Shown piece after piece: positions 1-56,749 of a DNA stretch of 56,749 bases. Origin of the DNA: a bacterium (lineage in GTDB: Bacteria; Sysuimicrobiota; Sysuimicrobiia; Sysuimicrobiales; Segetimicrobiaceae); contig DATEHM010000235.1 in the NCBI GenBank assembly GCA_035279545.1, positions 1-56,749 of the forward strand. Direction: 5' to 3'. The notes beneath the pieces were generated by a model. It was given only the letters and a program-made list of their open reading frames with translations, was not told the origin of the DNA and made no database searches. The position numbers and the translations under genes were made by a program. Numbering within the stretch: position 1 is the first letter of the stretch; every line of letters begins with the position of its first letter.

Positions 1-269
1 GATCAATCTCCAGGAGACTTCCTCTTCCTCAGCTTCACTTCTTCCGGACATTGCGTCTCACCGTCCGCGTCCTGCGCCTGGAGTAATTGTAACTCGAACA
101 CATCAGCTTCGCCACCGCGTGCAAGGGCGGCACGAGGACCGGGTGAAAGGTGAACCATCCCGCCGCTTCATGTTCACGATTGGCCCCACCGGCATCGAAA
201 CTCCGCGGGAGGCCAGGGAGGATTAGGGCGGACTGTGCCCCGACCCAGGCGGCTGTTTGGCACCGGTCC

Positions 270-1121
270 CTAGTCTTCCCCCGATCGGAACGTGGCGATC
301 GCCGCCGTCAGCATTACCACCACGGCCAGCGCGATGATCGCCACGTCGAGACCGTACGGGTGGACGACCAGGGCGCCAGCGAGCGGCGAGCCGCCGTAGA
401 CGATGCCGCGGAGCCCGTCCACCGCGTAGGTGAGCGGGTCGATGCGCGTGAGGACCGCCATCCACACCGGCAGTCCCCGCAGCGGAAAGAAGGCACCCGA
501 CAACAGCCACAGCGGCAGCACGAGAAAGTTCATGACGACCTGGAAGCCTTCCATCGTCGCCATCCGCGACGCGATGACGAGCCCCAGGCTCGTGAGCGCG
601 GCCGCCACGAGCAGCATCACGATGATCGCACCGAGAATCTGCGCGGGTCCGAGCCGCACGCCCACGATCGGCGCGAGCGCGAGCAGCAGCACGCCCTGCA
701 GCGTGGCGACGGTCGCCCCGCCGAGCACCTTCCCCGCGACGATGCTCACGCGCGCCACGGGTGCCACGAGGATCTCTTTGAGGAATCCGAACTCTCGATC
801 CCAGATGATCGAAATCGCCGAGAACATGGCGGTGAAGAGTACCGTCATGCCGAGCACGCCGGGATACATGAACCGCAGGTAGCTGAAGCCGCCCGGGACG
901 GCCGCCGAGCGGAAGCTCGCACCGAATCCGGTCCCCATGATGGCGAGATAGATCAACGGCTGGCCGAGCGCGCCGACGATGCGGGTCCGCTCGGAGACGA
1001 ACCGGATCAACTCGCGCAGCCAGATCGCGTACGCGGCGCGGAATTCGTGACGCCACCCGGCGAGTTCCGTCGCGGGCGGCAGCGGGCGCGGTGCGAGCCG
1101 GCCGGCGCCGGTGCTCAGCAT
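270..1121 (-). CDS. ABC-2 type transporter permease
   Basis: 283-aa ORF with a multi-helix hydrophobic profile and an ABC-2-like N-terminus (WRHEFRAAYAIWLRELIRF). It lies 37 nt downstream of the ATPase gene on the same strand. Confidence 0.8.
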   Translation of the reverse strand: MLSTGAGRLAPRPLPPATELAGWRHEFRAAYAIWLRELIRFVSERTRIVGALGQPLIYLAIMGTGFGASFRSAAVPGGFSYLRFMYPGVLGMTVLFTAMFSAISIIWDREFGFLKEILVAPVARVSIVAGKVLGGATVATLQGVLLLALAPIVGVRLGPAQILGAIIVMLLVAAALTSLGLVIASRMATMEGFQVVMNFLVLPLWLLSGAFFPLRGLPVWMAVLTRIDPLTYAVDGLRGIVYGGSPLAGALVVHPYGLDVAIIALAVVVMLTAAIATFRSGED

Positions 1122-1158
1122 GGGGGCCGGCGGGGTGGGCGGGCACCGAGATGTCGCA

Positions 1159-2151
1159 TCATCGCCTGCCCCATGCCCGCGCCATGGTCCGCAGACGGTC
1201 CGTCGGCGACGCCGATTCCACGCGGATGGCGTGCCCCGTCAGTTTCAGAAACACGTCGTCCAGGGTCGGGCGCTTGACCGCGACGGCGGTCACGAGCGCC
1301 GGAAACGCCGCCGCGACGCGGGGCACGAATTCGGCCCCGCGCTCCCGCTCCACGACGACCTGCCCATCCGTCACCCGTACCCCTCCCTCGAACCGGGACG
1401 CGATCTCGCGGGCAAGCGACGCCGCATCGGGCGAGGTGATCGTGATGACGTCGCCGCCGACCTGCCGGCGCAGCGCGTCCGGCGTGTCGAGCGCGACGAT
1501 TCGGCCGCCGTCGATAATCGCGATCCGGTCGCAGTGCTCGGACTCCTCGATGTAGTGCGTGGTCATGAACACCGTGACGCCCTCACGCCGCCGCAGCTCC
1601 ACCACGTACTCCCAGATGTGGTTGCGGGTCTGGAGATCCAATCCGAGCGTCGGCTCGTCGAGGAACAGCACTCTGGGTTCGTGCATGAGGCCGCGCGCGA
1701 TCTCCAGCCGGCGCTGCATCCCGCCGGAATAGGTCGCCACGCGCGAGCGCCGGCGCTCGGTGAGTTCGACCATGGCCAACACCTCGGCCAGCCGCGTCTC
1801 CACCTCCCGGGACGGTACGCCGTAGAGCATGGCGTGAAACCTGAGATTCTGTTCGGCCGTCAGACGGTTGTCGAGGCTGTGATCCTGAAAGACGATACCC
1901 ATCGACCGCCGCACGTCCCCGGGCCGCGCAACGATGTCGTAGCCGGCAAGCGCCGCGCGGCCCGCCGTGGGGCGCAGCAGGGTCGCCAGCATCTTGATCG
2001 TGGTCGTCTTGCCGGCGCCGTTCGGCCCGAGGAAGCCGAAGATCTCCCCGGCCGCCACCGAGAACGACACGCCCCGGACGGCCTCGACGTCTCCGAACCG
2101 CTTCGTCAGCTCATCGACCTCGATGATTGGCGCCAGCATCGATCCCTCCAT
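1159..2151 (-). CDS. ABC transporter ATP-binding protein (DrrA/ABC-2 exporter type)
   Basis: Walker A GPNGAGKTTT, ABC signature SGGMQRRLEIARGL and Walker B LFLDEPTLGLD. ATG 2139, preceded by GGAGGG, is an alternative start. Confidence 0.9.
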   Translation of the reverse strand: MEGSMLAPIIEVDELTKRFGDVEAVRGVSFSVAAGEIFGFLGPNGAGKTTTIKMLATLLRPTAGRAALAGYDIVARPGDVRRSMGIVFQDHSLDNRLTAEQNLRFHAMLYGVPSREVETRLAEVLAMVELTERRRSRVATYSGGMQRRLEIARGLMHEPRVLFLDEPTLGLDLQTRNHIWEYVVELRRREGVTVFMTTHYIEESEHCDRIAIIDGGRIVALDTPDALRRQVGGDVITITSPDAASLAREIASRFEGGVRVTDGQVVVERERGAEFVPRVAAAFPALVTAVAVKRPTLDDVFLKLTGHAIRVESASPTDRLRTMARAWGRR

Positions 2152-2198
2152 TTAGACTCGCGACGCTCAGCACCGCCGCAATTCCGCGCCGCGCCCCT

Positions 2199-2230
2199 AA
2201 ACGACAACGGCGGGGATGTCACCCCCGCCC
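2199..2230 (-). terminator. Candidate intrinsic terminator after thiD
   Basis: Minus-strand hairpin GGCGGGG-N7-CCCCGCC followed by GUUGUCGUUU, about 100 nt after the thiD stop. The U-tract is interrupted. Confidence 0.4.
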
Positions 2231-2332
2231 TCTTCTTACCTTAAACGTCGACCGCAGCACCGGACATTCCCCCGTCCGCACCGGGAGCCCTCCGGTCCGG
2301 CCGCCCGCGGCGTCGACCGGAAGGGGCTCGAC

Positions 2333-3145
2333 CTAGGCCCCCGGGGCGACGCCGGGCCAGGGCGTCGCGGAGTGCATCGGGTTGGCGGGACCGTGTCCGG
2401 AGCCGATCGCCAGCGCCTCCTCGATGGCCCGGGTGATGAAGCGCTTGGCATTCCGGATCGCCACGGCGGCCGGGAGGCCGCGGGCCAATCCGGCCGTGAT
2501 CGCCGCGGAGAATACGCACCCGGTGCCGTGGGTGTGCTCGGTGTCGATCCGCGGCACGGCGAGGCGTTCGCTTCGCTCGCCGTCGAAGACCACGTCCACG
2601 GCGGCCCCTTCCAGATGGCCGCCCTTGACCACGACGTAGCGCGGGCCGAGGGCGTGCAGCTCCCGCGCCACTTCCTCCATCTCCTCGAGCGTCCGCACCG
2701 GCCGGTTGAGCAGCGCCCCCGCTTCGTAGAGGTTGGGCGTGACGACGAGGGCCAGCGGCAGCAGGACCCGCCGCAGGGCGTCGCACGCCTCCGGCCGCAG
2801 CAGCGGCGCACCCCCCTTCGCGATCATGACGGGGTCGACCACCAGGGCGGTGATCCGGTGACTCTGGAGCGCGTCGGCGACCGCCTCGATGATCGGCGCG
2901 CTTGAGAGCATTCCGGTCTTCGCCGCATCCACCCCGATGTCGCCGATGACGGCATCGATCTGCTGGCGCACAAACGCCGGGGTCATTTCGACGATCGCCG
3001 CGACCCCGGTGGTGTTTTGGGCCGTCAGCGCGGTGACGGCCGTCATGCCGAACACACCGAGCGCGGAGAACGTCTTGAGGTCGGCCTGGATCCCCGCGCC
3101 GCCGCCCGAGTCAGACCCCGCAATGGACAGCCCCCTCGGGATCAT
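2333..3145 (-). CDS. thiD: Hydroxymethylpyrimidine/phosphomethylpyrimidine kinase
   Basis: Motifs [25 protein letters not shown] and HTHGTGC. The start is trimmed from track ORF 3226 to ATG 3145, 5 nt after the thiL stop. Confidence 0.9.
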
Positions 3146-3150
3146 CGCCG

Positions 3151-4164
3151 TCACCGCCCCGCCTGAAAGTGATCCCACCCCTGGGCGGCCAACGGCCGCG
3201 GGTGGCCGTCGGGGCCCTGAATCCACCGCCCGGCGGGTGCCGGCAGGATCTCCCCGATGCGGGTGAGCGTCACGGCGATCTGCCGGGCGATCCGCGGGGC
3301 CTCGGCGTCGAACGCCGGCCCCGCCGTGAACAGGAGTTCATAGTCCTCGCCGCCGCCGAGGGCCCACGCGCGCGGGTCGATCCCCGCCGCCTGCGCGACG
3401 GGCCCGAGGCCGTCCGCGAGCGGCAGTCGCTCTTCGTCGAGCCGCACGCCGACCCCCGAGGCCTCGACGAGGTGCAGCAGGTCGCTGGCCGTTCCGTCGC
3501 TGGTGTCGATCATCGCGTCCGGCCCGAGCGTGCTCAGGACTCTGCCGGCGCCCACGCGGGGACTGGGGCGGCGGTACGCCCGCTCCAGCGCCGCCCTCTG
3601 CGGAACCTGGATCTCGGGATGCTGGAGGAGGAACCGCCCGGCCGCCGCCTTCCCCAGGGACCCGGTCACCCACACCCCGTCCCCCGGCCTGGCGCCCGAG
3701 CGGGTGACGGCGTGCGGCGCTTCGCCGAGCAACGCGACGTCGATGACGAGCGGGCCATCGGTCGCGGAGACGTTTCCGCCGACGATGGAGACGGCGTGGG
3801 CCCGCGCGGCGTCGGCGATCCCCCGGTACAGATCCTCCACCATGGCGAGGGCGGCATCCGACGGCAGCACCAGCGAGATCAGCGCGTGGCGTGGCGTGCC
3901 TCCCATCCCCGCCACATCGCTCAGGTTCACGGCGAGGGCTCGCCAGCCGACGTCGGCGGGCGGGCAGAGCGCCCAGGTGAAATGGACCCCCTCCACCTGA
4001 CTGTCGCAGGTCGCCACGACGGGATGGGAGAACTGCAGGACCGCCGCGTCATCGCCGATCCCGAGGACCACCCCGGGCCCGGTGGTGGGGACGAGCCGGC
4101 GCAGCCGGTCGATCAGGACGAACTCCCCCACCGAGGCGATGGAATTATCCGGTGTGTGCGGCAT
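3151..4164 (-). CDS. thiL: Thiamine-monophosphate kinase
   Basis: PurM-fold ThiL motifs [28 protein letters not shown] and LVGGN-like IVGGNVS. It overlaps the thiE 3-prime end by 20 nt. Confidence 0.9.
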
Positions 4165-4780
4165 CGACCTCCCTCCGAATCCGGCGAACCGCCGCGGCGA
4201 TGTCCTCCGCGGTGGTGGCGGCGGTGATGACGGCCACTCCCTGCGCTCCGGCGCGGATCACCGCCGCCGCGGTGTCCGCCGTGATTCCCCCGGTGCCGAT
4301 CAGCGGCAGCCGGACCACCCGGCGGAGCTCGCGGAGGCGGTCGAGGCCGACCGGCGCGCCGGCGTCGGCCTTGGTGGCGGTGGCGTAGATCGCCCCGACC
4401 CCCAGGTAGTCCGCGCCCGCCCGTTCGGCCGCCACGGCCTCCTCGGCGGTGGCGGCGGAGATCCCGATCACCGCGCCCGGCCCCATCATCGCCCGCACCT
4501 CCCGGGCCGGCAGGTCATCCTGGCCGATGTGGACCCCGTCCGCCCCGGCGATCATCGCGACATCGGCCCGATCGTTGATGACAAACGTGACCCCGGCGGC
4601 GCGGCAGAGGGGGAGGATCTCCCGCGCCGCGTCCACGATCCGGCGGGCCGGTTCGTCTTTCATCCGCAGCTGCACGATCGTCGCCCCGCCCCGGATCGCC
4701 GCCTCGGCGATCTCCCGGTGGGATCGTCCCCGGCTCGTCTGGGTGTCGGTGATCACGCACACCCGCCAGTCCCGCGTCAT
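4145..4780 (-). CDS. thiE: Thiamine-phosphate synthase
   Basis: Motifs VQLRMKD, FVINDRADVA, GADGVHIGQDD, GVGAIYATATK and IGTGGI. The start is trimmed to ATG 4780, which forms an ATGA overlap with the thiM stop (4777-4780). The upstream part of the track ORF is an Arg-rich shadow. Confidence 0.9.
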   Translation of the reverse strand: MTRDWRVCVITDTQTSRGRSHREIAEAAIRGGATIVQLRMKDEPARRIVDAAREILPLCRAAGVTFVINDRADVAMIAGADGVHIGQDDLPAREVRAMMGPGAVIGISAATAEEAVAAERAGADYLGVGAIYATATKADAGAPVGLDRLRELRRVVRLPLIGTGGITADTAAAVIRAGAQGVAVITAATTAEDIAAAVRRIRREVDAAHTG

Positions 4781-5583
4781 TCGCGCCTGACCCGGGCGCA
4801 CCGCACGGCCGCGGCCCCATCCAGGTCGCTCAGGGCGTCCAGCAGGGCCGCGCGAAACGTGCCGGGGCCGGCGCTGCGCTGCGCCGCGCATTCGGCGGCG
4901 ACCTCGAACCAGACCAGCCCGGCGGTCGCCGCGGCGAGGGCATCGGGTTCGACGGCGGCGACGGCGGCGATGCATGCGGTCGCCATGCACCCGCTCCCCG
5001 AGATGCGGGCCAGCCAGGGGTGCCCGTTGGCGATGCGCACGGTCGCGGCGCCGTCGGTGAGCAGATCCTCGACCCCGGTGGCGGCGACCGTGGCCCCGTT
5101 GCTTGCCGCCAGCCGCCGGCTCAGCGCGCCGATGCCCTCGATCACCCCCGCGGTGTCCACCCCCCGCACGTGGCCGGCTAGCCCCGCCAGCGCGGCGATC
5201 TCCCCCGCGTTGCCGCGAATGCAGGCGCACCGGATTTCCGCCAGCAGGCGCCGGATCTGCGCGGACCGGAACGCCGTCCCGCCCACCCCCACCGGGTCCA
5301 GGATCACCGGCACCCCGCGCTGGTTGGCCCGCCGGCCCGCCCGCAGCATCAGGTCGGCGATCTCGCGGGTCAGGGTGCCGGTGTTGAGGACGAGGGCGGC
5401 CGCTTGGCCGGCCACCTCTTCCACTTCCTCCGGCGCTCGCGCCATCACCGGGGCGGCGCCGACGGCCGCGGTGACGTTCGCCACGTCGTTGATCGTGACG
5501 ATGTTGGTGATGTGGTGGACGAGTGGCCGGGCGCTGCGGACACGGGCCATCAGCGCGGCGACGCCCTCGACGGCGCGGGTCAC
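4777..5583 (-). CDS. thiM: Hydroxyethylthiazole kinase
   Basis: Motifs PLVHHITNIVTINDVANVTAAVGAAPVMA, NTGTL, LDPVGVG, IRGNAGEI and GSGCM. Start placed at GTG 5583; ATG 5550 is the alternative. Confidence 0.88.
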   Translation of the reverse strand: MTRAVEGVAALMARVRSARPLVHHITNIVTINDVANVTAAVGAAPVMARAPEEVEEVAGQAAALVLNTGTLTREIADLMLRAGRRANQRGVPVILDPVGVGGTAFRSAQIRRLLAEIRCACIRGNAGEIAALAGLAGHVRGVDTAGVIEGIGALSRRLAASNGATVAATGVEDLLTDGAATVRIANGHPWLARISGSGCMATACIAAVAAVEPDALAAATAGLVWFEVAAECAAQRSAGPGTFRAALLDALSDLDGAAAVRCARVRRE

Positions 5584-5876
5584 CTCGGGCGGCCTTCCCT
5601 CGGGCGGGTCGCCCACCGGTGGAGCCAGTGGCGCAGGCGAAGGCGCAGATCGACCCGCTCCACGGCCCGGCGCATCGCCTCGGTGGTCACGGCATCGCGC
5701 CGGTAGCGGATGCGCACCTCCTTGGTCGCCAGGTTCACCTGGGCGTCGACCACTCCGGGGAGCTCCTCCAGAGCCCCCACCACGCGCCGCGCTCAGAGGC
5801 GGCAGAGGATGCGGTCCGCCCGGATCACGGTCGTCGCGATCTCTCCGCCCGCCCCGGTCACGACTGCGCGGCCCAT
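5580..5876 (-). CDS. HMA (heavy-metal-associated) domain ORF with an in-frame TGA at 5793-5795: candidate CxxU selenoprotein or pseudogene
   Basis: A single frame reads MGRAVVTGAGGEIATTVIRADRILCRL-TGA-ARRVVGALEELPGVVDAQVNLATKEVRIRYRRDAVTTEAMRRAVERVD... This matches the HMA pattern GMTCxxC / xxVexaLxxlxGV / VxVNLA, with the TGA at the second Cys position. The start overlaps the thiW end by 19 nt, and the stop overlaps the thiM GTG (GTGA). A hairpin lies at 5758-5778, 14 nt after the TGA. Confidence 0.5.
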
Positions 5877-6388
5877 CCGCCGACAGCCGGGACGCGGCGC
5901 AGCGCCCGGATGACCACGAACCCCAGCACCGCGCCCGGGATGCTGCTGGAGAGAAAAGCGATCTGAAACCACCAGAGGGTGTGGTGGGACCCGACCAGCG
6001 GCTGGAAGAACCACGCCGCCAGGGTCGCGCCGATGGGGCCCGTCCCGATCGGCTCGCAGAGGGCGGCGGCGTCCGAGCGCAACAGGCGGTAGGCGTACCC
6101 GACGACCAGAGCGCCGAAGGGGCTGCCCGGGAAGGCGAAGAGCGATCCCCATCCCAGGCTGTGGCGGAGGAAGGCGGTGACCAGCGCCGCGGCGGCCGCG
6201 TACCAGGGGCCGACCAGGATCCCGGCGATGGCGTTGATGGTGTGCTGGAACGGCGCCACCCGCGTGGGGCCCACGGGGATGCTGAGCGACCCGAGAAGCG
6301 TCGCCAGCCCGGCGAACATCGCGGCAAGGACGAGCCGCCTGAGGTGCTGACTTCGGTCCCGATCCCGAACCCCCGTCATACCGGCCAC
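5858..6388 (-). CDS. thiW: ThiW-like ECF S-component (putative thiazole precursor transporter)
   Basis: 176-aa protein with several TM helices and the motif PFQHTINAIAGILVGPWY, which matches the ThiW family as I recall it. It sits between tenA and thiM. Confidence 0.7.
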   Translation of the reverse strand: MAGMTGVRDRDRSQHLRRLVLAAMFAGLATLLGSLSIPVGPTRVAPFQHTINAIAGILVGPWYAAAAALVTAFLRHSLGWGSLFAFPGSPFGALVVGYAYRLLRSDAAALCEPIGTGPIGATLAAWFFQPLVGSHHTLWWFQIAFLSSSIPGAVLGFVVIRALRRVPAVGGWAAQS

Positions 6389-7044
6389 TCCTCCATCCGA
6401 TCCGACATCTCCCAGAACAGGTACTCATAGCGCTGGCTCTGCAGATACACGTCCCGCAGCGCCGCCTTCCGGTCTTCCGATGGATCCGGCGCCATCCGGT
6501 CCAGGAGCTCCGCGGCCCACGCGGCGAACGCCTCGTACTCCTCCGTGGTATAGAGGCGGATCCAGTCGGCGTAGAGGGGGTGGCCGTCCCAGCCGTCGCG
6601 CGTGCGCAGGGCGGTGGCGATCTCCCAGTAGCCGTGCGCGCACGGGAGGATCGCCGCCAGGATCGCCGCCAGGTCCCCGGTCTCGGCCGCAACCCGCAGG
6701 TGGTTGGTGTAGGCCACGGTCGTGGGCGCGGGTTCGGCGTCGTCCAGCGCCTCGGGGGCGATTCCGGCCCTCCAGGCCAACTGGCGGTGCAGGTCCATCT
6801 CCGCGTTCAGGGTCAGACTGAGCAGGTCGGCGAACCGTGCGGCCACGGCGAGCTCCGGCGCCCGCGCCGCGGCCAGGGCCAGCACGCGGCAGTACTGGAT
6901 CAGAAACAGGTAGTCCTGCTTCAGGTAGAACTGAAACCGCTCCTCCGGAAGGGTGCCGTCGCCCAGCCTCCGCACGAACGGGTGCGAGAGGATGCGCGCG
7001 CGCAGCGGCGCCGCGGCGTCCTGGAGGTGCGCGAAGAGGCTCAT
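6376..7044 (-). CDS. tenA: Aminopyrimidine aminohydrolase / thiaminase II (TenA family)
   Basis: TenA/PqqC-fold motifs HPFVRRLGDGTLPEERFQFYLKQDYLFL, the active-site Cys context ILPCAHGYWEI, and YEYLFWEM. Confidence 0.88.
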   Translation of the reverse strand: MSLFAHLQDAAAPLRARILSHPFVRRLGDGTLPEERFQFYLKQDYLFLIQYCRVLALAAARAPELAVAARFADLLSLTLNAEMDLHRQLAWRAGIAPEALDDAEPAPTTVAYTNHLRVAAETGDLAAILAAILPCAHGYWEIATALRTRDGWDGHPLYADWIRLYTTEEYEAFAAWAAELLDRMAPDPSEDRKAALRDVYLQSQRYEYLFWEMSDRMEEWPV

Positions 7045-7075
7045 CCGGCCGCCGCCGGGGCCCGCGCTTCGGCCG

Positions 7076-8053
7076 TCATCGGATCAGGTTGGTATAGAGC
7101 TGGTCGACGGGCACGGCCGGCGAGATGACCTTGTGCGCCGCCAGCCACCGATCGAAGGCGTCCCATCGCGCGCCGGCCTGGCCTTGGGACCGCGCGTAGT
7201 ACGGCAGCGTGGCGCGGAACGACCGGCGGTTGAACTCGTCGTTGATCTTGGGGTTCTCGCGGATGTTGGCCCGGACGTAGTCCGCAAACGCCGCATCCGG
7301 GGACGCCACGGTGAACGCGATTCCCCGGGACACCGCGCGGACGAACCGCTCCAGCGCCGGCCGGCGCCGGGCCAGTTGCTGGTCGCTCGCGATCAGCACG
7401 AGTTCGTAGAAGCTGGGCACCCCGTACCGCTCCAGCTCGAACATCCCCACCGCCTGACCCTGCAGCTCGATCTGCACGCGCTCGACGTTCCGGTACGCGC
7501 CCACCACCGCGTCGACCTTGCGGGTGAGCAGGGCGGGAACGAGATCGAACGAGACGTTGACCATCTTGACGTTGGACTCCGCCGCCCCGTCGCTGTGCAT
7601 GATCTGGTCGATGTAGGCGTCTTCCAGGCCGGTGACCGAGAAGCCGACCCGTTTGCCGACGAGATCCTTCGGGGAGTGAATGCCGGTGCGCTTGAGGAAC
7701 ATCACCGTGTTCAGCGGTTGGCCGATCAGGAGGCCGATGCTCCGGATGGGAAGGCCCTGCGCGCGGGCCAGGATCAGATTGGGTTCGTAGTTGACCGCCA
7801 CGTCGACGCGGCCGGCGGCGGTCAACTTCAATGGGTCGTCCGGGTTGGCCGGGACCTGCATCGCCACGCGCAGGCCCTCCTGCGCGAAATACCCTTCCTG
7901 CTGCGCCGCGTACAGCGGCACGTGGTCGGGGTTGGGGAACCAGTCCAGCATGAACGTGATCGGCATCGGGACCGCCGTCCCCCCCGCGGCGGCCGCGGTC
8001 CCCACGACCGCCGCCAGCGCGATCAGCGCCGCCCCCCAGCGTCTTCCCAGCAT
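7076..8053 (-). CDS. thiY: ABC transporter substrate-binding protein, NMT1/THI5-like (ThiY-type pyrimidine-precursor binding)
   Basis: Signal peptide MLGRRWGAALIALAAVVGTAAAAG plus the motif FMLDWFPNPDHVPLYAAQQEGYF. The gene name is given by operon context. Confidence 0.75.
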   Translation of the reverse strand: MLGRRWGAALIALAAVVGTAAAAGGTAVPMPITFMLDWFPNPDHVPLYAAQQEGYFAQEGLRVAMQVPANPDDPLKLTAAGRVDVAVNYEPNLILARAQGLPIRSIGLLIGQPLNTVMFLKRTGIHSPKDLVGKRVGFSVTGLEDAYIDQIMHSDGAAESNVKMVNVSFDLVPALLTRKVDAVVGAYRNVERVQIELQGQAVGMFELERYGVPSFYELVLIASDQQLARRRPALERFVRAVSRGIAFTVASPDAAFADYVRANIRENPKINDEFNRRSFRATLPYYARSQGQAGARWDAFDRWLAAHKVISPAVPVDQLYTNLIR

Positions 8054-8064
8054 CGTTCCCCTCC

Positions 8065-8916
8065 TCAGCTAGCGCTCCGAGGTCCCGCCCGGCGCCACGG
8101 GAGCACGAGCCATTCGACCCCCGAGACGGCCAGGAACAGCCCGACGGCCATCACGCTCAGACAGACGATGGCCGCAAACACCAGGTCGATTTGAAGTTGG
8201 GCGTTGGCGTGGATCATCAGGAACCCCAACCCCTGCGTGGCGCCGACCCATTCCCCGATCACGGCGCCGATCACGCTCGTCGCGACCGCGATGCGAACCC
8301 CCGAGAATACGAACGGGAGGGCGGCCGGGGCGCGGATCTTGAACAGGACCTGCGCGGGGGTGGCGCCGAGGATGCGCAGGAGGTTGACGGCGTCCGGATC
8401 GGCTGCGCGCAGGCCGTCGACGGTGTTCACCACGATCGGGAAGAAGACGATCAGCGCCGTCATCGCGATCTTGGAGAGCATTCCGTATCCCAGCCAGACG
8501 ATGAGCAGGGGCGCGATCGCGAACACCGGGATCGTCTGGCTGGCGATGATCAGTGGGTAGACCCCCCGTTCGACCAGGCGGGAGGAGAAGATCAAGAGCG
8601 CGAGAGCGGTCCCCACGACCGCGGCGATCGCAAACCCCAGGAAGATCTCCTCCAGGGTCACGGCGGCCTCTCCCAGCAGCAGCCCGCCGTCCGTGATGAG
8701 CAGCCGGGCGATCCGCGACGGCGCGGGCAGGATGTAGAACGGGATCCCAAACGCTCGGACCCCCCACTCCCAGGCGGCGACGAAGGCCGCGAGCAGCAGG
8801 GTTGGGGGGCCGGCGCGATCGATCACCCGCCTGATCGACGCCCATCCCGCAGCGCCCGCTGCGGGGCGATCCCCCCGCACCTCGATCGACCCCTGGGGGA
8901 GCGGCGCCGCCCTCAC
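8065..8916 (-). CDS. thiX: ABC transporter permease (NitT/TauT family, ThiX-type)
   Basis: Multi-TM permease with an EAA-like loop NLLRILGATPAQVLFKIRAPAALP. GTG 8916 overlaps the thiZ stop (GTGA). Confidence 0.75.
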   Translation of the reverse strand: MRAAPLPQGSIEVRGDRPAAGAAGWASIRRVIDRAGPPTLLLAAFVAAWEWGVRAFGIPFYILPAPSRIARLLITDGGLLLGEAAVTLEEIFLGFAIAAVVGTALALLIFSSRLVERGVYPLIIASQTIPVFAIAPLLIVWLGYGMLSKIAMTALIVFFPIVVNTVDGLRAADPDAVNLLRILGATPAQVLFKIRAPAALPFVFSGVRIAVATSVIGAVIGEWVGATQGLGFLMIHANAQLQIDLVFAAIVCLSVMAVGLFLAVSGVEWLVLPWRRAGPRSAS

Positions 8917-9698
8917 CGCACCGCCTCCGGCAGGTCCTCTTGCAGAAGCGCCAAGACGCCCGCCTTCTCCCCCGCCACCCCCTCGTCGGTGGCACGCCGC
9001 GGCCTGGGCAGGCGGATCGCCACCGCCCCGCGCACTCGGCCCGGTCGCGCGCTGAGGACGTAGATGCGGTCGGCCAGGAGGACCGCCTCTTCGACGTCGT
9101 GGGTGATGAACAGGATGGTCCGGCCGAACTCCTCGACCAGCCGCCGCAGATGCCCGTGCATCGCCGCCCGGGTCATGGCATCCAGCGCGCCGAGGGGTTC
9201 GTCGAGCACCAGCAGATCCTTCCGGCAGAGCAGGGTGCGGACGAGCGCCACCCGCTGGCGCATCCCGCCCGAGAGGAGGCTCGGGTAGGCGAGTTCAAAC
9301 CGCTCCAGCCCAAAGCGGCGGAGCAGGCCGCGGGCGTCCTCCCGCGCTTCCGCCCGCGGGGTTCCCTGGACCTCCAGGCCGAGGACGGCGTTGTCGATCA
9401 CCCGCCGCCACGGGAGCAGGAGATCTTTCTGCTGCATGTAGGCGACGCGGCCCCGTTCGCCGGCGAGCGGCCGGCCGTCGAGGAGGACCTCCCCGCCATC
9501 CGGAGGGATGAGCCCCGCCACGATGTTGCAGAGCGTGCTCTTCCCGCACCCGCTGGGGCCGAGCAGCGCGACGAATTCGCGGGGCCCCACGTGGAGCGTG
9601 ATGTCGCAGAGGACGTCGAGCGGTCCACCGGAGCGGCGGCCCGTCCCGGCGAGAGGAAATCGTTTGGAGAGGTTCCGGATCTCGAGTTTCGGCGTCAT
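8913..9698 (-). CDS. thiZ: ABC transporter ATP-binding protein (NitT/TauT family, ThiZ-type)
   Basis: Walker A GPSGCGKSTL, signature LSGGMRQRVALVRTL and Walker B LVLDEPLGALD. The start is set to ATG 9698 because the track start (TTG 9716) lies inside the terminator U-tract. Confidence 0.8.
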   Translation of the reverse strand: MTPKLEIRNLSKRFPLAGTGRRSGGPLDVLCDITLHVGPREFVALLGPSGCGKSTLCNIVAGLIPPDGGEVLLDGRPLAGERGRVAYMQQKDLLLPWRRVIDNAVLGLEVQGTPRAEAREDARGLLRRFGLERFELAYPSLLSGGMRQRVALVRTLLCRKDLLVLDEPLGALDAMTRAAMHGHLRRLVEEFGRTILFITHDVEEAVLLADRIYVLSARPGRVRGAVAIRLPRPRRATDEGVAGEKAGVLALLQEDLPEAVR

Positions 9699-9714
9699 CC
9701 CGCGCACCGCCCCC

Positions 9715-9750
9715 AAGCAAAACGCGCCACCCCGGAACCGGGGCGGCGCA
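9715..9750 (-). terminator. Intrinsic terminator (expression platform of the TPP riboswitch)
   Basis: The minus-strand RNA GCGCCGCCCCGGUUCCGGGGUGGCGC forms a 10-bp stem with a 6-nt loop. It is followed by GUUUUGCUU and ends 16 nt before the thiZ ATG. Confidence 0.75.
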
Positions 9751-9752
9751 TC

Positions 9753-9840
9753 GAGTCTCCCTCCGCTGGCATTACCCAGATCAGGTTCCGGGGTCGACGG
9801 CAGGTAGCCGTCCTCTCAGCCTGGTCCCCCAAGCTCCCCC
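9753..9840 (-). promoter_or_regulatory. TPP (THI-box) riboswitch aptamer
   Basis: The minus-strand RNA reads GGGGGACCAGGCUGAGAGGACGGCUACCUGCCGUCGACCCCGGAACCUGAUCUGGGUAAUGCCAGCGGAGGGA. It contains the conserved CUGAGA, ACCC, CCUGAUCUGGGUAAUGCCAGCG and GGGA elements in the canonical order. Confidence 0.92.
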
Positions 9841-9898
9841 ATGGCTATGGGTGGTTCTCCAGTAGTATAACATATGGCGGAGGGTCACACCCCGGCGT

Positions 9899-10912
9899 TC
9901 ACGGCGGGGAAGCGCTCCCGGAACCCGCACCCAGCACCCGCCACAGTTCGTCCCCCGCGGGCGGCTCGAGGGGGCGGTCGCCGTCCCCCCGCCGCACCAC
10001 CCGGTCGCGGGGCAGGAACCGGCCGATCTCGACGGCCCGGACGCCGGCGTCCGCGATCGCCGCCACGGTGCGCGCCGCATCCGCGGTGGCGACGAGAAGG
10101 CCCCCGCTCCCCACCAGCCGCAGTGGGTCCGCTCCCAGCTGCGCGCAGACGGCGGCGGTTTCGGGGAGCACCGGGATGCTGGCGGCGTCGACCCGGACGC
10201 CGATCCCCCCCGCCGCGGCCATTTCATAGGCCGCTCCGAGGACGCCGCCCTCGGTGACATCGTGCATGGCATGGGCTCCGCCCCGCGCCGCCGCCCGCGC
10301 TTCCGGGAGGACGCTGATCCGCTGGCGGAACGCCTTCGCCCGCTCCACCAGCGCGGCCCCGAGCTGTGGGACCAGGCGGTGCTCCAGCATCCCGGCGAGG
10401 ATCGCCGTCCCCTCGATTCCTGCCCCCTTGGTGAGGAGCAGCGCGTCCCCCGGCACGCCCCCGCCGCTCCGGAGGACCTGATCCTTCCGCCCCCGCCCCA
10501 CGGCGGTGGCCACGATGATCGTTCGGTCGATCCCCCCGGTCACCTCGCTGTGCCCGCCGGCGATCTCCACACCCAGCTGGCCGGCGGCGGCCGAGGCGTC
10601 TCGCATGATTCGGCCGAGGTCGGCGGCGGCATCGCCGGGAGCGAGGAGGAGCGTGAGCAACAGGGCCACCGGCTCCGCGCCCGTTGCCGCGAGGTCGTTG
10701 GTCGCGATGAAGACCGCGTACCACCCCAAATCGGGCCCCGCTCCGGTGATGGGATCGGTGGTCAGGACGGCGACCTCGTCGCCGAAGTCGATCACCGCGC
10801 AGTCCTCGCCCATCTGGGCATGGACCAGCACATCGGCACGACGCGCCCCGAGGTGCCGGTAGACGATCGAGGAGAGGAGGTCGGCGGCCACTTTCCCGAT
10901 CGGGAGTCCCAC
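9899..10912 (-). CDS. AIR synthase-related (PurM superfamily) protein, function unknown
   Basis: PurM N- and C-domain motifs GEDCAVIDF, TTDPITG, ATNDLAATGAEP, EIAGGHSE and HDVTEGG. GTG 10912 is preceded by GGAGGA 8 nt upstream. The longer track ORF (to 11272) overlaps the upstream gene and is Arg/Pro-rich. Confidence 0.8.
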   Translation of the reverse strand: MGLPIGKVAADLLSSIVYRHLGARRADVLVHAQMGEDCAVIDFGDEVAVLTTDPITGAGPDLGWYAVFIATNDLAATGAEPVALLLTLLLAPGDAAADLGRIMRDASAAAGQLGVEIAGGHSEVTGGIDRTIIVATAVGRGRKDQVLRSGGGVPGDALLLTKGAGIEGTAILAGMLEHRLVPQLGAALVERAKAFRQRISVLPEARAAARGGAHAMHDVTEGGVLGAAYEMAAAGGIGVRVDAASIPVLPETAAVCAQLGADPLRLVGSGGLLVATADAARTVAAIADAGVRAVEIGRFLPRDRVVRRGDGDRPLEPPAGDELWRVLGAGSGSASPP

Positions 10913-10962
10913 CGTCGCTTCCTCCACACCAGCGCAAGACTTCCGCCGGAGCCCGAACGCGA

Positions 10963-11898
10963 CTAGACGGCCACCCGAGACGTGATCACGGTCATCTTCT
11001 TGAGGATGGTCTGGGCGACTTCCAGCGCCCGGAGGCCGTGCTCCCCGGGCACGAGCGGGGTCGTCTCGCCGCGGACGCAGTCGACGAAGTGGGTCAGCTC
11101 CGCGCGCAACGGCTCTTCCCCCTTCACCACGGTCCGCCGCTGGGTGCCGTGGCGGCGGACCGTGATCTGCTGCCGGAGGTAGTTGAGATGGATCAGCCCG
11201 TCGGGCAGGGTGATCTCGAGCTCGGCGGCCTTCACCGGCGAGACCCGGCTGGCGACGAAGCTGGCCAGGCACCCGTTCTGCAGCGCCAGGTGGGCGACGG
11301 CCAGATCTTCGTCCTCACCGTGGATGGCCGCCCCGATCGCGCTCACGCGGGCGACCGGGGAGCGCATCAGGTTCAGGATGATGTCGAGGTCGTGGATCAT
11401 CAAGTCCAGGACGACGCCGACGTCCATGATCCGGGAAGGGTCCCAGGGGCGCACCCGCCGGACCTGGACGAACAACGGCTCGCTGACCAGATCGTTGAGG
11501 GCGTGGACGGCCGGCTTGAACCGTTCGACGTGGCCCACGAGCAGGGTCACCCCGGCTCGGTGCGACAGGTCGATCAGTTCGGCCGCCTGCTCGACCGTGG
11601 TGGTGATGGGTTTTTCCACCAGGACGTGGACGCCGTGCTGCAGGAAGTCGCGGGCGATCTCGTAGTGGAAGGCGGTGGGAACGGCGAGGCTCACCGCGTC
11701 GACCTTGCCGAACAGCAGCCGATAGTCCCGGTGGCCGGCCGTCTGGTACCGCTTCGCGAACGCGGCCGCCTCCGCGGGGAGGGTGTCCACGACTCCAACG
11801 AGCGCGACATCGGGGAGATGGTGATAGACGCGCACGTGGTGCTGGCCCCATTGCCCCAGGCCGACAACGCCGACGCGGACCAGCCTCGCCATGGACAT
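10963..11898 (-). CDS. Gfo/Idh/MocA family NAD(P)-dependent oxidoreductase (WbpB-like by context)
   Basis: N-terminal Rossmann motif VRVGVVGLGQWGQHH, then EKP (LVEKPIT) and a GHVERF-type motif. It starts 4 nt after the DegT gene. Confidence 0.85.
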   Translation of the reverse strand: MSMARLVRVGVVGLGQWGQHHVRVYHHLPDVALVGVVDTLPAEAAAFAKRYQTAGHRDYRLLFGKVDAVSLAVPTAFHYEIARDFLQHGVHVLVEKPITTTVEQAAELIDLSHRAGVTLLVGHVERFKPAVHALNDLVSEPLFVQVRRVRPWDPSRIMDVGVVLDLMIHDLDIILNLMRSPVARVSAIGAAIHGEDEDLAVAHLALQNGCLASFVASRVSPVKAAELEITLPDGLIHLNYLRQQITVRRHGTQRRTVVKGEEPLRAELTHFVDCVRGETTPLVPGEHGLRALEVAQTILKKMTVITSRVAV

Positions 11899-11902
11899 CT
11901 CC

Positions 11903-13135
11903 TTAGTGCCGGGGATCGAAGCGGCGGATGGCCTGAACGATCCGGCGGAGCTCCTCCTCCCCGAGCGCGGGGTGCACTGGGATGCTGAGAACCTCTCCGG
12001 CTGCCCGCTCGGCTTCCGGACAACGAGCGTCCCCGTAGCCTAACCGTTGGTAGAGCGGGCTGCGGTGGATGGGGGTCGGATAGTACACCCGGGTGCCGAT
12101 GCCGCACGCTGCGAGGTGCTGGACCAACCGGTCTCGATGTCCCGGCACCCGCAGCGTGTACTGATGGTACACGTGCGTGCTGCCTTCGGGCTCCACGGGC
12201 AGCCCCAGCCAGTCGAGGTCCCGCAGCTCCGCGCTGAGGCGGGCGGCGTTGTGCCTGCGCCGCAGATTGCGTTCATCGAGTGTGGCCAGTTGCCCGATCC
12301 CGATCGCCGCCGCCATCTCCGTCATCCGGGCGTTTGAGGCGACCGCCTCATAGACGTACTGGGCCGATTGCCCGACGTTGGCCAGCATGCGGGCGCGCAC
12401 GGCCACCCCCGCATCGCCGGTGACCACCATCCCGCCCTCGCCGGTCGTGAGGTTCTTCGACGGGTAGAAGCTGAATATCCCGGCGTCCCCCAGCGTTCCC
12501 ACCTTGCGGCCGCGGAACGCCGCGCCGTGCGCCTGGGCGGCATCCTCGATTACGACGAGGTGGTGGCGGCGGGCCAGCACCATCAGCGCGTCCATGGGGC
12601 ACGGCAGCCCGTAGAGGTGGACCGGGAGCAACCCCCAGACATCCGGGGTCCGCGCGACGACATCGGCAACCGCGTGGGGGTTCAGATTGTAGGTCTCCGG
12701 ATCGATGTCGGCGAACACCGGGATCGCGCCGCGCCGCAGAATCGCGTTGGTGGTGGCGACGAAGGAGAACGGGGTCGTGATCACCCGCGCCCCCGGTGGA
12801 GCCCCGACGGCTTCGAGCGCCACCTCGAGCGCGGTGGATCCCGATGAGGTGGCGGCGCCGTGCGCGACTCCGAGGTACGCGGTAAACGCCTGTTCAAACT
12901 CGCGGACCCGCCGACCTGCGACGAGCTGTCCAGACTGCAGCACGTCCAGGACCCGGCGGGTGTCCTCGTCGGTGAGCATGGGAGCGGCGATCGGGATCGT
13001 CGGTTGCGACGTTATCTGCACGTCCGTGGCTCGGTTGATCTCTGCCTCCCCGCTGCACGATTCCTCCGAGATTTCTGCGCGCCGGAGAGATTTCCTGCTC
13101 TGCTCGATGGGCACCGGCCCGCGTCGTGAGTGCAT
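11903..13135 (-). CDS. DegT/DnrJ/EryC1/StrS family sugar aminotransferase
   Basis: Motifs IPIAAPMLTDED, GRRVREFEQAF, ITTPFSFVATTNA, VIEDAAQAHGA and SFYPSKNLTTGEGG. The start is uncertain: ATG 13135 or GTG 13021. Confidence 0.88.
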   Translation of the reverse strand: MHSRRGPVPIEQSRKSLRRAEISEESCSGEAEINRATDVQITSQPTIPIAAPMLTDEDTRRVLDVLQSGQLVAGRRVREFEQAFTAYLGVAHGAATSSGSTALEVALEAVGAPPGARVITTPFSFVATTNAILRRGAIPVFADIDPETYNLNPHAVADVVARTPDVWGLLPVHLYGLPCPMDALMVLARRHHLVVIEDAAQAHGAAFRGRKVGTLGDAGIFSFYPSKNLTTGEGGMVVTGDAGVAVRARMLANVGQSAQYVYEAVASNARMTEMAAAIGIGQLATLDERNLRRRHNAARLSAELRDLDWLGLPVEPEGSTHVYHQYTLRVPGHRDRLVQHLAACGIGTRVYYPTPIHRSPLYQRLGYGDARCPEAERAAGEVLSIPVHPALGEEELRRIVQAIRRFDPRH

Positions 13136-13178
13136 ACGCCGACGAGCGGAACAAAGCGGTGCCGCTCCGATCGCGGGG

Positions 13179-13628
13179 TCAGGACGGCGGTTCGAGTTGA
13201 CGCCGCAGCGCGCCCAGCATCCGTTCGAGATTCTCTCTCATCTTGACCCGCAGCATCGCGCTGAGGAGCCCGCCGATCAACGGGATATCGAACTCGAAAT
13301 CCACCACGATCGCCGTCCGCGTGCCCTCGGGCTCCGGCGAGAACGTCCACGTCCCCTCGTAGCGGTCAAAGTCCCCCTCGCGTTGGCGGAACCGGCAGAG
13401 GTGCTGGGCATCGTCCCAGGCGTCTTCCTCCACCCAGTGGACGCGGCGCCCCTCCACAACGCCCACCCACTCCGTCAGCGTGGGGACGCCGTCCCGCCGC
13501 TCCAGCACCGTGATCCGCTCCAGGTCGGGCATGAACCGCGGAAAATCCTCCACCCGCTTCGCCAGACCGTACACCGCGTCGAGCGGGGCATGGATGAAGA
13601 CCGCTCCCTCAACACGCGCCAAGCGCAT
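13179..13628 (-). CDS. SRPBCC (polyketide cyclase/dehydrase, START-like) family protein
   Basis: 149 aa. It shows the typical pattern IHAPLDAVYGLAKRVEDFPRFMP...W..., a beta-rich core and a C-terminal helix. Confidence 0.7.
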   Translation of the reverse strand: MRLARVEGAVFIHAPLDAVYGLAKRVEDFPRFMPDLERITVLERRDGVPTLTEWVGVVEGRRVHWVEEDAWDDAQHLCRFRQREGDFDRYEGTWTFSPEPEGTRTAIVVDFEFDIPLIGGLLSAMLRVKMRENLERMLGALRRQLEPPS

Positions 13629-13708
13629 CTCCCTCCTCTGGCGGTCTCCGGGATGGAATTGCGTCCGCGGCTGCAGCGGCCGGCGCCGATGCCGAGGAAG
13701 CGGTTGGG

Positions 13709-14680
13709 CTACGCGTGCAACTCGAGCATGTCGCCGTCTTCGAGGACGTGCTGCCGTTGTACCATTTGTCCGTCGAAGGTATGCGCGCCCCAGATGCGTG
13801 CGTATTTCAGCCGATCGGCAAAGTCTTTATGCACGATGGCCGCCGCATCCTGCACGGTCGTCCCCCGCTTCATGACGAAGGGGGAGGAGCGGTCGGCGCG
13901 GTACCCCGGCGCCTTTGTGTAGATCCGGATCACGTTGAGGAGGCCGAACATCGCGCCACGCACCGTGTCCACGTCCGTGCCGGTTTCAGCGGACACCACC
14001 TGGATCGGCCACCGGCGGGCGTACAGCTCGCGGAGGATCTCCAGTCGCTCCCCCGCCCCGGGCGTATCCGCCTTGGCGGCGATCAGGACCGTCGGCACTC
14101 CCTCGGGGGGATCGCCACTCCGCCCGAGGCGGACACCCGACCGCTCGAGCAGCTCAAGCGTCGACTCCATCAGGGACAGCAGGTCATCGCTCGCGAGGTC
14201 CGCCACCAGCAGCGCCCCGTCCGCCTGGCGGATGAGCGCGAACAGCCACGGCTCCGCGGTTTCCTCAGCGATGGGGGGGAGGTCCACCAGTTGAATCTGG
14301 ATATTTTCAAACGCCACCATCCCCGGGAGCGGCGCGCGGGTCGTAAACGGATAGGGCGCGACGGCCGGCGCGGCGTTGCTGAGCGCGGCGAGGAGGCGAG
14401 ATTTCCCGGCGTTGGCGGCGCCCACCAGAACGACCTGCCCCGCTCCCTCCCGGGGAACGTGTTGCCAGGTGGATCCCCGCCCCGCCGCCGGCCTGCGGGC
14501 CGCCTCGGTCCGCAGCTTGGCCATCCGGCGCCGGAGGTCCGCCCGCATATGCTCCGTCCCTTTGTGCTTGGGGATCGTGGCCATCATCGCGTTGAGCGCT
14601 ACGAGCTGATCTTCCGGGGTGGTGGCCTGGCGGAAGCGGCGTTCGGCTTCGAGGTACTGCGGGGTGAGGTTGGCGGGCAC
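13709..14680 (-). CDS. Obg-like GTPase of the DRG type with a C-terminal TGS domain
   Basis: G1 is GAANAGKS and G2 is PFTT. The C-terminus IRIYTKAPGYRADRSSPFVMKRGTTVQDAAAIVHKDFADRLKYARIWG...LEDGDMLELH resembles the DRG/TGS consensus. The N-terminal helix resembles the DRG N-terminus. Confidence 0.8.
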   Translation of the reverse strand: MPANLTPQYLEAERRFRQATTPEDQLVALNAMMATIPKHKGTEHMRADLRRRMAKLRTEAARRPAAGRGSTWQHVPREGAGQVVLVGAANAGKSRLLAALSNAAPAVAPYPFTTRAPLPGMVAFENIQIQLVDLPPIAEETAEPWLFALIRQADGALLVADLASDDLLSLMESTLELLERSGVRLGRSGDPPEGVPTVLIAAKADTPGAGERLEILRELYARRWPIQVVSAETGTDVDTVRGAMFGLLNVIRIYTKAPGYRADRSSPFVMKRGTTVQDAAAIVHKDFADRLKYARIWGAHTFDGQMVQRQHVLEDGDMLELHA

Positions 14681-14695
14681 GACGCGACCCGGGGA

Positions 14696-15271
14696 TTACT
14701 GGATGCCGGTCACCCGGAGTTTCAACGTGCCGGCCGGGACGACCACGCGCACCGTTTGGCCAACCGTGTGGCCGAGTAAGGCGGCGCCGACCGGAGAGAG
14801 ATGGCTGATTCGGCCCTGCGCCAGATCGACCTCCACCGGCCCGACGATGGTGTAGGCCACGTCCTCGCCCGTCGCCGTGTCGGTGACGTGCACGGTGCAG
14901 CCCATCGACACCACGTCCGACCGGCCCTTCCCGGGTTCGTCGATCACTCGGACGTCGCGGAGAAGCAGGTCAAGCTCTTGGATGCGGCCTTCGATGAACG
15001 CCTGTTCGTTCTTGGCGTCCTCATACTCGGAGTTCTCGGAGCGATCGCCGAGTTCTGCGGCCCGCTTGATCCGCAGGGCCACCTCGCGCCGGCGTTCGCT
15101 GCGAAGATGGCGGAGCTCCGCTTCCAGCTGGTCGCGGCCATCCCGGGTAAGGAACGTGGGTTGACGCGATTGTCCGTCCCTTGACGTATCCGACACCTCG
15201 TCTCCGTTGGCCCTCCGGATGGGCCGCACGATCCCGGTTGGATCCGCACGGTGCGGGCGGCGTGAACTCAT
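14696..15271 (-). CDS. greA: Transcription elongation factor GreA
   Basis: Motifs LTRDGRDQLEAELRHL, GDRSENSEYEDAKNEQAFIEGRIQEL and ISHLSPVGAALLG. The N-terminal ~35 aa are basic, so the start is uncertain. Confidence 0.88.
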   Translation of the reverse strand: MSSRRPHRADPTGIVRPIRRANGDEVSDTSRDGQSRQPTFLTRDGRDQLEAELRHLRSERRREVALRIKRAAELGDRSENSEYEDAKNEQAFIEGRIQELDLLLRDVRVIDEPGKGRSDVVSMGCTVHVTDTATGEDVAYTIVGPVEVDLAQGRISHLSPVGAALLGHTVGQTVRVVVPAGTLKLRVTGIQ

Positions 15272-15837
15272 GTCTCCGTGGGTATTCTACCAGAGCCGGA
15301 GGGGTTGGGGAAGCGGACGAGGCGACTCGGGCGACCCATCGTTCCAGCGATCGAAGGATCAGGGTGCCTCGTACGTGCGGGGCCCGTCGACCCGAGCGCC
15401 CCCTGTCTCCACGCGCTGCCCGGGGACGTTTACTCGGACCGCGTTCTCCACGCCCCGCCGCGGGTGTTGACTGAGTGCCTCACGTGCTGGAAGGTATGCG
15501 GGCAGGGAGGAGATCCGGTGCCGGTGGCCTCATCGTTGGGGCGGAGTGCGGCCATTCCTCCGAGCGAAACAGGCGGAGCGGACGGACCTCACCCTGAAGA
15601 GCGGCGCCGGCGTATTTTGGACCCGGGCCGCGTGGGATTGCCGAACCGGCGCGGACCATGTGAAGGGTGTGGTGGCCGGCCTCGGGGGTGACGCGCGATC
15701 AATCCCAGCGAATAACAGTTCGCATCCGGCCTGAGGGGCCGGGGCAATCGAGCGAATGAAGGAATTTCGGACTCTTTGCACAATTCCACCGGAAACTCGC
15801 TGGCGGGTTTCTTTGAACCTCGGGAGGGGGAAGAACC

Positions 15838-16056
15838 ATGGCCACGATACGATGGTACCTTGTCTATCTCGGTATTGTCATGGGGGCTCTGCTGCTCGCA
15901 AATGTCAACCCGATCTTCGCCCAAGCAGTGAATAACTGCGGCAACTTAACGCCGGGGTGCGTCAGAGTCCCCGAACCCTCGACGTTTGTGCTGATGGGGA
16001 CGGCGCTCGTTGGCGCGGTCGCAGTCGCGAGAATGCGGTTAGGGCGAAAGGGATAG
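15838..16056 (+). CDS. Mini PEP-CTERM sorting-domain precursor (72 aa)
   Basis: GGGAGGGGG lies 7 nt before the ATG. The signal peptide ends IFA/QA. The C-terminus VPEPSTFVLMGTALVGAVAVARMRLGRKG has the PEP motif, a TM helix and a basic tail. Confidence 0.8.
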   Translation: MATIRWYLVYLGIVMGALLLANVNPIFAQAVNNCGNLTPGCVRVPEPSTFVLMGTALVGAVAVARMRLGRKG

Positions 16057-16087
16057 CCCCGCAGACCACGTTCCTCAAGTCACGAGA

Positions 16088-16127
16088 CGCCGGGAAACGA
16101 AGACGATTTTCCGGCGTTTGATTTTTT
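16088..16127 (+). terminator. Intrinsic terminator after the mini PEP-CTERM gene
   Basis: Hairpin CGCCGG(G)AAA-N8-UUUCCGGCG followed by UUUGAUUUUUU. Confidence 0.65.
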
Positions 16128-16230
16128 CCGTCACACAACGGATCGCCCCGGTGTGGGAGCCCAACAGGAAGATCGAGCTGCCGGGCGTAACTATTGCCGG
16201 CATGCGTCCTCCCGCCCCCTCGACCTGCTC

Positions 16231-17202
16231 ATGAAGATCCTGGTCACCGGCTGCGCTGGGTTCATCGGGTCGCAGATCAGCGCGCTGTGCCTGCGAGGCG
16301 GCCACGTGGTGATCGGCGTGGATAACCTCAACACCGCCTACGATGTGCGGCTGAAGGAATGGCGGCTCTCCCAGTTGGACGGGACCTCCGGGTTCACGTT
16401 CGTGCGGGGGGACGTGGTGGACCGGCCGACGGCTCGCCAGATCTTCTCCCAACATCCGGTCGACGCGGTGGTCAACCTCGCGGCGCGGGCCGGGGTGCGC
16501 GGCAGCCTCGCGGACCCGTGGGTGTACTACGAGACCAACGTCGCGGGGACGTTGAACCTCCTGGAGGGATGCCGGGAGCACCACGTCGCCAAATTCGTCC
16601 TGGCCTCGACCTCGAGCCTGTACGGCGACGGGCCGCGCCCTTTCCGGGAAGACCAGCCGACCGATCGCCCCGTCTCCCCGTATGCGGCCTCGAAGAAGGC
16701 GGCCGAGATCCTCTGTTACACCTACCACATGCTCTACGGTCTCGACGTGACCATCCTTCGGTACTTCACCGTGTACGGACCCGCGGGCCGGCCGGACATG
16801 AGCCCGTTTCGATTCATTCGCTGGATCGCTGAGGGCGACCCGATCACGCTCTACGGGGACGGTTCGCAGGAACGGGATTTTACCTATGTGGACGACATCG
16901 CGCACGGGACCCTGCAGGCGCTGCAACCCCTTGGGTACGAGGTCATCAACCTCGGGAGCGACCGCCCGGTGGCGATGGGGCAGTTCATCAGGATTTTGGA
17001 GCGCCGGCTGGAGCGCCCCGCCCGGGTGGACCGCCGGCCCGCGCATCCTGCCGACGTCCGGGCCACCTGGGCCGACATCACGAAAGCCCGTCGTCTCCTC
17101 AAGTGGGCGCCGCGGACGTCGCTCGAGGACGGGCTGGGGGCGACCGTCCGCTGGTACGAGGAGAACCGATCCTGGGCCTCCAAAATCGACCTGGGCGAAT
17201 AG
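16231..17202 (+). CDS. NAD-dependent epimerase/dehydratase (UDP-glucuronate 4-epimerase-like SDR)
   Basis: Motifs MKILVTGCAGFIGS, DNLNTAYDVRLKEWRL, STSSLYG and YAASK. The start is trimmed to ATG 16231. Confidence 0.85.
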   Translation: MKILVTGCAGFIGSQISALCLRGGHVVIGVDNLNTAYDVRLKEWRLSQLDGTSGFTFVRGDVVDRPTARQIFSQHPVDAVVNLAARAGVRGSLADPWVYYETNVAGTLNLLEGCREHHVAKFVLASTSSLYGDGPRPFREDQPTDRPVSPYAASKKAAEILCYTYHMLYGLDVTILRYFTVYGPAGRPDMSPFRFIRWIAEGDPITLYGDGSQERDFTYVDDIAHGTLQALQPLGYEVINLGSDRPVAMGQFIRILERRLERPARVDRRPAHPADVRATWADITKARRLLKWAPRTSLEDGLGATVRWYEENRSWASKIDLGE

Positions 17203-17209
17203 GGCCGGC

Positions 17210-17683
17210 TCAAAGGACGGCGTCGGGCGGGGGCATATCGCCGCCCCCCAGCAGTTCCCGCACCAGCGAGTCGTCTTGGCCCTCCCGTAGTTCGTGCTCG
17301 GTCTCCTCGATCGCCGAGATGTGCTGGATCGTTTCGACGATCTGCTTGTAGATGCTGTCGCGGAGCCCTCGTTCGAGTTGGAGCTTGGTAAAGAAGCAGT
17401 GTTCGAGCCTGGCCTTGCGGTACAGCCACAGGCCTCGGGTGCGGGTCGCCTGCAACCGGGTGACCTGCGCGAACCCCAGATCCCGACGTTCCAGGCTTTC
17501 GTGAAGGGGCCCGTATACCTGGCGAACCTCGCGGGTAACACGATCGAGCTCGCCGAGCACGTCGGCGAGCTCGCGGGATCCCCGCGCGCCTTCCTGGATG
17601 ACGCTGAGGAGCCGGCGCTCGAGGGTATCCAAGAGCGATCCCACCTCCTGGGCGAGCGTATCCGGCTGGACGACGTCGGTCAC
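17210..17683 (-). CDS. Hypothetical protein (157 aa, predicted helical)
   Basis: G/C-rich third codon positions and a balanced amino-acid composition. It starts 15 nt after the DegT stop. I recognise no family. Confidence 0.6.
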   Translation of the reverse strand: MTDVVQPDTLAQEVGSLLDTLERRLLSVIQEGARGSRELADVLGELDRVTREVRQVYGPLHESLERRDLGFAQVTRLQATRTRGLWLYRKARLEHCFFTKLQLERGLRDSIYKQIVETIQHISAIEETEHELREGQDDSLVRELLGGGDMPPPDAVL

Positions 17684-17698
17684 GGGAGTGGGGGTGCC

Positions 17699-18796
17699 CT
17701 AGACGGGCTGGCCCAGCGGAGGGGCGCCGGGGGCCGGCCGGGGCCCGGCGAGACGGCTGCGCTGCTCGGCGATGACCTGTCCGGCAAGGGTCCCGATCGC
17801 CCGAGCGTCGTCGTCGGACAAACCGGGATAGATGGGGAGCGAGACGGCGTGTTGGAAGACCCGGGAGGCGTTTGGACACGCTTCCGCGGGCACGAGGTCG
17901 TGGATGGGGCGGTAGACCGGCCGCTTGCACTCGACGCCGCGCCGCGCCATCGCCCGGATGAACTCCTCCGGGTCTGGAGCGCTCACCACGTAGCGGTAGA
18001 AGGCATCCCCGTCGCGGAGCTCGGTGTAGGCCGGGACGGCCTCGCCCAGCTCCGCGTGGTAGATGCGGGCCAGGGCCCTTCGCCGATCCACAAAGCGGGA
18101 GAGCTTGCGCAGTTGGCTCCTCCCGAGCGCGGCGTGGTCATCGGTCATCTTGTAGTTGAAGCGCAGGCGATACGCGGCCCGATTATCGTAGTCTCGGAGG
18201 TCTCGCGCCTCCGCGAGCAGGCTCGGGGACCGCGACAGGAGCATCCCCCCCTCCCCTGTCGTGATCATCTTCGTCGCGTAGAACGAGAGCACGGTCACAT
18301 CGCCTAGGCTCCCCGCAGGAATGGATCCATAGGACGCCCCCAGCGCGTGCGCACAGTTTTCAATTACCGGGATGCGGAGCCGGCGAAACGCCGGCACGGA
18401 GGCCACGGTGCCAAACATGTGCGGCAGGATGATGGCTTGAGCGGTGGGCGAGACCTGGCGCGCGGCCGCCTCGACCCACAGGTTGACGCCATCCGGTTCG
18501 CAGTCCACGATCCGGGGCGTGGCGCCGACGAGATGAACCGCGTGGAGCACGGCCACACAGGTGTACGACGGGATCAGCACCTCCCCGCCCGGGCCCACCC
18601 CCAGGGCGAGTAGCGCCAGGTGCATCGCCGCCGTTCCGGAACTGGTCGCGATTCCACCGCGGAGGGCGAGCCGATCCGCCACCTCCTCTTCGAACGCCCG
18701 GACCTCCTGCCCCTGCGCCAGGTGCCGGGAGAGGAGCACCCGGGTGACCCCGGTCAGGTCGTCCGGCTCGATGGTCGGTTGCGAATGCGCGATCAT
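17699..18796 (-). CDS. DegT/DnrJ/EryC1/StrS family aminotransferase (second copy)
   Basis: Motifs GQEVRAFEEEVADRL, IPSYTCVAVLHAV, ENCAHALGA and SFYATKMITTGEGG. The start is trimmed to ATG 18796, an ATGA overlap with the PIG-L stop. Confidence 0.88.
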   Translation of the reverse strand: MIAHSQPTIEPDDLTGVTRVLLSRHLAQGQEVRAFEEEVADRLALRGGIATSSGTAAMHLALLALGVGPGGEVLIPSYTCVAVLHAVHLVGATPRIVDCEPDGVNLWVEAAARQVSPTAQAIILPHMFGTVASVPAFRRLRIPVIENCAHALGASYGSIPAGSLGDVTVLSFYATKMITTGEGGMLLSRSPSLLAEARDLRDYDNRAAYRLRFNYKMTDDHAALGRSQLRKLSRFVDRRRALARIYHAELGEAVPAYTELRDGDAFYRYVVSAPDPEEFIRAMARRGVECKRPVYRPIHDLVPAEACPNASRVFQHAVSLPIYPGLSDDDARAIGTLAGQVIAEQRSRLAGPRPAPGAPPLGQPV

Positions 18797-19593
18797 GCGA
18801 TGAACCGGTGGCACCGGTAGGCCTCCGCCGCCTCGACCGAGACCTCCGCTCCGCGCAGGCGGGCCAAGCGCTCTACGTTCTCCAGCGAGGCGTGGTGCGG
18901 CGCGGGCCGGAGCTGGGAGCGGTGGCAGGCGTGGGCGCGCAGCTTTGCCTCGAGGTGTTTCGAGATGTCCACATAGAAGTTTGGGTGGAAGGCCTGCAGG
19001 GTCCAGCCAAGCTGAGGGGCGTCGCAGGAGAGGACGACCTGGATGAACGGCTTGGCGCTGGCAAGGTGGGGGCGACACGCGGTAAACCCCGCCTTGAAGA
19101 GCGCTTCGTGGTCCTGGTTATAGGAGATCTCGGGCAGGATCAACACCGTGGGCGCAATCTTGTCGATGGCGTACCGGGCGTCCCGCTCGATCCGAGCGAT
19201 CAGATCGCGCCGCGGGATGGCGTCCAGCCGCAGGTGACTCTCGGGGTCCGTGAAGAGGATCTCGTACCCGTCGATACGGAGGGCGTTCATGGCGCGGTTG
19301 AGTTCGCCCGTCCGCTCCGCGGCTGTCACCAGCATGCGGTCCGCACCCGATCGCGCGGTAGGGTCGGGTGTGTTCGGCCTCGCGGCCGGCGCCCCCTGGG
19401 TGTTCACCGCCTCGTTCGGGACTCCGTAGTGCTGCAGATCGCCGACGGAGGCAACGATGACGTAGACCTCTCCGCCCTCGGCCTTCACCTTGGCCATCAA
19501 CCCACCGCACCCGAAGGTCTCGTCGTCGGCGTGCGGGGCCAGCACCAGCAATCGCTGCCGCCCCCAGGCCATCGCCGTCGTGCTCACGTGCAC
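18793..19593 (-). CDS. PIG-L/LmbE family deacetylase
   Basis: Motif LLVLAPHADDETFGCGGLMAK, plus HEALF and H-containing downstream motifs. Confidence 0.85.
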   Translation of the reverse strand: MHVSTTAMAWGRQRLLVLAPHADDETFGCGGLMAKVKAEGGEVYVIVASVGDLQHYGVPNEAVNTQGAPAARPNTPDPTARSGADRMLVTAAERTGELNRAMNALRIDGYEILFTDPESHLRLDAIPRRDLIARIERDARYAIDKIAPTVLILPEISYNQDHEALFKAGFTACRPHLASAKPFIQVVLSCDAPQLGWTLQAFHPNFYVDISKHLEAKLRAHACHRSQLRPAPHHASLENVERLARLRGAEVSVEAAEAYRCHRFIA

Positions 19594-19982
19594 ACCCCTT
19601 CCCGCATCCCCGTCGAGCTACCGGAACCGTCCCGCCAGTGAGGTCGCGGCGCCACTCCGGGGAAGGAGTCCCGGAGCACCCCAGATCTCCGAGGGTGGAA
19701 AATTGCAGGGCCTGCTGGCCCCGATCCCTTTGGGGGTGGGGGGGTGGTCAACACAGTCACCGGGCTCCCGGCTCCACGGTGCCGGCGCGCTTTGGGCAAA
19801 CACGGAAGGTCGCGCGCCAGTCATCGCGTACGCCCGCACGCCGCATCGATCGACTCCGGACCTGAGCACGGTCGCCCAGGATCTGCTGCAAGGGCGCGGT
19901 CCTCCGCGCGACGCGAAACGCCGGGCGTGCGAGGGCCATACCTATCGGCTCCTGTGGGGTGGCATCCGCCGTCGGCGCGCAC

Positions 19983-22202
19983 CTACAACTTTCCGAGATC
20001 GCCCAACGCTTTTCTGGTTTCCCTTGCGTTTGGAAAGCCGGGATCGATCCGGAGGGCTTCTTCGAGTTCGTGCTGGGCCTGCAGTTTCTCCCCCACCTTG
20101 GCGTACGCCATCCCGAGGTGATAGTGATACACCGCGTTCCCCGGCTCACTGAGCACGATCTCGTGGAGCAAGTCGATCGCCTCATTGTATCGGCCCAACT
20201 TGTAATACACCCATCCGAGCGTGTCCGAGGTCTGCAGGTTCCCGGAAAGCGCGCCGTGTGCTTGAGTCGCCAGTTTCAGTGCTTTGTTGAGGTCCCCGCC
20301 GTGGTCGGCATAGAGGTAGGCCAGGTTGTTCGCCGCCACGGCGACCCGCGGATCGAGGGCGAGCGCCTTTTCGTACGCGGCGCGCGCCTCCGCGTACTGG
20401 GCCTCACCCTCGAGGAGCGTCCCGCGCGCCACGTCCGGCAGGGGAGAGTTCGGCACCTCCCGAGCCGCCTGCGCATACGTGGCGAGCGCCTGCTCCGGGT
20501 GATGCGTATCCAGATACGTCTGGCCAAGGTGCAGATAGGCGTCGACGTAGGTCGGATCGATGGCGAGCGCCTCGCGGAAATCCGCCTCGGCGTTCGGGTA
20601 CTGACGTTCGAACAGATACACGGCTCCGCGAAGGTCGTGCAGGGGCGCCGATTTCGGAACGTGAGACAACTGGGCGGTGATGCGCGCCACCGCTTTGTCC
20701 GGCGCACGGGCGCCCAGATAGATTCGCACGATCTGCTGCAGGGCCGGGCTAAAGGTCGGCTGCCTGGTCAGCGCGGCCTCAAACGCTGTCAGCGCCTGAG
20801 GGGCATTCCCCGAGGCGATGTAGGCCCCCCCCAGGTCAAAGAACGGCGCCGCGGACTGTGGCGCGATGGCCGTTGCCTGCCGAAACCGATCGACGGCCGC
20901 GGCTGGGCGTCCCTCGGCCAAGAACGCTTCGCCGAGAAGGAGGGTGGCCGCCAGATTCCCCGGGCTCGTTTTGAGTGCGCTAGCGGCCGCGTCCTCGGCT
21001 TTCGCGGCATTTCCCTGCTGCAAGTACAAGGAGGCCAGCGCGATACGGATCAGCGGGGCCTGTGGGTTGAGATTGGCGGCCGACTCAAATTCGATTCGGG
21101 CGGCGTCCCCGTTGCCAGCCCGCTGCAGGACCTGTCCGAGTTGGAAATGCGCTTCGGCGTTCGCCGGCGCGGCCTGCACCTCCGCGCGAAACTCTCGTTC
21201 CGCCTCGGCGAGCTGGCTTCGGGCAAGGGCAACCTTGCCCTGGAGTTCGTGCTTGACGACGCGACTGCTGGACGTATCACCCAACCGTTTGGCGAGCGAG
21301 TCGGCCTCGTCCACCTTCCCATGGTTGACGAAGTAATCTCCGACGTGCTCGATGATTGCGGCGTCGTGGGTCCCGCCCGCAACCGCATGCTCGTAGGCGC
21401 TCAGGGCGTCGCGCGGCCGTCCCGTTACCGCATAGAAATCTCCCAGCGCAACCGCCACGGCGGCGTCCCCCGGGAGGGTCCGCGCGGCGTTGAGAAGCGC
21501 CCGCTCCGCCTCGCCCTGTCGATGCATCGCGTAATAGAAGCGTGCCAGCGCGATAGGGGGAGCCGCTTCGTGAGCGTGCGCCGCCACCGCGGCCTCGTAG
21601 GCTTGCTCCGCGGCCGCCGCATCGCCTTCGGCGGCCAGGATACCTGCGAGAAGCAATTGCCCGCCCAGCGTCCCCGGATGCAAGGCCAGGACCTGGCGCG
21701 CCGCTTTGATGGCGGGCCCCCAGGCCTTCTCCGCAGCGTACGCTTGCGCCAGGAGCATCCCCGCCTCCAACGACTGCGGATCGCGCCTGAGCGCCTCGGT
21801 GGCCTCCCGGCGCGCGATCGCCGGCCGGTGTGTCGCCAGGGCCAGCTCCCCGATCGCCACCGACGCCCGGGGGTCTTTGGGGTCGAGGGAGGCCGCTTTG
21901 ACGAACGCGGCCAAGGCTTGCTGGCCGTGCCCCGAGCGGACTTCGGCGAGCCCCAGCTCGTAGTAGCCATCCACGAACTGGGGGTCCAGCCGGAGGGCGT
22001 TGGTGAAATCGATCGTGGCGGCGGCGTACTCCCCGCTGCGCATGCGGGCTAGCCCGTTCTGGAAGTAGCGCCGCTTCTGTTCGGTCGGGTTGTGTAACAC
22101 CGCGAGTCCAACCGCGGCGGCCAGCGCGCCGGTGAGGACGATGATCGTGCCCAGGAGAAATCGGGCCTTCCGAGACACGTCCCCCCCTTTGCCGCGCCAC
22201 AT
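19983..22202 (-). CDS. TPR-repeat protein with N-terminal membrane anchor (PrsT-like by context)
   Basis: 739 aa with an N-terminal TM (FLLGTIIVLTGALAAAVGLAV) and then continuous TPR-like repeats (A..Y..AL..DP...). It lies between the PEP-CTERM gene and the EPS modification genes. Confidence 0.8.
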   Translation of the reverse strand: MWRGKGGDVSRKARFLLGTIIVLTGALAAAVGLAVLHNPTEQKRRYFQNGLARMRSGEYAAATIDFTNALRLDPQFVDGYYELGLAEVRSGHGQQALAAFVKAASLDPKDPRASVAIGELALATHRPAIARREATEALRRDPQSLEAGMLLAQAYAAEKAWGPAIKAARQVLALHPGTLGGQLLLAGILAAEGDAAAAEQAYEAAVAAHAHEAAPPIALARFYYAMHRQGEAERALLNAARTLPGDAAVAVALGDFYAVTGRPRDALSAYEHAVAGGTHDAAIIEHVGDYFVNHGKVDEADSLAKRLGDTSSSRVVKHELQGKVALARSQLAEAEREFRAEVQAAPANAEAHFQLGQVLQRAGNGDAARIEFESAANLNPQAPLIRIALASLYLQQGNAAKAEDAAASALKTSPGNLAATLLLGEAFLAEGRPAAAVDRFRQATAIAPQSAAPFFDLGGAYIASGNAPQALTAFEAALTRQPTFSPALQQIVRIYLGARAPDKAVARITAQLSHVPKSAPLHDLRGAVYLFERQYPNAEADFREALAIDPTYVDAYLHLGQTYLDTHHPEQALATYAQAAREVPNSPLPDVARGTLLEGEAQYAEARAAYEKALALDPRVAVAANNLAYLYADHGGDLNKALKLATQAHGALSGNLQTSDTLGWVYYKLGRYNEAIDLLHEIVLSEPGNAVYHYHLGMAYAKVGEKLQAQHELEEALRIDPGFPNARETRKALGDLGKL

Positions 22203-22540
22203 GTCGCGGGAGCGCGGACCGAGGACGCTCCTGCGATCCGTGCTCCGCCCCGTCTCTTTGCGCTCGCGTCTGTGGCTAGTTCCTCAACCCGTCGGCCCAG
22301 CCTTCGTTCTTTTGGAGGATTCAAAAGTATCGTTCGAGGGGCGAGTGCCACGATTGGCGTTGCCGAATTAGAGGGAGGTGAGGAAAAATCGGGGCTAATC
22401 GGACCCTGTCCGACATCAGTTACGACCCTGACAGCTTCATCGGGTGACCTTTGATGGCTCTGGTAAACCACTTCGGCTCCATCAATTTCCCGACCGTTCC
22501 TGGCCAACACCCGCACGGGGTCCCCGACAACTGGAGTACA

Positions 22541-22576
22541 GAGAAAAGGCCGGGCGGGAGGTGACCCGCCCGGCCC
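22541..22576 (-). terminator. Intrinsic terminator after the PEP-CTERM protein gene
   Basis: Minus-strand hairpin GGCCGGGCGGG-N7-CCCGCCCGGCC followed by UUUUCUCU, 22 nt after the stop at 22598. Confidence 0.75.
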
Positions 22577-22597
22577 GGATCGCTTGTTGGACTCTCC

Positions 22598-23230
22598 CTA
22601 CCGCTTCCGCCTCAGCAATACGGCGGCGATCCCAATGGGAAGTAATGTCAGTGCCGCAGGTTCGGGGACCCGGGGCTCCTGTACTTGACCCTGGTTCCCG
22701 GTCGCGAAGCCGTTACTGGTGCTGTCCGCTTGGGCGGAGAAAAACCCGAAGGCCGACCCGCTGGCCGTTGAATCGAAAGTCAACGTGCCGAGGGTAGCGC
22801 CGCTGATACTCGCCCCGGTGCCGTTTATGAAGGCTACATCAATATTTGGGATCGCCCCGCTGTCGGGCGTCGAAGAGTTGAAGGCGGTGGGCCCGGTGAA
22901 CGGCGTCGTCACGGTGCCGGTGAAGCCGGCGATGCTCGACGCGAATGTCGGGGTTCCCGTCAGGCCCTTGATATCGAAGAGAGTGAAGAACGAGCATTGT
23001 GTTGCGGACCCGAGCGATCCCGTGGTCGTGCACGGCTGCGTGCCACTGTTAACAGGAATTAATTGATTGGAATCAATGCTGAGGGTGTAGCTCCACTTGA
23101 AGAGCCCCCCGCCCAAAGGGGTAATCGTCGGCACGCTTGTGACAATGCTGTTGGCGCTCGCTGCCGCGGCCATCCCGAGTACCGCGACTCCAATGACCAG
23201 TAGTGTGGTCAGCACAGAAATCCGCCGCAT
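22598..23230 (-). CDS. PEP-CTERM sorting-domain protein, Ser/Thr/Gly-rich (210 aa)
   Basis: GGAGG lies about 9 nt before ATG 23230. It has the signal peptide MRRISVLTTLLVIGVAVLGMAAAASA and the C-terminus VPEPAALTLLPIGIAAVLLRRKR. Confidence 0.85.
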   Translation of the reverse strand: MRRISVLTTLLVIGVAVLGMAAAASANSIVTSVPTITPLGGGLFKWSYTLSIDSNQLIPVNSGTQPCTTTGSLGSATQCSFFTLFDIKGLTGTPTFASSIAGFTGTVTTPFTGPTAFNSSTPDSGAIPNIDVAFINGTGASISGATLGTLTFDSTASGSAFGFFSAQADSTSNGFATGNQGQVQEPRVPEPAALTLLPIGIAAVLLRRKR

Positions 23231-23328
23231 GCCTCTGCCTCCGCCTTTCAGGACGTCTTCTCCATCATGACCACCCTGGTTGCGGCCGCGCCTGTTTCGC
23301 TTAGGTATCTGCTTCTCCCACCGCACCT

Positions 23329-23358
23329 ATCATAAGAGTTCCATTGCTGGTTTGTCTC
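23329..23358 (-). promoter_or_regulatory. Candidate sigma70-type promoter for the PEP-CTERM gene
   Basis: On the minus strand: GAGACA, an 18-nt spacer, then TATGAT. It sits in a visibly AT-richer island about 100 nt upstream of the ATG. This is a consensus match only. Confidence 0.25.
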
Positions 23359-23446
23359 TCCTTCAATCGAACATTTCTCATGAATTAACAGGAGTATGAT
23401 GTCATTTAGTCTCATTTACCCCCCAACTGACCTCATGGGTATAGTC

Positions 23447-24553
23447 TCACTTGATTTCGTCATGTCCCAAGAATGGCGTCAGGATCCCTCCTGTCGATCG
23501 AATCTGCCCGCCAAGGCTGGCAGTCTTATCCCCCAGCCGAACCGATCCCCACTCACGCTCTACGAGCGCGAGGGCCGCCACTGCTACCAGCCCGATGGCG
23601 GCCGCCGCGATCACCGAATTCACCATGGCCAAAGCGACACCGCAGGCGCCGGTGGCGAGCGAAGCGATGGTGATGACCACGGCCACGGAAGAAGGGGGCA
23701 CGCCGCGGGACAGCAGGCGATGAGGAAGATGGTCCTTTCCTGTCGAGGTCAGGAGGTCCCTCAGGCTCCGCTCCCCACCACGAAAGCGCATCAGATGCAC
23801 TCGGATGATGTCATAGATCGGGATGGCAAGGATCACCCCCTTGCTGGCGAGGCCTGGGATGGAGAGGACGCCGGGCGACACCATCACGCCCAAGACGGCG
23901 ATGAGATACCCCAACGTGAGGCTCCCGGCATCTCCCAGGAAGATCTTTGCGGGATGGACGTTGTACGGCAGGAAGCCGAGCGCCCCGCCGACGATCGCGA
24001 TGGCCAGGAGGATGACGTACTCCTGCCGGGTCAGGATCCCAATGGCGAGGAACGAACCGCCGGCGACGAGGCCGATTCCCGTGGCGACGCCGTCGGCGCA
24101 GTCGAAGCAGTTAAAGGCGTTCGCCACCCCCACGATCCAAACCACCGTCAGGGCCTTGGCCGCAATCGGCCAGGGCAGATGGAGCGTGAGCCCGGTCGTC
24201 TGGACCACGAACCCGGCCACGATAAACTCAAGAAGGAGCTTGGCGGCCCCAACGTTTTGGACGTCGTCGACCAAGCCGATGGTCAGAAACAGCACGCCCC
24301 CGAGAACCAACATCCCCAGCCAGGCCGGGACAGGACCGGTGAGCGCGGAGAAGGCCATAAGAGAGCCGCCGATCGCGATAAAGAGCGGGATTCCCCCCAG
24401 CAGAGGTGTCGGCTGTGCGTGAATCTTGCGGGGGTCGGGCAGGTCGACTACCCGACACCGGAGCGCTGCGGCCCGCGCCAGGGGGGTCAATCCGAACGCC
24501 AGCCCCAGCGCGGCCAGCAGCGTCCCGTAGACCAGGTATGGCGGAACCATCAT
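23447..24553 (-). CDS. Polyprenyl-phosphate HexNAc-1-phosphate transferase (MraY/WecA, Glycos_transf_4 family)
   Basis: About 10 TM segments, with motifs DLPDPRKIHAQPTPLLGG, VDDVQNV, NAFNCFDCADG and LGDAGSL. Confidence 0.85.
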   Translation of the reverse strand: MMVPPYLVYGTLLAALGLAFGLTPLARAAALRCRVVDLPDPRKIHAQPTPLLGGIPLFIAIGGSLMAFSALTGPVPAWLGMLVLGGVLFLTIGLVDDVQNVGAAKLLLEFIVAGFVVQTTGLTLHLPWPIAAKALTVVWIVGVANAFNCFDCADGVATGIGLVAGGSFLAIGILTRQEYVILLAIAIVGGALGFLPYNVHPAKIFLGDAGSLTLGYLIAVLGVMVSPGVLSIPGLASKGVILAIPIYDIIRVHLMRFRGGERSLRDLLTSTGKDHLPHRLLSRGVPPSSVAVVITIASLATGACGVALAMVNSVIAAAAIGLVAVAALALVEREWGSVRLGDKTASLGGQIRSTGGILTPFLGHDEIK

Positions 24554-24565
24554 CGTTCGGGCTCC

Positions 24566-25177
24566 TCAGTCCGGAAAGTGGCGGCGCAGCAACGGGAACA
24601 GCGTCTTCACGAAGGCGACCGCCCGGTCTTGAGTGTCTTGTTCCGAGCCAACCAGAGGGGCGGTGACTCGGATCAGCGCCCCCTCCGATCGGTGATGCTG
24701 GAGCGCCCGCACCGTCTGGGCGAACTTGCCGCGATAGGGATCCGCAACGGCGCGGCCACCGATTTGGTACCAGTAGAGGACCACCGACTCCGTCCCATCC
24801 TCGCGGATCAGACCCCGGTTGAACGTCAGCGGGACGCCGTCGATCTGGGCCGTGTCCACGCCGGTTGCGAGGACGTCGCAGACCGCGCACACGCTCAGCG
24901 CCTGTCCGCGGGTGGCTTCACGCGCGTAGTAGGCGACATAGAGCATCAGGCTGTGGCCCGTCGCATCGGTATACCGGCGGTTGATCATCTGATCGGGACG
25001 GGTCCGGTCGACCGTCATGGCATCGATCGGTTCGGCGTGCCCCCGCCACACCGACAGCTGGTACGGCAGGTCGTCGAGGGGCACGCGAAGGGAGACGCCC
25101 TGCCCGATCAGCACCTCGCTGGCCACGGCTGCCGCCACAAGGGTCGCCACGCTGAGCGCGTACCGCCACCCGCTCAT
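24566..25177 (-). CDS. EpsI family (exosortase-associated) protein
   Basis: 203 aa with an N-terminal TM helix. ATG 25177 forms an ATGA overlap with the exosortase stop. Size and context fit EpsI. The upstream part of the track ORF was discarded. Confidence 0.7.
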   Translation of the reverse strand: MSGWRYALSVATLVAAAVASEVLIGQGVSLRVPLDDLPYQLSVWRGHAEPIDAMTVDRTRPDQMINRRYTDATGHSLMLYVAYYAREATRGQALSVCAVCDVLATGVDTAQIDGVPLTFNRGLIREDGTESVVLYWYQIGGRAVADPYRGKFAQTVRALQHHRSEGALIRVTAPLVGSEQDTQDRAVAFVKTLFPLLRRHFPD

Positions 25178-25995
25178 ACCGGCAGGCCGGAGGCGGTGCG
25201 TTTGGCCAGCAGGGCTTGGACGCCCATCAGACACACCGTCGCCACCACGAACACCGTCCAGCCGGCGAGGGTGTGATACATCCCTTCGTAAAACCCGAGA
25301 AGGATGTTCGAGGTGACGCGCACCGCGTTTGAGAGGATGGCGATGGGCAACACGGAGGCGATGAGCACGGCCCGGTCCGTCCAGCGCAGGCGGGTCATAA
25401 AGGCCAGCATCACGGCGGTGGCACCAAGCGCGATCAGCGAACGAAACCCGCTGCAGGCCGCGGCGACTTCGAGGCGCACGTTCGGTAGGTCGATGTACAC
25501 GCCCTGGAGGAGCACCGGATACCCGGCGAAATGCAGGACCGCGGTTGAGAACCGCGCGGTGAAGATCTGCAGTGGCCAGGTAATATGATTGAAGAGCGCC
25601 GGCGGGAGAGGAATCATGAGTGCCAGAAAGATGAGAGGGAACGCCAGCGGTTTGACGAGCCCCCATCCTCCCAGGAAGAGGCTAAGGCCAAACAGCACGA
25701 AGATCAGGGACGCCTCGGCAATCACCCTCGCCCCGCCGGTTCGTCCGAGAATCAGGCAGAGCAACCCGAAGATTAGAAGGACGTACCCCCACCACGATCC
25801 CCGGGAATCCGGCCGGAGCGTGTGCCACCGTTCCCAGACGAGGTACGCCGCCACGGGAGGGATGAAGAATCCGTACCCCAGGTTGGAAATATCGTCGAGC
25901 CACTCGGCTAACAGCCAGCCTACGACCGGATAATACAGCCAGGCGAGCAGTCCGGCGAGCCCCGCCACCCCGATGATCGTCCTGTAGCGCCCCAT
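25174..25995 (-). CDS. Exosortase (EpsH family)
   Basis: Polytopic membrane protein with VAAACSGFRSL (catalytic Cys context) and ILSNAVRV (Asn/Arg motif). ATG 25995 has GGGAG 8 nt upstream. ATG 26076 is an alternative start without an SD. Confidence 0.85.
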   Translation of the reverse strand: MGRYRTIIGVAGLAGLLAWLYYPVVGWLLAEWLDDISNLGYGFFIPPVAAYLVWERWHTLRPDSRGSWWGYVLLIFGLLCLILGRTGGARVIAEASLIFVLFGLSLFLGGWGLVKPLAFPLIFLALMIPLPPALFNHITWPLQIFTARFSTAVLHFAGYPVLLQGVYIDLPNVRLEVAAACSGFRSLIALGATAVMLAFMTRLRWTDRAVLIASVLPIAILSNAVRVTSNILLGFYEGMYHTLAGWTVFVVATVCLMGVQALLAKRTASGLPV

Positions 25996-26118
25996 CGCGA
26001 TCTCCCTTGCTTGTTCGGGGGGTTCCTTGGCGGCGCAGTACGCCCTTCCTCCGTTCGAAGGATTTGGGGCATTCATCCGAACGGCGGAGCGATTGGCTGG
26101 CAGTGCTGGAGGGAACGG

Positions 26119-26772
26119 CTAGGTGACGAGGCCGTTTTTCACGGCGTACGCGGCTGCCTGCGCCCTGTTGTGAATGCGAAGTTTCTGGTAGACGGAGCGG
26201 AGGTGGCTCTTGACCGTCGGTTCCGAGAGGAACAACTTTAGCGCGACCTCTTTGTCGCTGAGCCCGGCAGCCACCCCTTTGAGAACGTCGATCTCCCGTT
26301 CGGTAAGCCCCGGGCCGCGCCGGAAATTGAAGAGCACCGCCTCTTTCTCCGTTGTGGCCAAGCGTTCGACGAGTTTCCGGGCGATCGCGGGATTGATCAT
26401 GGTGCGGTCCGAGTGGACCGAACGAATGGCGCGAATGAGGTTCTCAGGGGGGATGTCTTTCAGTACATAGCCGATGGCACCGGCTTGGACCGCCTTCAGG
26501 ACCGTGTCCTGATCATCGTACACGGTCAGGATCAGGACCTGGGTGTCCGGGCAGCCCTCTTTGATGAGCCGTGTCGCCTCGATCCCGCTGCCATCTACCA
26601 ATTTGACATCCATCAGGACCACATCGGGCTTCAATTCGGCGGCCTTTCGGACCGCCTCTTTTACCCCACTCGCCTTCCCGACCACGGCGATGTCGTGCTC
26701 CGCTTGCAGGACGACCCGCAGTCCGGCCGTAATGATTTCATGATCGTCCACCAGCATGACACGAACCGGCAC
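26119..26772 (-). CDS. LuxR/NarL-family response regulator
   Basis: Receiver domain (LVDDHEI, DVVLMDVKL) plus the HTH LTEREIDVLKGVAAGLSDKEVALKLFLSEPTVKSHLRSVYQKL. Start is GTG 26772 or ATG 26757. The track N-terminus to 27027 is an Arg-rich shadow. Confidence 0.88.
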   Translation of the reverse strand: MPVRVMLVDDHEIITAGLRVVLQAEHDIAVVGKASGVKEAVRKAAELKPDVVLMDVKLVDGSGIEATRLIKEGCPDTQVLILTVYDDQDTVLKAVQAGAIGYVLKDIPPENLIRAIRSVHSDRTMINPAIARKLVERLATTEKEAVLFNFRRGPGLTEREIDVLKGVAAGLSDKEVALKLFLSEPTVKSHLRSVYQKLRIHNRAQAAAYAVKNGLVT

Positions 26773-26998
26773 TACGCCATCCCCCTTCGCGGGCGCACCC
26801 CCGACCACAATGGAGCCTTCTGGCCGAAATGGGGCGCGCCATGACACACGCCGGGGTCCTTCCTCTGTTCTGTCGATCGGAACAGACCTCGCGGAAGATT
26901 TACGACCCCGACTATAGTTATGCCCCATTTCCCCCCCGATTAGCCTGCCAGAAGGTGCCCGGCCCATTCGCGATGGCGCCGTCCCCCGAAGAGCCCTC

Positions 26999-27065
26999 CC
27001 CCCCTCCTTTTGACGGAGGACCATCATCCGAATGACGAGTTAATTCCACCAGACGAACCAAGGCA
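26999..27065. repeat. Tandem direct repeat, copy A
   Basis: 59 of 67 positions are identical to copy B at an offset of 155 nt, by hand alignment without gaps. It contains the hairpin CCTCC-TTTTGAC-GGAGG (27003-27019) and the 3-codon ORF ATG ACG AGT TAA (27032-27043). Confidence 0.8.
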
Positions 27066-27153
27066 CCTTCCTGGTCCTCTCGGAAGACACGGTCGACTGA
27101 GCCGTTGGGGGACCTGCACGTGGTGTCGGTTCGGGTTGTGGCGATCGGTGATG

Positions 27154-27220
27154 CCCCCCTCCTTTTGAAGGAGGGCGATCATCCGAATGGCGGATTAATT
27201 CCACTAGACGAACCAAGGGA
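27154..27220. repeat. Tandem direct repeat, copy B
   Basis: It contains the hairpin CCTCC-TTTTGAA-GGAGG (27158-27174) and the 3-codon ORF ATG GCG GAT TAA (27187-27198). It ends 56 nt before the GTG of the downstream regulator. Confidence 0.8.
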
Positions 27221-27276
27221 CCGTTTGGCCTTTCCGGAAATCATCGGGTGACTGATACAGTTGGGGGGGACGGCGC

Positions 27277-27936
27277 GTGGGATCGGTTCGGGTCCTTATC
27301 ATCGATGACATGACCCTCGTTCGCGAGGGGATCCAAAGCTTGCTGAAGGGGCGGGATTCCGTCGAGATCATCGGGCAAGCGTGTGACGTCCACGAAGCCA
27401 CAAGCACGATCACTCAGGAAGAAACGGACGTCGTCTTGCTCGACCAGGACATTCCGGGCTTAGATACCCCCGAGGCGATCCACCTCCTGAAGCAGCAGCG
27501 GCCCCAGATGGAGGTCATCGTGCTCTCGGATAGTCCGGATGAGGAACGGGCGTTCCGCGCCCTGGAGGCGGGGGCAAGTGGCTACGTGCTCAAGGACATC
27601 AGCCCCGATAACCTTGTCCGGGCGATTCACGGGGTGTGCGACGGCCGGACGGTGACGCATCCCTATATCACACGGCAACTGATCGAGCGATTCCGGTTGC
27701 TGATGCGGGAACGGACGAACCATCAGAACGGTTCGCTCGTCGCCGGCCTGACCAGCCGTGAATTGGGGATCGTCGTCGAGATGGCCAAGGGGTCGACGGA
27801 TCGAGAGATCGCCAAAAAGGCGTGTCTGGGAGAGTCAACGGTCAAGAGCCACATTCGATCGATTCTGCGCAAGATCGGAGCACGCAACCGCACCCAGGCG
27901 GTGGCCTACATCCTGCGAAAAGGGATTATGCGCTAG
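27277..27936 (+). CDS. LuxR/NarL-family response regulator (second, divergent)
   Basis: GGGGGGGA lies upstream of GTG 27277. Receiver domain (LIIDDMTL, DVVLLDQDIPG) plus the HTH LTSRELGIVVEMAKGSTDREIAKKACLGESTVKSHIRSILRKI. Confidence 0.88.
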   Translation: MGSVRVLIIDDMTLVREGIQSLLKGRDSVEIIGQACDVHEATSTITQEETDVVLLDQDIPGLDTPEAIHLLKQQRPQMEVIVLSDSPDEERAFRALEAGASGYVLKDISPDNLVRAIHGVCDGRTVTHPYITRQLIERFRLLMRERTNHQNGSLVAGLTSRELGIVVEMAKGSTDREIAKKACLGESTVKSHIRSILRKIGARNRTQAVAYILRKGIMR

Positions 27937-27977
27937 AAATCCCACGCGAACATTCGCCAGTCGGGAGGGTATGATCG

Positions 27978-28199
27978 GTGAGCACGGGCGAGCCTCTCCA
28001 AGAGCCTCAGGAGGTCAGCATTCAAGCGCGGCTGTGCAACGGCAGCCGCTACCACAGCGTCGGGGACCTGCTCACCTACCGGTCGGGACTGTGGATGGTG
28101 AAGGGGTTCTTCCTGGGGGCCAACCCCTCGGGCGAGAGAGAACTCTACTACATCCTCGGCGGCGTCACGGCGGCGTCAGAGCAGGCGGGGGACGAGTGA
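27978..28199 (+). CDS. Small hypothetical protein (73 aa)
   Basis: GGGAGGG lies 8 nt before GTG 27978. Third positions are strongly G/C and the composition is balanced, unlike the overlapping Arg-rich frame. It lies between the regulator and the export gene. Confidence 0.5.
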   Translation: MSTGEPLQEPQEVSIQARLCNGSRYHSVGDLLTYRSGLWMVKGFFLGANPSGERELYYILGGVTAASEQAGDE

Positions 28200-28218
28200 A
28201 TCGACAGCGAGGTGAGCA

Positions 28219-29415
28219 ATGGGTCCGGCATACCTGATCAGCCAAGCGCATAGGGTCCGTGGAGTCACGGCCCTCGTGCTTGCGCTGGCGCTGACGTTGT
28301 CCACGGCGACCACGCCGACTCGGGCACAGGCCCCGGATTACCTCATCCGCCCCGGGGACGTACTCGATGTCCTCGTCATCGGCGAACCGGACCTGACGCG
28401 CCAAGTCACGGTGACCCCCGATGGGGACATCTTCCTGCCGTTGGTGGGCAACGTCGCGGTGGGGAAGCTGACCGTCGGGCAGATCGAGGTCAAGCTCGCC
28501 ACCGTGCTGTCGAAGTTCGTGAAGTCTCCAAAGGTGATGGTCACCTACGAGAGGACCGGGACCACCGGCCAGTTCGTGTACGTGCTCGGGCAGGTGGCGC
28601 GTCCGGGCGCGTACGACTTTCACCAGGGGACCACGGTGAGCGAGCTCTTGGCGACGGCGGGCGGGCCGAATCCGCAAGCCGCGTTGGCCAAAGCGTTGAT
28701 CCTCCACCGGACGGCGGCCAATCCGGTGGACCTGCAGAGGCTGCTGAACGGGGACACCTCGCAGAACGCCCCCTTGCAGGTCGGTGACGTGCTGGTGGTG
28801 CCGGACTACAGCACGCGGGTGCTGGTGCTGGGGCAGGTGCAGAAGCCCGGCTACGTGACCCTCAAGGAGGGAGAGGACCACATTCTCGACGTGGTCGTCC
28901 AGGCCGGCGGTCCCACGCTCAAGGCCGCTCCGGAGCGCATCCGCATCCTTCGGAACGGGCAGCCGGTCAGCACGGATCTCGAGACCTTTCTGCGCGAGGG
29001 CAAGCCCGAACTCAACCCGGTGGTTCAGCCGGGCGATATCGTGGTCATGCCCGAAACGGACCGCCGCATCATCGTGCTGGGCGCGGTGGTCAAACCCGGT
29101 CCGATCGACATGGGGGAAACGTTCCCGCGCCGGGTGATGGACGCGATCGCCGCCGCCGGCGGCCCGGCCAACCTCTCCAAGCTCACCACGGTGTACGTCA
29201 TCCGGCAGAATGGAACCGAGCAGCCCACCGCGATCACGGTGGACGTGTGGAAATACCTGCACGAGGGTGGGGCCAATCAAAACATCGAGCTCAAGCCCGG
29301 GGACGTGGTGTTCGTCCCGCAATCGCCGCTGCAGACGCTTCAGACTGTCGTGGGTATCCTGTCCGGCCTGAACCTGATCAGGGTACTCCTGGGCCTGCCC
29401 TGCAGCGGATGCTAG
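28219..29415 (+). CDS. Polysaccharide export protein (OPX/Wza-like, Poly_export + SLBB domains)
   Basis: Signal peptide, then PDYLIRPGDVLDVLVIGEPDLTRQVTVTPDGDIFLPLVGNVAVGKLTVGQIE and repeated SLBB-like segments (GDVLVVP, GDIVVMP, GDVVFVP). Confidence 0.88.
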   Translation: MGPAYLISQAHRVRGVTALVLALALTLSTATTPTRAQAPDYLIRPGDVLDVLVIGEPDLTRQVTVTPDGDIFLPLVGNVAVGKLTVGQIEVKLATVLSKFVKSPKVMVTYERTGTTGQFVYVLGQVARPGAYDFHQGTTVSELLATAGGPNPQAALAKALILHRTAANPVDLQRLLNGDTSQNAPLQVGDVLVVPDYSTRVLVLGQVQKPGYVTLKEGEDHILDVVVQAGGPTLKAAPERIRILRNGQPVSTDLETFLREGKPELNPVVQPGDIVVMPETDRRIIVLGAVVKPGPIDMGETFPRRVMDAIAAAGGPANLSKLTTVYVIRQNGTEQPTAITVDVWKYLHEGGANQNIELKPGDVVFVPQSPLQTLQTVVGILSGLNLIRVLLGLPCSGC

Positions 29416-29455
29416 CGGCGACGTGCGGCTGATCGTGCGTCGAGGAGTGTGAGTC

Positions 29456-32146
29456 ATGGAATTCTGGACGTACTACCGGGTCCTTCACAAGCACTACCGA
29501 ACGGTGGCGATCGTGGTGTTGATCGCGCTGGTGGTGGGCACGATCCTCGCCTGGCCCCGCCAGGCGGAGTACATGGCCAGCGCGACGCTGACGACCACGC
29601 CGCCGGATACGAACCACTTCCTCGTCCTGGTGTCGGACCAGGTCCACGCGGCGCCGGGCCCGGATACGGCACGCGTGATCCAGCTCATCCAAAGCCGCAC
29701 CGCGGCCGAGCGCGTCATCCAGCGGTTGAACCTGAAGATCAGCCCGTGGGAACTCCGCGGCCGGCTCAGCGTGACCGGCGGACGGGACCCCGCTCCCCTG
29801 CTCACGTTGTCCGTGGTGGACCCAAACCCGGCGGAGGCGGTGCGACTGGCGAACACCTATGCGGAGGTGGCGGTGGCCTACAACCAAGAGGTCAACCGCC
29901 GGGAGGCCACCCTCGCGCGCGAGTTTATCGAAGGGAGACTGCAGGATACCCAGACCCGGTTGACCCAGGCGGAGAACGCGGTCGATGCGTTCAAGCGGGG
30001 CCACGGGATCGTCTCGATGCCGATGCAGGTGAACGCGGAGGTCCAGCGTTTCCTTGACCTGGTGAACCAGCAGCACAGCTCGGAGCTGACCATCCGCGAG
30101 ATTTCCGCCCGCATCGCCGATACCCGGCAGCGGCTCGGGCAGTTCACCCCGACGAAGACGGATAAGCAGTTCACCGAAAATCCCATCATGCAGAAGCTCC
30201 ACGGTGACCTGGTGAACCTGGAAATCCAACTCGCCGTGGCCAGGGCGACCTATACCGAGGAGCACCCGACGGTCGTGGCGTTGAAACAGAAGATTCAGAT
30301 CCTCAAAGAGGCGATGGCGGGAGAGATTCAAAAGGTCGTCGCCGCGGAGTTCGTGCAGGTCAACCCGCTCTACGAGGGGCTGGTCCGCCAACTGATCGAT
30401 CTGGAGACCCAGCGCGAGGCGGCCAGAGCTCAGCTACAGGCCCTGACCAGCGTCATCCCGGACGAGCAGAAGCAGCTCCCCGTCATGACCGACATCGAGC
30501 GTGAGTACACGCGCCTGAGCCGGGACGTGCAGGTCCTCGACACCGCCTACCAGTCCTTGGAGGCTCGGCTCAACGACTTCCGCATTCAGGAAGAGGCGGC
30601 GATCGATCGGAACCCCGTGTACATCGTGGACACGGCCAATGCGGCGGCCCCGACGTCGTCCTCTCGGACGTTGGTGCGGATTCTTGTCGCCGGGATGCTC
30701 GGCCTGGTGGGGGGAATCGGGCTCGTCGTCTTCCAGAGTCAGATCGACAACACCTTGAGGACCGCGAAGGACGCCGAGCGCCTCCTCGGGGTCCCCGTGC
30801 TGGGGAGCGTCCCGAAGCACAATCCCCCGTTCGATGAGGCCTACCGGCTCCTGAAGACCACGCTCGGCCTCCACGGCACGAACGGGAAGACCAAGGCGAT
30901 CATGTTCACCAGCCCTCGACCTGGCAGCGGAGTCTCCACGGTCGTCTTTCACCTGGCCTGCGCCATTGCCCGGGGCGGGAAGCGCGTGACCGTCATCGAC
31001 ACAGACGTGAGGCGTCCCGCCGTCGCCCGCCTGTTTGGGGTGGTGAATGACGCGGGGCTGGTGGATGTGCTGACGGGTGCCGTCCCGCTCCAGGACGCCC
31101 TGCGGGCTGCGAAGATCGAGAACGTGCAGGTCCTGCCGGCCGGGGCAAACCGGTCAGCGCTGGTGGAGCTCCCGGAGTTGTTTGGGACATATGCGATGAC
31201 CCAATTGTTGGAGAAGATCAAGCGTCAGGCGGAAGTGATTCTGATCGACTCGCCGCCGGCGGTGACGTTTGCGGAGTCCCGCGCGCTCGCCGCCGTCGTC
31301 GATGGCGTGGTGCTCGTGCTGGCGGCCGGACAAGCGCCGCGCGGCGTTGAACTGGACGCGAAGCGTCAGCTGGAGCGCGCCCACGCCCGGGTGCTGGGAA
31401 CGGTCGTGAACAAGGTTGCGCCGGAAGACGACGACAACTACTACTTCTACGAGAAATATTTCAACCCCGGTGCGGGCAAGCAGACCGCGGTGCAGGTGAA
31501 GGCGATCGGGATCGTGGTGCTGCTCATCCTCCTCGGCGCCGGGGCCGTGGTGGGGGCGGGGGTGGTGTTGTTCAAGACCGCCCCCGCGGCCATGGGGACG
31601 ATCATCCACGGCGGCCGCATGGTGATCGCGTGGTTGCGCCACATCATCCCGGCGGCCGGATCCGTTCCCGGCCATACCGTCCCGGCGATGCTGCGGGCAC
31701 TCGGCGGCATCATAGGCGCGGCGGGGTCATCGATCGGCGCCGGCGCGGGCGCGGTGATCGCGGGGGTGGAGAGGGTGGCCGCCGCGGCGGGACACATCGT
31801 TTCCGCTGCGCTCCGCGCGTTCTCGGCGGGTGTGTGGAGAGTCAACGCCGGCCATCTGGCCAAGGCCTCGATGGCGGGCGGCGCGGCCCTGACATCGCCG
31901 GGAGCAGGAGCGCACAGGGCCATCTGGACGGTCGGCCGTGCGATCCACACCGGAGCGACGGGCGTGGGCGCCGGCGCGGCCGCTTTGCTCTCAACGCTGG
32001 GCTGTGCGGGGCACATCGTCATCTCGTCGGTGAGTCGGACGGCCCACACGGTGTTCTCGGCTGGGACCGCCGGGGTCCAGAAGGCGCTGGCGAGCTTTGG
32101 GCATGCGACGACGACGATCATGATGGTTTTCGCAGGGCGACGGTGA
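29456..32146 (+). CDS. Polysaccharide co-polymerase (Wzz/GumC-like) fused to a BY-kinase-like P-loop domain, with a C-terminal TM and Ala/Gly/His-rich extension
   Basis: N-terminal TM, long coiled-coil region and second TM. Walker A-like PGSGVST (no Lys), Walker A-prime VIDTDVRRP, Walker B ILIDSPP and the Tyr cluster DNYYFYEKYF. These are followed by 226 further residues in the same frame. Confidence 0.85.
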   Translation: MEFWTYYRVLHKHYRTVAIVVLIALVVGTILAWPRQAEYMASATLTTTPPDTNHFLVLVSDQVHAAPGPDTARVIQLIQSRTAAERVIQRLNLKISPWELRGRLSVTGGRDPAPLLTLSVVDPNPAEAVRLANTYAEVAVAYNQEVNRREATLAREFIEGRLQDTQTRLTQAENAVDAFKRGHGIVSMPMQVNAEVQRFLDLVNQQHSSELTIREISARIADTRQRLGQFTPTKTDKQFTENPIMQKLHGDLVNLEIQLAVARATYTEEHPTVVALKQKIQILKEAMAGEIQKVVAAEFVQVNPLYEGLVRQLIDLETQREAARAQLQALTSVIPDEQKQLPVMTDIEREYTRLSRDVQVLDTAYQSLEARLNDFRIQEEAAIDRNPVYIVDTANAAAPTSSSRTLVRILVAGMLGLVGGIGLVVFQSQIDNTLRTAKDAERLLGVPVLGSVPKHNPPFDEAYRLLKTTLGLHGTNGKTKAIMFTSPRPGSGVSTVVFHLACAIARGGKRVTVIDTDVRRPAVARLFGVVNDAGLVDVLTGAVPLQDALRAAKIENVQVLPAGANRSALVELPELFGTYAMTQLLEKIKRQAEVILIDSPPAVTFAESRALAAVVDGVVLVLAAGQAPRGVELDAKRQLERAHARVLGTVVNKVAPEDDDNYYFYEKYFNPGAGKQTAVQVKAIGIVVLLILLGAGAVVGAGVVLFKTAPAAMGTIIHGGRMVIAWLRHIIPAAGSVPGHTVPAMLRALGGIIGAAGSSIGAGAGAVIAGVERVAAAAGHIVSAALRAFSAGVWRVNAGHLAKASMAGGAALTSPGAGAHRAIWTVGRAIHTGATGVGAGAAALLSTLGCAGHIVISSVSRTAHTVFSAGTAGVQKALASFGHATTTIMMVFAGRR

Positions 32147-32188
32147 TGGGGCCCCGTGGACATCTTGCGTGAGAGGGATTCTGAAACA

Positions 32189-33496
32189 ATGGACGGAGCA
32201 TTCGCCAAGAAAATCGCGGACCGGACCGCCATCATTGCCGTCGTCGGCCTCGGGTATGTGGGACTGCCGCTCGCTCGGATCTTCGCCTCGGCAGGGTACC
32301 GCGTCTTCGGAGTCGAGATCGACCGGGAGCGCGTCGACGCCATCAACGGCGGGAAGTCGTACGTCGACGACATTTCCGACGATGAGATCGCCGCGCTCGT
32401 TGCCCGCGGCCTCCTGTCGGCAACGTCTGATGTTTCCGTTCAGCGAGACGCCGACGCCATCCTCATCTGCGTGCCGACGCCGCTGACGCGGGGCAAACAG
32501 CCGGATCTCTCGTATGTCACGGCCGCGGTGACCCAGATCGTCCCGCACCTTCGTCCCGGGCAACTGATTGTGCTGGAGAGCACCACATTTCCCGGCACGA
32601 CGCGGGAGGTCGTCAAGCCCATCCTGGAACGCTCCGGGCTCGTCGCCGGGCAAGACTTCTGGCTCGCCTTCTCCCCGGAGCGCCTGGATCCCGGCAACAA
32701 GAGTCGGGCGATCAACACGGTCCCCAAGATCGTCGGCGGGCTGACGCCCTGGTGCACCGAGCTCGCCTCTTTGATGTACCGTCAGATCACCGCCACGGTG
32801 GTGCCGGTCTCGTCTTCGACGGTTGCCGAAATGGTCAAGGTGTACGAAAACGTCTTTCGCAATGTCAACATCGCGCTGGTCAACGAGTTGACGCTGCTCT
32901 GTGACCGCATGGGCCTGGACGTATGGGAGATCATCGACGCGGCGGCCACCAAACCGTACGGGTTCATGCCGTTCTACCCCGGGCCAGGCGTCGGCGGCCA
33001 CTGCATTCCGGTCGACCCGTACTATCTGTCCGCAAAGGCCCGCGAGTACGACTTCCACGCCCGCTTTATCGAGTTGGCGGCCACGGTCAACGACAGCATG
33101 CCGTACTATGCGCTCTCGCGGACGACCACCGCGCTCGGCGCGCAAGGGAAGGTCCTGGGGGGGACCAAGGTGTTGGTCCTCGGCGTCGCCTATAAGAAGG
33201 ACATCTCCGATGTGCGGGAGTCGCCTTCGTTAAAGATCATCGAGTTGCTGGAGAAGCGCGGCGCTAACGTCGCCTATCACGATCCGTACATTCCGGAGAT
33301 CACGCTGCCCAACCCCGGGGTGAAGTTGACCTCGGTGTCGCTCACCGACGAACGGCTCTCGGAGGTCGACTGCGTGATTATCGCCACAGACCACAGCAAC
33401 CTCGACTATCGGCGGGTGGCGGAGAAAGCACGGCTGGTCATCGATACGCGGAATGTGCTCCGGGGCACCGGTGGCCCGCATGTGGTGCGGCTCTGA
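32189..33496 (+). CDS. Nucleotide-sugar 6-dehydrogenase (UDP-GlcNAc/UDP-ManNAc dehydrogenase-like, WbpA/TviB/WecC group)
   Basis: Motifs IAVVGLGYVGLPLA, ICVPTPL and GGHCIPVDP (catalytic Cys), plus GVAYKKDISDVRESP. Start is ATG 32189 (GAGGG upstream) or GTG 32156. Confidence 0.88.
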   Translation: MDGAFAKKIADRTAIIAVVGLGYVGLPLARIFASAGYRVFGVEIDRERVDAINGGKSYVDDISDDEIAALVARGLLSATSDVSVQRDADAILICVPTPLTRGKQPDLSYVTAAVTQIVPHLRPGQLIVLESTTFPGTTREVVKPILERSGLVAGQDFWLAFSPERLDPGNKSRAINTVPKIVGGLTPWCTELASLMYRQITATVVPVSSSTVAEMVKVYENVFRNVNIALVNELTLLCDRMGLDVWEIIDAAATKPYGFMPFYPGPGVGGHCIPVDPYYLSAKAREYDFHARFIELAATVNDSMPYYALSRTTTALGAQGKVLGGTKVLVLGVAYKKDISDVRESPSLKIIELLEKRGANVAYHDPYIPEITLPNPGVKLTSVSLTDERLSEVDCVIIATDHSNLDYRRVAEKARLVIDTRNVLRGTGGPHVVRL

Positions 33497-34767
33497 TGCC
33501 GGAGGCTGTTCGCGATCTCCAGGCTGCCGAGGGGGAGGAACGCCTGCTCCTGGTTGCGCTGTTCCTGTTCGCCCTCCTCGTCCGCGTCATCATGATCGCG
33601 CAGACCATCGGGTTCCACACTCCCGGCACGGCGGAACCGGCGGCCGACAGTCGAATCCACTTAGCGCTCGTCCAGAGCCTCCTGACGCACCACGGGTACA
33701 GCCTCAACGGGCGCCCCACCGCGATCACGCCGCCGCTCTATGTGTTTTTTCTCGCGAGCCTCTACCGGGCATCCGCTGACCCAGCCCTGGTCCGCTTCGT
33801 CCAGGCGTTCTTGGGTGCGATGGGATGTGTCCTGCTGTATGCGATCGGCCGCAGGCTTGTGGGCCCAACAACCGGCGTCGTCGCCGCGGTGATCTTGGGC
33901 CTGCACCCGCTGATCGCGTATCTCGCCGGGCTCCACCTGACCGAGAATCTCTTCTTATTCCTCCTCTTGCTCGTGCTGCTCCAGTCGCAGCGGGTGGCGG
34001 AGCGTCCGACCCCGCTCGCCGTTGCCGGCCTGGGAGGGTTGTTTGGGCTGGCGACCCTGACCCGTGCGGTGTTCTTGGGGTTTCTGCCCTTCGTCCTGGT
34101 GTGGGCGATCGGTCTGTGGGGGTGGCGCAACCCCGTCGGCTACCGGGTGTTCGCGTTGGTGGCGGTCGCCGCGGCGATCGTGATTCTTCCCTGGACTGTG
34201 CGGAATTACGTCGCCTTGGGCGCGCTGGTCCCGGTCCAGGGCAACGGGGGCATGGTCTTCTGGGCGGGGAACAACCCCCGGTCCGACGGCCAAATGGTCT
34301 GGCCGACGGGCCAGACCTGGGCGGACGGCCCCCCGCCTGACGACGGCATGTACGGGTGGCGGGGGGTGGGCCCGGCGGAGGAGAACCGGCGGTACGTGGG
34401 GGCGGCGGTGTCGTGGATTCGTCATCATCCGCGAGACTATCTACGGTTGCTGGCCCACAAACTTGAGCGGCTCTATGGGTTTTCGCGCGCCGCCGACGCA
34501 CGCGAGCTTGCCGTGCCGTTTGCGGTGATCGCCTTTCACGTGGGGTTGTTGGTGGCCGCCCTCGGCGGCCTCGTGGTCACGGTCAGGCGGTGGAAGAGCG
34601 TCGCGCTGCTGCTGGGGCTGATTGTGTTTACGAATCTGACCGCCCTGCTGTTCAGCGGGGGCACCCGCTACAGCGTTCCGATGATGCCGAGCCTGATCAT
34701 TCTCGCCGCCGCCGCCCTGACGACCGCTTGGAGCGCGTCGATGCGACCGCTGGGGGCCACGCGATGA
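33496..34767 (+). CDS. GT-C fold glycosyltransferase, family 39 / ArnT-PMT-like
   Basis: Polytopic membrane protein. An Asp-containing first loop (AADSRIH) is followed by TPPLYVFFLASLY, and there is a large C-terminal region. TGATG overlap with the upstream gene. Confidence 0.7.
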   Translation: MPEAVRDLQAAEGEERLLLVALFLFALLVRVIMIAQTIGFHTPGTAEPAADSRIHLALVQSLLTHHGYSLNGRPTAITPPLYVFFLASLYRASADPALVRFVQAFLGAMGCVLLYAIGRRLVGPTTGVVAAVILGLHPLIAYLAGLHLTENLFLFLLLLVLLQSQRVAERPTPLAVAGLGGLFGLATLTRAVFLGFLPFVLVWAIGLWGWRNPVGYRVFALVAVAAAIVILPWTVRNYVALGALVPVQGNGGMVFWAGNNPRSDGQMVWPTGQTWADGPPPDDGMYGWRGVGPAEENRRYVGAAVSWIRHHPRDYLRLLAHKLERLYGFSRAADARELAVPFAVIAFHVGLLVAALGGLVVTVRRWKSVALLLGLIVFTNLTALLFSGGTRYSVPMMPSLIILAAAALTTAWSASMRPLGATR

Positions 34768-36113
34768 GCTTTCCCGCGGCCGGATCGCCCGAGTTGCTCC
34801 TCCTGGGGACGGTGTACACGCTGCTCGCGTTTGTGAGCCCGAAGCTGGCGCTTTTCGCCATCCTCCCCGTGATCGCGTTGGCCCCGGAGACGCAGATCGG
34901 GCAGGTGTTGATCCGCCCCGATGACCTCATGATCGCGATCCTGGCGGTCTCCTGGGGGCTCCGGCGGCTCATGAACTCGGTCCGGGACGCCGCCCCGCTG
35001 GACCAGCCCCTGGTCTGGTACTTCATCGTCGGGCTGGCGGCGACGTTGTGGGGCGCAGCGATCGGGACCGCCGATCTCACCTCGCTTTCGAAATTTTCGG
35101 CGTCGGGGCTGCATCTGCTGAAGCGGCTGGAGTTTGTCCTGTTCTTCTTCATCATCAAGGACACGATTCGATCGATCGCCGATGCCCGGCGGCTCGTCTC
35201 CATGTTCATGATCAGCCTGATCGGGTTGAGCCTCTATGCCTTCGGCAGCTTTCGACAGACCGGGACGATCGCGCTCGGCCCCAGCGGCACGCCCATTCAC
35301 GAACCCGGCCTCGCCTCTATGCTCAATGTGGCCCTGGCCCTCGGATTCTTGACCGACTCCGGGGGGATTGGCCGGTCCTGGGTCATGAACGCGGTCCTGC
35401 TGGGCTCTCTCTACACGCTCCCCTTCGGGTTGGGGCGAAACTACCTGGCGGCGACCCTGTTGATGCTGCTCATCGTGGCGGTGTGCCGGAAGCGTTCGGG
35501 GTTGCTGTTTCTGCCGGTGAGCGCCCTGGTGCTCTCGCTGGTGGCCGGTTTTGTCCTCTACCCACAGAATGTGACCCAGCGGTTCCTGACCTTGGAATCC
35601 GCCCTGGGGGGATCTCCCCAGGCCAGCGCGCAGGGGGTGTCCCTGGTCGATCGGCTCACGCCTGGGATCCAGCACGGGTGGGCGGTGCTCACTTCCTCGC
35701 CGCTCCTGGGCTGGGGGCTTGGGAGCGTCGCGCTGGGGAGTATCGACAGCGAGTATGCCGGCCAGTTCGTCTACACCGGAATCGTCGGGTTTCTGGTGTT
35801 CGTCTGGGTTGTCCGCCGCATCGCCCGGACGGCCCGCGAAACGTACCGGACCGCGAGAGACACGGGCTCTCCGGCGCTGCCGCTGATTGCCGGGCTGCAA
35901 TACTGTCTCCTCGGCTATGCGTTGTACAGTCTCTTTAGCCCGTCGATCTCCGCCGCGCGTGCCGGCGCGTTCTTTTTTACGATTCTCGGTCTCGTCGCGG
36001 TCCTGTACCGGGAGGTGGCGATGGCCGGTGTCCAGCAGACGGCACCGGAAGAGGAGGCCGCCGGATCGCAGGTCGGTCCACTTGGTGTTCCCTCGCCGGA
36101 GTGGACGGTGTGA
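34764..36113 (+). CDS. O-antigen ligase/polymerase family (Wzy_C-like) membrane protein
   Basis: About 10 or more TM segments and a loop SPLLGWGLGSVALGSIDSEYAGQFVYTGIVGF resembling the Wzy_C motif. ATGA overlap with the upstream gene. Confidence 0.7.
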   Translation: MSFPAAGSPELLLLGTVYTLLAFVSPKLALFAILPVIALAPETQIGQVLIRPDDLMIAILAVSWGLRRLMNSVRDAAPLDQPLVWYFIVGLAATLWGAAIGTADLTSLSKFSASGLHLLKRLEFVLFFFIIKDTIRSIADARRLVSMFMISLIGLSLYAFGSFRQTGTIALGPSGTPIHEPGLASMLNVALALGFLTDSGGIGRSWVMNAVLLGSLYTLPFGLGRNYLAATLLMLLIVAVCRKRSGLLFLPVSALVLSLVAGFVLYPQNVTQRFLTLESALGGSPQASAQGVSLVDRLTPGIQHGWAVLTSSPLLGWGLGSVALGSIDSEYAGQFVYTGIVGFLVFVWVVRRIARTARETYRTARDTGSPALPLIAGLQYCLLGYALYSLFSPSISAARAGAFFFTILGLVAVLYREVAMAGVQQTAPEEEAAGSQVGPLGVPSPEWTV

Positions 36114-36174
36114 TGCCAGAAATGAGCGCGCAGGAGCCGGCCAGAGGCACGATGCAAGAGAGGAGCTCAGAAAG

Positions 36175-36999
36175 ATGATCGAACTCGTTATCGAGAGCAA
36201 CCGCAGGGCCTCGCTCGCGCAGGCGCTGCGCGAGCTGTGGACCTTTCGCGTCGTCGCTTGGGCGTTCGCGGAACGCAACGTTCGGCTGAAATATAAGCAG
36301 GCCGTGCTCGGGGTCGCCTGGGCGATCATTCAGCCGCTGTCGTTTCTGGCGGTCTTCGTCGTCCTCTTTGGACGCTTCGCCAAGATCGGAGGCGGGGCCA
36401 CGTCCTATCCCGCGTTTGCCCTCTCGTCACTGATCCCCTGGACCTTCCTGCAGACCGCAGCGGCCTTCGGCGCCGGGGCGCTTTTGATGGACGGCTCCCT
36501 CGTGAAGAAAGTGTACTTCGCCAGGGAAGCCCCGGTGCTGGGAGCCGTCCTCGGCACCGGCCTGGACTTCGCCATTGGACTTGGCATGATGCTGATCCTG
36601 GGGCCGTTTCTCGGGATGCACTTCACCTGGTATCTCCTGCTGGCGATCCCGCTGTGGGGGCTGCTGTTCCTGCTGGCCTCCGGCATCGCGCTGGCGATGG
36701 CTGCGCTCACCGTGTACTATCGCGACTTCCGGTACGCCCTGCCGCTGTTCATCCAGCTCTGGATGTTTGCCAGCCCCGTCGCCTACCCGGTGACCGCGGT
36801 GCCGGAGCGATGGAGAACCGTGTTCGTCCTGGTCAATCCGGCCGCTGGCATCCTCGAGGGGTTTCGCCGGGTTCTTGCCCTGGGGCAGCCCCCCGACTTC
36901 GCGCTCCTCGCCTTCAGCGGTGCGGCGTCGCTGCTGGTGGCCTGGCTCGGATACAAGTTGTTCAAATACCTGGAGCCCGGGTTTGCGGATGTGGTGTAA
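36175..36999 (+). CDS. ABC-2 type polysaccharide export permease (Wzm/TagG-like)
   Basis: Motif LRELWTFRVVAWAFAERNVRLKYKQAVLGVAWAIIQPL, typical of the Wzm N-terminus, and 6 TM segments. AGAGGAG lies upstream of ATG 36175. Confidence 0.88.
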   Translation: MIELVIESNRRASLAQALRELWTFRVVAWAFAERNVRLKYKQAVLGVAWAIIQPLSFLAVFVVLFGRFAKIGGGATSYPAFALSSLIPWTFLQTAAAFGAGALLMDGSLVKKVYFAREAPVLGAVLGTGLDFAIGLGMMLILGPFLGMHFTWYLLLAIPLWGLLFLLASGIALAMAALTVYYRDFRYALPLFIQLWMFASPVAYPVTAVPERWRTVFVLVNPAAGILEGFRRVLALGQPPDFALLAFSGAASLLVAWLGYKLFKYLEPGFADVV

Positions 37000-37002
37000 A
37001 CG

Positions 37003-38316
37003 ATGAGCTGGGCCGTTCGGTTCGAGAACGTCGGCAAGTGGTACCGCGGCATGACCGGCCCGCGGTATCCGGTGTTGCGTGATGACATCGTGCGAATCGG
37101 CCGGCGGTTGCTGCCGTGGAACCGCGCCAGGGAGGCGACCAGAACCTCCGGCGGTTGGGCGCTGGACGATGTGTCGTTTGAGGTCGGACGGGGGGAGTCC
37201 TTCGCCCTCATCGGCCCGAACGGCGCGGGAAAGACCACGGCGCTCAAAATGCTGACACGGATCTCCTACCCGACCAAAGGGCGGGTGCGCGTGCGCGGCC
37301 GGGTGGCCGCCCTGATCGATGTGGGCGCGGGGATCCACCCCGAACTCACCGGCCGGGAGAACATCTGGCTGTACGGCCGGATCATGGGGATGTCTCCCGC
37401 GGAGTTGCGGCGCCGGTTTGACGAGATCGTGGATTTCTCAGAGATCAGCGAGGCGCTGGACAGGCCGGTGAAGATGTACTCCAGCGGAATGCAGCTGCGG
37501 TTGGGGTTTTCGGTCGCCAGCCACCTCGATCCCGACATCTTTGTCATCGATGAGGCACTGGCCGTGGGCGACGCCGGGTTTCAGGCGAAGTGCGTCGAGC
37601 GAATGATGCACCTGGTGAGCAAGGGCTTGACGCTCCTGTTCGTCTCCCACAATCTCACCGCGGTGGAGGCGATCTGCCCGCGCGGGCTCTTCCTCTTGGA
37701 CGGTCGGGTTCAAGCGATGGGTGAGACCCGCGGCGTGATCCGCACCTATCTGGACTGGGTGGACACTCGCCAGATGGCCCGGGTCGGCCGCGAGTTCCAG
37801 CCCCGCCCTTCGCGGTTCCTGACGGTCGAGCGGGTATCGTACCATGACGCGCTAGGTGTGGAACGGGCCGCGTTCCAAACCGGCGAGGAGATGGAGATCC
37901 GCCTGACCGTTCACGCAGAGGTCCCGCTGCCCCGCCCCTGTTTCAGCGTCGGCATCAGCCGCGGGGGCCCCAGCACGCTCATCGCCTGCTCGATGCTGGC
38001 GGACGGCCAGATCCCTGACCTGATCGAGGGCCGGTGCGAGGTGTCGTGCGTCATTCCGCGGTTGCCGCTGATGCCGAGCGTGTATCAGACGTGGTGCTCG
38101 GTCGTGAACAGCCACGCCTACGGCGACCTGCTGGATTGGCAGCCGATTGGTGCCTTCCGGGTGTCCAAGGGGCCGGACTGGCAGGACGGTCCGGCGCTGA
38201 TGGGCTCGTGGATCGACAGCCCGGTCTATACGGACTATCAGTGGCGGTGGAAGAAAGCCCCGTCCGGCGCGCCGGTCGACGATGCTGCCGCCCCGGAGGG
38301 CGCGCCCGCGCCGTAA
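37003..38316 (+). CDS. Polysaccharide ABC exporter ATP-binding protein with C-terminal glycan-binding-type domain (Wzt/TagH-like)
   Basis: Walker A GPNGAGKTTAL, signature YSSGMQLRLGFS and Walker B FVIDEALAVGD, plus a ~170-aa beta-rich C-terminal extension. Confidence 0.88.
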   Translation: MSWAVRFENVGKWYRGMTGPRYPVLRDDIVRIGRRLLPWNRAREATRTSGGWALDDVSFEVGRGESFALIGPNGAGKTTALKMLTRISYPTKGRVRVRGRVAALIDVGAGIHPELTGRENIWLYGRIMGMSPAELRRRFDEIVDFSEISEALDRPVKMYSSGMQLRLGFSVASHLDPDIFVIDEALAVGDAGFQAKCVERMMHLVSKGLTLLFVSHNLTAVEAICPRGLFLLDGRVQAMGETRGVIRTYLDWVDTRQMARVGREFQPRPSRFLTVERVSYHDALGVERAAFQTGEEMEIRLTVHAEVPLPRPCFSVGISRGGPSTLIACSMLADGQIPDLIEGRCEVSCVIPRLPLMPSVYQTWCSVVNSHAYGDLLDWQPIGAFRVSKGPDWQDGPALMGSWIDSPVYTDYQWRWKKAPSGAPVDDAAAPEGAPAP

Positions 38317-38318
38317 GA

Positions 38319-39035
38319 ATGTGGATCCGCAGGTTGGTCGAGACGGTCGCCCGCAAGGCCCCTCGAGAGATGGACACTCGCCGATGCCTGATCCTGGCCC
38401 CCCATCAGGATGACGAGGTCCTGGGGTGTGGGGGCACGATCGCCCGGAAGGTGCGGAAAGGCACCCAGGTCTCCATCGCGTTCATGACCGATGGCCGGCG
38501 TGGTGTCCCCGCGGCGGCCGAGGAGGCCAGGATCCTGCGCGAGGGAGAGGCCCTCGACGCCGCCGAAATCTTGGGGGTGCCCCGCGCACGCCTCGCCTTT
38601 CTTCGATACGAGGACCGCCGGCTGAGCGAACACGTCGACGAAGCCACCCAGGCCGTCCGGCAGATGGTGAGCGCCCTCGGCGTGGAGGAGTTGTTCGTTC
38701 CGTACCGCAAGGATTTTCACCCGGATCACATCGCCACCTGGCAGATCGGTCGGGCCAGCTGCCCTCCCGGGGGACGGCTGTACGAGTACCCGATCTGGTA
38801 CGGCCCATGGATCTGGAATCGACTTCGGGGCTGGTCCCGAGTGGCTGCGGCCTCGCAGCTCGCGGACAGCGTTCGTGGGGTCAAGGTCTGCGTGGCCGAT
38901 GTGGCGGCGATCAAACGGCAGGCATTGGCGGCGTACCGGTCGCAGTTAACGGAATTTGAACCACTGGGCCCCTGGGGATCCCGTTTTCTGGAAGGGTTCT
39001 CCGGGAGCTATGAAGTCTTCTTCGTGCACCGATGA
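38319..39035 (+). CDS. PIG-L/LmbE family deacetylase (second copy)
   Basis: Motifs CLILAPHQDDEVLGCGGTIARK and HPDH. The start is trimmed to ATG 38319, 2 nt after the Wzt stop. Confidence 0.85.
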   Translation: MWIRRLVETVARKAPREMDTRRCLILAPHQDDEVLGCGGTIARKVRKGTQVSIAFMTDGRRGVPAAAEEARILREGEALDAAEILGVPRARLAFLRYEDRRLSEHVDEATQAVRQMVSALGVEELFVPYRKDFHPDHIATWQIGRASCPPGGRLYEYPIWYGPWIWNRLRGWSRVAAASQLADSVRGVKVCVADVAAIKRQALAAYRSQLTEFEPLGPWGSRFLEGFSGSYEVFFVHR

Positions 39036-40459
39036 GAATTCTCATCGTCGCGCACGACCATCCCTTCGTCCGCGGCAGCGGCGTGGGCGCCTACTGCGGC
39101 GATCTGGAGCGTGAGCTCTCGGCACGCGGGCACGACGTCTTCCATCTGTTTAGCTCGGAGCGAAGTTGGGGAATGCGCCCGCATCTGCGGTGGTCGGTGG
39201 ACCAGCGGATCACCTTTGCCAGTCTGGTGAACTCCCCGCTTCCCCCCGCCCTCGCTGCGGAGCGTCCGCTCTCGGACTGCATCCACCCCGAGGCGGAGCG
39301 TCTCTTTGAGGCCTGTGTGTCGCGGATCGCGCCGGACCTCGTGCACATTCACGCCTTCCAGGGTCTGTCCGGCTCGGTGCTCATCCTGGCCAAGCGCCGC
39401 GGGCTGCCCGTGATCGTCACGCTCCACGATTTTTGGGGGATCTGCGCGAGGGTGATCTTGCTTCGGGCAAACGGGGAACCCTGCTCCGGCCCGGATGGCG
39501 GACGAAACTGTGCGCGATTCTGCTCGGATCCCGGCCCGTTGGGCCGGAGACTCTATCGGCGCCTGGTGGCGCTGGCGCCGCCGGGGCGGGGGCTGGACCT
39601 CGTGGTGCGGGCCCGGTCTCGGCTCGCGCGGATGATGCCCGGCGATCACGCCCCCCGGACGGTCCCAGAGGCCCAATCGGTCGTCAACGGCCTCGGTGCG
39701 CTGACCGACATGAGGGCCCACGGGGCCCGCGCGACGTTCCTGCGCGAGATCATCCGGGAGGCCGACGCCGTTCTCGCGGTGTCGAACTTCGTGAAAGAGA
39801 CCTTTGTCCACAACGGGATGCCCGCGGAAAGGATTCAAGTCCTCCCCCTGGGGTTACGCCTGTCTGCGTCCATCGAGGGGCGGGTTCGCCGCGCCCGAGA
39901 TCCCCTGCGCATCGCGTTCCTCGGCCGTGTCGTGCCGCTCAAGGGCGCGTTCGTTCTCGCCCAGGCGGTTCGGGAGATCCCTCCGGAGCGGGCGCGGGTT
40001 CTTTTTTTCGGTCCGGCGAGCGCCGACACGATCACGAACCTCCAGGCGACCGCCGCGCGGCCGCTGGAGTTTCGCGGTCCCTACCGCGGGGAGGACCTCC
40101 CCGCGGTCCTGGACGAGGCGGACGTCGTCGTCGTGCCCACCCTCTTTCAGGAAACCGTGGGCCTGGCCGCGCTCGAGGCGCAGGCGGCGGGGCTCCCGGT
40201 GATCGCCTCCCGGACGGGAGCGGTCCCGGAGTATATCGAGGACGGAAGGAACGGCTTTCTCTTCGACTCGGGAAACCCGCAGGCTCTTCGCGCCAGCCTG
40301 CAGCGGTTTCTCGATGCTCCCGAACTGGTGGCCGAGATGTCCGGACGCGCGCGGCGGCCCATGACGATTGGCCGGCACGTCGACCTGCTGGCGGAGATCT
40401 ACCACCGGTATCTTCCCAGCCAGCCCAGGAGCACAGTGGATGCCACACCTTTCCTATGA
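39032..40459 (+). CDS. Glycosyltransferase family 4 (GT-B, retaining)
   Basis: N-terminus MRILIVAHD...GSGVGAY and C-terminal domain motif PTLFQETVGLAALEAQAAGLPVIASRTGAVPEYIEDGRNGFL. ATGA overlap with the upstream gene. Confidence 0.85.
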   Translation: MRILIVAHDHPFVRGSGVGAYCGDLERELSARGHDVFHLFSSERSWGMRPHLRWSVDQRITFASLVNSPLPPALAAERPLSDCIHPEAERLFEACVSRIAPDLVHIHAFQGLSGSVLILAKRRGLPVIVTLHDFWGICARVILLRANGEPCSGPDGGRNCARFCSDPGPLGRRLYRRLVALAPPGRGLDLVVRARSRLARMMPGDHAPRTVPEAQSVVNGLGALTDMRAHGARATFLREIIREADAVLAVSNFVKETFVHNGMPAERIQVLPLGLRLSASIEGRVRRARDPLRIAFLGRVVPLKGAFVLAQAVREIPPERARVLFFGPASADTITNLQATAARPLEFRGPYRGEDLPAVLDEADVVVVPTLFQETVGLAALEAQAAGLPVIASRTGAVPEYIEDGRNGFLFDSGNPQALRASLQRFLDAPELVAEMSGRARRPMTIGRHVDLLAEIYHRYLPSQPRSTVDATPFL

Positions 40460-41369
40460 CCTCACGATCATCATCGTCAACTGGAACACCCGGCAGCTGC
40501 TGCAGGGGTGCCTGACCTCTCTTCACCCGGTGCTCGCCAGTAGCCACCTCACGGTCGAAGTCATCGTGGTGGACAACGGATCCACGGATGGATCGCGGGA
40601 GATGGTGGCCGAGCAGTTCCCCCAGGTTCGGCTCATCGCCAACCACGAGAATCGACTGTACGCCGGAGCGAACAATCAGGGGATTGCCGCAGCGAAGGGG
40701 CGGTACCTCCTCCTCCTGAACTCGGATACGATCGTCAACCCGGGGGCCCTTGAGGTGATGATCCGCCGGCTCGATGCCAATCCGAAGCTTGCCGGCGTCG
40801 CTCCGAAGTTGCTGAATCCCGACGGCACGATCCAGCGCTCCTGCTGGCCGTTTCCGTTGAAGGCGGCGCTTGGCAATGCCTTCGGTCTATACAGTCTTGG
40901 GGTCCTTGACGACTATCGCTCCTGGGATCACCGGTACGACCGCCTGGTGGACTGGCTCTCCTCCGCCTGCCTGATGGTGCCGCGGCGGGTCTTTGACGAT
41001 GTCGGCCTGCTCGACGAGCGCTTCTTCTACGGAGTGGATGTCGACTGGGCTCACCGGGCGGCGAAGGCCGGGTACCGCTTCATGGCTCTGGCGGATGCCG
41101 AGGTCGTGCACCTCGGGAAGGGAAGCCAGCGGGGAGTCGCGGTCCCGTTCCTGACCGACGGCCCGACCGGCGGCCCCCTCTACTTTCGGACGCATTACGG
41201 GGGCCTTGGGGTTCTGCTCTTTCGCACGCTCCTGGTCATCGGCAGCCTGCCGCGCTGGCTGGTGTGGGAGGTCATTCACCGCTGGAAGCCGAGCCGGGAA
41301 GCGAATGATCGTTGTGCGATGCTCCGGTACCTCGTCGCCTCCGCCCTGGGTCTGAGGGGAGCGCGCTGA
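40440..41369 (+). CDS. Glycosyltransferase family 2
   Basis: Motifs LTIIIVNWNTRQLL, VIVVDNGSTDGS and LLLNSDT (DxD-like). Confidence 0.85.
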   Translation: MPHLSYDLTIIIVNWNTRQLLQGCLTSLHPVLASSHLTVEVIVVDNGSTDGSREMVAEQFPQVRLIANHENRLYAGANNQGIAAAKGRYLLLLNSDTIVNPGALEVMIRRLDANPKLAGVAPKLLNPDGTIQRSCWPFPLKAALGNAFGLYSLGVLDDYRSWDHRYDRLVDWLSSACLMVPRRVFDDVGLLDERFFYGVDVDWAHRAAKAGYRFMALADAEVVHLGKGSQRGVAVPFLTDGPTGGPLYFRTHYGGLGVLLFRTLLVIGSLPRWLVWEVIHRWKPSREANDRCAMLRYLVASALGLRGAR

Positions 41370-41474
41370 TGAGATCCGCACCGGCCCGACCGGGGTGCCG
41401 GGTTCGTGTTCGCCGCGCGGCGCGGATCGCGGCGGTGGAAGGCGTCGTCCGTGCGCGACGCTGAGGGTAGCGCG

Positions 41475-42470
41475 GTGTTCACCGAGTGTCGCTGCACCGT
41501 CGTGATCCTGAACTACAACAAACGGACGCTCCTCAGGCGCAACCTCGAGGTCGTCCGGGATGCCCGCGCCCTCCCCTATGACGTGGAGGTGGTCGTGGTC
41601 GATAACGCGTCAATTGATGGGAGCGCGGAGATGGTGCGCCAAGAGTTTCCCATGGTCCGACTGATCGCCAGCCCGCGCAACGTCGGGGTGGCGCAGGGGC
41701 GGAACCTCGGGCTTCTGGTGGCCAGGGGGGAGTACATCCTGTCGGTCGATGAGGACACCATCGTCACCCCTCAGCAGCTTGACCAGCTCATCGGCATCGC
41801 CGCGGCCCATCCAGACGCCGGCATCGTGGCGGGCATGAAAGTCCACGCCTCCGGCGCACCCCTGTACGATTACCACGTGCCCTCCCCCTCTACCCTCGGC
41901 GTCGGCTTCTTTCTCGTCAACGAACTATCCCTCATCGAGATGGGGCGGGCGCTGAAGCGCCTCCTGCGCCTGGGGGACCGGATCCCGCACCAGACCCGGG
42001 ATCTCGTCGAGATTCCGTATATCGGCGGAGGGATGATGCTTGTGCGGAGGCGGGCGTTTCAGGACGTCGGGCCGATGGATGACCGCCTCTTCATCTTTGG
42101 CGAGGATTTCGATTGGTGCTACCGATTTCGAAAGCAGGGGTGGAAGATTTTGTACGCGCCCCAGGTTCGGGTGCTCTCCGGATTCGGAGTCAACGCCACC
42201 CGGACGAGGCGGGCATCGCTGATCGCGCTGCAGAGCCGACGCCATCTCTTCGAGAAGCACGTCGGGCGGAAATATCTCCCGATCTACGTCCTGCTGGCCG
42301 GTGCCGGACTGCTGCCCAAGTTGGCCTACTACCTCGGCCGCAGCGTTCGCGGGCGCGCCCCCCAGGACATCTCGATCTGGGAGTGGTTCTGCCAGGCGCT
42401 GCGGTGCATCGTGGGGAGAGGACCGCGGACGTGGACAGACCCGCCCTCCGGATCACCGCATGTTCCCTAG
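41475..42470 (+). CDS. Glycosyltransferase family 2
   Basis: Motifs CTVVILNYNKRTLL, VVVVDNASIDGS and LSVDEDT. GTG 41475 has GAGGG upstream; the track start 41406 is an alternative. Confidence 0.82.
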   Translation: MFTECRCTVVILNYNKRTLLRRNLEVVRDARALPYDVEVVVVDNASIDGSAEMVRQEFPMVRLIASPRNVGVAQGRNLGLLVARGEYILSVDEDTIVTPQQLDQLIGIAAAHPDAGIVAGMKVHASGAPLYDYHVPSPSTLGVGFFLVNELSLIEMGRALKRLLRLGDRIPHQTRDLVEIPYIGGGMMLVRRRAFQDVGPMDDRLFIFGEDFDWCYRFRKQGWKILYAPQVRVLSGFGVNATRTRRASLIALQSRRHLFEKHVGRKYLPIYVLLAGAGLLPKLAYYLGRSVRGRAPQDISIWEWFCQALRCIVGRGPRTWTDPPSGSPHVP

Positions 42471-43605
42471 CGTGATCCTGGTGACGAACGAGTACCCACC
42501 GGAAAAGGTTGCGGGCACCGCCGTCGCCACCCGGTTCCTTGCCGAGGAGCTGGCCGCGCGCGGCCACCGCGTCACCGTGGTCGTCAACACCCGCCGGGAC
42601 GCGGCGGCGAGCGAAACGGCGGGTTCGCTGGAAGTCATCCGCCTCCGCCCGATCGAACTCCCGGTGACGCGGATGGCTCAGCGCGCCGCCCTGCTGGTGG
42701 GCATCGCGCGGCGGACCCGCCCGGACATCATCCAGGGGCAGTCGCTCTCCTGCGGGTTTCTGGCGCTCCTCGCCGCGCGTTCGCTGCGTCTGCCCGCGGT
42801 CGTGTACGTCCAAGGACTGGACTTGTACCAATCCGGTGCCTGGGCCCGGCGGACCTACATCCGGTGGGCCCTGCGCTCCTGTGACGGCGTGGTGGCCGTG
42901 ACCCCCGATCTCCAGGCGAGGGCCTTCGCCCTCTCCCGCCGCCGCGGCGAGGTCATCCCCCACGGTCTCAGGCGGCAGGAAACCGATGGGCTGGATCGGC
43001 AGACGGCGCGGACCCTCCTGGGCCTTCCCGCCGATGCCAGGATCGTGGTCTTCGTCGGGCGACTCATCCGGCTGAAGGGGGTCGCGCACCTCATCGGGGC
43101 GATGCCCCGCGTCCTCGCGCGATGCCCGGGGACGCGGCTGGTTCTCGTGGGCGACGGCGAGGAGCGATCCCGGCTCGAGGAGGCGGCCGGCGCTCTGCCC
43201 CCGGGGTGCGTGGCGTTTGCCGGCGCGCGCGAGCACGAAGAGGTGATCCGGTACATGCAGGCGGCGGATGTCTTCGTCCTGCCGAGTTTGATCGAGTCCT
43301 TTGGCATTGTGCTGGTGGAAGCGATGAGTTGCGGGCTCCCCATCGTCGCCTCGAACATCATGGGGATTCCTGCCGTCGTGGAAGATGGGGTGAACGGATT
43401 TCTGGTCCCCCCAGGCGATGAGGCCGCGCTCGCCGACCGGGTGATCCGGCTGTTGACGGATCCGGCGGCGTCGGCCGCAATTTCGGCGGTCAACCTCCGC
43501 ACCGCCGCGACCTATGCCCTGCCCCGCGTCGCCGATCGGTTTCTCAAACTGTGGGGGGAGATCATCGCCTCGCGCCGTCTCCCGGAATCCTGGGCGCGGA
43601 GCTGA
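42460..43605 (+). CDS. Glycosyltransferase family 4
   Basis: Motifs VILVTNEYPPEKVAGTAV and PSLIESFGIVLVEAMSCGLPIVASNIMGIPAVVEDGVNGFLV. Confidence 0.85.
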   Translation: MFPSVILVTNEYPPEKVAGTAVATRFLAEELAARGHRVTVVVNTRRDAAASETAGSLEVIRLRPIELPVTRMAQRAALLVGIARRTRPDIIQGQSLSCGFLALLAARSLRLPAVVYVQGLDLYQSGAWARRTYIRWALRSCDGVVAVTPDLQARAFALSRRRGEVIPHGLRRQETDGLDRQTARTLLGLPADARIVVFVGRLIRLKGVAHLIGAMPRVLARCPGTRLVLVGDGEERSRLEEAAGALPPGCVAFAGAREHEEVIRYMQAADVFVLPSLIESFGIVLVEAMSCGLPIVASNIMGIPAVVEDGVNGFLVPPGDEAALADRVIRLLTDPAASAAISAVNLRTAATYALPRVADRFLKLWGEIIASRRLPESWARS

Positions 43606-43616
43606 GCGACGGAGCT

Positions 43617-44936
43617 GTGGCGAGCGCGCTGGTGAGGGAATTGGGACGTCGCTGCCTGTTCGGCCGGGAGTTGGGTGCCGCGCGCGATGCGCACTGGACG
43701 ATGCAGTGGCAGTCAACGGCCACGATCCAGGAACGGCAGTGGGCGCAGGTACGCGCGTGCGTCGCCTACGCGCGGCAGGCCAGCGACTTTTACCGGGGCC
43801 GTCTCGCCGCGGTGCACCTCGACGGCGAGCTGACCGCCGACGCCTTTCGCCGGATCCGTCCGCTGAGCCGCCAGGAGGTGGTGGGCTCGGGGGCGGGGAT
43901 CCGGACGAGCGGCGGGCGCCCCGGCGTGATGCGCCGGCGGTCGGGGGGGAGCAGTGGCGACAGCGTCCAGATTCCCCTCGACCGGGGGACGTATCGCTGG
44001 TACACCGCCGGGACGTGGCGGGGGCTGCGGTGGTGGGGAGCGGATCTTGCCGACCGCGGAGCGGTCGTCCTGGGGTCAGGAGCGACCGGGGTCCGGCGCC
44101 TCGTCCTGGGGGCCAAGGACTGGGTCATGAACTGGCTGCGCCTTCCCGTCGATGAGCGATTCGATGACCGGCTCCCGGCGATGGTTGACCGCATGCAGCG
44201 GTTCGGCCCCGCGTTCATCTACGGGTACCCCTCCGCGGTGCACCCCCTCGCGGTTGCCGTCCGCGACCGAGGGTGGCGGCCCACGCATCCCCTGAAGGTG
44301 ATCGCGCTGACCGGCGAGCCCGTCTACGCGTTCCAGCGGCAGGCGATCGCGCGCGCGTTTCACTGTCCAGTTGTGGAGGAGTACGGCAGTGGCGAATTGG
44401 GCTCGATGGGGTTTGAGTGCCCCGAGGGCTCGTTGCACGTCACGGCCGAGAATGTCTTCCTCGAGATCGTCCCCTCCGACCTTCCGGCGGACGGCGCCGG
44501 GGGCCCGATCCTCGCCACCCAACTGCACAACCGGCTCTTCCCGCTGATCCGGTACGAGACCGGGGACGTGGGCCTCCTCCGCACGGAGCCATGTCGATGC
44601 GGGCGGGGGCTGCCCACGCTCCGGGTGTTCGGACGGCTGGGGGACCGGCTGGAGGGGCCCGGGGGAACGATCCTGGCCAGACCGAAAGTTGAGGAGTTGT
44701 TCACCGCGCTCCCGGAGCCGCTTCAAGGGCGGGTGCAGGTGGTTCACCCCGCGCCGGCGCTTCTCGCCCTCCACGTCGCCCGGCCGGTGGACCCCGCGCG
44801 TGACCTGGGCGCGGCGACTTCGGCCGCCCGAGTCGTGTTCGGTCCGGACTGGCGTGTCGAGGCGGCCGCGGTCGGGCGACTCGCCCGTCTGGTCTCCGGG
44901 AAGCTGCCCTACTTCCTTCGGGCAACCCCCCGATGA
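43617..44936 (+). CDS. Adenylate-forming enzyme of the PaaK/CapK/F390-synthetase type
   Basis: Motifs SGGSSGDSVQIP (AMP-binding loop-like), IYGYPSAV, EEYGSGELG and YETGD. The start is uncertain: GTG 43617 or ATG 43701. Confidence 0.7.
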   Translation: MASALVRELGRRCLFGRELGAARDAHWTMQWQSTATIQERQWAQVRACVAYARQASDFYRGRLAAVHLDGELTADAFRRIRPLSRQEVVGSGAGIRTSGGRPGVMRRRSGGSSGDSVQIPLDRGTYRWYTAGTWRGLRWWGADLADRGAVVLGSGATGVRRLVLGAKDWVMNWLRLPVDERFDDRLPAMVDRMQRFGPAFIYGYPSAVHPLAVAVRDRGWRPTHPLKVIALTGEPVYAFQRQAIARAFHCPVVEEYGSGELGSMGFECPEGSLHVTAENVFLEIVPSDLPADGAGGPILATQLHNRLFPLIRYETGDVGLLRTEPCRCGRGLPTLRVFGRLGDRLEGPGGTILARPKVEELFTALPEPLQGRVQVVHPAPALLALHVARPVDPARDLGAATSAARVVFGPDWRVEAAAVGRLARLVSGKLPYFLRATPR

Positions 44937-46084
44937 CGCGCGCGCTGTTGATCACCAACGACTTCCCGCCCATGGGGGGCGGCGAGGCCACCTGTTACGC
45001 GCGGATCTGCGCCTCGGTCCCGCCCGATCGGATCGTGGTGCTGGCACCCCGGATGGCGGGGGACCAGGCGTTCGACCAAGCGCAGGCCTACCGGGTCATC
45101 CGGAGATCCGCGCCGACGAACCCTCACCCGGTCGCCCGCCTGCTCCAGATCGCCCTGCTGTTCGTTCGGGCACTGCGGATGATCCGGAGCGAGTCCATCG
45201 ACATCGTGCACATCGGGCACCTGCACCTGGGGCCCATCGGGCTCGGGCTCCAACGGTGGCGGGGTGTCCCTTACGTCCTCTACCTGCACGGGGGCGAAAT
45301 GGCCGCGTATCTGCGGTTTCGCCCCATCCGGGCCATCGCCCGCGCCATCGTGGAAGGCGCCGTCGTCGTCGTCGTCAACAGCGCCTTCACGCGTCAGCAC
45401 TACTCGGCCCTGGGGATTCGTCCCGCCCGCGTCGAGACCCTGACGATCAGCCCGGGCACGGCGCAGTTCGGGCCCGACGATCAGGGGCGCCGGATTCGCG
45501 CGAAATATCGGCTCGGCGACGACAAGGTGATCCTGACCGTGGGTCGGCTCATCGAGCGCAAGGGGCACGACGTGGTGATCCGATCGCTCGATCGGATCCG
45601 GCAAACGGTCGGCCCCGTGCGATACGTCATCGCCGGTCGGGGGCCCGAGGAGATGCGGCTGCGGGCGCTGGCGCGTGCGCTGGGGTGCGAAGACACGGTG
45701 CATTTCATCGGGTACGTTCCGTCAGAGGAGCTCCCCGCGCTCTACGCCGCCTGCAACGTCTTTGTCATGCCCAGCCGGGTTCTGACGCAGCGGGACGGCG
45801 TCGAAGGGTTCGGGATCGTCTTCCTCGAGGCGGCGGCGGCCTCCAAGCCGGTGGTGGGAGGCCGCAGCGGCGGGATCCCGGAGGTGGTCCTCGACAACGT
45901 CACCGGCCGGCTGGTCGATCCCGGGGATGTCGATCAGCTGACCGAGGCGCTCGTTCAGCTCCTGCTCGATCGCCACGAGGCGGGACGGTTGGGTGCGAAC
46001 GGGCGGCGGCACGCCGAAGCGGTTGAAGCGGCATGGAGCGCGACGCTGCGTCGGATCTGGGACGAGCCGGTTCGCGCCGGGTAA
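44933..46084 (+). CDS. Glycosyltransferase family 4
   Basis: Motifs ALLITNDFPPMGGGEA and GVEGFGIVFLEAAAASKPVVGGRSGGIPEVVLDNVTGRLV. ATGA overlap with the upstream gene. Confidence 0.85.
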   Translation: MTRALLITNDFPPMGGGEATCYARICASVPPDRIVVLAPRMAGDQAFDQAQAYRVIRRSAPTNPHPVARLLQIALLFVRALRMIRSESIDIVHIGHLHLGPIGLGLQRWRGVPYVLYLHGGEMAAYLRFRPIRAIARAIVEGAVVVVVNSAFTRQHYSALGIRPARVETLTISPGTAQFGPDDQGRRIRAKYRLGDDKVILTVGRLIERKGHDVVIRSLDRIRQTVGPVRYVIAGRGPEEMRLRALARALGCEDTVHFIGYVPSEELPALYAACNVFVMPSRVLTQRDGVEGFGIVFLEAAAASKPVVGGRSGGIPEVVLDNVTGRLVDPGDVDQLTEALVQLLLDRHEAGRLGANGRRHAEAVEAAWSATLRRIWDEPVRAG

Positions 46085-46091
46085 CGCCGAC

Positions 46092-47261
46092 ATGCCGGCG
46101 TCGAAGATTCACGTCCTCCACGTGATCACCCGCCTCGTCGTGGGCGGGGCGCAGGAAAACACCCTACTCACGGCCGCGCGGCTCGATCCGGCGCGGTATG
46201 AGGTGACGCTGGCGAGCGGTCCCACCACGGGCCCGGAGGGGAGCCTCGAGGATCGCGTGTCGTCCCTGCGCGCCTTCGAGCGGATCCCCGAACTGGTGCG
46301 CAGTCCACACCCGATGCTCGACCCCGCCGCCCTCGGCAGGCTCTACGCGCTGATGCGCCGCCACCGCTATCACATCGTCCACACCCATACCACGAAGGCG
46401 GGGATCCTGGGTCGCATCGCCGCTCGGCTCGCGCGGATCCCGATCATCCTCCACACCCCGCACGGGCACGCCTTTCACGACTACCTGAACCAGGCGGGAT
46501 CGGAGGTGCTGCGTCGGCTCGAGCGCTGGCTGGCCGGGCACACCGATCAGATCATCTGCCTGACCGAGGCCGAGCGAGACGAACACCTGCGTCTGGGGAT
46601 CGGGCCGCCCGAGCGGTTCGCGATCATTCACAGCGGGGTGGATATCGAGCGCTTCAGGAGCGCCCGGCCCGACGTCGAGGCCAAACGGCGGGAGCTCCAC
46701 CTTCCCCCGATCGGCCCCCTGGTGGGCTGCGTGGCCCGTCTGGCGACGGTCAAAGGGGTCCAGCACCTCCTCGACGCCGTCCCGAGAATCTGCGCCGCGG
46801 TGCCCAATGCGACCGTCGTCTGTGTGGGGGACGGCCCTCTTCGGCCGGAGTTGGAGCGCCATGCACGCGTTCTGGGGGTGGAGCGGTCCGTCGTCTTTCC
46901 CGGGGTGCGGCGCGATGTGGACGAGATCATGCCGCTGTTTGACGTGGTCGTCCTGCCGTCCCTGAACGAAGGCATGGGAAAAGCCGCGATCGAGGCGATG
47001 GCTGCGGGCCGGCTCGTCATCGGCTCCCGGGTGAGCGGGCTTCAGGACGTCATCGTGGACGGCCAGACGGGTTTTCTCGTCCCGCCTGCCGAGCCGGAGG
47101 AGCTGGCGGCGACGGTGATTCGGTGCCTCACCGATATGCCGCTGACTCGCGCCATGGGGATCCGGGGCCAGAGGCTCGTTGACCGGTATAGCATCGAGGT
47201 GATGATCGAAAAGATTGAGCGCCTGTACGCTCGATGGCTCACGGCGAAAGAGATTCAATAG
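46092..47261 (+). CDS. Glycosyltransferase family 4
   Basis: Motifs IHVLHVITRLVVGGAQ and PSLNEGMGKAAIEAMAAGRLVIGSRVSGLQDVIVDGQTGFLV. Confidence 0.85.
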   Translation: MPASKIHVLHVITRLVVGGAQENTLLTAARLDPARYEVTLASGPTTGPEGSLEDRVSSLRAFERIPELVRSPHPMLDPAALGRLYALMRRHRYHIVHTHTTKAGILGRIAARLARIPIILHTPHGHAFHDYLNQAGSEVLRRLERWLAGHTDQIICLTEAERDEHLRLGIGPPERFAIIHSGVDIERFRSARPDVEAKRRELHLPPIGPLVGCVARLATVKGVQHLLDAVPRICAAVPNATVVCVGDGPLRPELERHARVLGVERSVVFPGVRRDVDEIMPLFDVVVLPSLNEGMGKAAIEAMAAGRLVIGSRVSGLQDVIVDGQTGFLVPPAEPEELAATVIRCLTDMPLTRAMGIRGQRLVDRYSIEVMIEKIERLYARWLTAKEIQ

Positions 47262-47428
47262 CATCCACCGGCACGCAGCGCCCGGATAGACGAGAGGAGA
47301 AGGGCGGATGTCGACGAGGACTCGGGAGTGAACCGCCAAGAGCCGCTGCCGAATTTAGTGGAAGCGCGCAAGACATCACTTCACCTCACGAGGAAAGCTC
47401 CCTGCGGAATCAGCCGAAACGCCTAGTC

Positions 47429-48859
47429 ATGAAGGACATCGTCGGGCGCGTCGGAGTCTGGGCAGCATCAGCGCCGGCCGTCTGGTGGATCAGCCTCTTG
47501 GCGGTGATCCTGCGCTTGGCCAAGTCCTCGGGGGGCTTCTCAGACGATGAGGTGTTTGACGTATTTGTGGCCTCCCACCCGGTGGCGGTCATCCCATCGC
47601 TCCTGCGGAACGACTTTCATCCCCCATTCTACTTCCTGCTCCTGCATGAGTGGATACGGGTAAGTCACAGCGAGATTTGGGTGCGCCTGCTCAGCATGAC
47701 GTTCGGCATTGCCGCTGTGCCGATGACATACTTCCTCGCCGATCGCCTGGCGTCGCGACGAGTTGCCGTCGTTTCCGCCCTGCTTGTTGCGATCTCACCG
47801 TATCACATCACCGTTAGTGACAGTGGCAAGATGTATGCCTTGGTGACGGTGCTCGCCCTGGCCATCGCCTGGGCACTCCCGGAAGCCCTTGATGGTCACC
47901 CGAAATGGTGGGCGGCCTACGCTCTCGGCGCACTCTTTTTAGTCTACTCACACAACTTGGGGGCGTTTGTCGTCCTGGGGACGGCGCTGTGGAGCCTGGT
48001 GGTGTGTGTCCGGGGCCGAAGAGATCTGGGGTGGTGGCTTGCCTCGCATCTGCTGATCCTGATGGGATATCTTCCGTGGATGCCGACCTTGCTGCATCAG
48101 GCGGCGCCCGGCAGCTTCCTGCGGGGCGGGGTACCGCGTCCAACCGAGTACCGCGCCTGGAGTGCGGCTTGGTACTATTGGACCACCCCGTACCTTCTGC
48201 TCTCCGAGCCGCTGCGCGTGAAGCTGACGTTGCCGCTCTTTGCCCTGGTGATAGTCGGCCTGGCGCGGCTCCGTGACTATCGACCTGCGATCCTCCCGCT
48301 GATTGCGCTCGGCGCCGTGCCGTTCGTCCTTGCCGTGGTGCTGGGGGTCATGGGCTTCCCGGTCTTCCTGGCCCGGGCATTGCCTTCTGTCTCAATCGCT
48401 CTGTACATCTGTCTGGCCATCGGTCTGCTGAGCCTGCGCAGGTACCTGCGCGGAGCCGCCACCCTTGTAGTCGGCCTGCTGATGTTCCTGTCGCTGACCA
48501 ACTATCTGCGCGCGCCGAGTGAAGACTGGCGTGCCGTGGCCTGGTACTTGCATCAGCACACAGCCCGGAAGGACGTGATTGCCGTATCGTCTGAGTATTA
48601 CGCAGCGGCTCTGGGGTACTACTGGACTCCACCTCCGCGGGTCATCGTCTGGCCCGCGGACCTGAGTGCCGGGAAGACGCCGTGCGGCGTGTGGATGGTC
48701 GACAAGAACGGTCCAGCCTACGATCGCAGCACATACCGAGTGACCCTCGCGCGGCTGTTCGGTGAACCCCGGATCGTCTATGTGGGAACCGTTCCGGTCA
48801 TATATTACCTGCGATCCACTGCGCCTCCCGATGCCCGTTGCCGACGGGGAAGGTCTTAG
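47429..48859 (+). CDS. GT-C fold glycosyltransferase, family 39 / ArnT-PMT-like (second copy)
   Basis: Polytopic membrane protein. The first loop has the acidic motif GGFSDDEVFDVF, then HPPFYFLLLHEW. The C-terminal soluble-looking region is about 110 aa. Confidence 0.72.
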   Translation: MKDIVGRVGVWAASAPAVWWISLLAVILRLAKSSGGFSDDEVFDVFVASHPVAVIPSLLRNDFHPPFYFLLLHEWIRVSHSEIWVRLLSMTFGIAAVPMTYFLADRLASRRVAVVSALLVAISPYHITVSDSGKMYALVTVLALAIAWALPEALDGHPKWWAAYALGALFLVYSHNLGAFVVLGTALWSLVVCVRGRRDLGWWLASHLLILMGYLPWMPTLLHQAAPGSFLRGGVPRPTEYRAWSAAWYYWTTPYLLLSEPLRVKLTLPLFALVIVGLARLRDYRPAILPLIALGAVPFVLAVVLGVMGFPVFLARALPSVSIALYICLAIGLLSLRRYLRGAATLVVGLLMFLSLTNYLRAPSEDWRAVAWYLHQHTARKDVIAVSSEYYAAALGYYWTPPPRVIVWPADLSAGKTPCGVWMVDKNGPAYDRSTYRVTLARLFGEPRIVYVGTVPVIYYLRSTAPPDARCRRGRS

Positions 48860-48910
48860 AGCCACTCCGATGGCTCCTCAGTCGAAAATCGCCGCCGTCC
48901 CTACGATCCC

Positions 48911-50674
48911 CTATCGCCGCTTCGGCTTGGCCCCGCCCCTGCCTTTTTGAGCACCGGAAGGTGTCGACCCGCTCGTGGACAGTGTAGAACCGCTGGTGGT
49001 CAACGCCGTCGGTTGCCCCGTGGGCGTCATCGTGTAGTACTTGTTGGCGGTGAGGGTAAAGTGGGTGATCTGGCCGGTACGCCAGACGGTCTCCACCGCT
49101 ACCGACCCGCTGCACGTCCCCAACCCGAAATGGATGACTCGGCTGCTCTGGTGCACCCACCCCGTCCGGGCGGTCAACTGCTGGACCTGCCGCCTGTTGC
49201 ACGCGGTAATCGTCACCCACGACCCGATCGTGACGGGTCCGTTCAGCCGAAATCCGATCCAGCTATTCCCGCTCTGGGTGACGTTGCGATAGAGGATGAA
49301 TGGCCCCGGGACCCCTTGGTCGTTGTAGCCGACGATCAGATCCAGCCGCCCGTCCATGTCGTAGTCGATCACGGCGGCGCCGCCGGCTCCGAAGGGTGTG
49401 CCGACGAACCGGTTGAGGCCCGCTTGGGTCGCCATGTCGGTGAATTGCCCGTGGCCGTTGTTCATCAGGAGGGCGTCCGGACCTTTGCAGCCGTTGCCGT
49501 TCTGGAGACATCCCCGGCTCATGGTCACGAAGATGCTGGGCGCCCCCGAGTTGTCAAAGTCGCCGACCGCCATGGAACGGACTTCGGCGTTCGGCCCGTG
49601 CGGCAACGGGACGCGGCTGCACTCCGTGAGAATGGTGGTCCCGTTATTGCAAAGGATTCGCATCGTCGCCGGGGTCAAGGCGACGCCGGCGTCGAGGAAA
49701 CCGTGCCCCGAGAAATCCGCGAAGTAGGCGTCGTGATTGTACGGCCCCAGGCTCGCGGCCACGCCGCCGTACACGCCGGTCGTCGGTGTGAACGTGCCAT
49801 TCCTGTTGTTTAGAAACCACAAGCTGTAGTTGTTGCCGGTGGTGAGGCAGTCCATCAACCCGATCCGGCGGAAGTCTGCGCACGCCAACCCGTAAGGCTT
49901 CTCATCGGCGCTGTACGCGGTCGTGCCCGTCAGTCCGCGGGCAACCGCCTGTTCCTGGAGTGGGGTTGTCGGCAGCGAATTCACCCAGAGGTGCTGGGCC
50001 GGTTGGCTGCCGAAGGGGGGCGTAGGCTCTAGGTTGGCCAGAAGCACGTCCGGTCCGGTGCCGACGAGGTTGCCGCAGGTCATCGCGCTGACCTTCGACA
50101 TGAGGTCCGTCGTGCCCAGCTTCGAGGCAATGTCGGTGAAGCTTTTCCCGTCGTTGTGAAGCCAGAGGTCGTTGACGCCGGTGACGTCTCTGGTATCGGT
50201 CCGGAATCCCGTGCCGATGATCAGATCTTCGAACCCGGTATGCTCGACATCGCACCACAACGCGATATGCCGGTGCTGGGTCGTGTCGGTCACCGGCGGG
50301 AGGAGCGAGGTCGTTTCCGTGAACGTCCCGTGGGCATTATGAAATAGCTGACCGCCCCGCGGCCACGTCAACGATCCCTCGTTGCCGCCGAGCGTACACG
50401 GTTGGCCGACGTTGAAATTGCAGCTGCCGTGATGGCCAATGTACACGCTGTCCCAGCCGCTGTTGTCGTAATCGGCAACCGCAATGTCGCCCCACTGCTC
50501 GCCGATGATGGGTTGACCCTTGGTGGTGAGGCCAACCTTGACCGTGACATCCTGGAAGCTCACCGAACCGGCAGGTGACGAGGACGGTGCGCTTTGCGAC
50601 GCCGGCGGGATGATCCATGCGGCCCCCACCAGCAGGCCGGCCAGTCCCAGAAGATACCGCAACGGGTGAATCAT
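48911..50674 (-). CDS. Secreted FG-GAP/VCBS repeat protein with ASPIC/UnbV C-terminal domain (CRTAC1-like)
   Basis: Signal peptide MIHPLRYLLGLAGLLVGAAW. Repeats GDIAVADYDNSGWDSV, GDFDNSGAPSIFV and VIDYDMDGRLDLIV. UnbV-like segment GNSWIGFRLNG...VIHFGLG...VWRTG. The start is trimmed to ATG 50674 (GGGGG SD). Confidence 0.8.
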   Translation of the reverse strand: MIHPLRYLLGLAGLLVGAAWIIPPASQSAPSSSPAGSVSFQDVTVKVGLTTKGQPIIGEQWGDIAVADYDNSGWDSVYIGHHGSCNFNVGQPCTLGGNEGSLTWPRGGQLFHNAHGTFTETTSLLPPVTDTTQHRHIALWCDVEHTGFEDLIIGTGFRTDTRDVTGVNDLWLHNDGKSFTDIASKLGTTDLMSKVSAMTCGNLVGTGPDVLLANLEPTPPFGSQPAQHLWVNSLPTTPLQEQAVARGLTGTTAYSADEKPYGLACADFRRIGLMDCLTTGNNYSLWFLNNRNGTFTPTTGVYGGVAASLGPYNHDAYFADFSGHGFLDAGVALTPATMRILCNNGTTILTECSRVPLPHGPNAEVRSMAVGDFDNSGAPSIFVTMSRGCLQNGNGCKGPDALLMNNGHGQFTDMATQAGLNRFVGTPFGAGGAAVIDYDMDGRLDLIVGYNDQGVPGPFILYRNVTQSGNSWIGFRLNGPVTIGSWVTITACNRRQVQQLTARTGWVHQSSRVIHFGLGTCSGSVAVETVWRTGQITHFTLTANKYYTMTPTGQPTALTTSGSTLSTSGSTPSGAQKGRGGAKPKRR

Positions 50675-51091
50675 CCTCGGTTTCCCCCTTGGCGTGGACG
50701 GGGTCGGCGCGAACATCCCCGGCCGCCTGTGGCATCAAACCTGCCACGAGCGCCGGTCCTCTCTCGCGCGATCTCCGTGGAGGGAACAGCGCCGTCCGAC
50801 GGCATCACGCATCGGTTCGGGCCGACGGTGCCGTGGGCCATCCACCGGCGAACCCCTGCGGTGCGCGGGCCCGAGCCCGCCCATTCCGGTAGCCCAGTGA
50901 GCCCACTCCGGCAACCCAGCCGACTTGCCAGCCGCCGCTGGCCTGTCCTGTGGCTTTGCGTCCCCAGATCTCTCCGGGGTTGCCCCTACGAAGCGTCCAC
51001 GCTGGTTTACCTTCCCCAGTTACACCATTCCTAGACCCGCCGCCGGCGGCATGTGACAATTTCCCCATGCCACCGGCCACGGGGCGCCGTG

Positions 51092-51667
51092 TCATTGGCG
51101 GAGGTCTTCGTAGACGAAGTTGTGATCGGCGGCATGGAACGGCGGAAGGCGCGCATCCTTCGGAGAGAGCACCGGTGTCTGGATGGGCCACGCCACCCCG
51201 AGCTCGGGGTCGTTCCAGACGATCCCTCGATCCAGGGCCTGCGCGTATTCCGCGGTGACTTTGTAGACCACGTCGGCTTCGGAGCTTAACACGCAGAAGC
51301 CGTGGGCGAACCCCGGGGGGACAAAGAGCATCCGCCGGTTCGCGGCCGACAGGATCACCCCCACCCAGCGCCGGAGAGTCGGCGATCCGCGGCGGATGTC
51401 GACCGCGACGTCGAAGATCTCTCCACGGAGCACGCCCACCAGTTTTCCCTGAGCTTTGGGATGCTTCTGATAGTGCAGCCCACGCAGCACGCCCCGGGTC
51501 GAATGTGAGTAGTTGTCCTGGACGAAGATCCAGGGGATCCCCGCGGCTCCGAACTCGGAGTGCTTGTAGGTCTCCATGAACAGCCCCCGCTCGTCCTCAA
51601 ACGCCGTGGCCTCGACCAGGACGATGTCGGGGATCTGCTGGTGTTCGAATCGAAACGGCATCTCCAA
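51092..51667 (-). CDS. rfbC: dTDP-4-dehydrorhamnose 3,5-epimerase
   Basis: Motifs [56 protein letters not shown] and [13 protein letters not shown]. Confidence 0.92.
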
Positions 51668-51946
51668 TCATCTCCCCTCACCCTGCGTTCCCGTCGGGTC
51701 TACCCTCGCGCTGGGGCGGTGGGTGGGGCGGCGCCAGCCGGAACGGCCATGCTGGGCCGAGCCCACGATAGCACCGCCCGTCTTCAGGTGTCAACGCGGG
51801 GCGTCCCTCTTCGATCCGAGGCCGCCGCCGGCGGCGCACCGGGTCCGCCGATCTCCCGGCATGGGGCATGCACAAGAAGGAGCATGCGTCCAAGAGCCCG
51901 TAGTGATGTCCTCACCGCGCAGTGGGATATTCGGCCAGGAGGCGGC

Positions 51947-53023
51947 ATGGCGGAACTCAAGGGGCTGGTCCTTTCCGGAGGGCGCGGCACACGGCTGCGG
52001 CCGCTCACCTACACGAGCGCCAAGCAGCTGATTCCGGTCGCGAACAAACCCATCCTCCACTTCGTCCTCGAGCAGCTCGCGGCGGCGGGCATCAAGGACA
52101 TCGGCCTGATCATTTCTCCCGAGACCGGCTCGGCGGTCCGCGAGGCGGTCGGTTCGGGAGAGCGGTGGGGGGTGAGGACGACGTACATCGTCCAGGACTC
52201 CCCGGGCGGGTTGGCCCACGCGGTGCGCGTCGCGCGGGGGTTTCTGCAGGAGAGCCCGTTCTTGATGTTCCTCGGGGATAACCTGATCCAGGGGGGCGTG
52301 GAACAGCTCCGGCATCGATTCGAGGCGGGCCAGGCCGAGGCGCTCATCCTCCTGAAGAAAGTCCCGGATCCCCGGCAGTTCGGCGTCGCGGTCTTGAACA
52401 GCGACGGAAGCGTCCGGGCTCTCGTCGAAAAGCCCGCGGTCCCGCCGAGCGACCTCGCGCTCGTCGGACTCTACCTGTTTCAGCCGAGCATTCACGCCGC
52501 CATCGACCGGATCAGGCCGTCGCAGCGCGGCGAATTGGAGATCACCGATGCGATCGAGGATCTCCTGCGCCACGGTGGTCGAGTCGATACGGTCCTGCTG
52601 GAGGGCTGGTGGTTGGACGCGGGGAAGAAGGACGACCTGCTGGAGGCCAACCGGGCGGTGTTGGACGAATTCACGCGCCGCAGTATCCTCGGGACCGTCG
52701 ACGACCAGTGCGTCATCACCGGGCGGGTCGAGATCGGGGCGACCACCGTAGTGGAGCGGAGCGTCATCCGCGGACCGGTGGTGATCGGGGACCGGTGCCG
52801 GGTGCAGGGCGCGTTCATCGGCCCCTACACCGCGATCGGCGACGACACCACGATCACCCAGACCAGCGTCCAACACTCCGTGGTCCTCGACCACTGCCGT
52901 CTGGACGGGATCGATCGCCTGGAAGACAGCGTGCTCGGGCGCGGGGTGACGATCACCCGGACGACCGATGGCCCCAGGGCCCTCCGCGTGTTCGTGAGCG
53001 ACGACTCGCAGATCTCGCTGTGA
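51947..53023 (+). CDS. rmlA: Glucose-1-phosphate thymidylyltransferase, long form (nucleotidyltransferase + left-handed beta-helix)
   Basis: AGGAGG lies before ATG 51947. Motif [33 protein letters not shown] and C-terminal hexapeptide-repeat region. Confidence 0.88.
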
Positions 53024-53024
53024 T

Positions 53025-54779
53025 GTGAGCGGGGACCCCGGCGCACACACACCGGATGCTCTCGCCAGGACGGGTGCTTCGGGGACGCACACGGTGCGAT
53101 CGCTCTCGGTCATCGTGCCCACCTATAATGAGGCGGAGACCATCGGCCGGCTCATCGCCCGCATCACCGGGGCGCTCGCCGCCCTCGACTATGAACTGGT
53201 GGTCGTGGACGACAGCGTCGACGGGACGGACAGGATCCTGGCGGAATTGGCGGCGGCGGTGCCGGTGCTGCGCGTCCTCCATCGGGACAGGCGAGGCGGC
53301 CTCGCCTCCGCGGTGATCGACGGCATCAACACCGCCCGCGGCGACGTGGTGTGCGTGCTCGATGCCGACCTGCAGCACCCTCCCGAAGTCTTGCCGAGGC
53401 TCTATCGGGCCCTCCAGGAGACCGACGCGGATCTGGCGATTGGGAGCCGGTACATCCCGGGGGGACGCTATGACTTTTCCCTGCCGCGGCGGGTCATCTC
53501 CCGCGTGGCCATCGCCCTGGCCCAGGCCCTGCTGCCCCGGGCACGCGCCGTGTCGGATCCGGTGTCGGGATTCTTTGCGTTCCGGCGCCGGGCCGTGGAG
53601 GACGTGCGGCTGCGGCCGCTGGGATTCAAGATCCTCCTGGAGATCCTGATCCGAGGGCACATCTCGCGGATCGTGGAGGTCCCGTACCATTTCGTGAACC
53701 GGGGCGCCGGGGAGAGCAAACTGACGATGGCCCAGAACTGGGAGTACCTGCGGCACCTGGCGCGACTCCATAGAGAGCTCCCCTCCAGCGGGGCCGTCGA
53801 GTGCATCGTCTTCCACCAAGATCCAGAACCCAAACCCCCGCCGGACGAGGAGCTCGCCCGGCGGGGGGCAGCGAAACGCCGGGAGTTCGTCCGGTATCTC
53901 GAGGAAGGGCCCCTCCCCGCAGTCCGGATCGCGCAGGGGATCGGCCGCGCCGTGTCTCCCCAGCTTTCCGTGATCATCCCGATGGCGAACGCGAGCCGCG
54001 CCGCCACCCTGGAACGGCTGCTGCAGCAGCTCACGGCGCAGCGCTTCCAGGAGTTCGAGGTGATCATCGTGCAGGGCGACCGACGTCAGGGGCGGGCGAT
54101 CAACACGGGCGCAGCGATCGCGCGCGGGAGCATCCTCGTGACCATGGACGATGACACTCAGCTCGGCGACAACGTCGTCCTCGAAGCACTGGTCAGGGCG
54201 CTGGAGCAGGACCGCACGATCGGGATCGCGGGAGTCCCCAATCAGATTCCGTCAGACGCCCCCCCCTTGGCCCAACGGGCGCTTCGCGAGCTTCCCCGGC
54301 GGAGTTCCCCTATGGTGGAAACCATCACCGACAGCGATCTGGCCGAGCACCCCTGCCTGGCGATCCGCAAGGAGCTCTTCTATCGCCTCGGCGGGGAACA
54401 CGAGCAGATCCCCCGCGGGCTCGACCCGTACCTGCGTCGCGAAGTGCGCCGCCTCGCCTACCGGGTGGTCGTCATCCCCGGAACCTCGATCCATCATCTC
54501 CTGCCCGCGACCTTTTGGGGAATCCTGTGCCAGTACTTCCGGAATGGCATGGGCGCGGCGTACGTGGCGAAGTTCTACCCTAGGTTTGTGATCGAACAGA
54601 CCGTCGCCCACGGCGAGGCCGTGCGCCCCAAGACCTCGCTCGCCCGCCGCGCCGGCCGCTATCTTGCGCACCTGGCAAGTGCCCTCGCATCACGTCGGTG
54701 GATCTATCTGGGGACGCTTGCCGCGTACGCGGCGGGGTACGGTTGGGGCCTGCTCAGTCTTCGCAGGGATTCGCTCTAA
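53025..54779 (+). CDS. Fused double GT2: Dpm1-like polyprenol-phosphate glycosyl synthase domain + second GT2 domain + C-terminal TM
   Basis: Domain 1 motifs: LSVIVPTYNEAETI, VVVDDSVDGT, LDADLQHPP, GSRYIPGG and SDPVSGFFAFRR. Domain 2 motifs: LSVIIPMANASRAATL, VIIVQGD and TMDDDT. The C-terminus is hydrophobic. Confidence 0.8.
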   Translation: MSGDPGAHTPDALARTGASGTHTVRSLSVIVPTYNEAETIGRLIARITGALAALDYELVVVDDSVDGTDRILAELAAAVPVLRVLHRDRRGGLASAVIDGINTARGDVVCVLDADLQHPPEVLPRLYRALQETDADLAIGSRYIPGGRYDFSLPRRVISRVAIALAQALLPRARAVSDPVSGFFAFRRRAVEDVRLRPLGFKILLEILIRGHISRIVEVPYHFVNRGAGESKLTMAQNWEYLRHLARLHRELPSSGAVECIVFHQDPEPKPPPDEELARRGAAKRREFVRYLEEGPLPAVRIAQGIGRAVSPQLSVIIPMANASRAATLERLLQQLTAQRFQEFEVIIVQGDRRQGRAINTGAAIARGSILVTMDDDTQLGDNVVLEALVRALEQDRTIGIAGVPNQIPSDAPPLAQRALRELPRRSSPMVETITDSDLAEHPCLAIRKELFYRLGGEHEQIPRGLDPYLRREVRRLAYRVVVIPGTSIHHLLPATFWGILCQYFRNGMGAAYVAKFYPRFVIEQTVAHGEAVRPKTSLARRAGRYLAHLASALASRRWIYLGTLAAYAAGYGWGLLSLRRDSL

Positions 54780-54960
54780 GGACACCCCGCCGTCGGGGCC
54801 ACCAGCCTCCGAGTCAGCCTAACGCCCCCGCCGCCTTCGCCACACGTGCATCTATCCATACGGATGAGCGCTTTCCATCGATCGAAGGGTACACGCCCGC
54901 GCGCGGGAGCGGTAAGGTGAAGTGGAATGGACATCCCACCGGCTTCCGAGAGTGATACGC

Positions 54961-55980
54961 ATGAAGAGCTTGGTCACTGGCGGTGCAGGCTTCATCGGAT
55001 CGCACCTCGTCGACGCCCTTCTGTCGCGCGGCGACGAGGTGTGGGCGCTCGATAACCTCTCCACCGGGCGGACCGACAATATCGCCCACCTCAGCACCAA
55101 CCCGCGGTTCAAGTTCGTGACGGGATCCATCCTGGATGCCCGGATCGTTCGGGAGGCGGTCGCCGCGTGCGACACCGTTTACCATTTGGCCGCCGCGGTC
55201 GGCGTCAGATACATCGTGACCGACCCCCTCCGGGGCATCGTGACCAACGTGCAGGGAACCGAGAACGTCCTGGAGGCCGCCTACCTCCACCGCCGGAAGA
55301 TCGTCCTCGCCTCCTCCTCGGAGGTGTACGGCAAGAGCACCAGCGCCCCGCTTCGGGAAGACGACGATCGTGTGCTCGGTCCCACCACGATCAATCGGTG
55401 GTCGTACTCGTCGTCAAAGGCGATCGATGAACACTTCGCGTTCGCGTACGCGGCGAAGGGCCTCTCCGTGGTCGTGCTGCGGTTCTTCAACTCCTACGGG
55501 CCGCGGATCCACTCAAACGGGTACGGCACCGTCATCGCTCGATTTGTGCGGCAGGCCCTCAGCGGGGAGCCGATGACCGTCCACGGCGACGGCCGGCAGA
55601 CCCGTTGCTTCACCCACGTCGCCGACACCGTGCGGGGCATTGTGGCGGCGGGGGACACCCCCCGGGCGAACGGTCAGGTCTTCAACATCGGCAGCACGCA
55701 CGAGATCTCCGTGCTCGAGCTGGCCCACATCATCAAGTCGTTGTGCGGGTCGTCGTCGCCGGTCGGCCTGGTGCCCTACGAAGACTACTACGGGCAGAGC
55801 TTTGAGGACACCCGCCGGCGGGTTCCCGACATCACGCGGGCGAGCGAGATCCTGGGCTTCCAGCCGCGCGTGCCGCTCGAGCAGGGGCTGCGCCAGACCA
55901 TCGCCTGGTGTCGGGAACACGACTTCGTCACGCTGGAGGCGACCTCTCCGCTCTATCCCCAGGGCATTCCGGTTCCATGA
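54961..55980 (+). CDS. NAD-dependent epimerase/dehydratase (UXS/ArnA-C-terminal-like SDR)
   Basis: Motifs MKSLVTGGAGFIGSHL, SSSEVYG and YSSSK. The start is trimmed to ATG 54961. Confidence 0.85.
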   Translation: MKSLVTGGAGFIGSHLVDALLSRGDEVWALDNLSTGRTDNIAHLSTNPRFKFVTGSILDARIVREAVAACDTVYHLAAAVGVRYIVTDPLRGIVTNVQGTENVLEAAYLHRRKIVLASSSEVYGKSTSAPLREDDDRVLGPTTINRWSYSSSKAIDEHFAFAYAAKGLSVVVLRFFNSYGPRIHSNGYGTVIARFVRQALSGEPMTVHGDGRQTRCFTHVADTVRGIVAAGDTPRANGQVFNIGSTHEISVLELAHIIKSLCGSSSPVGLVPYEDYYGQSFEDTRRRVPDITRASEILGFQPRVPLEQGLRQTIAWCREHDFVTLEATSPLYPQGIPVP

Positions 55981-56711
55981 TCGCTGCGATCCACCAACCG
56001 CATTACCTGCCATGGCTGCGCTACATGCATAAGCTCGGGTCGTGCGATGTCTTTGTGCTCCTCGACGACGTTCAGTTCACGAAGCACGGATGGCAGAATC
56101 GCAACAAGATCAAGGGCCCCAATGGGCCGCTGCTCCTGACCGTGCCCGTCCGCGACGCCACATTCCGGCCCATCGATGAGGTGGAGATCAACCCGGACGC
56201 GGTCTGGCGCGAGAAACACTGGAAGTCCATCCTGCTCAGCTATGGGAAGGCGCCATACTTTCGCCGGTTCCGCGACGCCTTTGAACACATCTATGCCGCG
56301 AACTGGGAAAATCTCGCCTCCCTCAACCTCCGGATTCTCGCGGAGCTCGTCCGAAGTTTCGGGATTCACACCCGCGTGGTGCGGAGTTCCGAACTCGGCG
56401 TTCCGGGCCAATCGACCGAACGCCTGGTCAACCTTTGCCGCCGGCTGGACGCGAGTCACTACCTGACCGGCACGTTCGCTGCGGGGAACCACCTGGACGT
56501 GGAGGCGTTTGCGGCCTCCGGGATCACGCTGAGCGTGCAGGCCTGGAAGGCCCCGGTGTACCGGCAGCAGTTTCCCGGGCAGGGTTTTATCTCCGACCTG
56601 TCCGCGGTCGATCTCCTGTTCAACGAGGGCCCGCGGAGTCTCGACATCATCATGAACTCGGGGGACCGGGACCAGACCCCGGCCGTTTCCCTGGGGCCGT
56701 CACTCGTCTAA
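55977..56711 (+). CDS. WbqC-like family protein
   Basis: Motifs MIAAIHQPHYLPWLRYMHKL, DDVQFTKHGWQNRNKI and YGKAPYF. ATGA overlap with the SDR gene. Confidence 0.75.
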   Translation: MIAAIHQPHYLPWLRYMHKLGSCDVFVLLDDVQFTKHGWQNRNKIKGPNGPLLLTVPVRDATFRPIDEVEINPDAVWREKHWKSILLSYGKAPYFRRFRDAFEHIYAANWENLASLNLRILAELVRSFGIHTRVVRSSELGVPGQSTERLVNLCRRLDASHYLTGTFAAGNHLDVEAFAASGITLSVQAWKAPVYRQQFPGQGFISDLSAVDLLFNEGPRSLDIIMNSGDRDQTPAVSLGPSLV

Positions 56712-56749
56712 GCTAGACGTCCGCCCCCCCATCAACCGCCGCCCCCCCC

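What the first reader, a model, noticed from the sequence alone, without database searches (positions are those of the whole stretch)
5580..5876. HMA-domain cistron in the thiamine operon has an in-frame TGA at the second Cys of CxxC, with a SECIS-like hairpin downstream
Seen in sequence:
- On the minus strand a single frame runs from ATG 5876 to the stop at 5580. It reads MGRAVVTGAGGEIATTVIRADRILCRL-[TGA 5793-5795]-ARRVVGALEELPGVVDAQVNLATKEVRIRYRRDAVTTEAMRRAVERVDLRL...
- Against the HMA pattern (beta1, GMTCxxC, helix xxVexaLxxlxGV, VxVNLAxxxaxV), the TGA falls exactly where the second metal-binding Cys belongs (C-R-L-TGA).
- The cistron is embedded like a translated gene. Its start overlaps the thiW end by 19 nt, and its stop overlaps the thiM GTG (GTGA).
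- 14 nt after the TGA there is an 8-bp hairpin, GGGGGCUC-UGGAG-GAGCUCCC (5758-5778). Its 5-nt apical loop contains G and lies about 22 nt downstream of the TGA.

Established knowledge:
- Sec often replaces Cys in CxxC motifs.
- Bacterial Sec insertion needs a hairpin directly 3-prime of the UGA, with an apical loop roughly 16-37 nt away.

Inference:
- This is a candidate CxxU selenoprotein.
- The alternatives are a TGC/TGT-to-TGA nonsense mutation that happens to hit the key Cys, or a base-call error.
- An HMA protein under TPP-riboswitch control is unexplained in either case.
Basis: partly seen in the sequence, partly recalled or inferred. Interest (0 to 1): 0.72.

Follow-up and report, generated by a model that had tools for sequence, protein, structure and literature searches.

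The report
New selenoprotein in thiamine salvage operon
A small metal-binding-type (HMA-fold) gene between the thiazole transporter and thiazole kinase genes almost certainly reads its internal UGA as selenocysteine, which makes it a previously unlisted selenoprotein family and the first link between selenium and vitamin B1 salvage.

Summary
On the minus strand, one frame (GTG 5861 or ATG 5876 to stop 5580) encodes a complete HMA domain. It is interrupted by TGA 5795-5793 exactly where the second Cys of CxxC belongs, and an 8-9 bp hairpin follows at 5758-5778.

Comparative data turn this from a curiosity into a strong case:
- All 22 distinct homologous sequences I could fetch carry C-x-x-TGA at this column; none has TGC or TGT.
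- Codons upstream of the TGA evolve like coding sequence.
- In the thiW-linked loci checked, a start codon overlapping the thiW stop stays in frame despite N-terminal length changes.
- The hairpin sits at a fixed distance, fits the published bacterial SECIS model and shows compensatory base changes.
- Its core codons are frozen at synonymous sites.
- Three members have no restart codon after the TGA.

The gene occurs in two thiamine contexts: tenA-thiW-X-thiM, and TPP riboswitch-X-thiT.

It falls below the cut-offs of the known HMA selenoprotein models. It is also absent from a 2026 table of 119 prokaryotic selenoprotein families.

Not tested: selA, selB, selD and tRNA-Sec in the host genomes, which these tools could not reach. 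The biochemical role (redox or ligand handling of imported thiazole compounds) is inference only.

The parts
5580..5861 (-). Candidate selenoprotein gene: 93 codons, V1...C20-R-L-U23...R93, an HMA fold plus a basic C-terminal tail. The start is GTG 5861-5859, overlapping the thiW stop as GTGA. The stop is TGA 5582-5580, overlapping the thiM GTG.
5793..5795 (-). In-frame UGA read as selenocysteine (U23). It aligns with the second Cys of the HMA CxxC motif and is invariant in 22 of 22 distinct homologs.
5802..5804 (-). TGC codon for Cys20, the first residue of the C-x-x-U motif. TGC and TGT alternate among homologs, which is synonymous variation.
5758..5778 (-). SECIS-like hairpin. The 5' arm is 5778-5771, the loop UGGAG is 5770-5766, and the 3' arm is 5765-5758. 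The consensus core is 5777-5770 paired with 5766-5759, with a GGA loop. It starts 14 nt after the UGA, and the loop lies 22-23 nt after it.
   Evidence: model criteria from PMC13188914
5613..5657 (-). Family-specific C-terminal tail, RVDLRLRLRHWLHRW. It has an alternating strand-like DLRLRLR stretch, then a cationic amphipathic stretch with a conserved [R/L]H[W/R]xH motif.
5858..6388 (-). thiW (thiazole-precursor transporter, an ECF S-component type). Its stop overlaps the start of the selenoprotein gene.
4777..5583 (-). thiM (hydroxyethylthiazole kinase). Its GTG start overlaps the stop of the selenoprotein gene.
9741..9850 (-). TPP riboswitch at the head of a same-strand gene string: ABC ATPase, permease, NMT1/ThiY, tenA, thiW, the selenoprotein gene, thiM, thiE, thiL-like, thiD.

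Best explanation
This is a translated 93-codon gene for a small HMA-fold (ferredoxin-like) protein. Its metal/redox loop reads C-x-x-U. UGA 5795-5793 is recoded as selenocysteine by the hairpin that begins 14 nt downstream, which acts as a bacterial SECIS element bound by SelB carrying Sec-tRNA(Sec).

Translation is coupled to thiW upstream (GTGA overlap) and to thiM downstream (GTGA overlap). The whole string sits behind a TPP riboswitch, so the protein is made when thiamine pyrophosphate is scarce.

The protein belongs to a small family that always carries the UGA. It is always next to the gene of an ECF-type S-component for a thiazole-containing compound: ThiW in one context, ThiT in the other.

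Shown here:
- the gene, its frame and the conserved UGA;
- the conserved and covarying hairpin;
- the two thiamine contexts.

Inferred:
- that Sec itself is inserted;
- that the C-x-x-U pair, perhaps with the conserved HxxH of the basic C-terminal tail, acts on the imported compound or binds a ligand. One example would be reducing disulfide or otherwise oxidised forms of thiamine or thiazole via a selenenyl-sulfide before ThiM or thiamine pyrophosphokinase acts on them. This functional step is a guess, at about 0.25.
For: 1. **The TGA is universal in the family.** It is at the Cys2 column in 22 of 22 distinct sequences, with none carrying TGC, TGT or TGG. The x-x residues vary (RL, HL, WV, HI, SL, EL, GL). 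A profile search of 1.84 billion representatives found 13 family clusters, and all of them start at or after the first codons that follow the TGA. There was no full-length Cys form.
2. **The region upstream of the TGA is coding.**
   - Pfam HMA rises from 25.5 to 40.2 bits when it is included.
   - Variable columns by codon position are 6/2/10.
   - Synonymous to non-synonymous codon differences are 159:122 upstream, against 681:1059 downstream.
   - An [A/G]TGA start-on-stop overlap with thiW is kept in all 10 thiW-linked loci where this could be checked. The N-terminal length takes six values between 21 and 42 codons, so every indel was a multiple of three.
   - In L082 the first ATG after a TPP riboswitch opens this frame 16 codons before the TGA.
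3. **The hairpin behaves like a functional RNA element.**
   - Each of the 22 sequences folds one at the same place, at -8.8 to -17.8 kcal/mol.
   - RNAalifold finds it unprompted.
   - 97.2% of cells are paired, against 47-70% when the partner is slid. Four pairs have changes on both sides (GC to CG, UA to CG, CG to UA, GC to UG), and 0 of 500 shuffles reach the score.
   - It meets all four criteria of the published bSECIS model: loop of 3-9 nt, stem of 4-16 bp, a G in the first two loop positions (U-G-G-A-R), 16-37 nt from the UGA, and at most -7.5 kcal/mol.
4. **Synonymous sites in the hairpin core are frozen.** Codons are invariant in 4 of 6 hairpin positions, against 1 of 16 elsewhere (Fisher p = 0.009). 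This includes GCT, which makes up only 4% of Ala codons in this window.
5. **A restart after the TGA is impossible in some members.** Three members (L225, L213/L270, L253) have GTA or GTC at the would-be restart codon. They have no start codon for at least 14 codons after the TGA, yet they keep the A-x-R-V-x-x-A-L-E-x-L-P-G sequence.
6. **TGA is an ordinary stop here.** It ends 22 of 41 called genes, so there is no code reassignment.
Against: - **Sec machinery was not seen.** No selA, selB, selD or tRNA-Sec is in the 56.7 kb window or in any fetched locus of the lineage. The AIR-synthase-like gene beside the riboswitch is not SelD: 86.6 bits against a cut-off of 125, and it scores higher as HypE. 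My one genome-wide attempt used a DNA pattern for the SelA motif GDKLLGGPQ.
- **No Cys-containing orthologue exists within the family.** That is unusual for selenoproteins. The Sec/Cys pairing holds only against generic HMA domains.
- **Hairpin energy is unremarkable.** It is not better than shuffled sequence of the same composition.
- **Covariation is not fully independent.** Part of it tracks amino-acid changes (ALEELP to ALEG[VL]P) and only a few independent lineages.
- **No expression, proteomic or selenium-labelling data exist.**
- **Nothing tested bears on the proposed biochemical role.**
Confidence: 0.8

Rival explanations
1. Split gene. The TGA is a true stop. A short peptide (thiW-coupled start to TGA, 21-42 residues) and a separate roughly 66-residue protein restarting at the GTG four codons after the TGA are made. 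Alternatively, only the latter is made.
For: All gene callers start the product at that GTG. Codon +4 is GTG in 19 of 22 sequences. The post-TGA ORF alone still passes the Pfam HMA threshold, at 25.5 against 24.8 bits.
Against: - Three members have GTA or GTC there and no start codon for at least 14 codons, yet conserve the intervening residues.
- The upstream piece carries strand 1 and Cys1 of the same domain, and is under purifying selection in frame.
- The stop falls exactly on the Cys2 column.
- There is no Shine-Dalgarno-like sequence before the GTG (by eye).
- A model of the post-TGA piece alone was of low confidence (pLDDT 64), which is inconclusive.
Confidence: 0.07
2. UGA is recoded, but not to selenocysteine. 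The hairpin promotes read-through by a near-cognate tRNA (Trp), or a SelB/tRNA-Sec-like system delivers Cys.
For: The comparative evidence (conserved UGA, frame and hairpin) shows recoding, not the identity of the inserted residue. From my own knowledge, Sec-machinery variants that insert Cys at UGA have been proposed from genome surveys.
Against: The position is the second ligand of a CxxC motif, where Sec-for-Cys exchange is the rule among known selenoproteins (Table 1 of PMC13188914). Trp there would destroy the motif. If Cys were inserted, a plain TGC or TGT would be expected in at least some of 22 sequences, and none has one.
Confidence: 0.07
3. Nonsense mutation (pseudogene) or sequencing error in this contig.
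For: This would be the default reading of a single in-frame stop.
Against: The same TGA is found in 22 distinct sequences from independent assemblies (NCBI MAGs, ENA, Logan, JGI). Frames are intact and substitutions have a coding pattern on both sides.
Confidence: 0.01
4. Genetic-code change: UGA is a sense codon throughout this organism.
For: None found.
Against: TGA ends 22 of 41 called genes in the window, including thiW and this gene itself. Scans of the window and of the related loci found no other convincing in-frame TGA inside coding sequence.
Confidence: 0.01

Closest known systems
UxxU metal-binding (seleno)protein, NCBIfam NF041115 ('putative mercuric reductase' N-terminal-like; listed in PMC13188914 Table 1)
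   Same: A small stand-alone HMA-like protein with selenocysteine in the metal-binding loop. It is the best-matching selenoprotein model in NCBIfam.
   Different: The score is 32.6 bits against a cut-off of 95. The motif is CxxU with one Sec, not UxxU with two. This family has its own basic C-terminal tail, sits in thiamine operons, and has no mercury or metal-resistance neighbours.
Sec-containing cation-transporting P-type ATPase (TIGR01525, UxxC; ABB15669.1 in PMC13188914 Table 1)
   Same: An HMA-related metal-site motif in which Sec replaces a Cys. That the motif lies in the N-terminal HMA domain is my inference from the family and was not checked.
   Different: There the Sec is the first residue (UxxC), and the domain is fused to a large membrane ATPase. 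Here the protein is 93 residues with no ATPase, and Sec is the second ligand.
CopZ/Atx1/CopA-N copper chaperone HMA domains (PF00403; PDB 1p6t, 7xuk)
   Same: The same fold and loop position. They are the best solved-structure matches and supply the Cys that aligns with the UGA.
   Different: The GMT residues before Cys1 are replaced by (A)DR[IM][LV]. The score is below every curated CopZ cut-off (40.9 against 91). There are no copper genes nearby, and the family has a tail that CopZ lacks.
CxxU redox selenoproteins (GrdA, SelW-like, AhpD-like; PMC13188914 Table 1)
   Same: A C-x-x-U motif, which in those families cycles through a selenenyl-sulfide. This is the basis of my redox proposal.
   Different: The folds are unrelated, and no sequence similarity was found.
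OarX, an uncharacterised reductase in TPP-riboswitch-controlled thiamine salvage clusters (PMC11223231)
   Same: A redox-type gene of unknown role that clusters with thiamine salvage and transport genes behind a TPP riboswitch. It is a precedent for repair of damaged thiamine or thiazole as a salvage step.
   Different: OarX is a short-chain dehydrogenase, is not a selenoprotein, and is not homologous.

Membership tests
Bacterial selenoprotein gene (Sec-UGA with bSECIS) | In-frame UGA conserved at the same column in orthologues | tested here: met
   22 of 22 distinct sequences
Bacterial selenoprotein gene (Sec-UGA with bSECIS) | Protein-level conservation and a coding substitution pattern on both sides of the UGA | tested here: met
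   Pfam score 40.2 against 25.5 bits. Codon-position pattern 6/2/10 upstream, and synonymous:non-synonymous 159:122. Frame kept through indels.
Bacterial selenoprotein gene (Sec-UGA with bSECIS) | UGA aligns with Cys in homologues (Sec/Cys pair) | tested here: met
   It aligns with Cys2 of CxxC in solved HMA domains and in the Pfam profile. Within the family itself no Cys form exists.
Bacterial selenoprotein gene (Sec-UGA with bSECIS) | Hairpin just 3' of the UGA that fits the bSECIS model: loop 3-9 nt, stem 4-16 bp, G in the first two loop positions, 16-37 nt from the UGA, at most -7.5 kcal/mol | tested here: met
   Stem 8-9 bp, loop GGA or UGGAG, 22-23 nt from the UGA, -8.8 to -17.8 kcal/mol. 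Covariation. Criteria.
Bacterial selenoprotein gene (Sec-UGA with bSECIS) | Host genome encodes tRNA-Sec, SelA, SelB and SelD | not testable with these tools
   None in the window or the fetched loci. The genome-wide SelA-motif scan was cut at 120 rows. The host MAGs cannot be read as whole genomes here.
Bacterial selenoprotein gene (Sec-UGA with bSECIS) | Selenium demonstrated in the protein | not testable with these tools
   Needs 75Se labelling or mass spectrometry
Pfam HMA (PF00403) | Score above the gathering threshold over the whole domain | tested here: met
   40.2 bits against 24.8, profile positions 2-57 of 62
Pfam HMA (PF00403) | GMTCxxC metal-binding loop | tested here: inconclusive
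   The C-x-x-[U] spacing is kept, but GMT is replaced by DR[IM][LV] in all members
NCBIfam NF041115 UxxU metal-binding (seleno)protein | Score at or above the curated cut-off of 95 bits, and a UxxU motif | tested here: not met
   32.6 bits, and the motif is CxxU
CopZ copper chaperone (NF033795, NF033794, NF047957) | Score at or above the curated cut-offs (85-95 bits) | tested here: not met
   40.9, 29.6 and 30.3 bits
TPP-riboswitch regulon | An Rfam RF00059 match upstream on the same strand | tested here: met
   Window 9741-9850, 55 bits. L010 and L012 have the same arrangement. In L082 the riboswitch directly precedes the gene. Co-transcription itself is inferred from overlapping or closely spaced genes.

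The most novel reading that the evidence does not exclude
This is an obligate-selenocysteine HMA-fold protein that works as a partner of the thiazole and thiamine ECF S-components (ThiW, ThiT). It would carry out a selenium-dependent step in vitamin B1 salvage. One example is reducing, or capturing through a selenenyl-sulfide, disulfide or ring-opened forms of thiamine or thiazole taken up from soil. That would make vitamin B1 acquisition selenium-dependent in a widespread soil phylum.
Probability: 0.25. Interest if true: 0.85.

Novelty: new variant of a known kind. Interest (0 to 1): 0.68.

Why it matters
Selenoprotein genes are systematically mis-annotated. Every database entry for this family is a truncated 50-86 residue 'CopZ-like' fragment.

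If the reading is right, three things follow:
- It adds a family to the roughly 119 known prokaryotic selenoprotein families.
- It is a rare case with no Cys-containing orthologues, which suggests Sec is indispensable for the chemistry.
- It places a selenoprotein inside TPP-riboswitch-controlled thiamine salvage, where no selenium requirement is known.

Its strict pairing with the transporter genes thiW and thiT points to an unrecognised processing step between uptake and phosphorylation of thiazole-containing compounds. That part of thiamine salvage is acknowledged to be poorly understood (PMC11223231). It also implies that these abundant, uncultured soil bacteria (ANGP1 / CSP1-3 group) use selenocysteine.

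Tried and rejected
- I used the post-TGA alignment instead.
- **Structure model.** The model of the post-TGA fragment was of low confidence (pLDDT 64, pTM 0.31), so I draw nothing from it.
- **Hairpin energy.** The hairpin is not more stable than shuffles, z = -1.06. I therefore dropped thermodynamic stability as evidence and used covariation and synonymous-site conservation instead.
- **A SelD lead.** The AIRS/AIRS_C gene next to the riboswitch (window 9899 to about 10930, also in L010 and L012) looked like SelD. It is below the SelD cut-off, scores higher as HypE, and by my reading lacks the N-terminal Cys/Sec Gly-rich loop. Rejected.
- **Sec machinery.** There are no tRNAs in the window or in 34 related loci, and no sel genes among the window's other genes. 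This is uninformative, and it used the last genome scan.
- **Other in-frame TGAs.** Scans of the window and related loci found only gene junctions and an antisense artefact.
- **Remnants in relatives that lack the gene.** L003, L005, L006 and L007 show none.
- **Failed look-ups.** P0034 is not on record. Rfam found no TPP element in the short or truncated contigs L016, L017 and L021. The Haft & Tolstoy 2025 paper is not held. BSepDB supplements are not held.
- **Literature.** I found no paper linking HMA selenoproteins to thiamine.
Full report
**1. The observation**

- thiW (Pfam ThiW, 152.8 bits) ends at 5858.
- thiM (hydroxyethylthiazole kinase family, 251.6 bits) begins at GTG 5583, overlapping the stop of this frame.
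- tenA and an NMT1/ThiY gene lie upstream.
- A TPP riboswitch sits at 9741-9850 on the same strand, at the head of the string.

With the TGA read through, Pfam HMA scores 40.2 bits over profile positions 2-57. The ORF that starts after the TGA scores only 25.5 bits over positions 19-57. Alignments to solved HMA domains (B. subtilis CopA 1p6t, ATP7B 7xuk) place the TGA on the second Cys of CxxC.

The hairpin GGGGGCUC-UGGAG-GAGCUCCC at 5778-5758 exists. Its energy is not better than shuffled sequence in this 67% G+C DNA (z = -1.06), so taken alone it proves nothing.

**2. Relatives**

A word-based protein search with the read-through sequence found eight clusters. All are 63-70 residues long and cover only the part after the TGA.

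Loci fetched through ThiW showed the reason. In uncultured 'ANGP1' soil MAGs and related bins, the same gene sits between thiW and thiM and carries the same in-frame TGA.

I then collected DNA from four further sources:
- ENA and Logan contigs;
- GTDB genomes, through a protein-profile scan;
- GTDB genomes, through a DNA pattern for the family's C-terminal motif;
- JGI metagenomes, through the same pattern.

This gave 22 distinct 66-nt segments around the site. All 22 have TG[C/T]-NNN-NNN-TGA and none has a Cys codon, while the two x residues vary (RL, HL, WV, HI, SL, EL, GL).

A profile search of 1.84 billion representative proteins with the post-TGA part found 13 family clusters, recognisable by the RVDxRLRxRH[W/R]xH tail. 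All of them start at residue 1-3 of the called protein. So there is no full-length Cys form anywhere in that library.

Four close relatives lack the gene altogether, with thiW running straight into thiM and no remnant.

**3. Is the part before the TGA translated?**

- In the ten codons before the TGA, the variable alignment columns fall 6/2/10 on codon positions 1/2/3.
- Six amino-acid-invariant codons there vary synonymously among the first seven loci compared.
- Synonymous to non-synonymous codon differences are 159:122, which is more conservative than the 681:1059 after the TGA.
- In all ten thiW-linked loci where the thiW end could be checked, a GTG or ATG overlaps the thiW stop as [A/G]TGA in this frame. 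The distance to the TGA takes six values between 21 and 42 codons, so every length change was a multiple of three. In the window that start is GTG 5861-5859. I take it as likelier than ATG 5876, which only the closest relative shares.
- In L082 the gene is the first one behind a TPP riboswitch (604-717). Its ATG at 756 opens the frame 16 codons before the TGA.

**4. The hairpin as a SECIS element**

Every one of the 22 sequences folds a hairpin at the same columns, at -8.8 to -17.8 kcal/mol. RNAalifold predicts it without prompting.

On the 22-sequence alignment:
- 97.2% of cells form standard pairs, against 47-70% when the 3' partner is slid by 1-3 columns.
- Four of eight pairs show changes on both sides (G-C to C-G, U-A to C-G, C-G to U-A, G-C to U-G).
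- A G·U becomes A-U in six sequences.
- No shuffle of 500 reaches the observed covariation score.

The element meets the four criteria of the published bacterial SECIS model (PMC13188914):
- loop of 3-9 nt (GGA, or UGGAR with a closing U·G/A pair);
- stem of 4-16 bp (8-9);
- a G in the first two loop positions;
- 16-37 nt from the UGA (22-23), with energy at or below -7.5 kcal/mol.

Among the eleven thiW-linked sequences then in hand, the six codons that make the hairpin core are codon-invariant in four cases, against one of sixteen other amino-acid-invariant codons (Fisher p = 0.009). One of the frozen codons is GCT, which supplies only 4% of alanines in this window. The two hairpin codons that do vary sit in the loop and at the weak outermost pair.

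Two caveats apply. Part of the covariation coincides with amino-acid changes (ALEELP to ALEG[VL]P). The number of independent events is small.

**5. Rivals**

- **Nonsense mutation or base-call error.** Excluded by the 22 independent sequences.
- **Code change.** Excluded, because TGA ends 22 of 41 genes called in the window.
- **Split gene.** This is the serious rival: termination at the TGA and a restart at the GTG four codons later, which is what gene callers assume. Against it, three family members (L225, L213/L270, L253) have GTA or GTC at that codon. They have no start codon for at least 14 codons, yet conserve A-x-R-V-x-x-A-L-E-x-L-P-G. Also, the upstream piece carries strand 1 and Cys1 of the same domain.
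- **Read-through inserting another residue.** This cannot be excluded from sequence. However, Trp would destroy the motif, and Cys would be more simply encoded by TGC or TGT, which never occurs.

**6. What I could not do**

The defining requirement that the host encode tRNA-Sec, SelA, SelB and SelD is untested.

- The window holds no tRNA. Apart from the thiamine string, it holds an exopolysaccharide/exosortase locus.
- No fetched locus holds a tRNA-Sec.
- The AIR-synthase-like gene next to the riboswitch is not SelD.
- A genome-wide scan for a SelA motif was truncated at 120 rows and missed the target genomes.

The MAG titles (ANGP1), together with the statement in PMC11604079 that the CSP1-3/Sysuimicrobiota set includes three grassland MAGs, suggest the phylum. 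That paper cites the Diamond et al. 2019 grassland study, but I did not confirm that these are the same MAGs. Neither that paper nor PMC11962464 mentions selenium.

**7. Comparison with what is known**

NCBIfam places the read-through protein nearest to CopZ (40.9 bits, cut-off 91) and to the UxxU metal-binding selenoprotein NF041115 (32.6 bits, cut-off 95). Both are far below threshold.

The 2026 inventory of 119 prokaryotic selenoprotein families lists three related entries: a UxxC P-type ATPase, the UxxU protein, and a CU 'MbdU' metal-binding protein. It lists no stand-alone CxxU HMA protein and nothing tied to thiamine.

So the recoding mechanism is the known one. The fold has selenoprotein precedents. 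The family, its motif, its tail, its lack of Cys orthologues and its pathway context are new.

**8. How it may work (inference)**

The gene is always adjacent to, and in the loci checked translationally coupled with, the gene of an ECF-type S-component:
- thiW, in tenA-thiW-X-thiM;
- thiT, in riboswitch-X-thiT, followed in L021 by thiamine pyrophosphokinase.

The common denominator is uptake of a thiazole-containing compound, followed by its phosphorylation.

Other CxxU proteins are redox-active through a selenenyl-sulfide. The tail combines an alternating DLRLRLR strand with a cationic amphipathic stretch (net charge +2 to +9 over the C-terminal segment analysed) and a conserved HxxH. That would suit membrane-surface docking or an extra ligand pair.

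My best guess is that the protein processes imported material at the inner face of the membrane before the kinase acts. For example, it might reduce thiamine or thiazole disulfides. A ligand- or metal-binding role is about equally open.

OarX (PMC11223231) is a precedent for orphan redox genes in such clusters. None of this was tested.

**9. Verdict**

It is a new selenoprotein family in a new metabolic setting. The machinery check and the function remain open.

Noticed in passing
window 50907-50994 (-) and 48911-50716 (-): A c-di-GMP-I riboswitch (59 bits) lies just upstream of a 601-residue FG-GAP/ASPIC-repeat protein gene, at the edge of the polysaccharide locus.
   Followed up: partly
window about 16000-55000: A large exopolysaccharide/exosortase locus. 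It holds exosortase EpsH (25174-26076), a Poly_export/SLBB gene, a GNVR plus P-loop chain-length regulator, UDP-glucose dehydrogenase, a Wzt-type ABC ATPase, several GT2/GT4 glycosyltransferases, a 739-residue TPR protein and two LuxR-type response regulators. Two large ORFs (34590-36113 and 43551-44936) have no Pfam match.
   Followed up: partly
window 9899 to about 10930 (-); also L010 4852-5880 and L012 2155-3171: An AIR-synthase-superfamily gene sits directly upstream of the TPP riboswitch in three lineages. It scores below the cut-offs of HypE (101.8 against 251.6), SelD (86.6 against 125) and ThiL (83.9 against 184), so it is an unassigned PurM-family member. It follows DegT and GFO/IDH genes.
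   Followed up: partly
L003, L005, L006, L007 (Centralia_MAG_47, Centralia_MAG_233, SMAG_U11806, SMAG_U12316): Close relatives (ThiW 71-77% identical) have thiW followed directly by thiM, with no trace of the selenoprotein gene. In L006 the thiW stop overlaps the thiM start. This is a clean presence/absence difference that could be compared with the presence of Sec machinery.
   Followed up: yes
L016, L017, L021, L082: A second subfamily of the same C-x-x-UGA protein precedes thiT (Thia_YuaJ) instead of following thiW. In L082 it is the first gene behind a TPP riboswitch, and in L021 a thiamine pyrophosphokinase gene follows. The organisms are unknown: the contigs are short, and there was no match in the GTDB genome set.
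   Followed up: partly
L012 5988-7280 (also L013-L015): In one lineage an M20 peptidase gene is inserted between the ThiY-like gene and tenA. From my own knowledge this is YlmB-like, a formylaminopyrimidine deformylase. It points to salvage of base-degraded thiamine.
   Followed up: no
protein databases (P0001-P0011, P0015, P0017, P0022, P0035, P0052, P0073, P0105, P0124): Every database entry of the family is a truncated call that starts after the UGA, and two are named 'copper chaperone CopZ' by JGI. The shortest calls (51-56 residues) start well inside the domain. In the three fetched members where codon +4 is not a start codon, the first possible start likewise lies well inside the domain.
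   Followed up: yes
window 3151-4164 (-): The thiamine string contains a second AIRS/AIRS_C gene (thiL-like) between thiE and thiD. The cluster therefore covers pyrimidine and thiazole salvage through to TPP formation.
   Followed up: no
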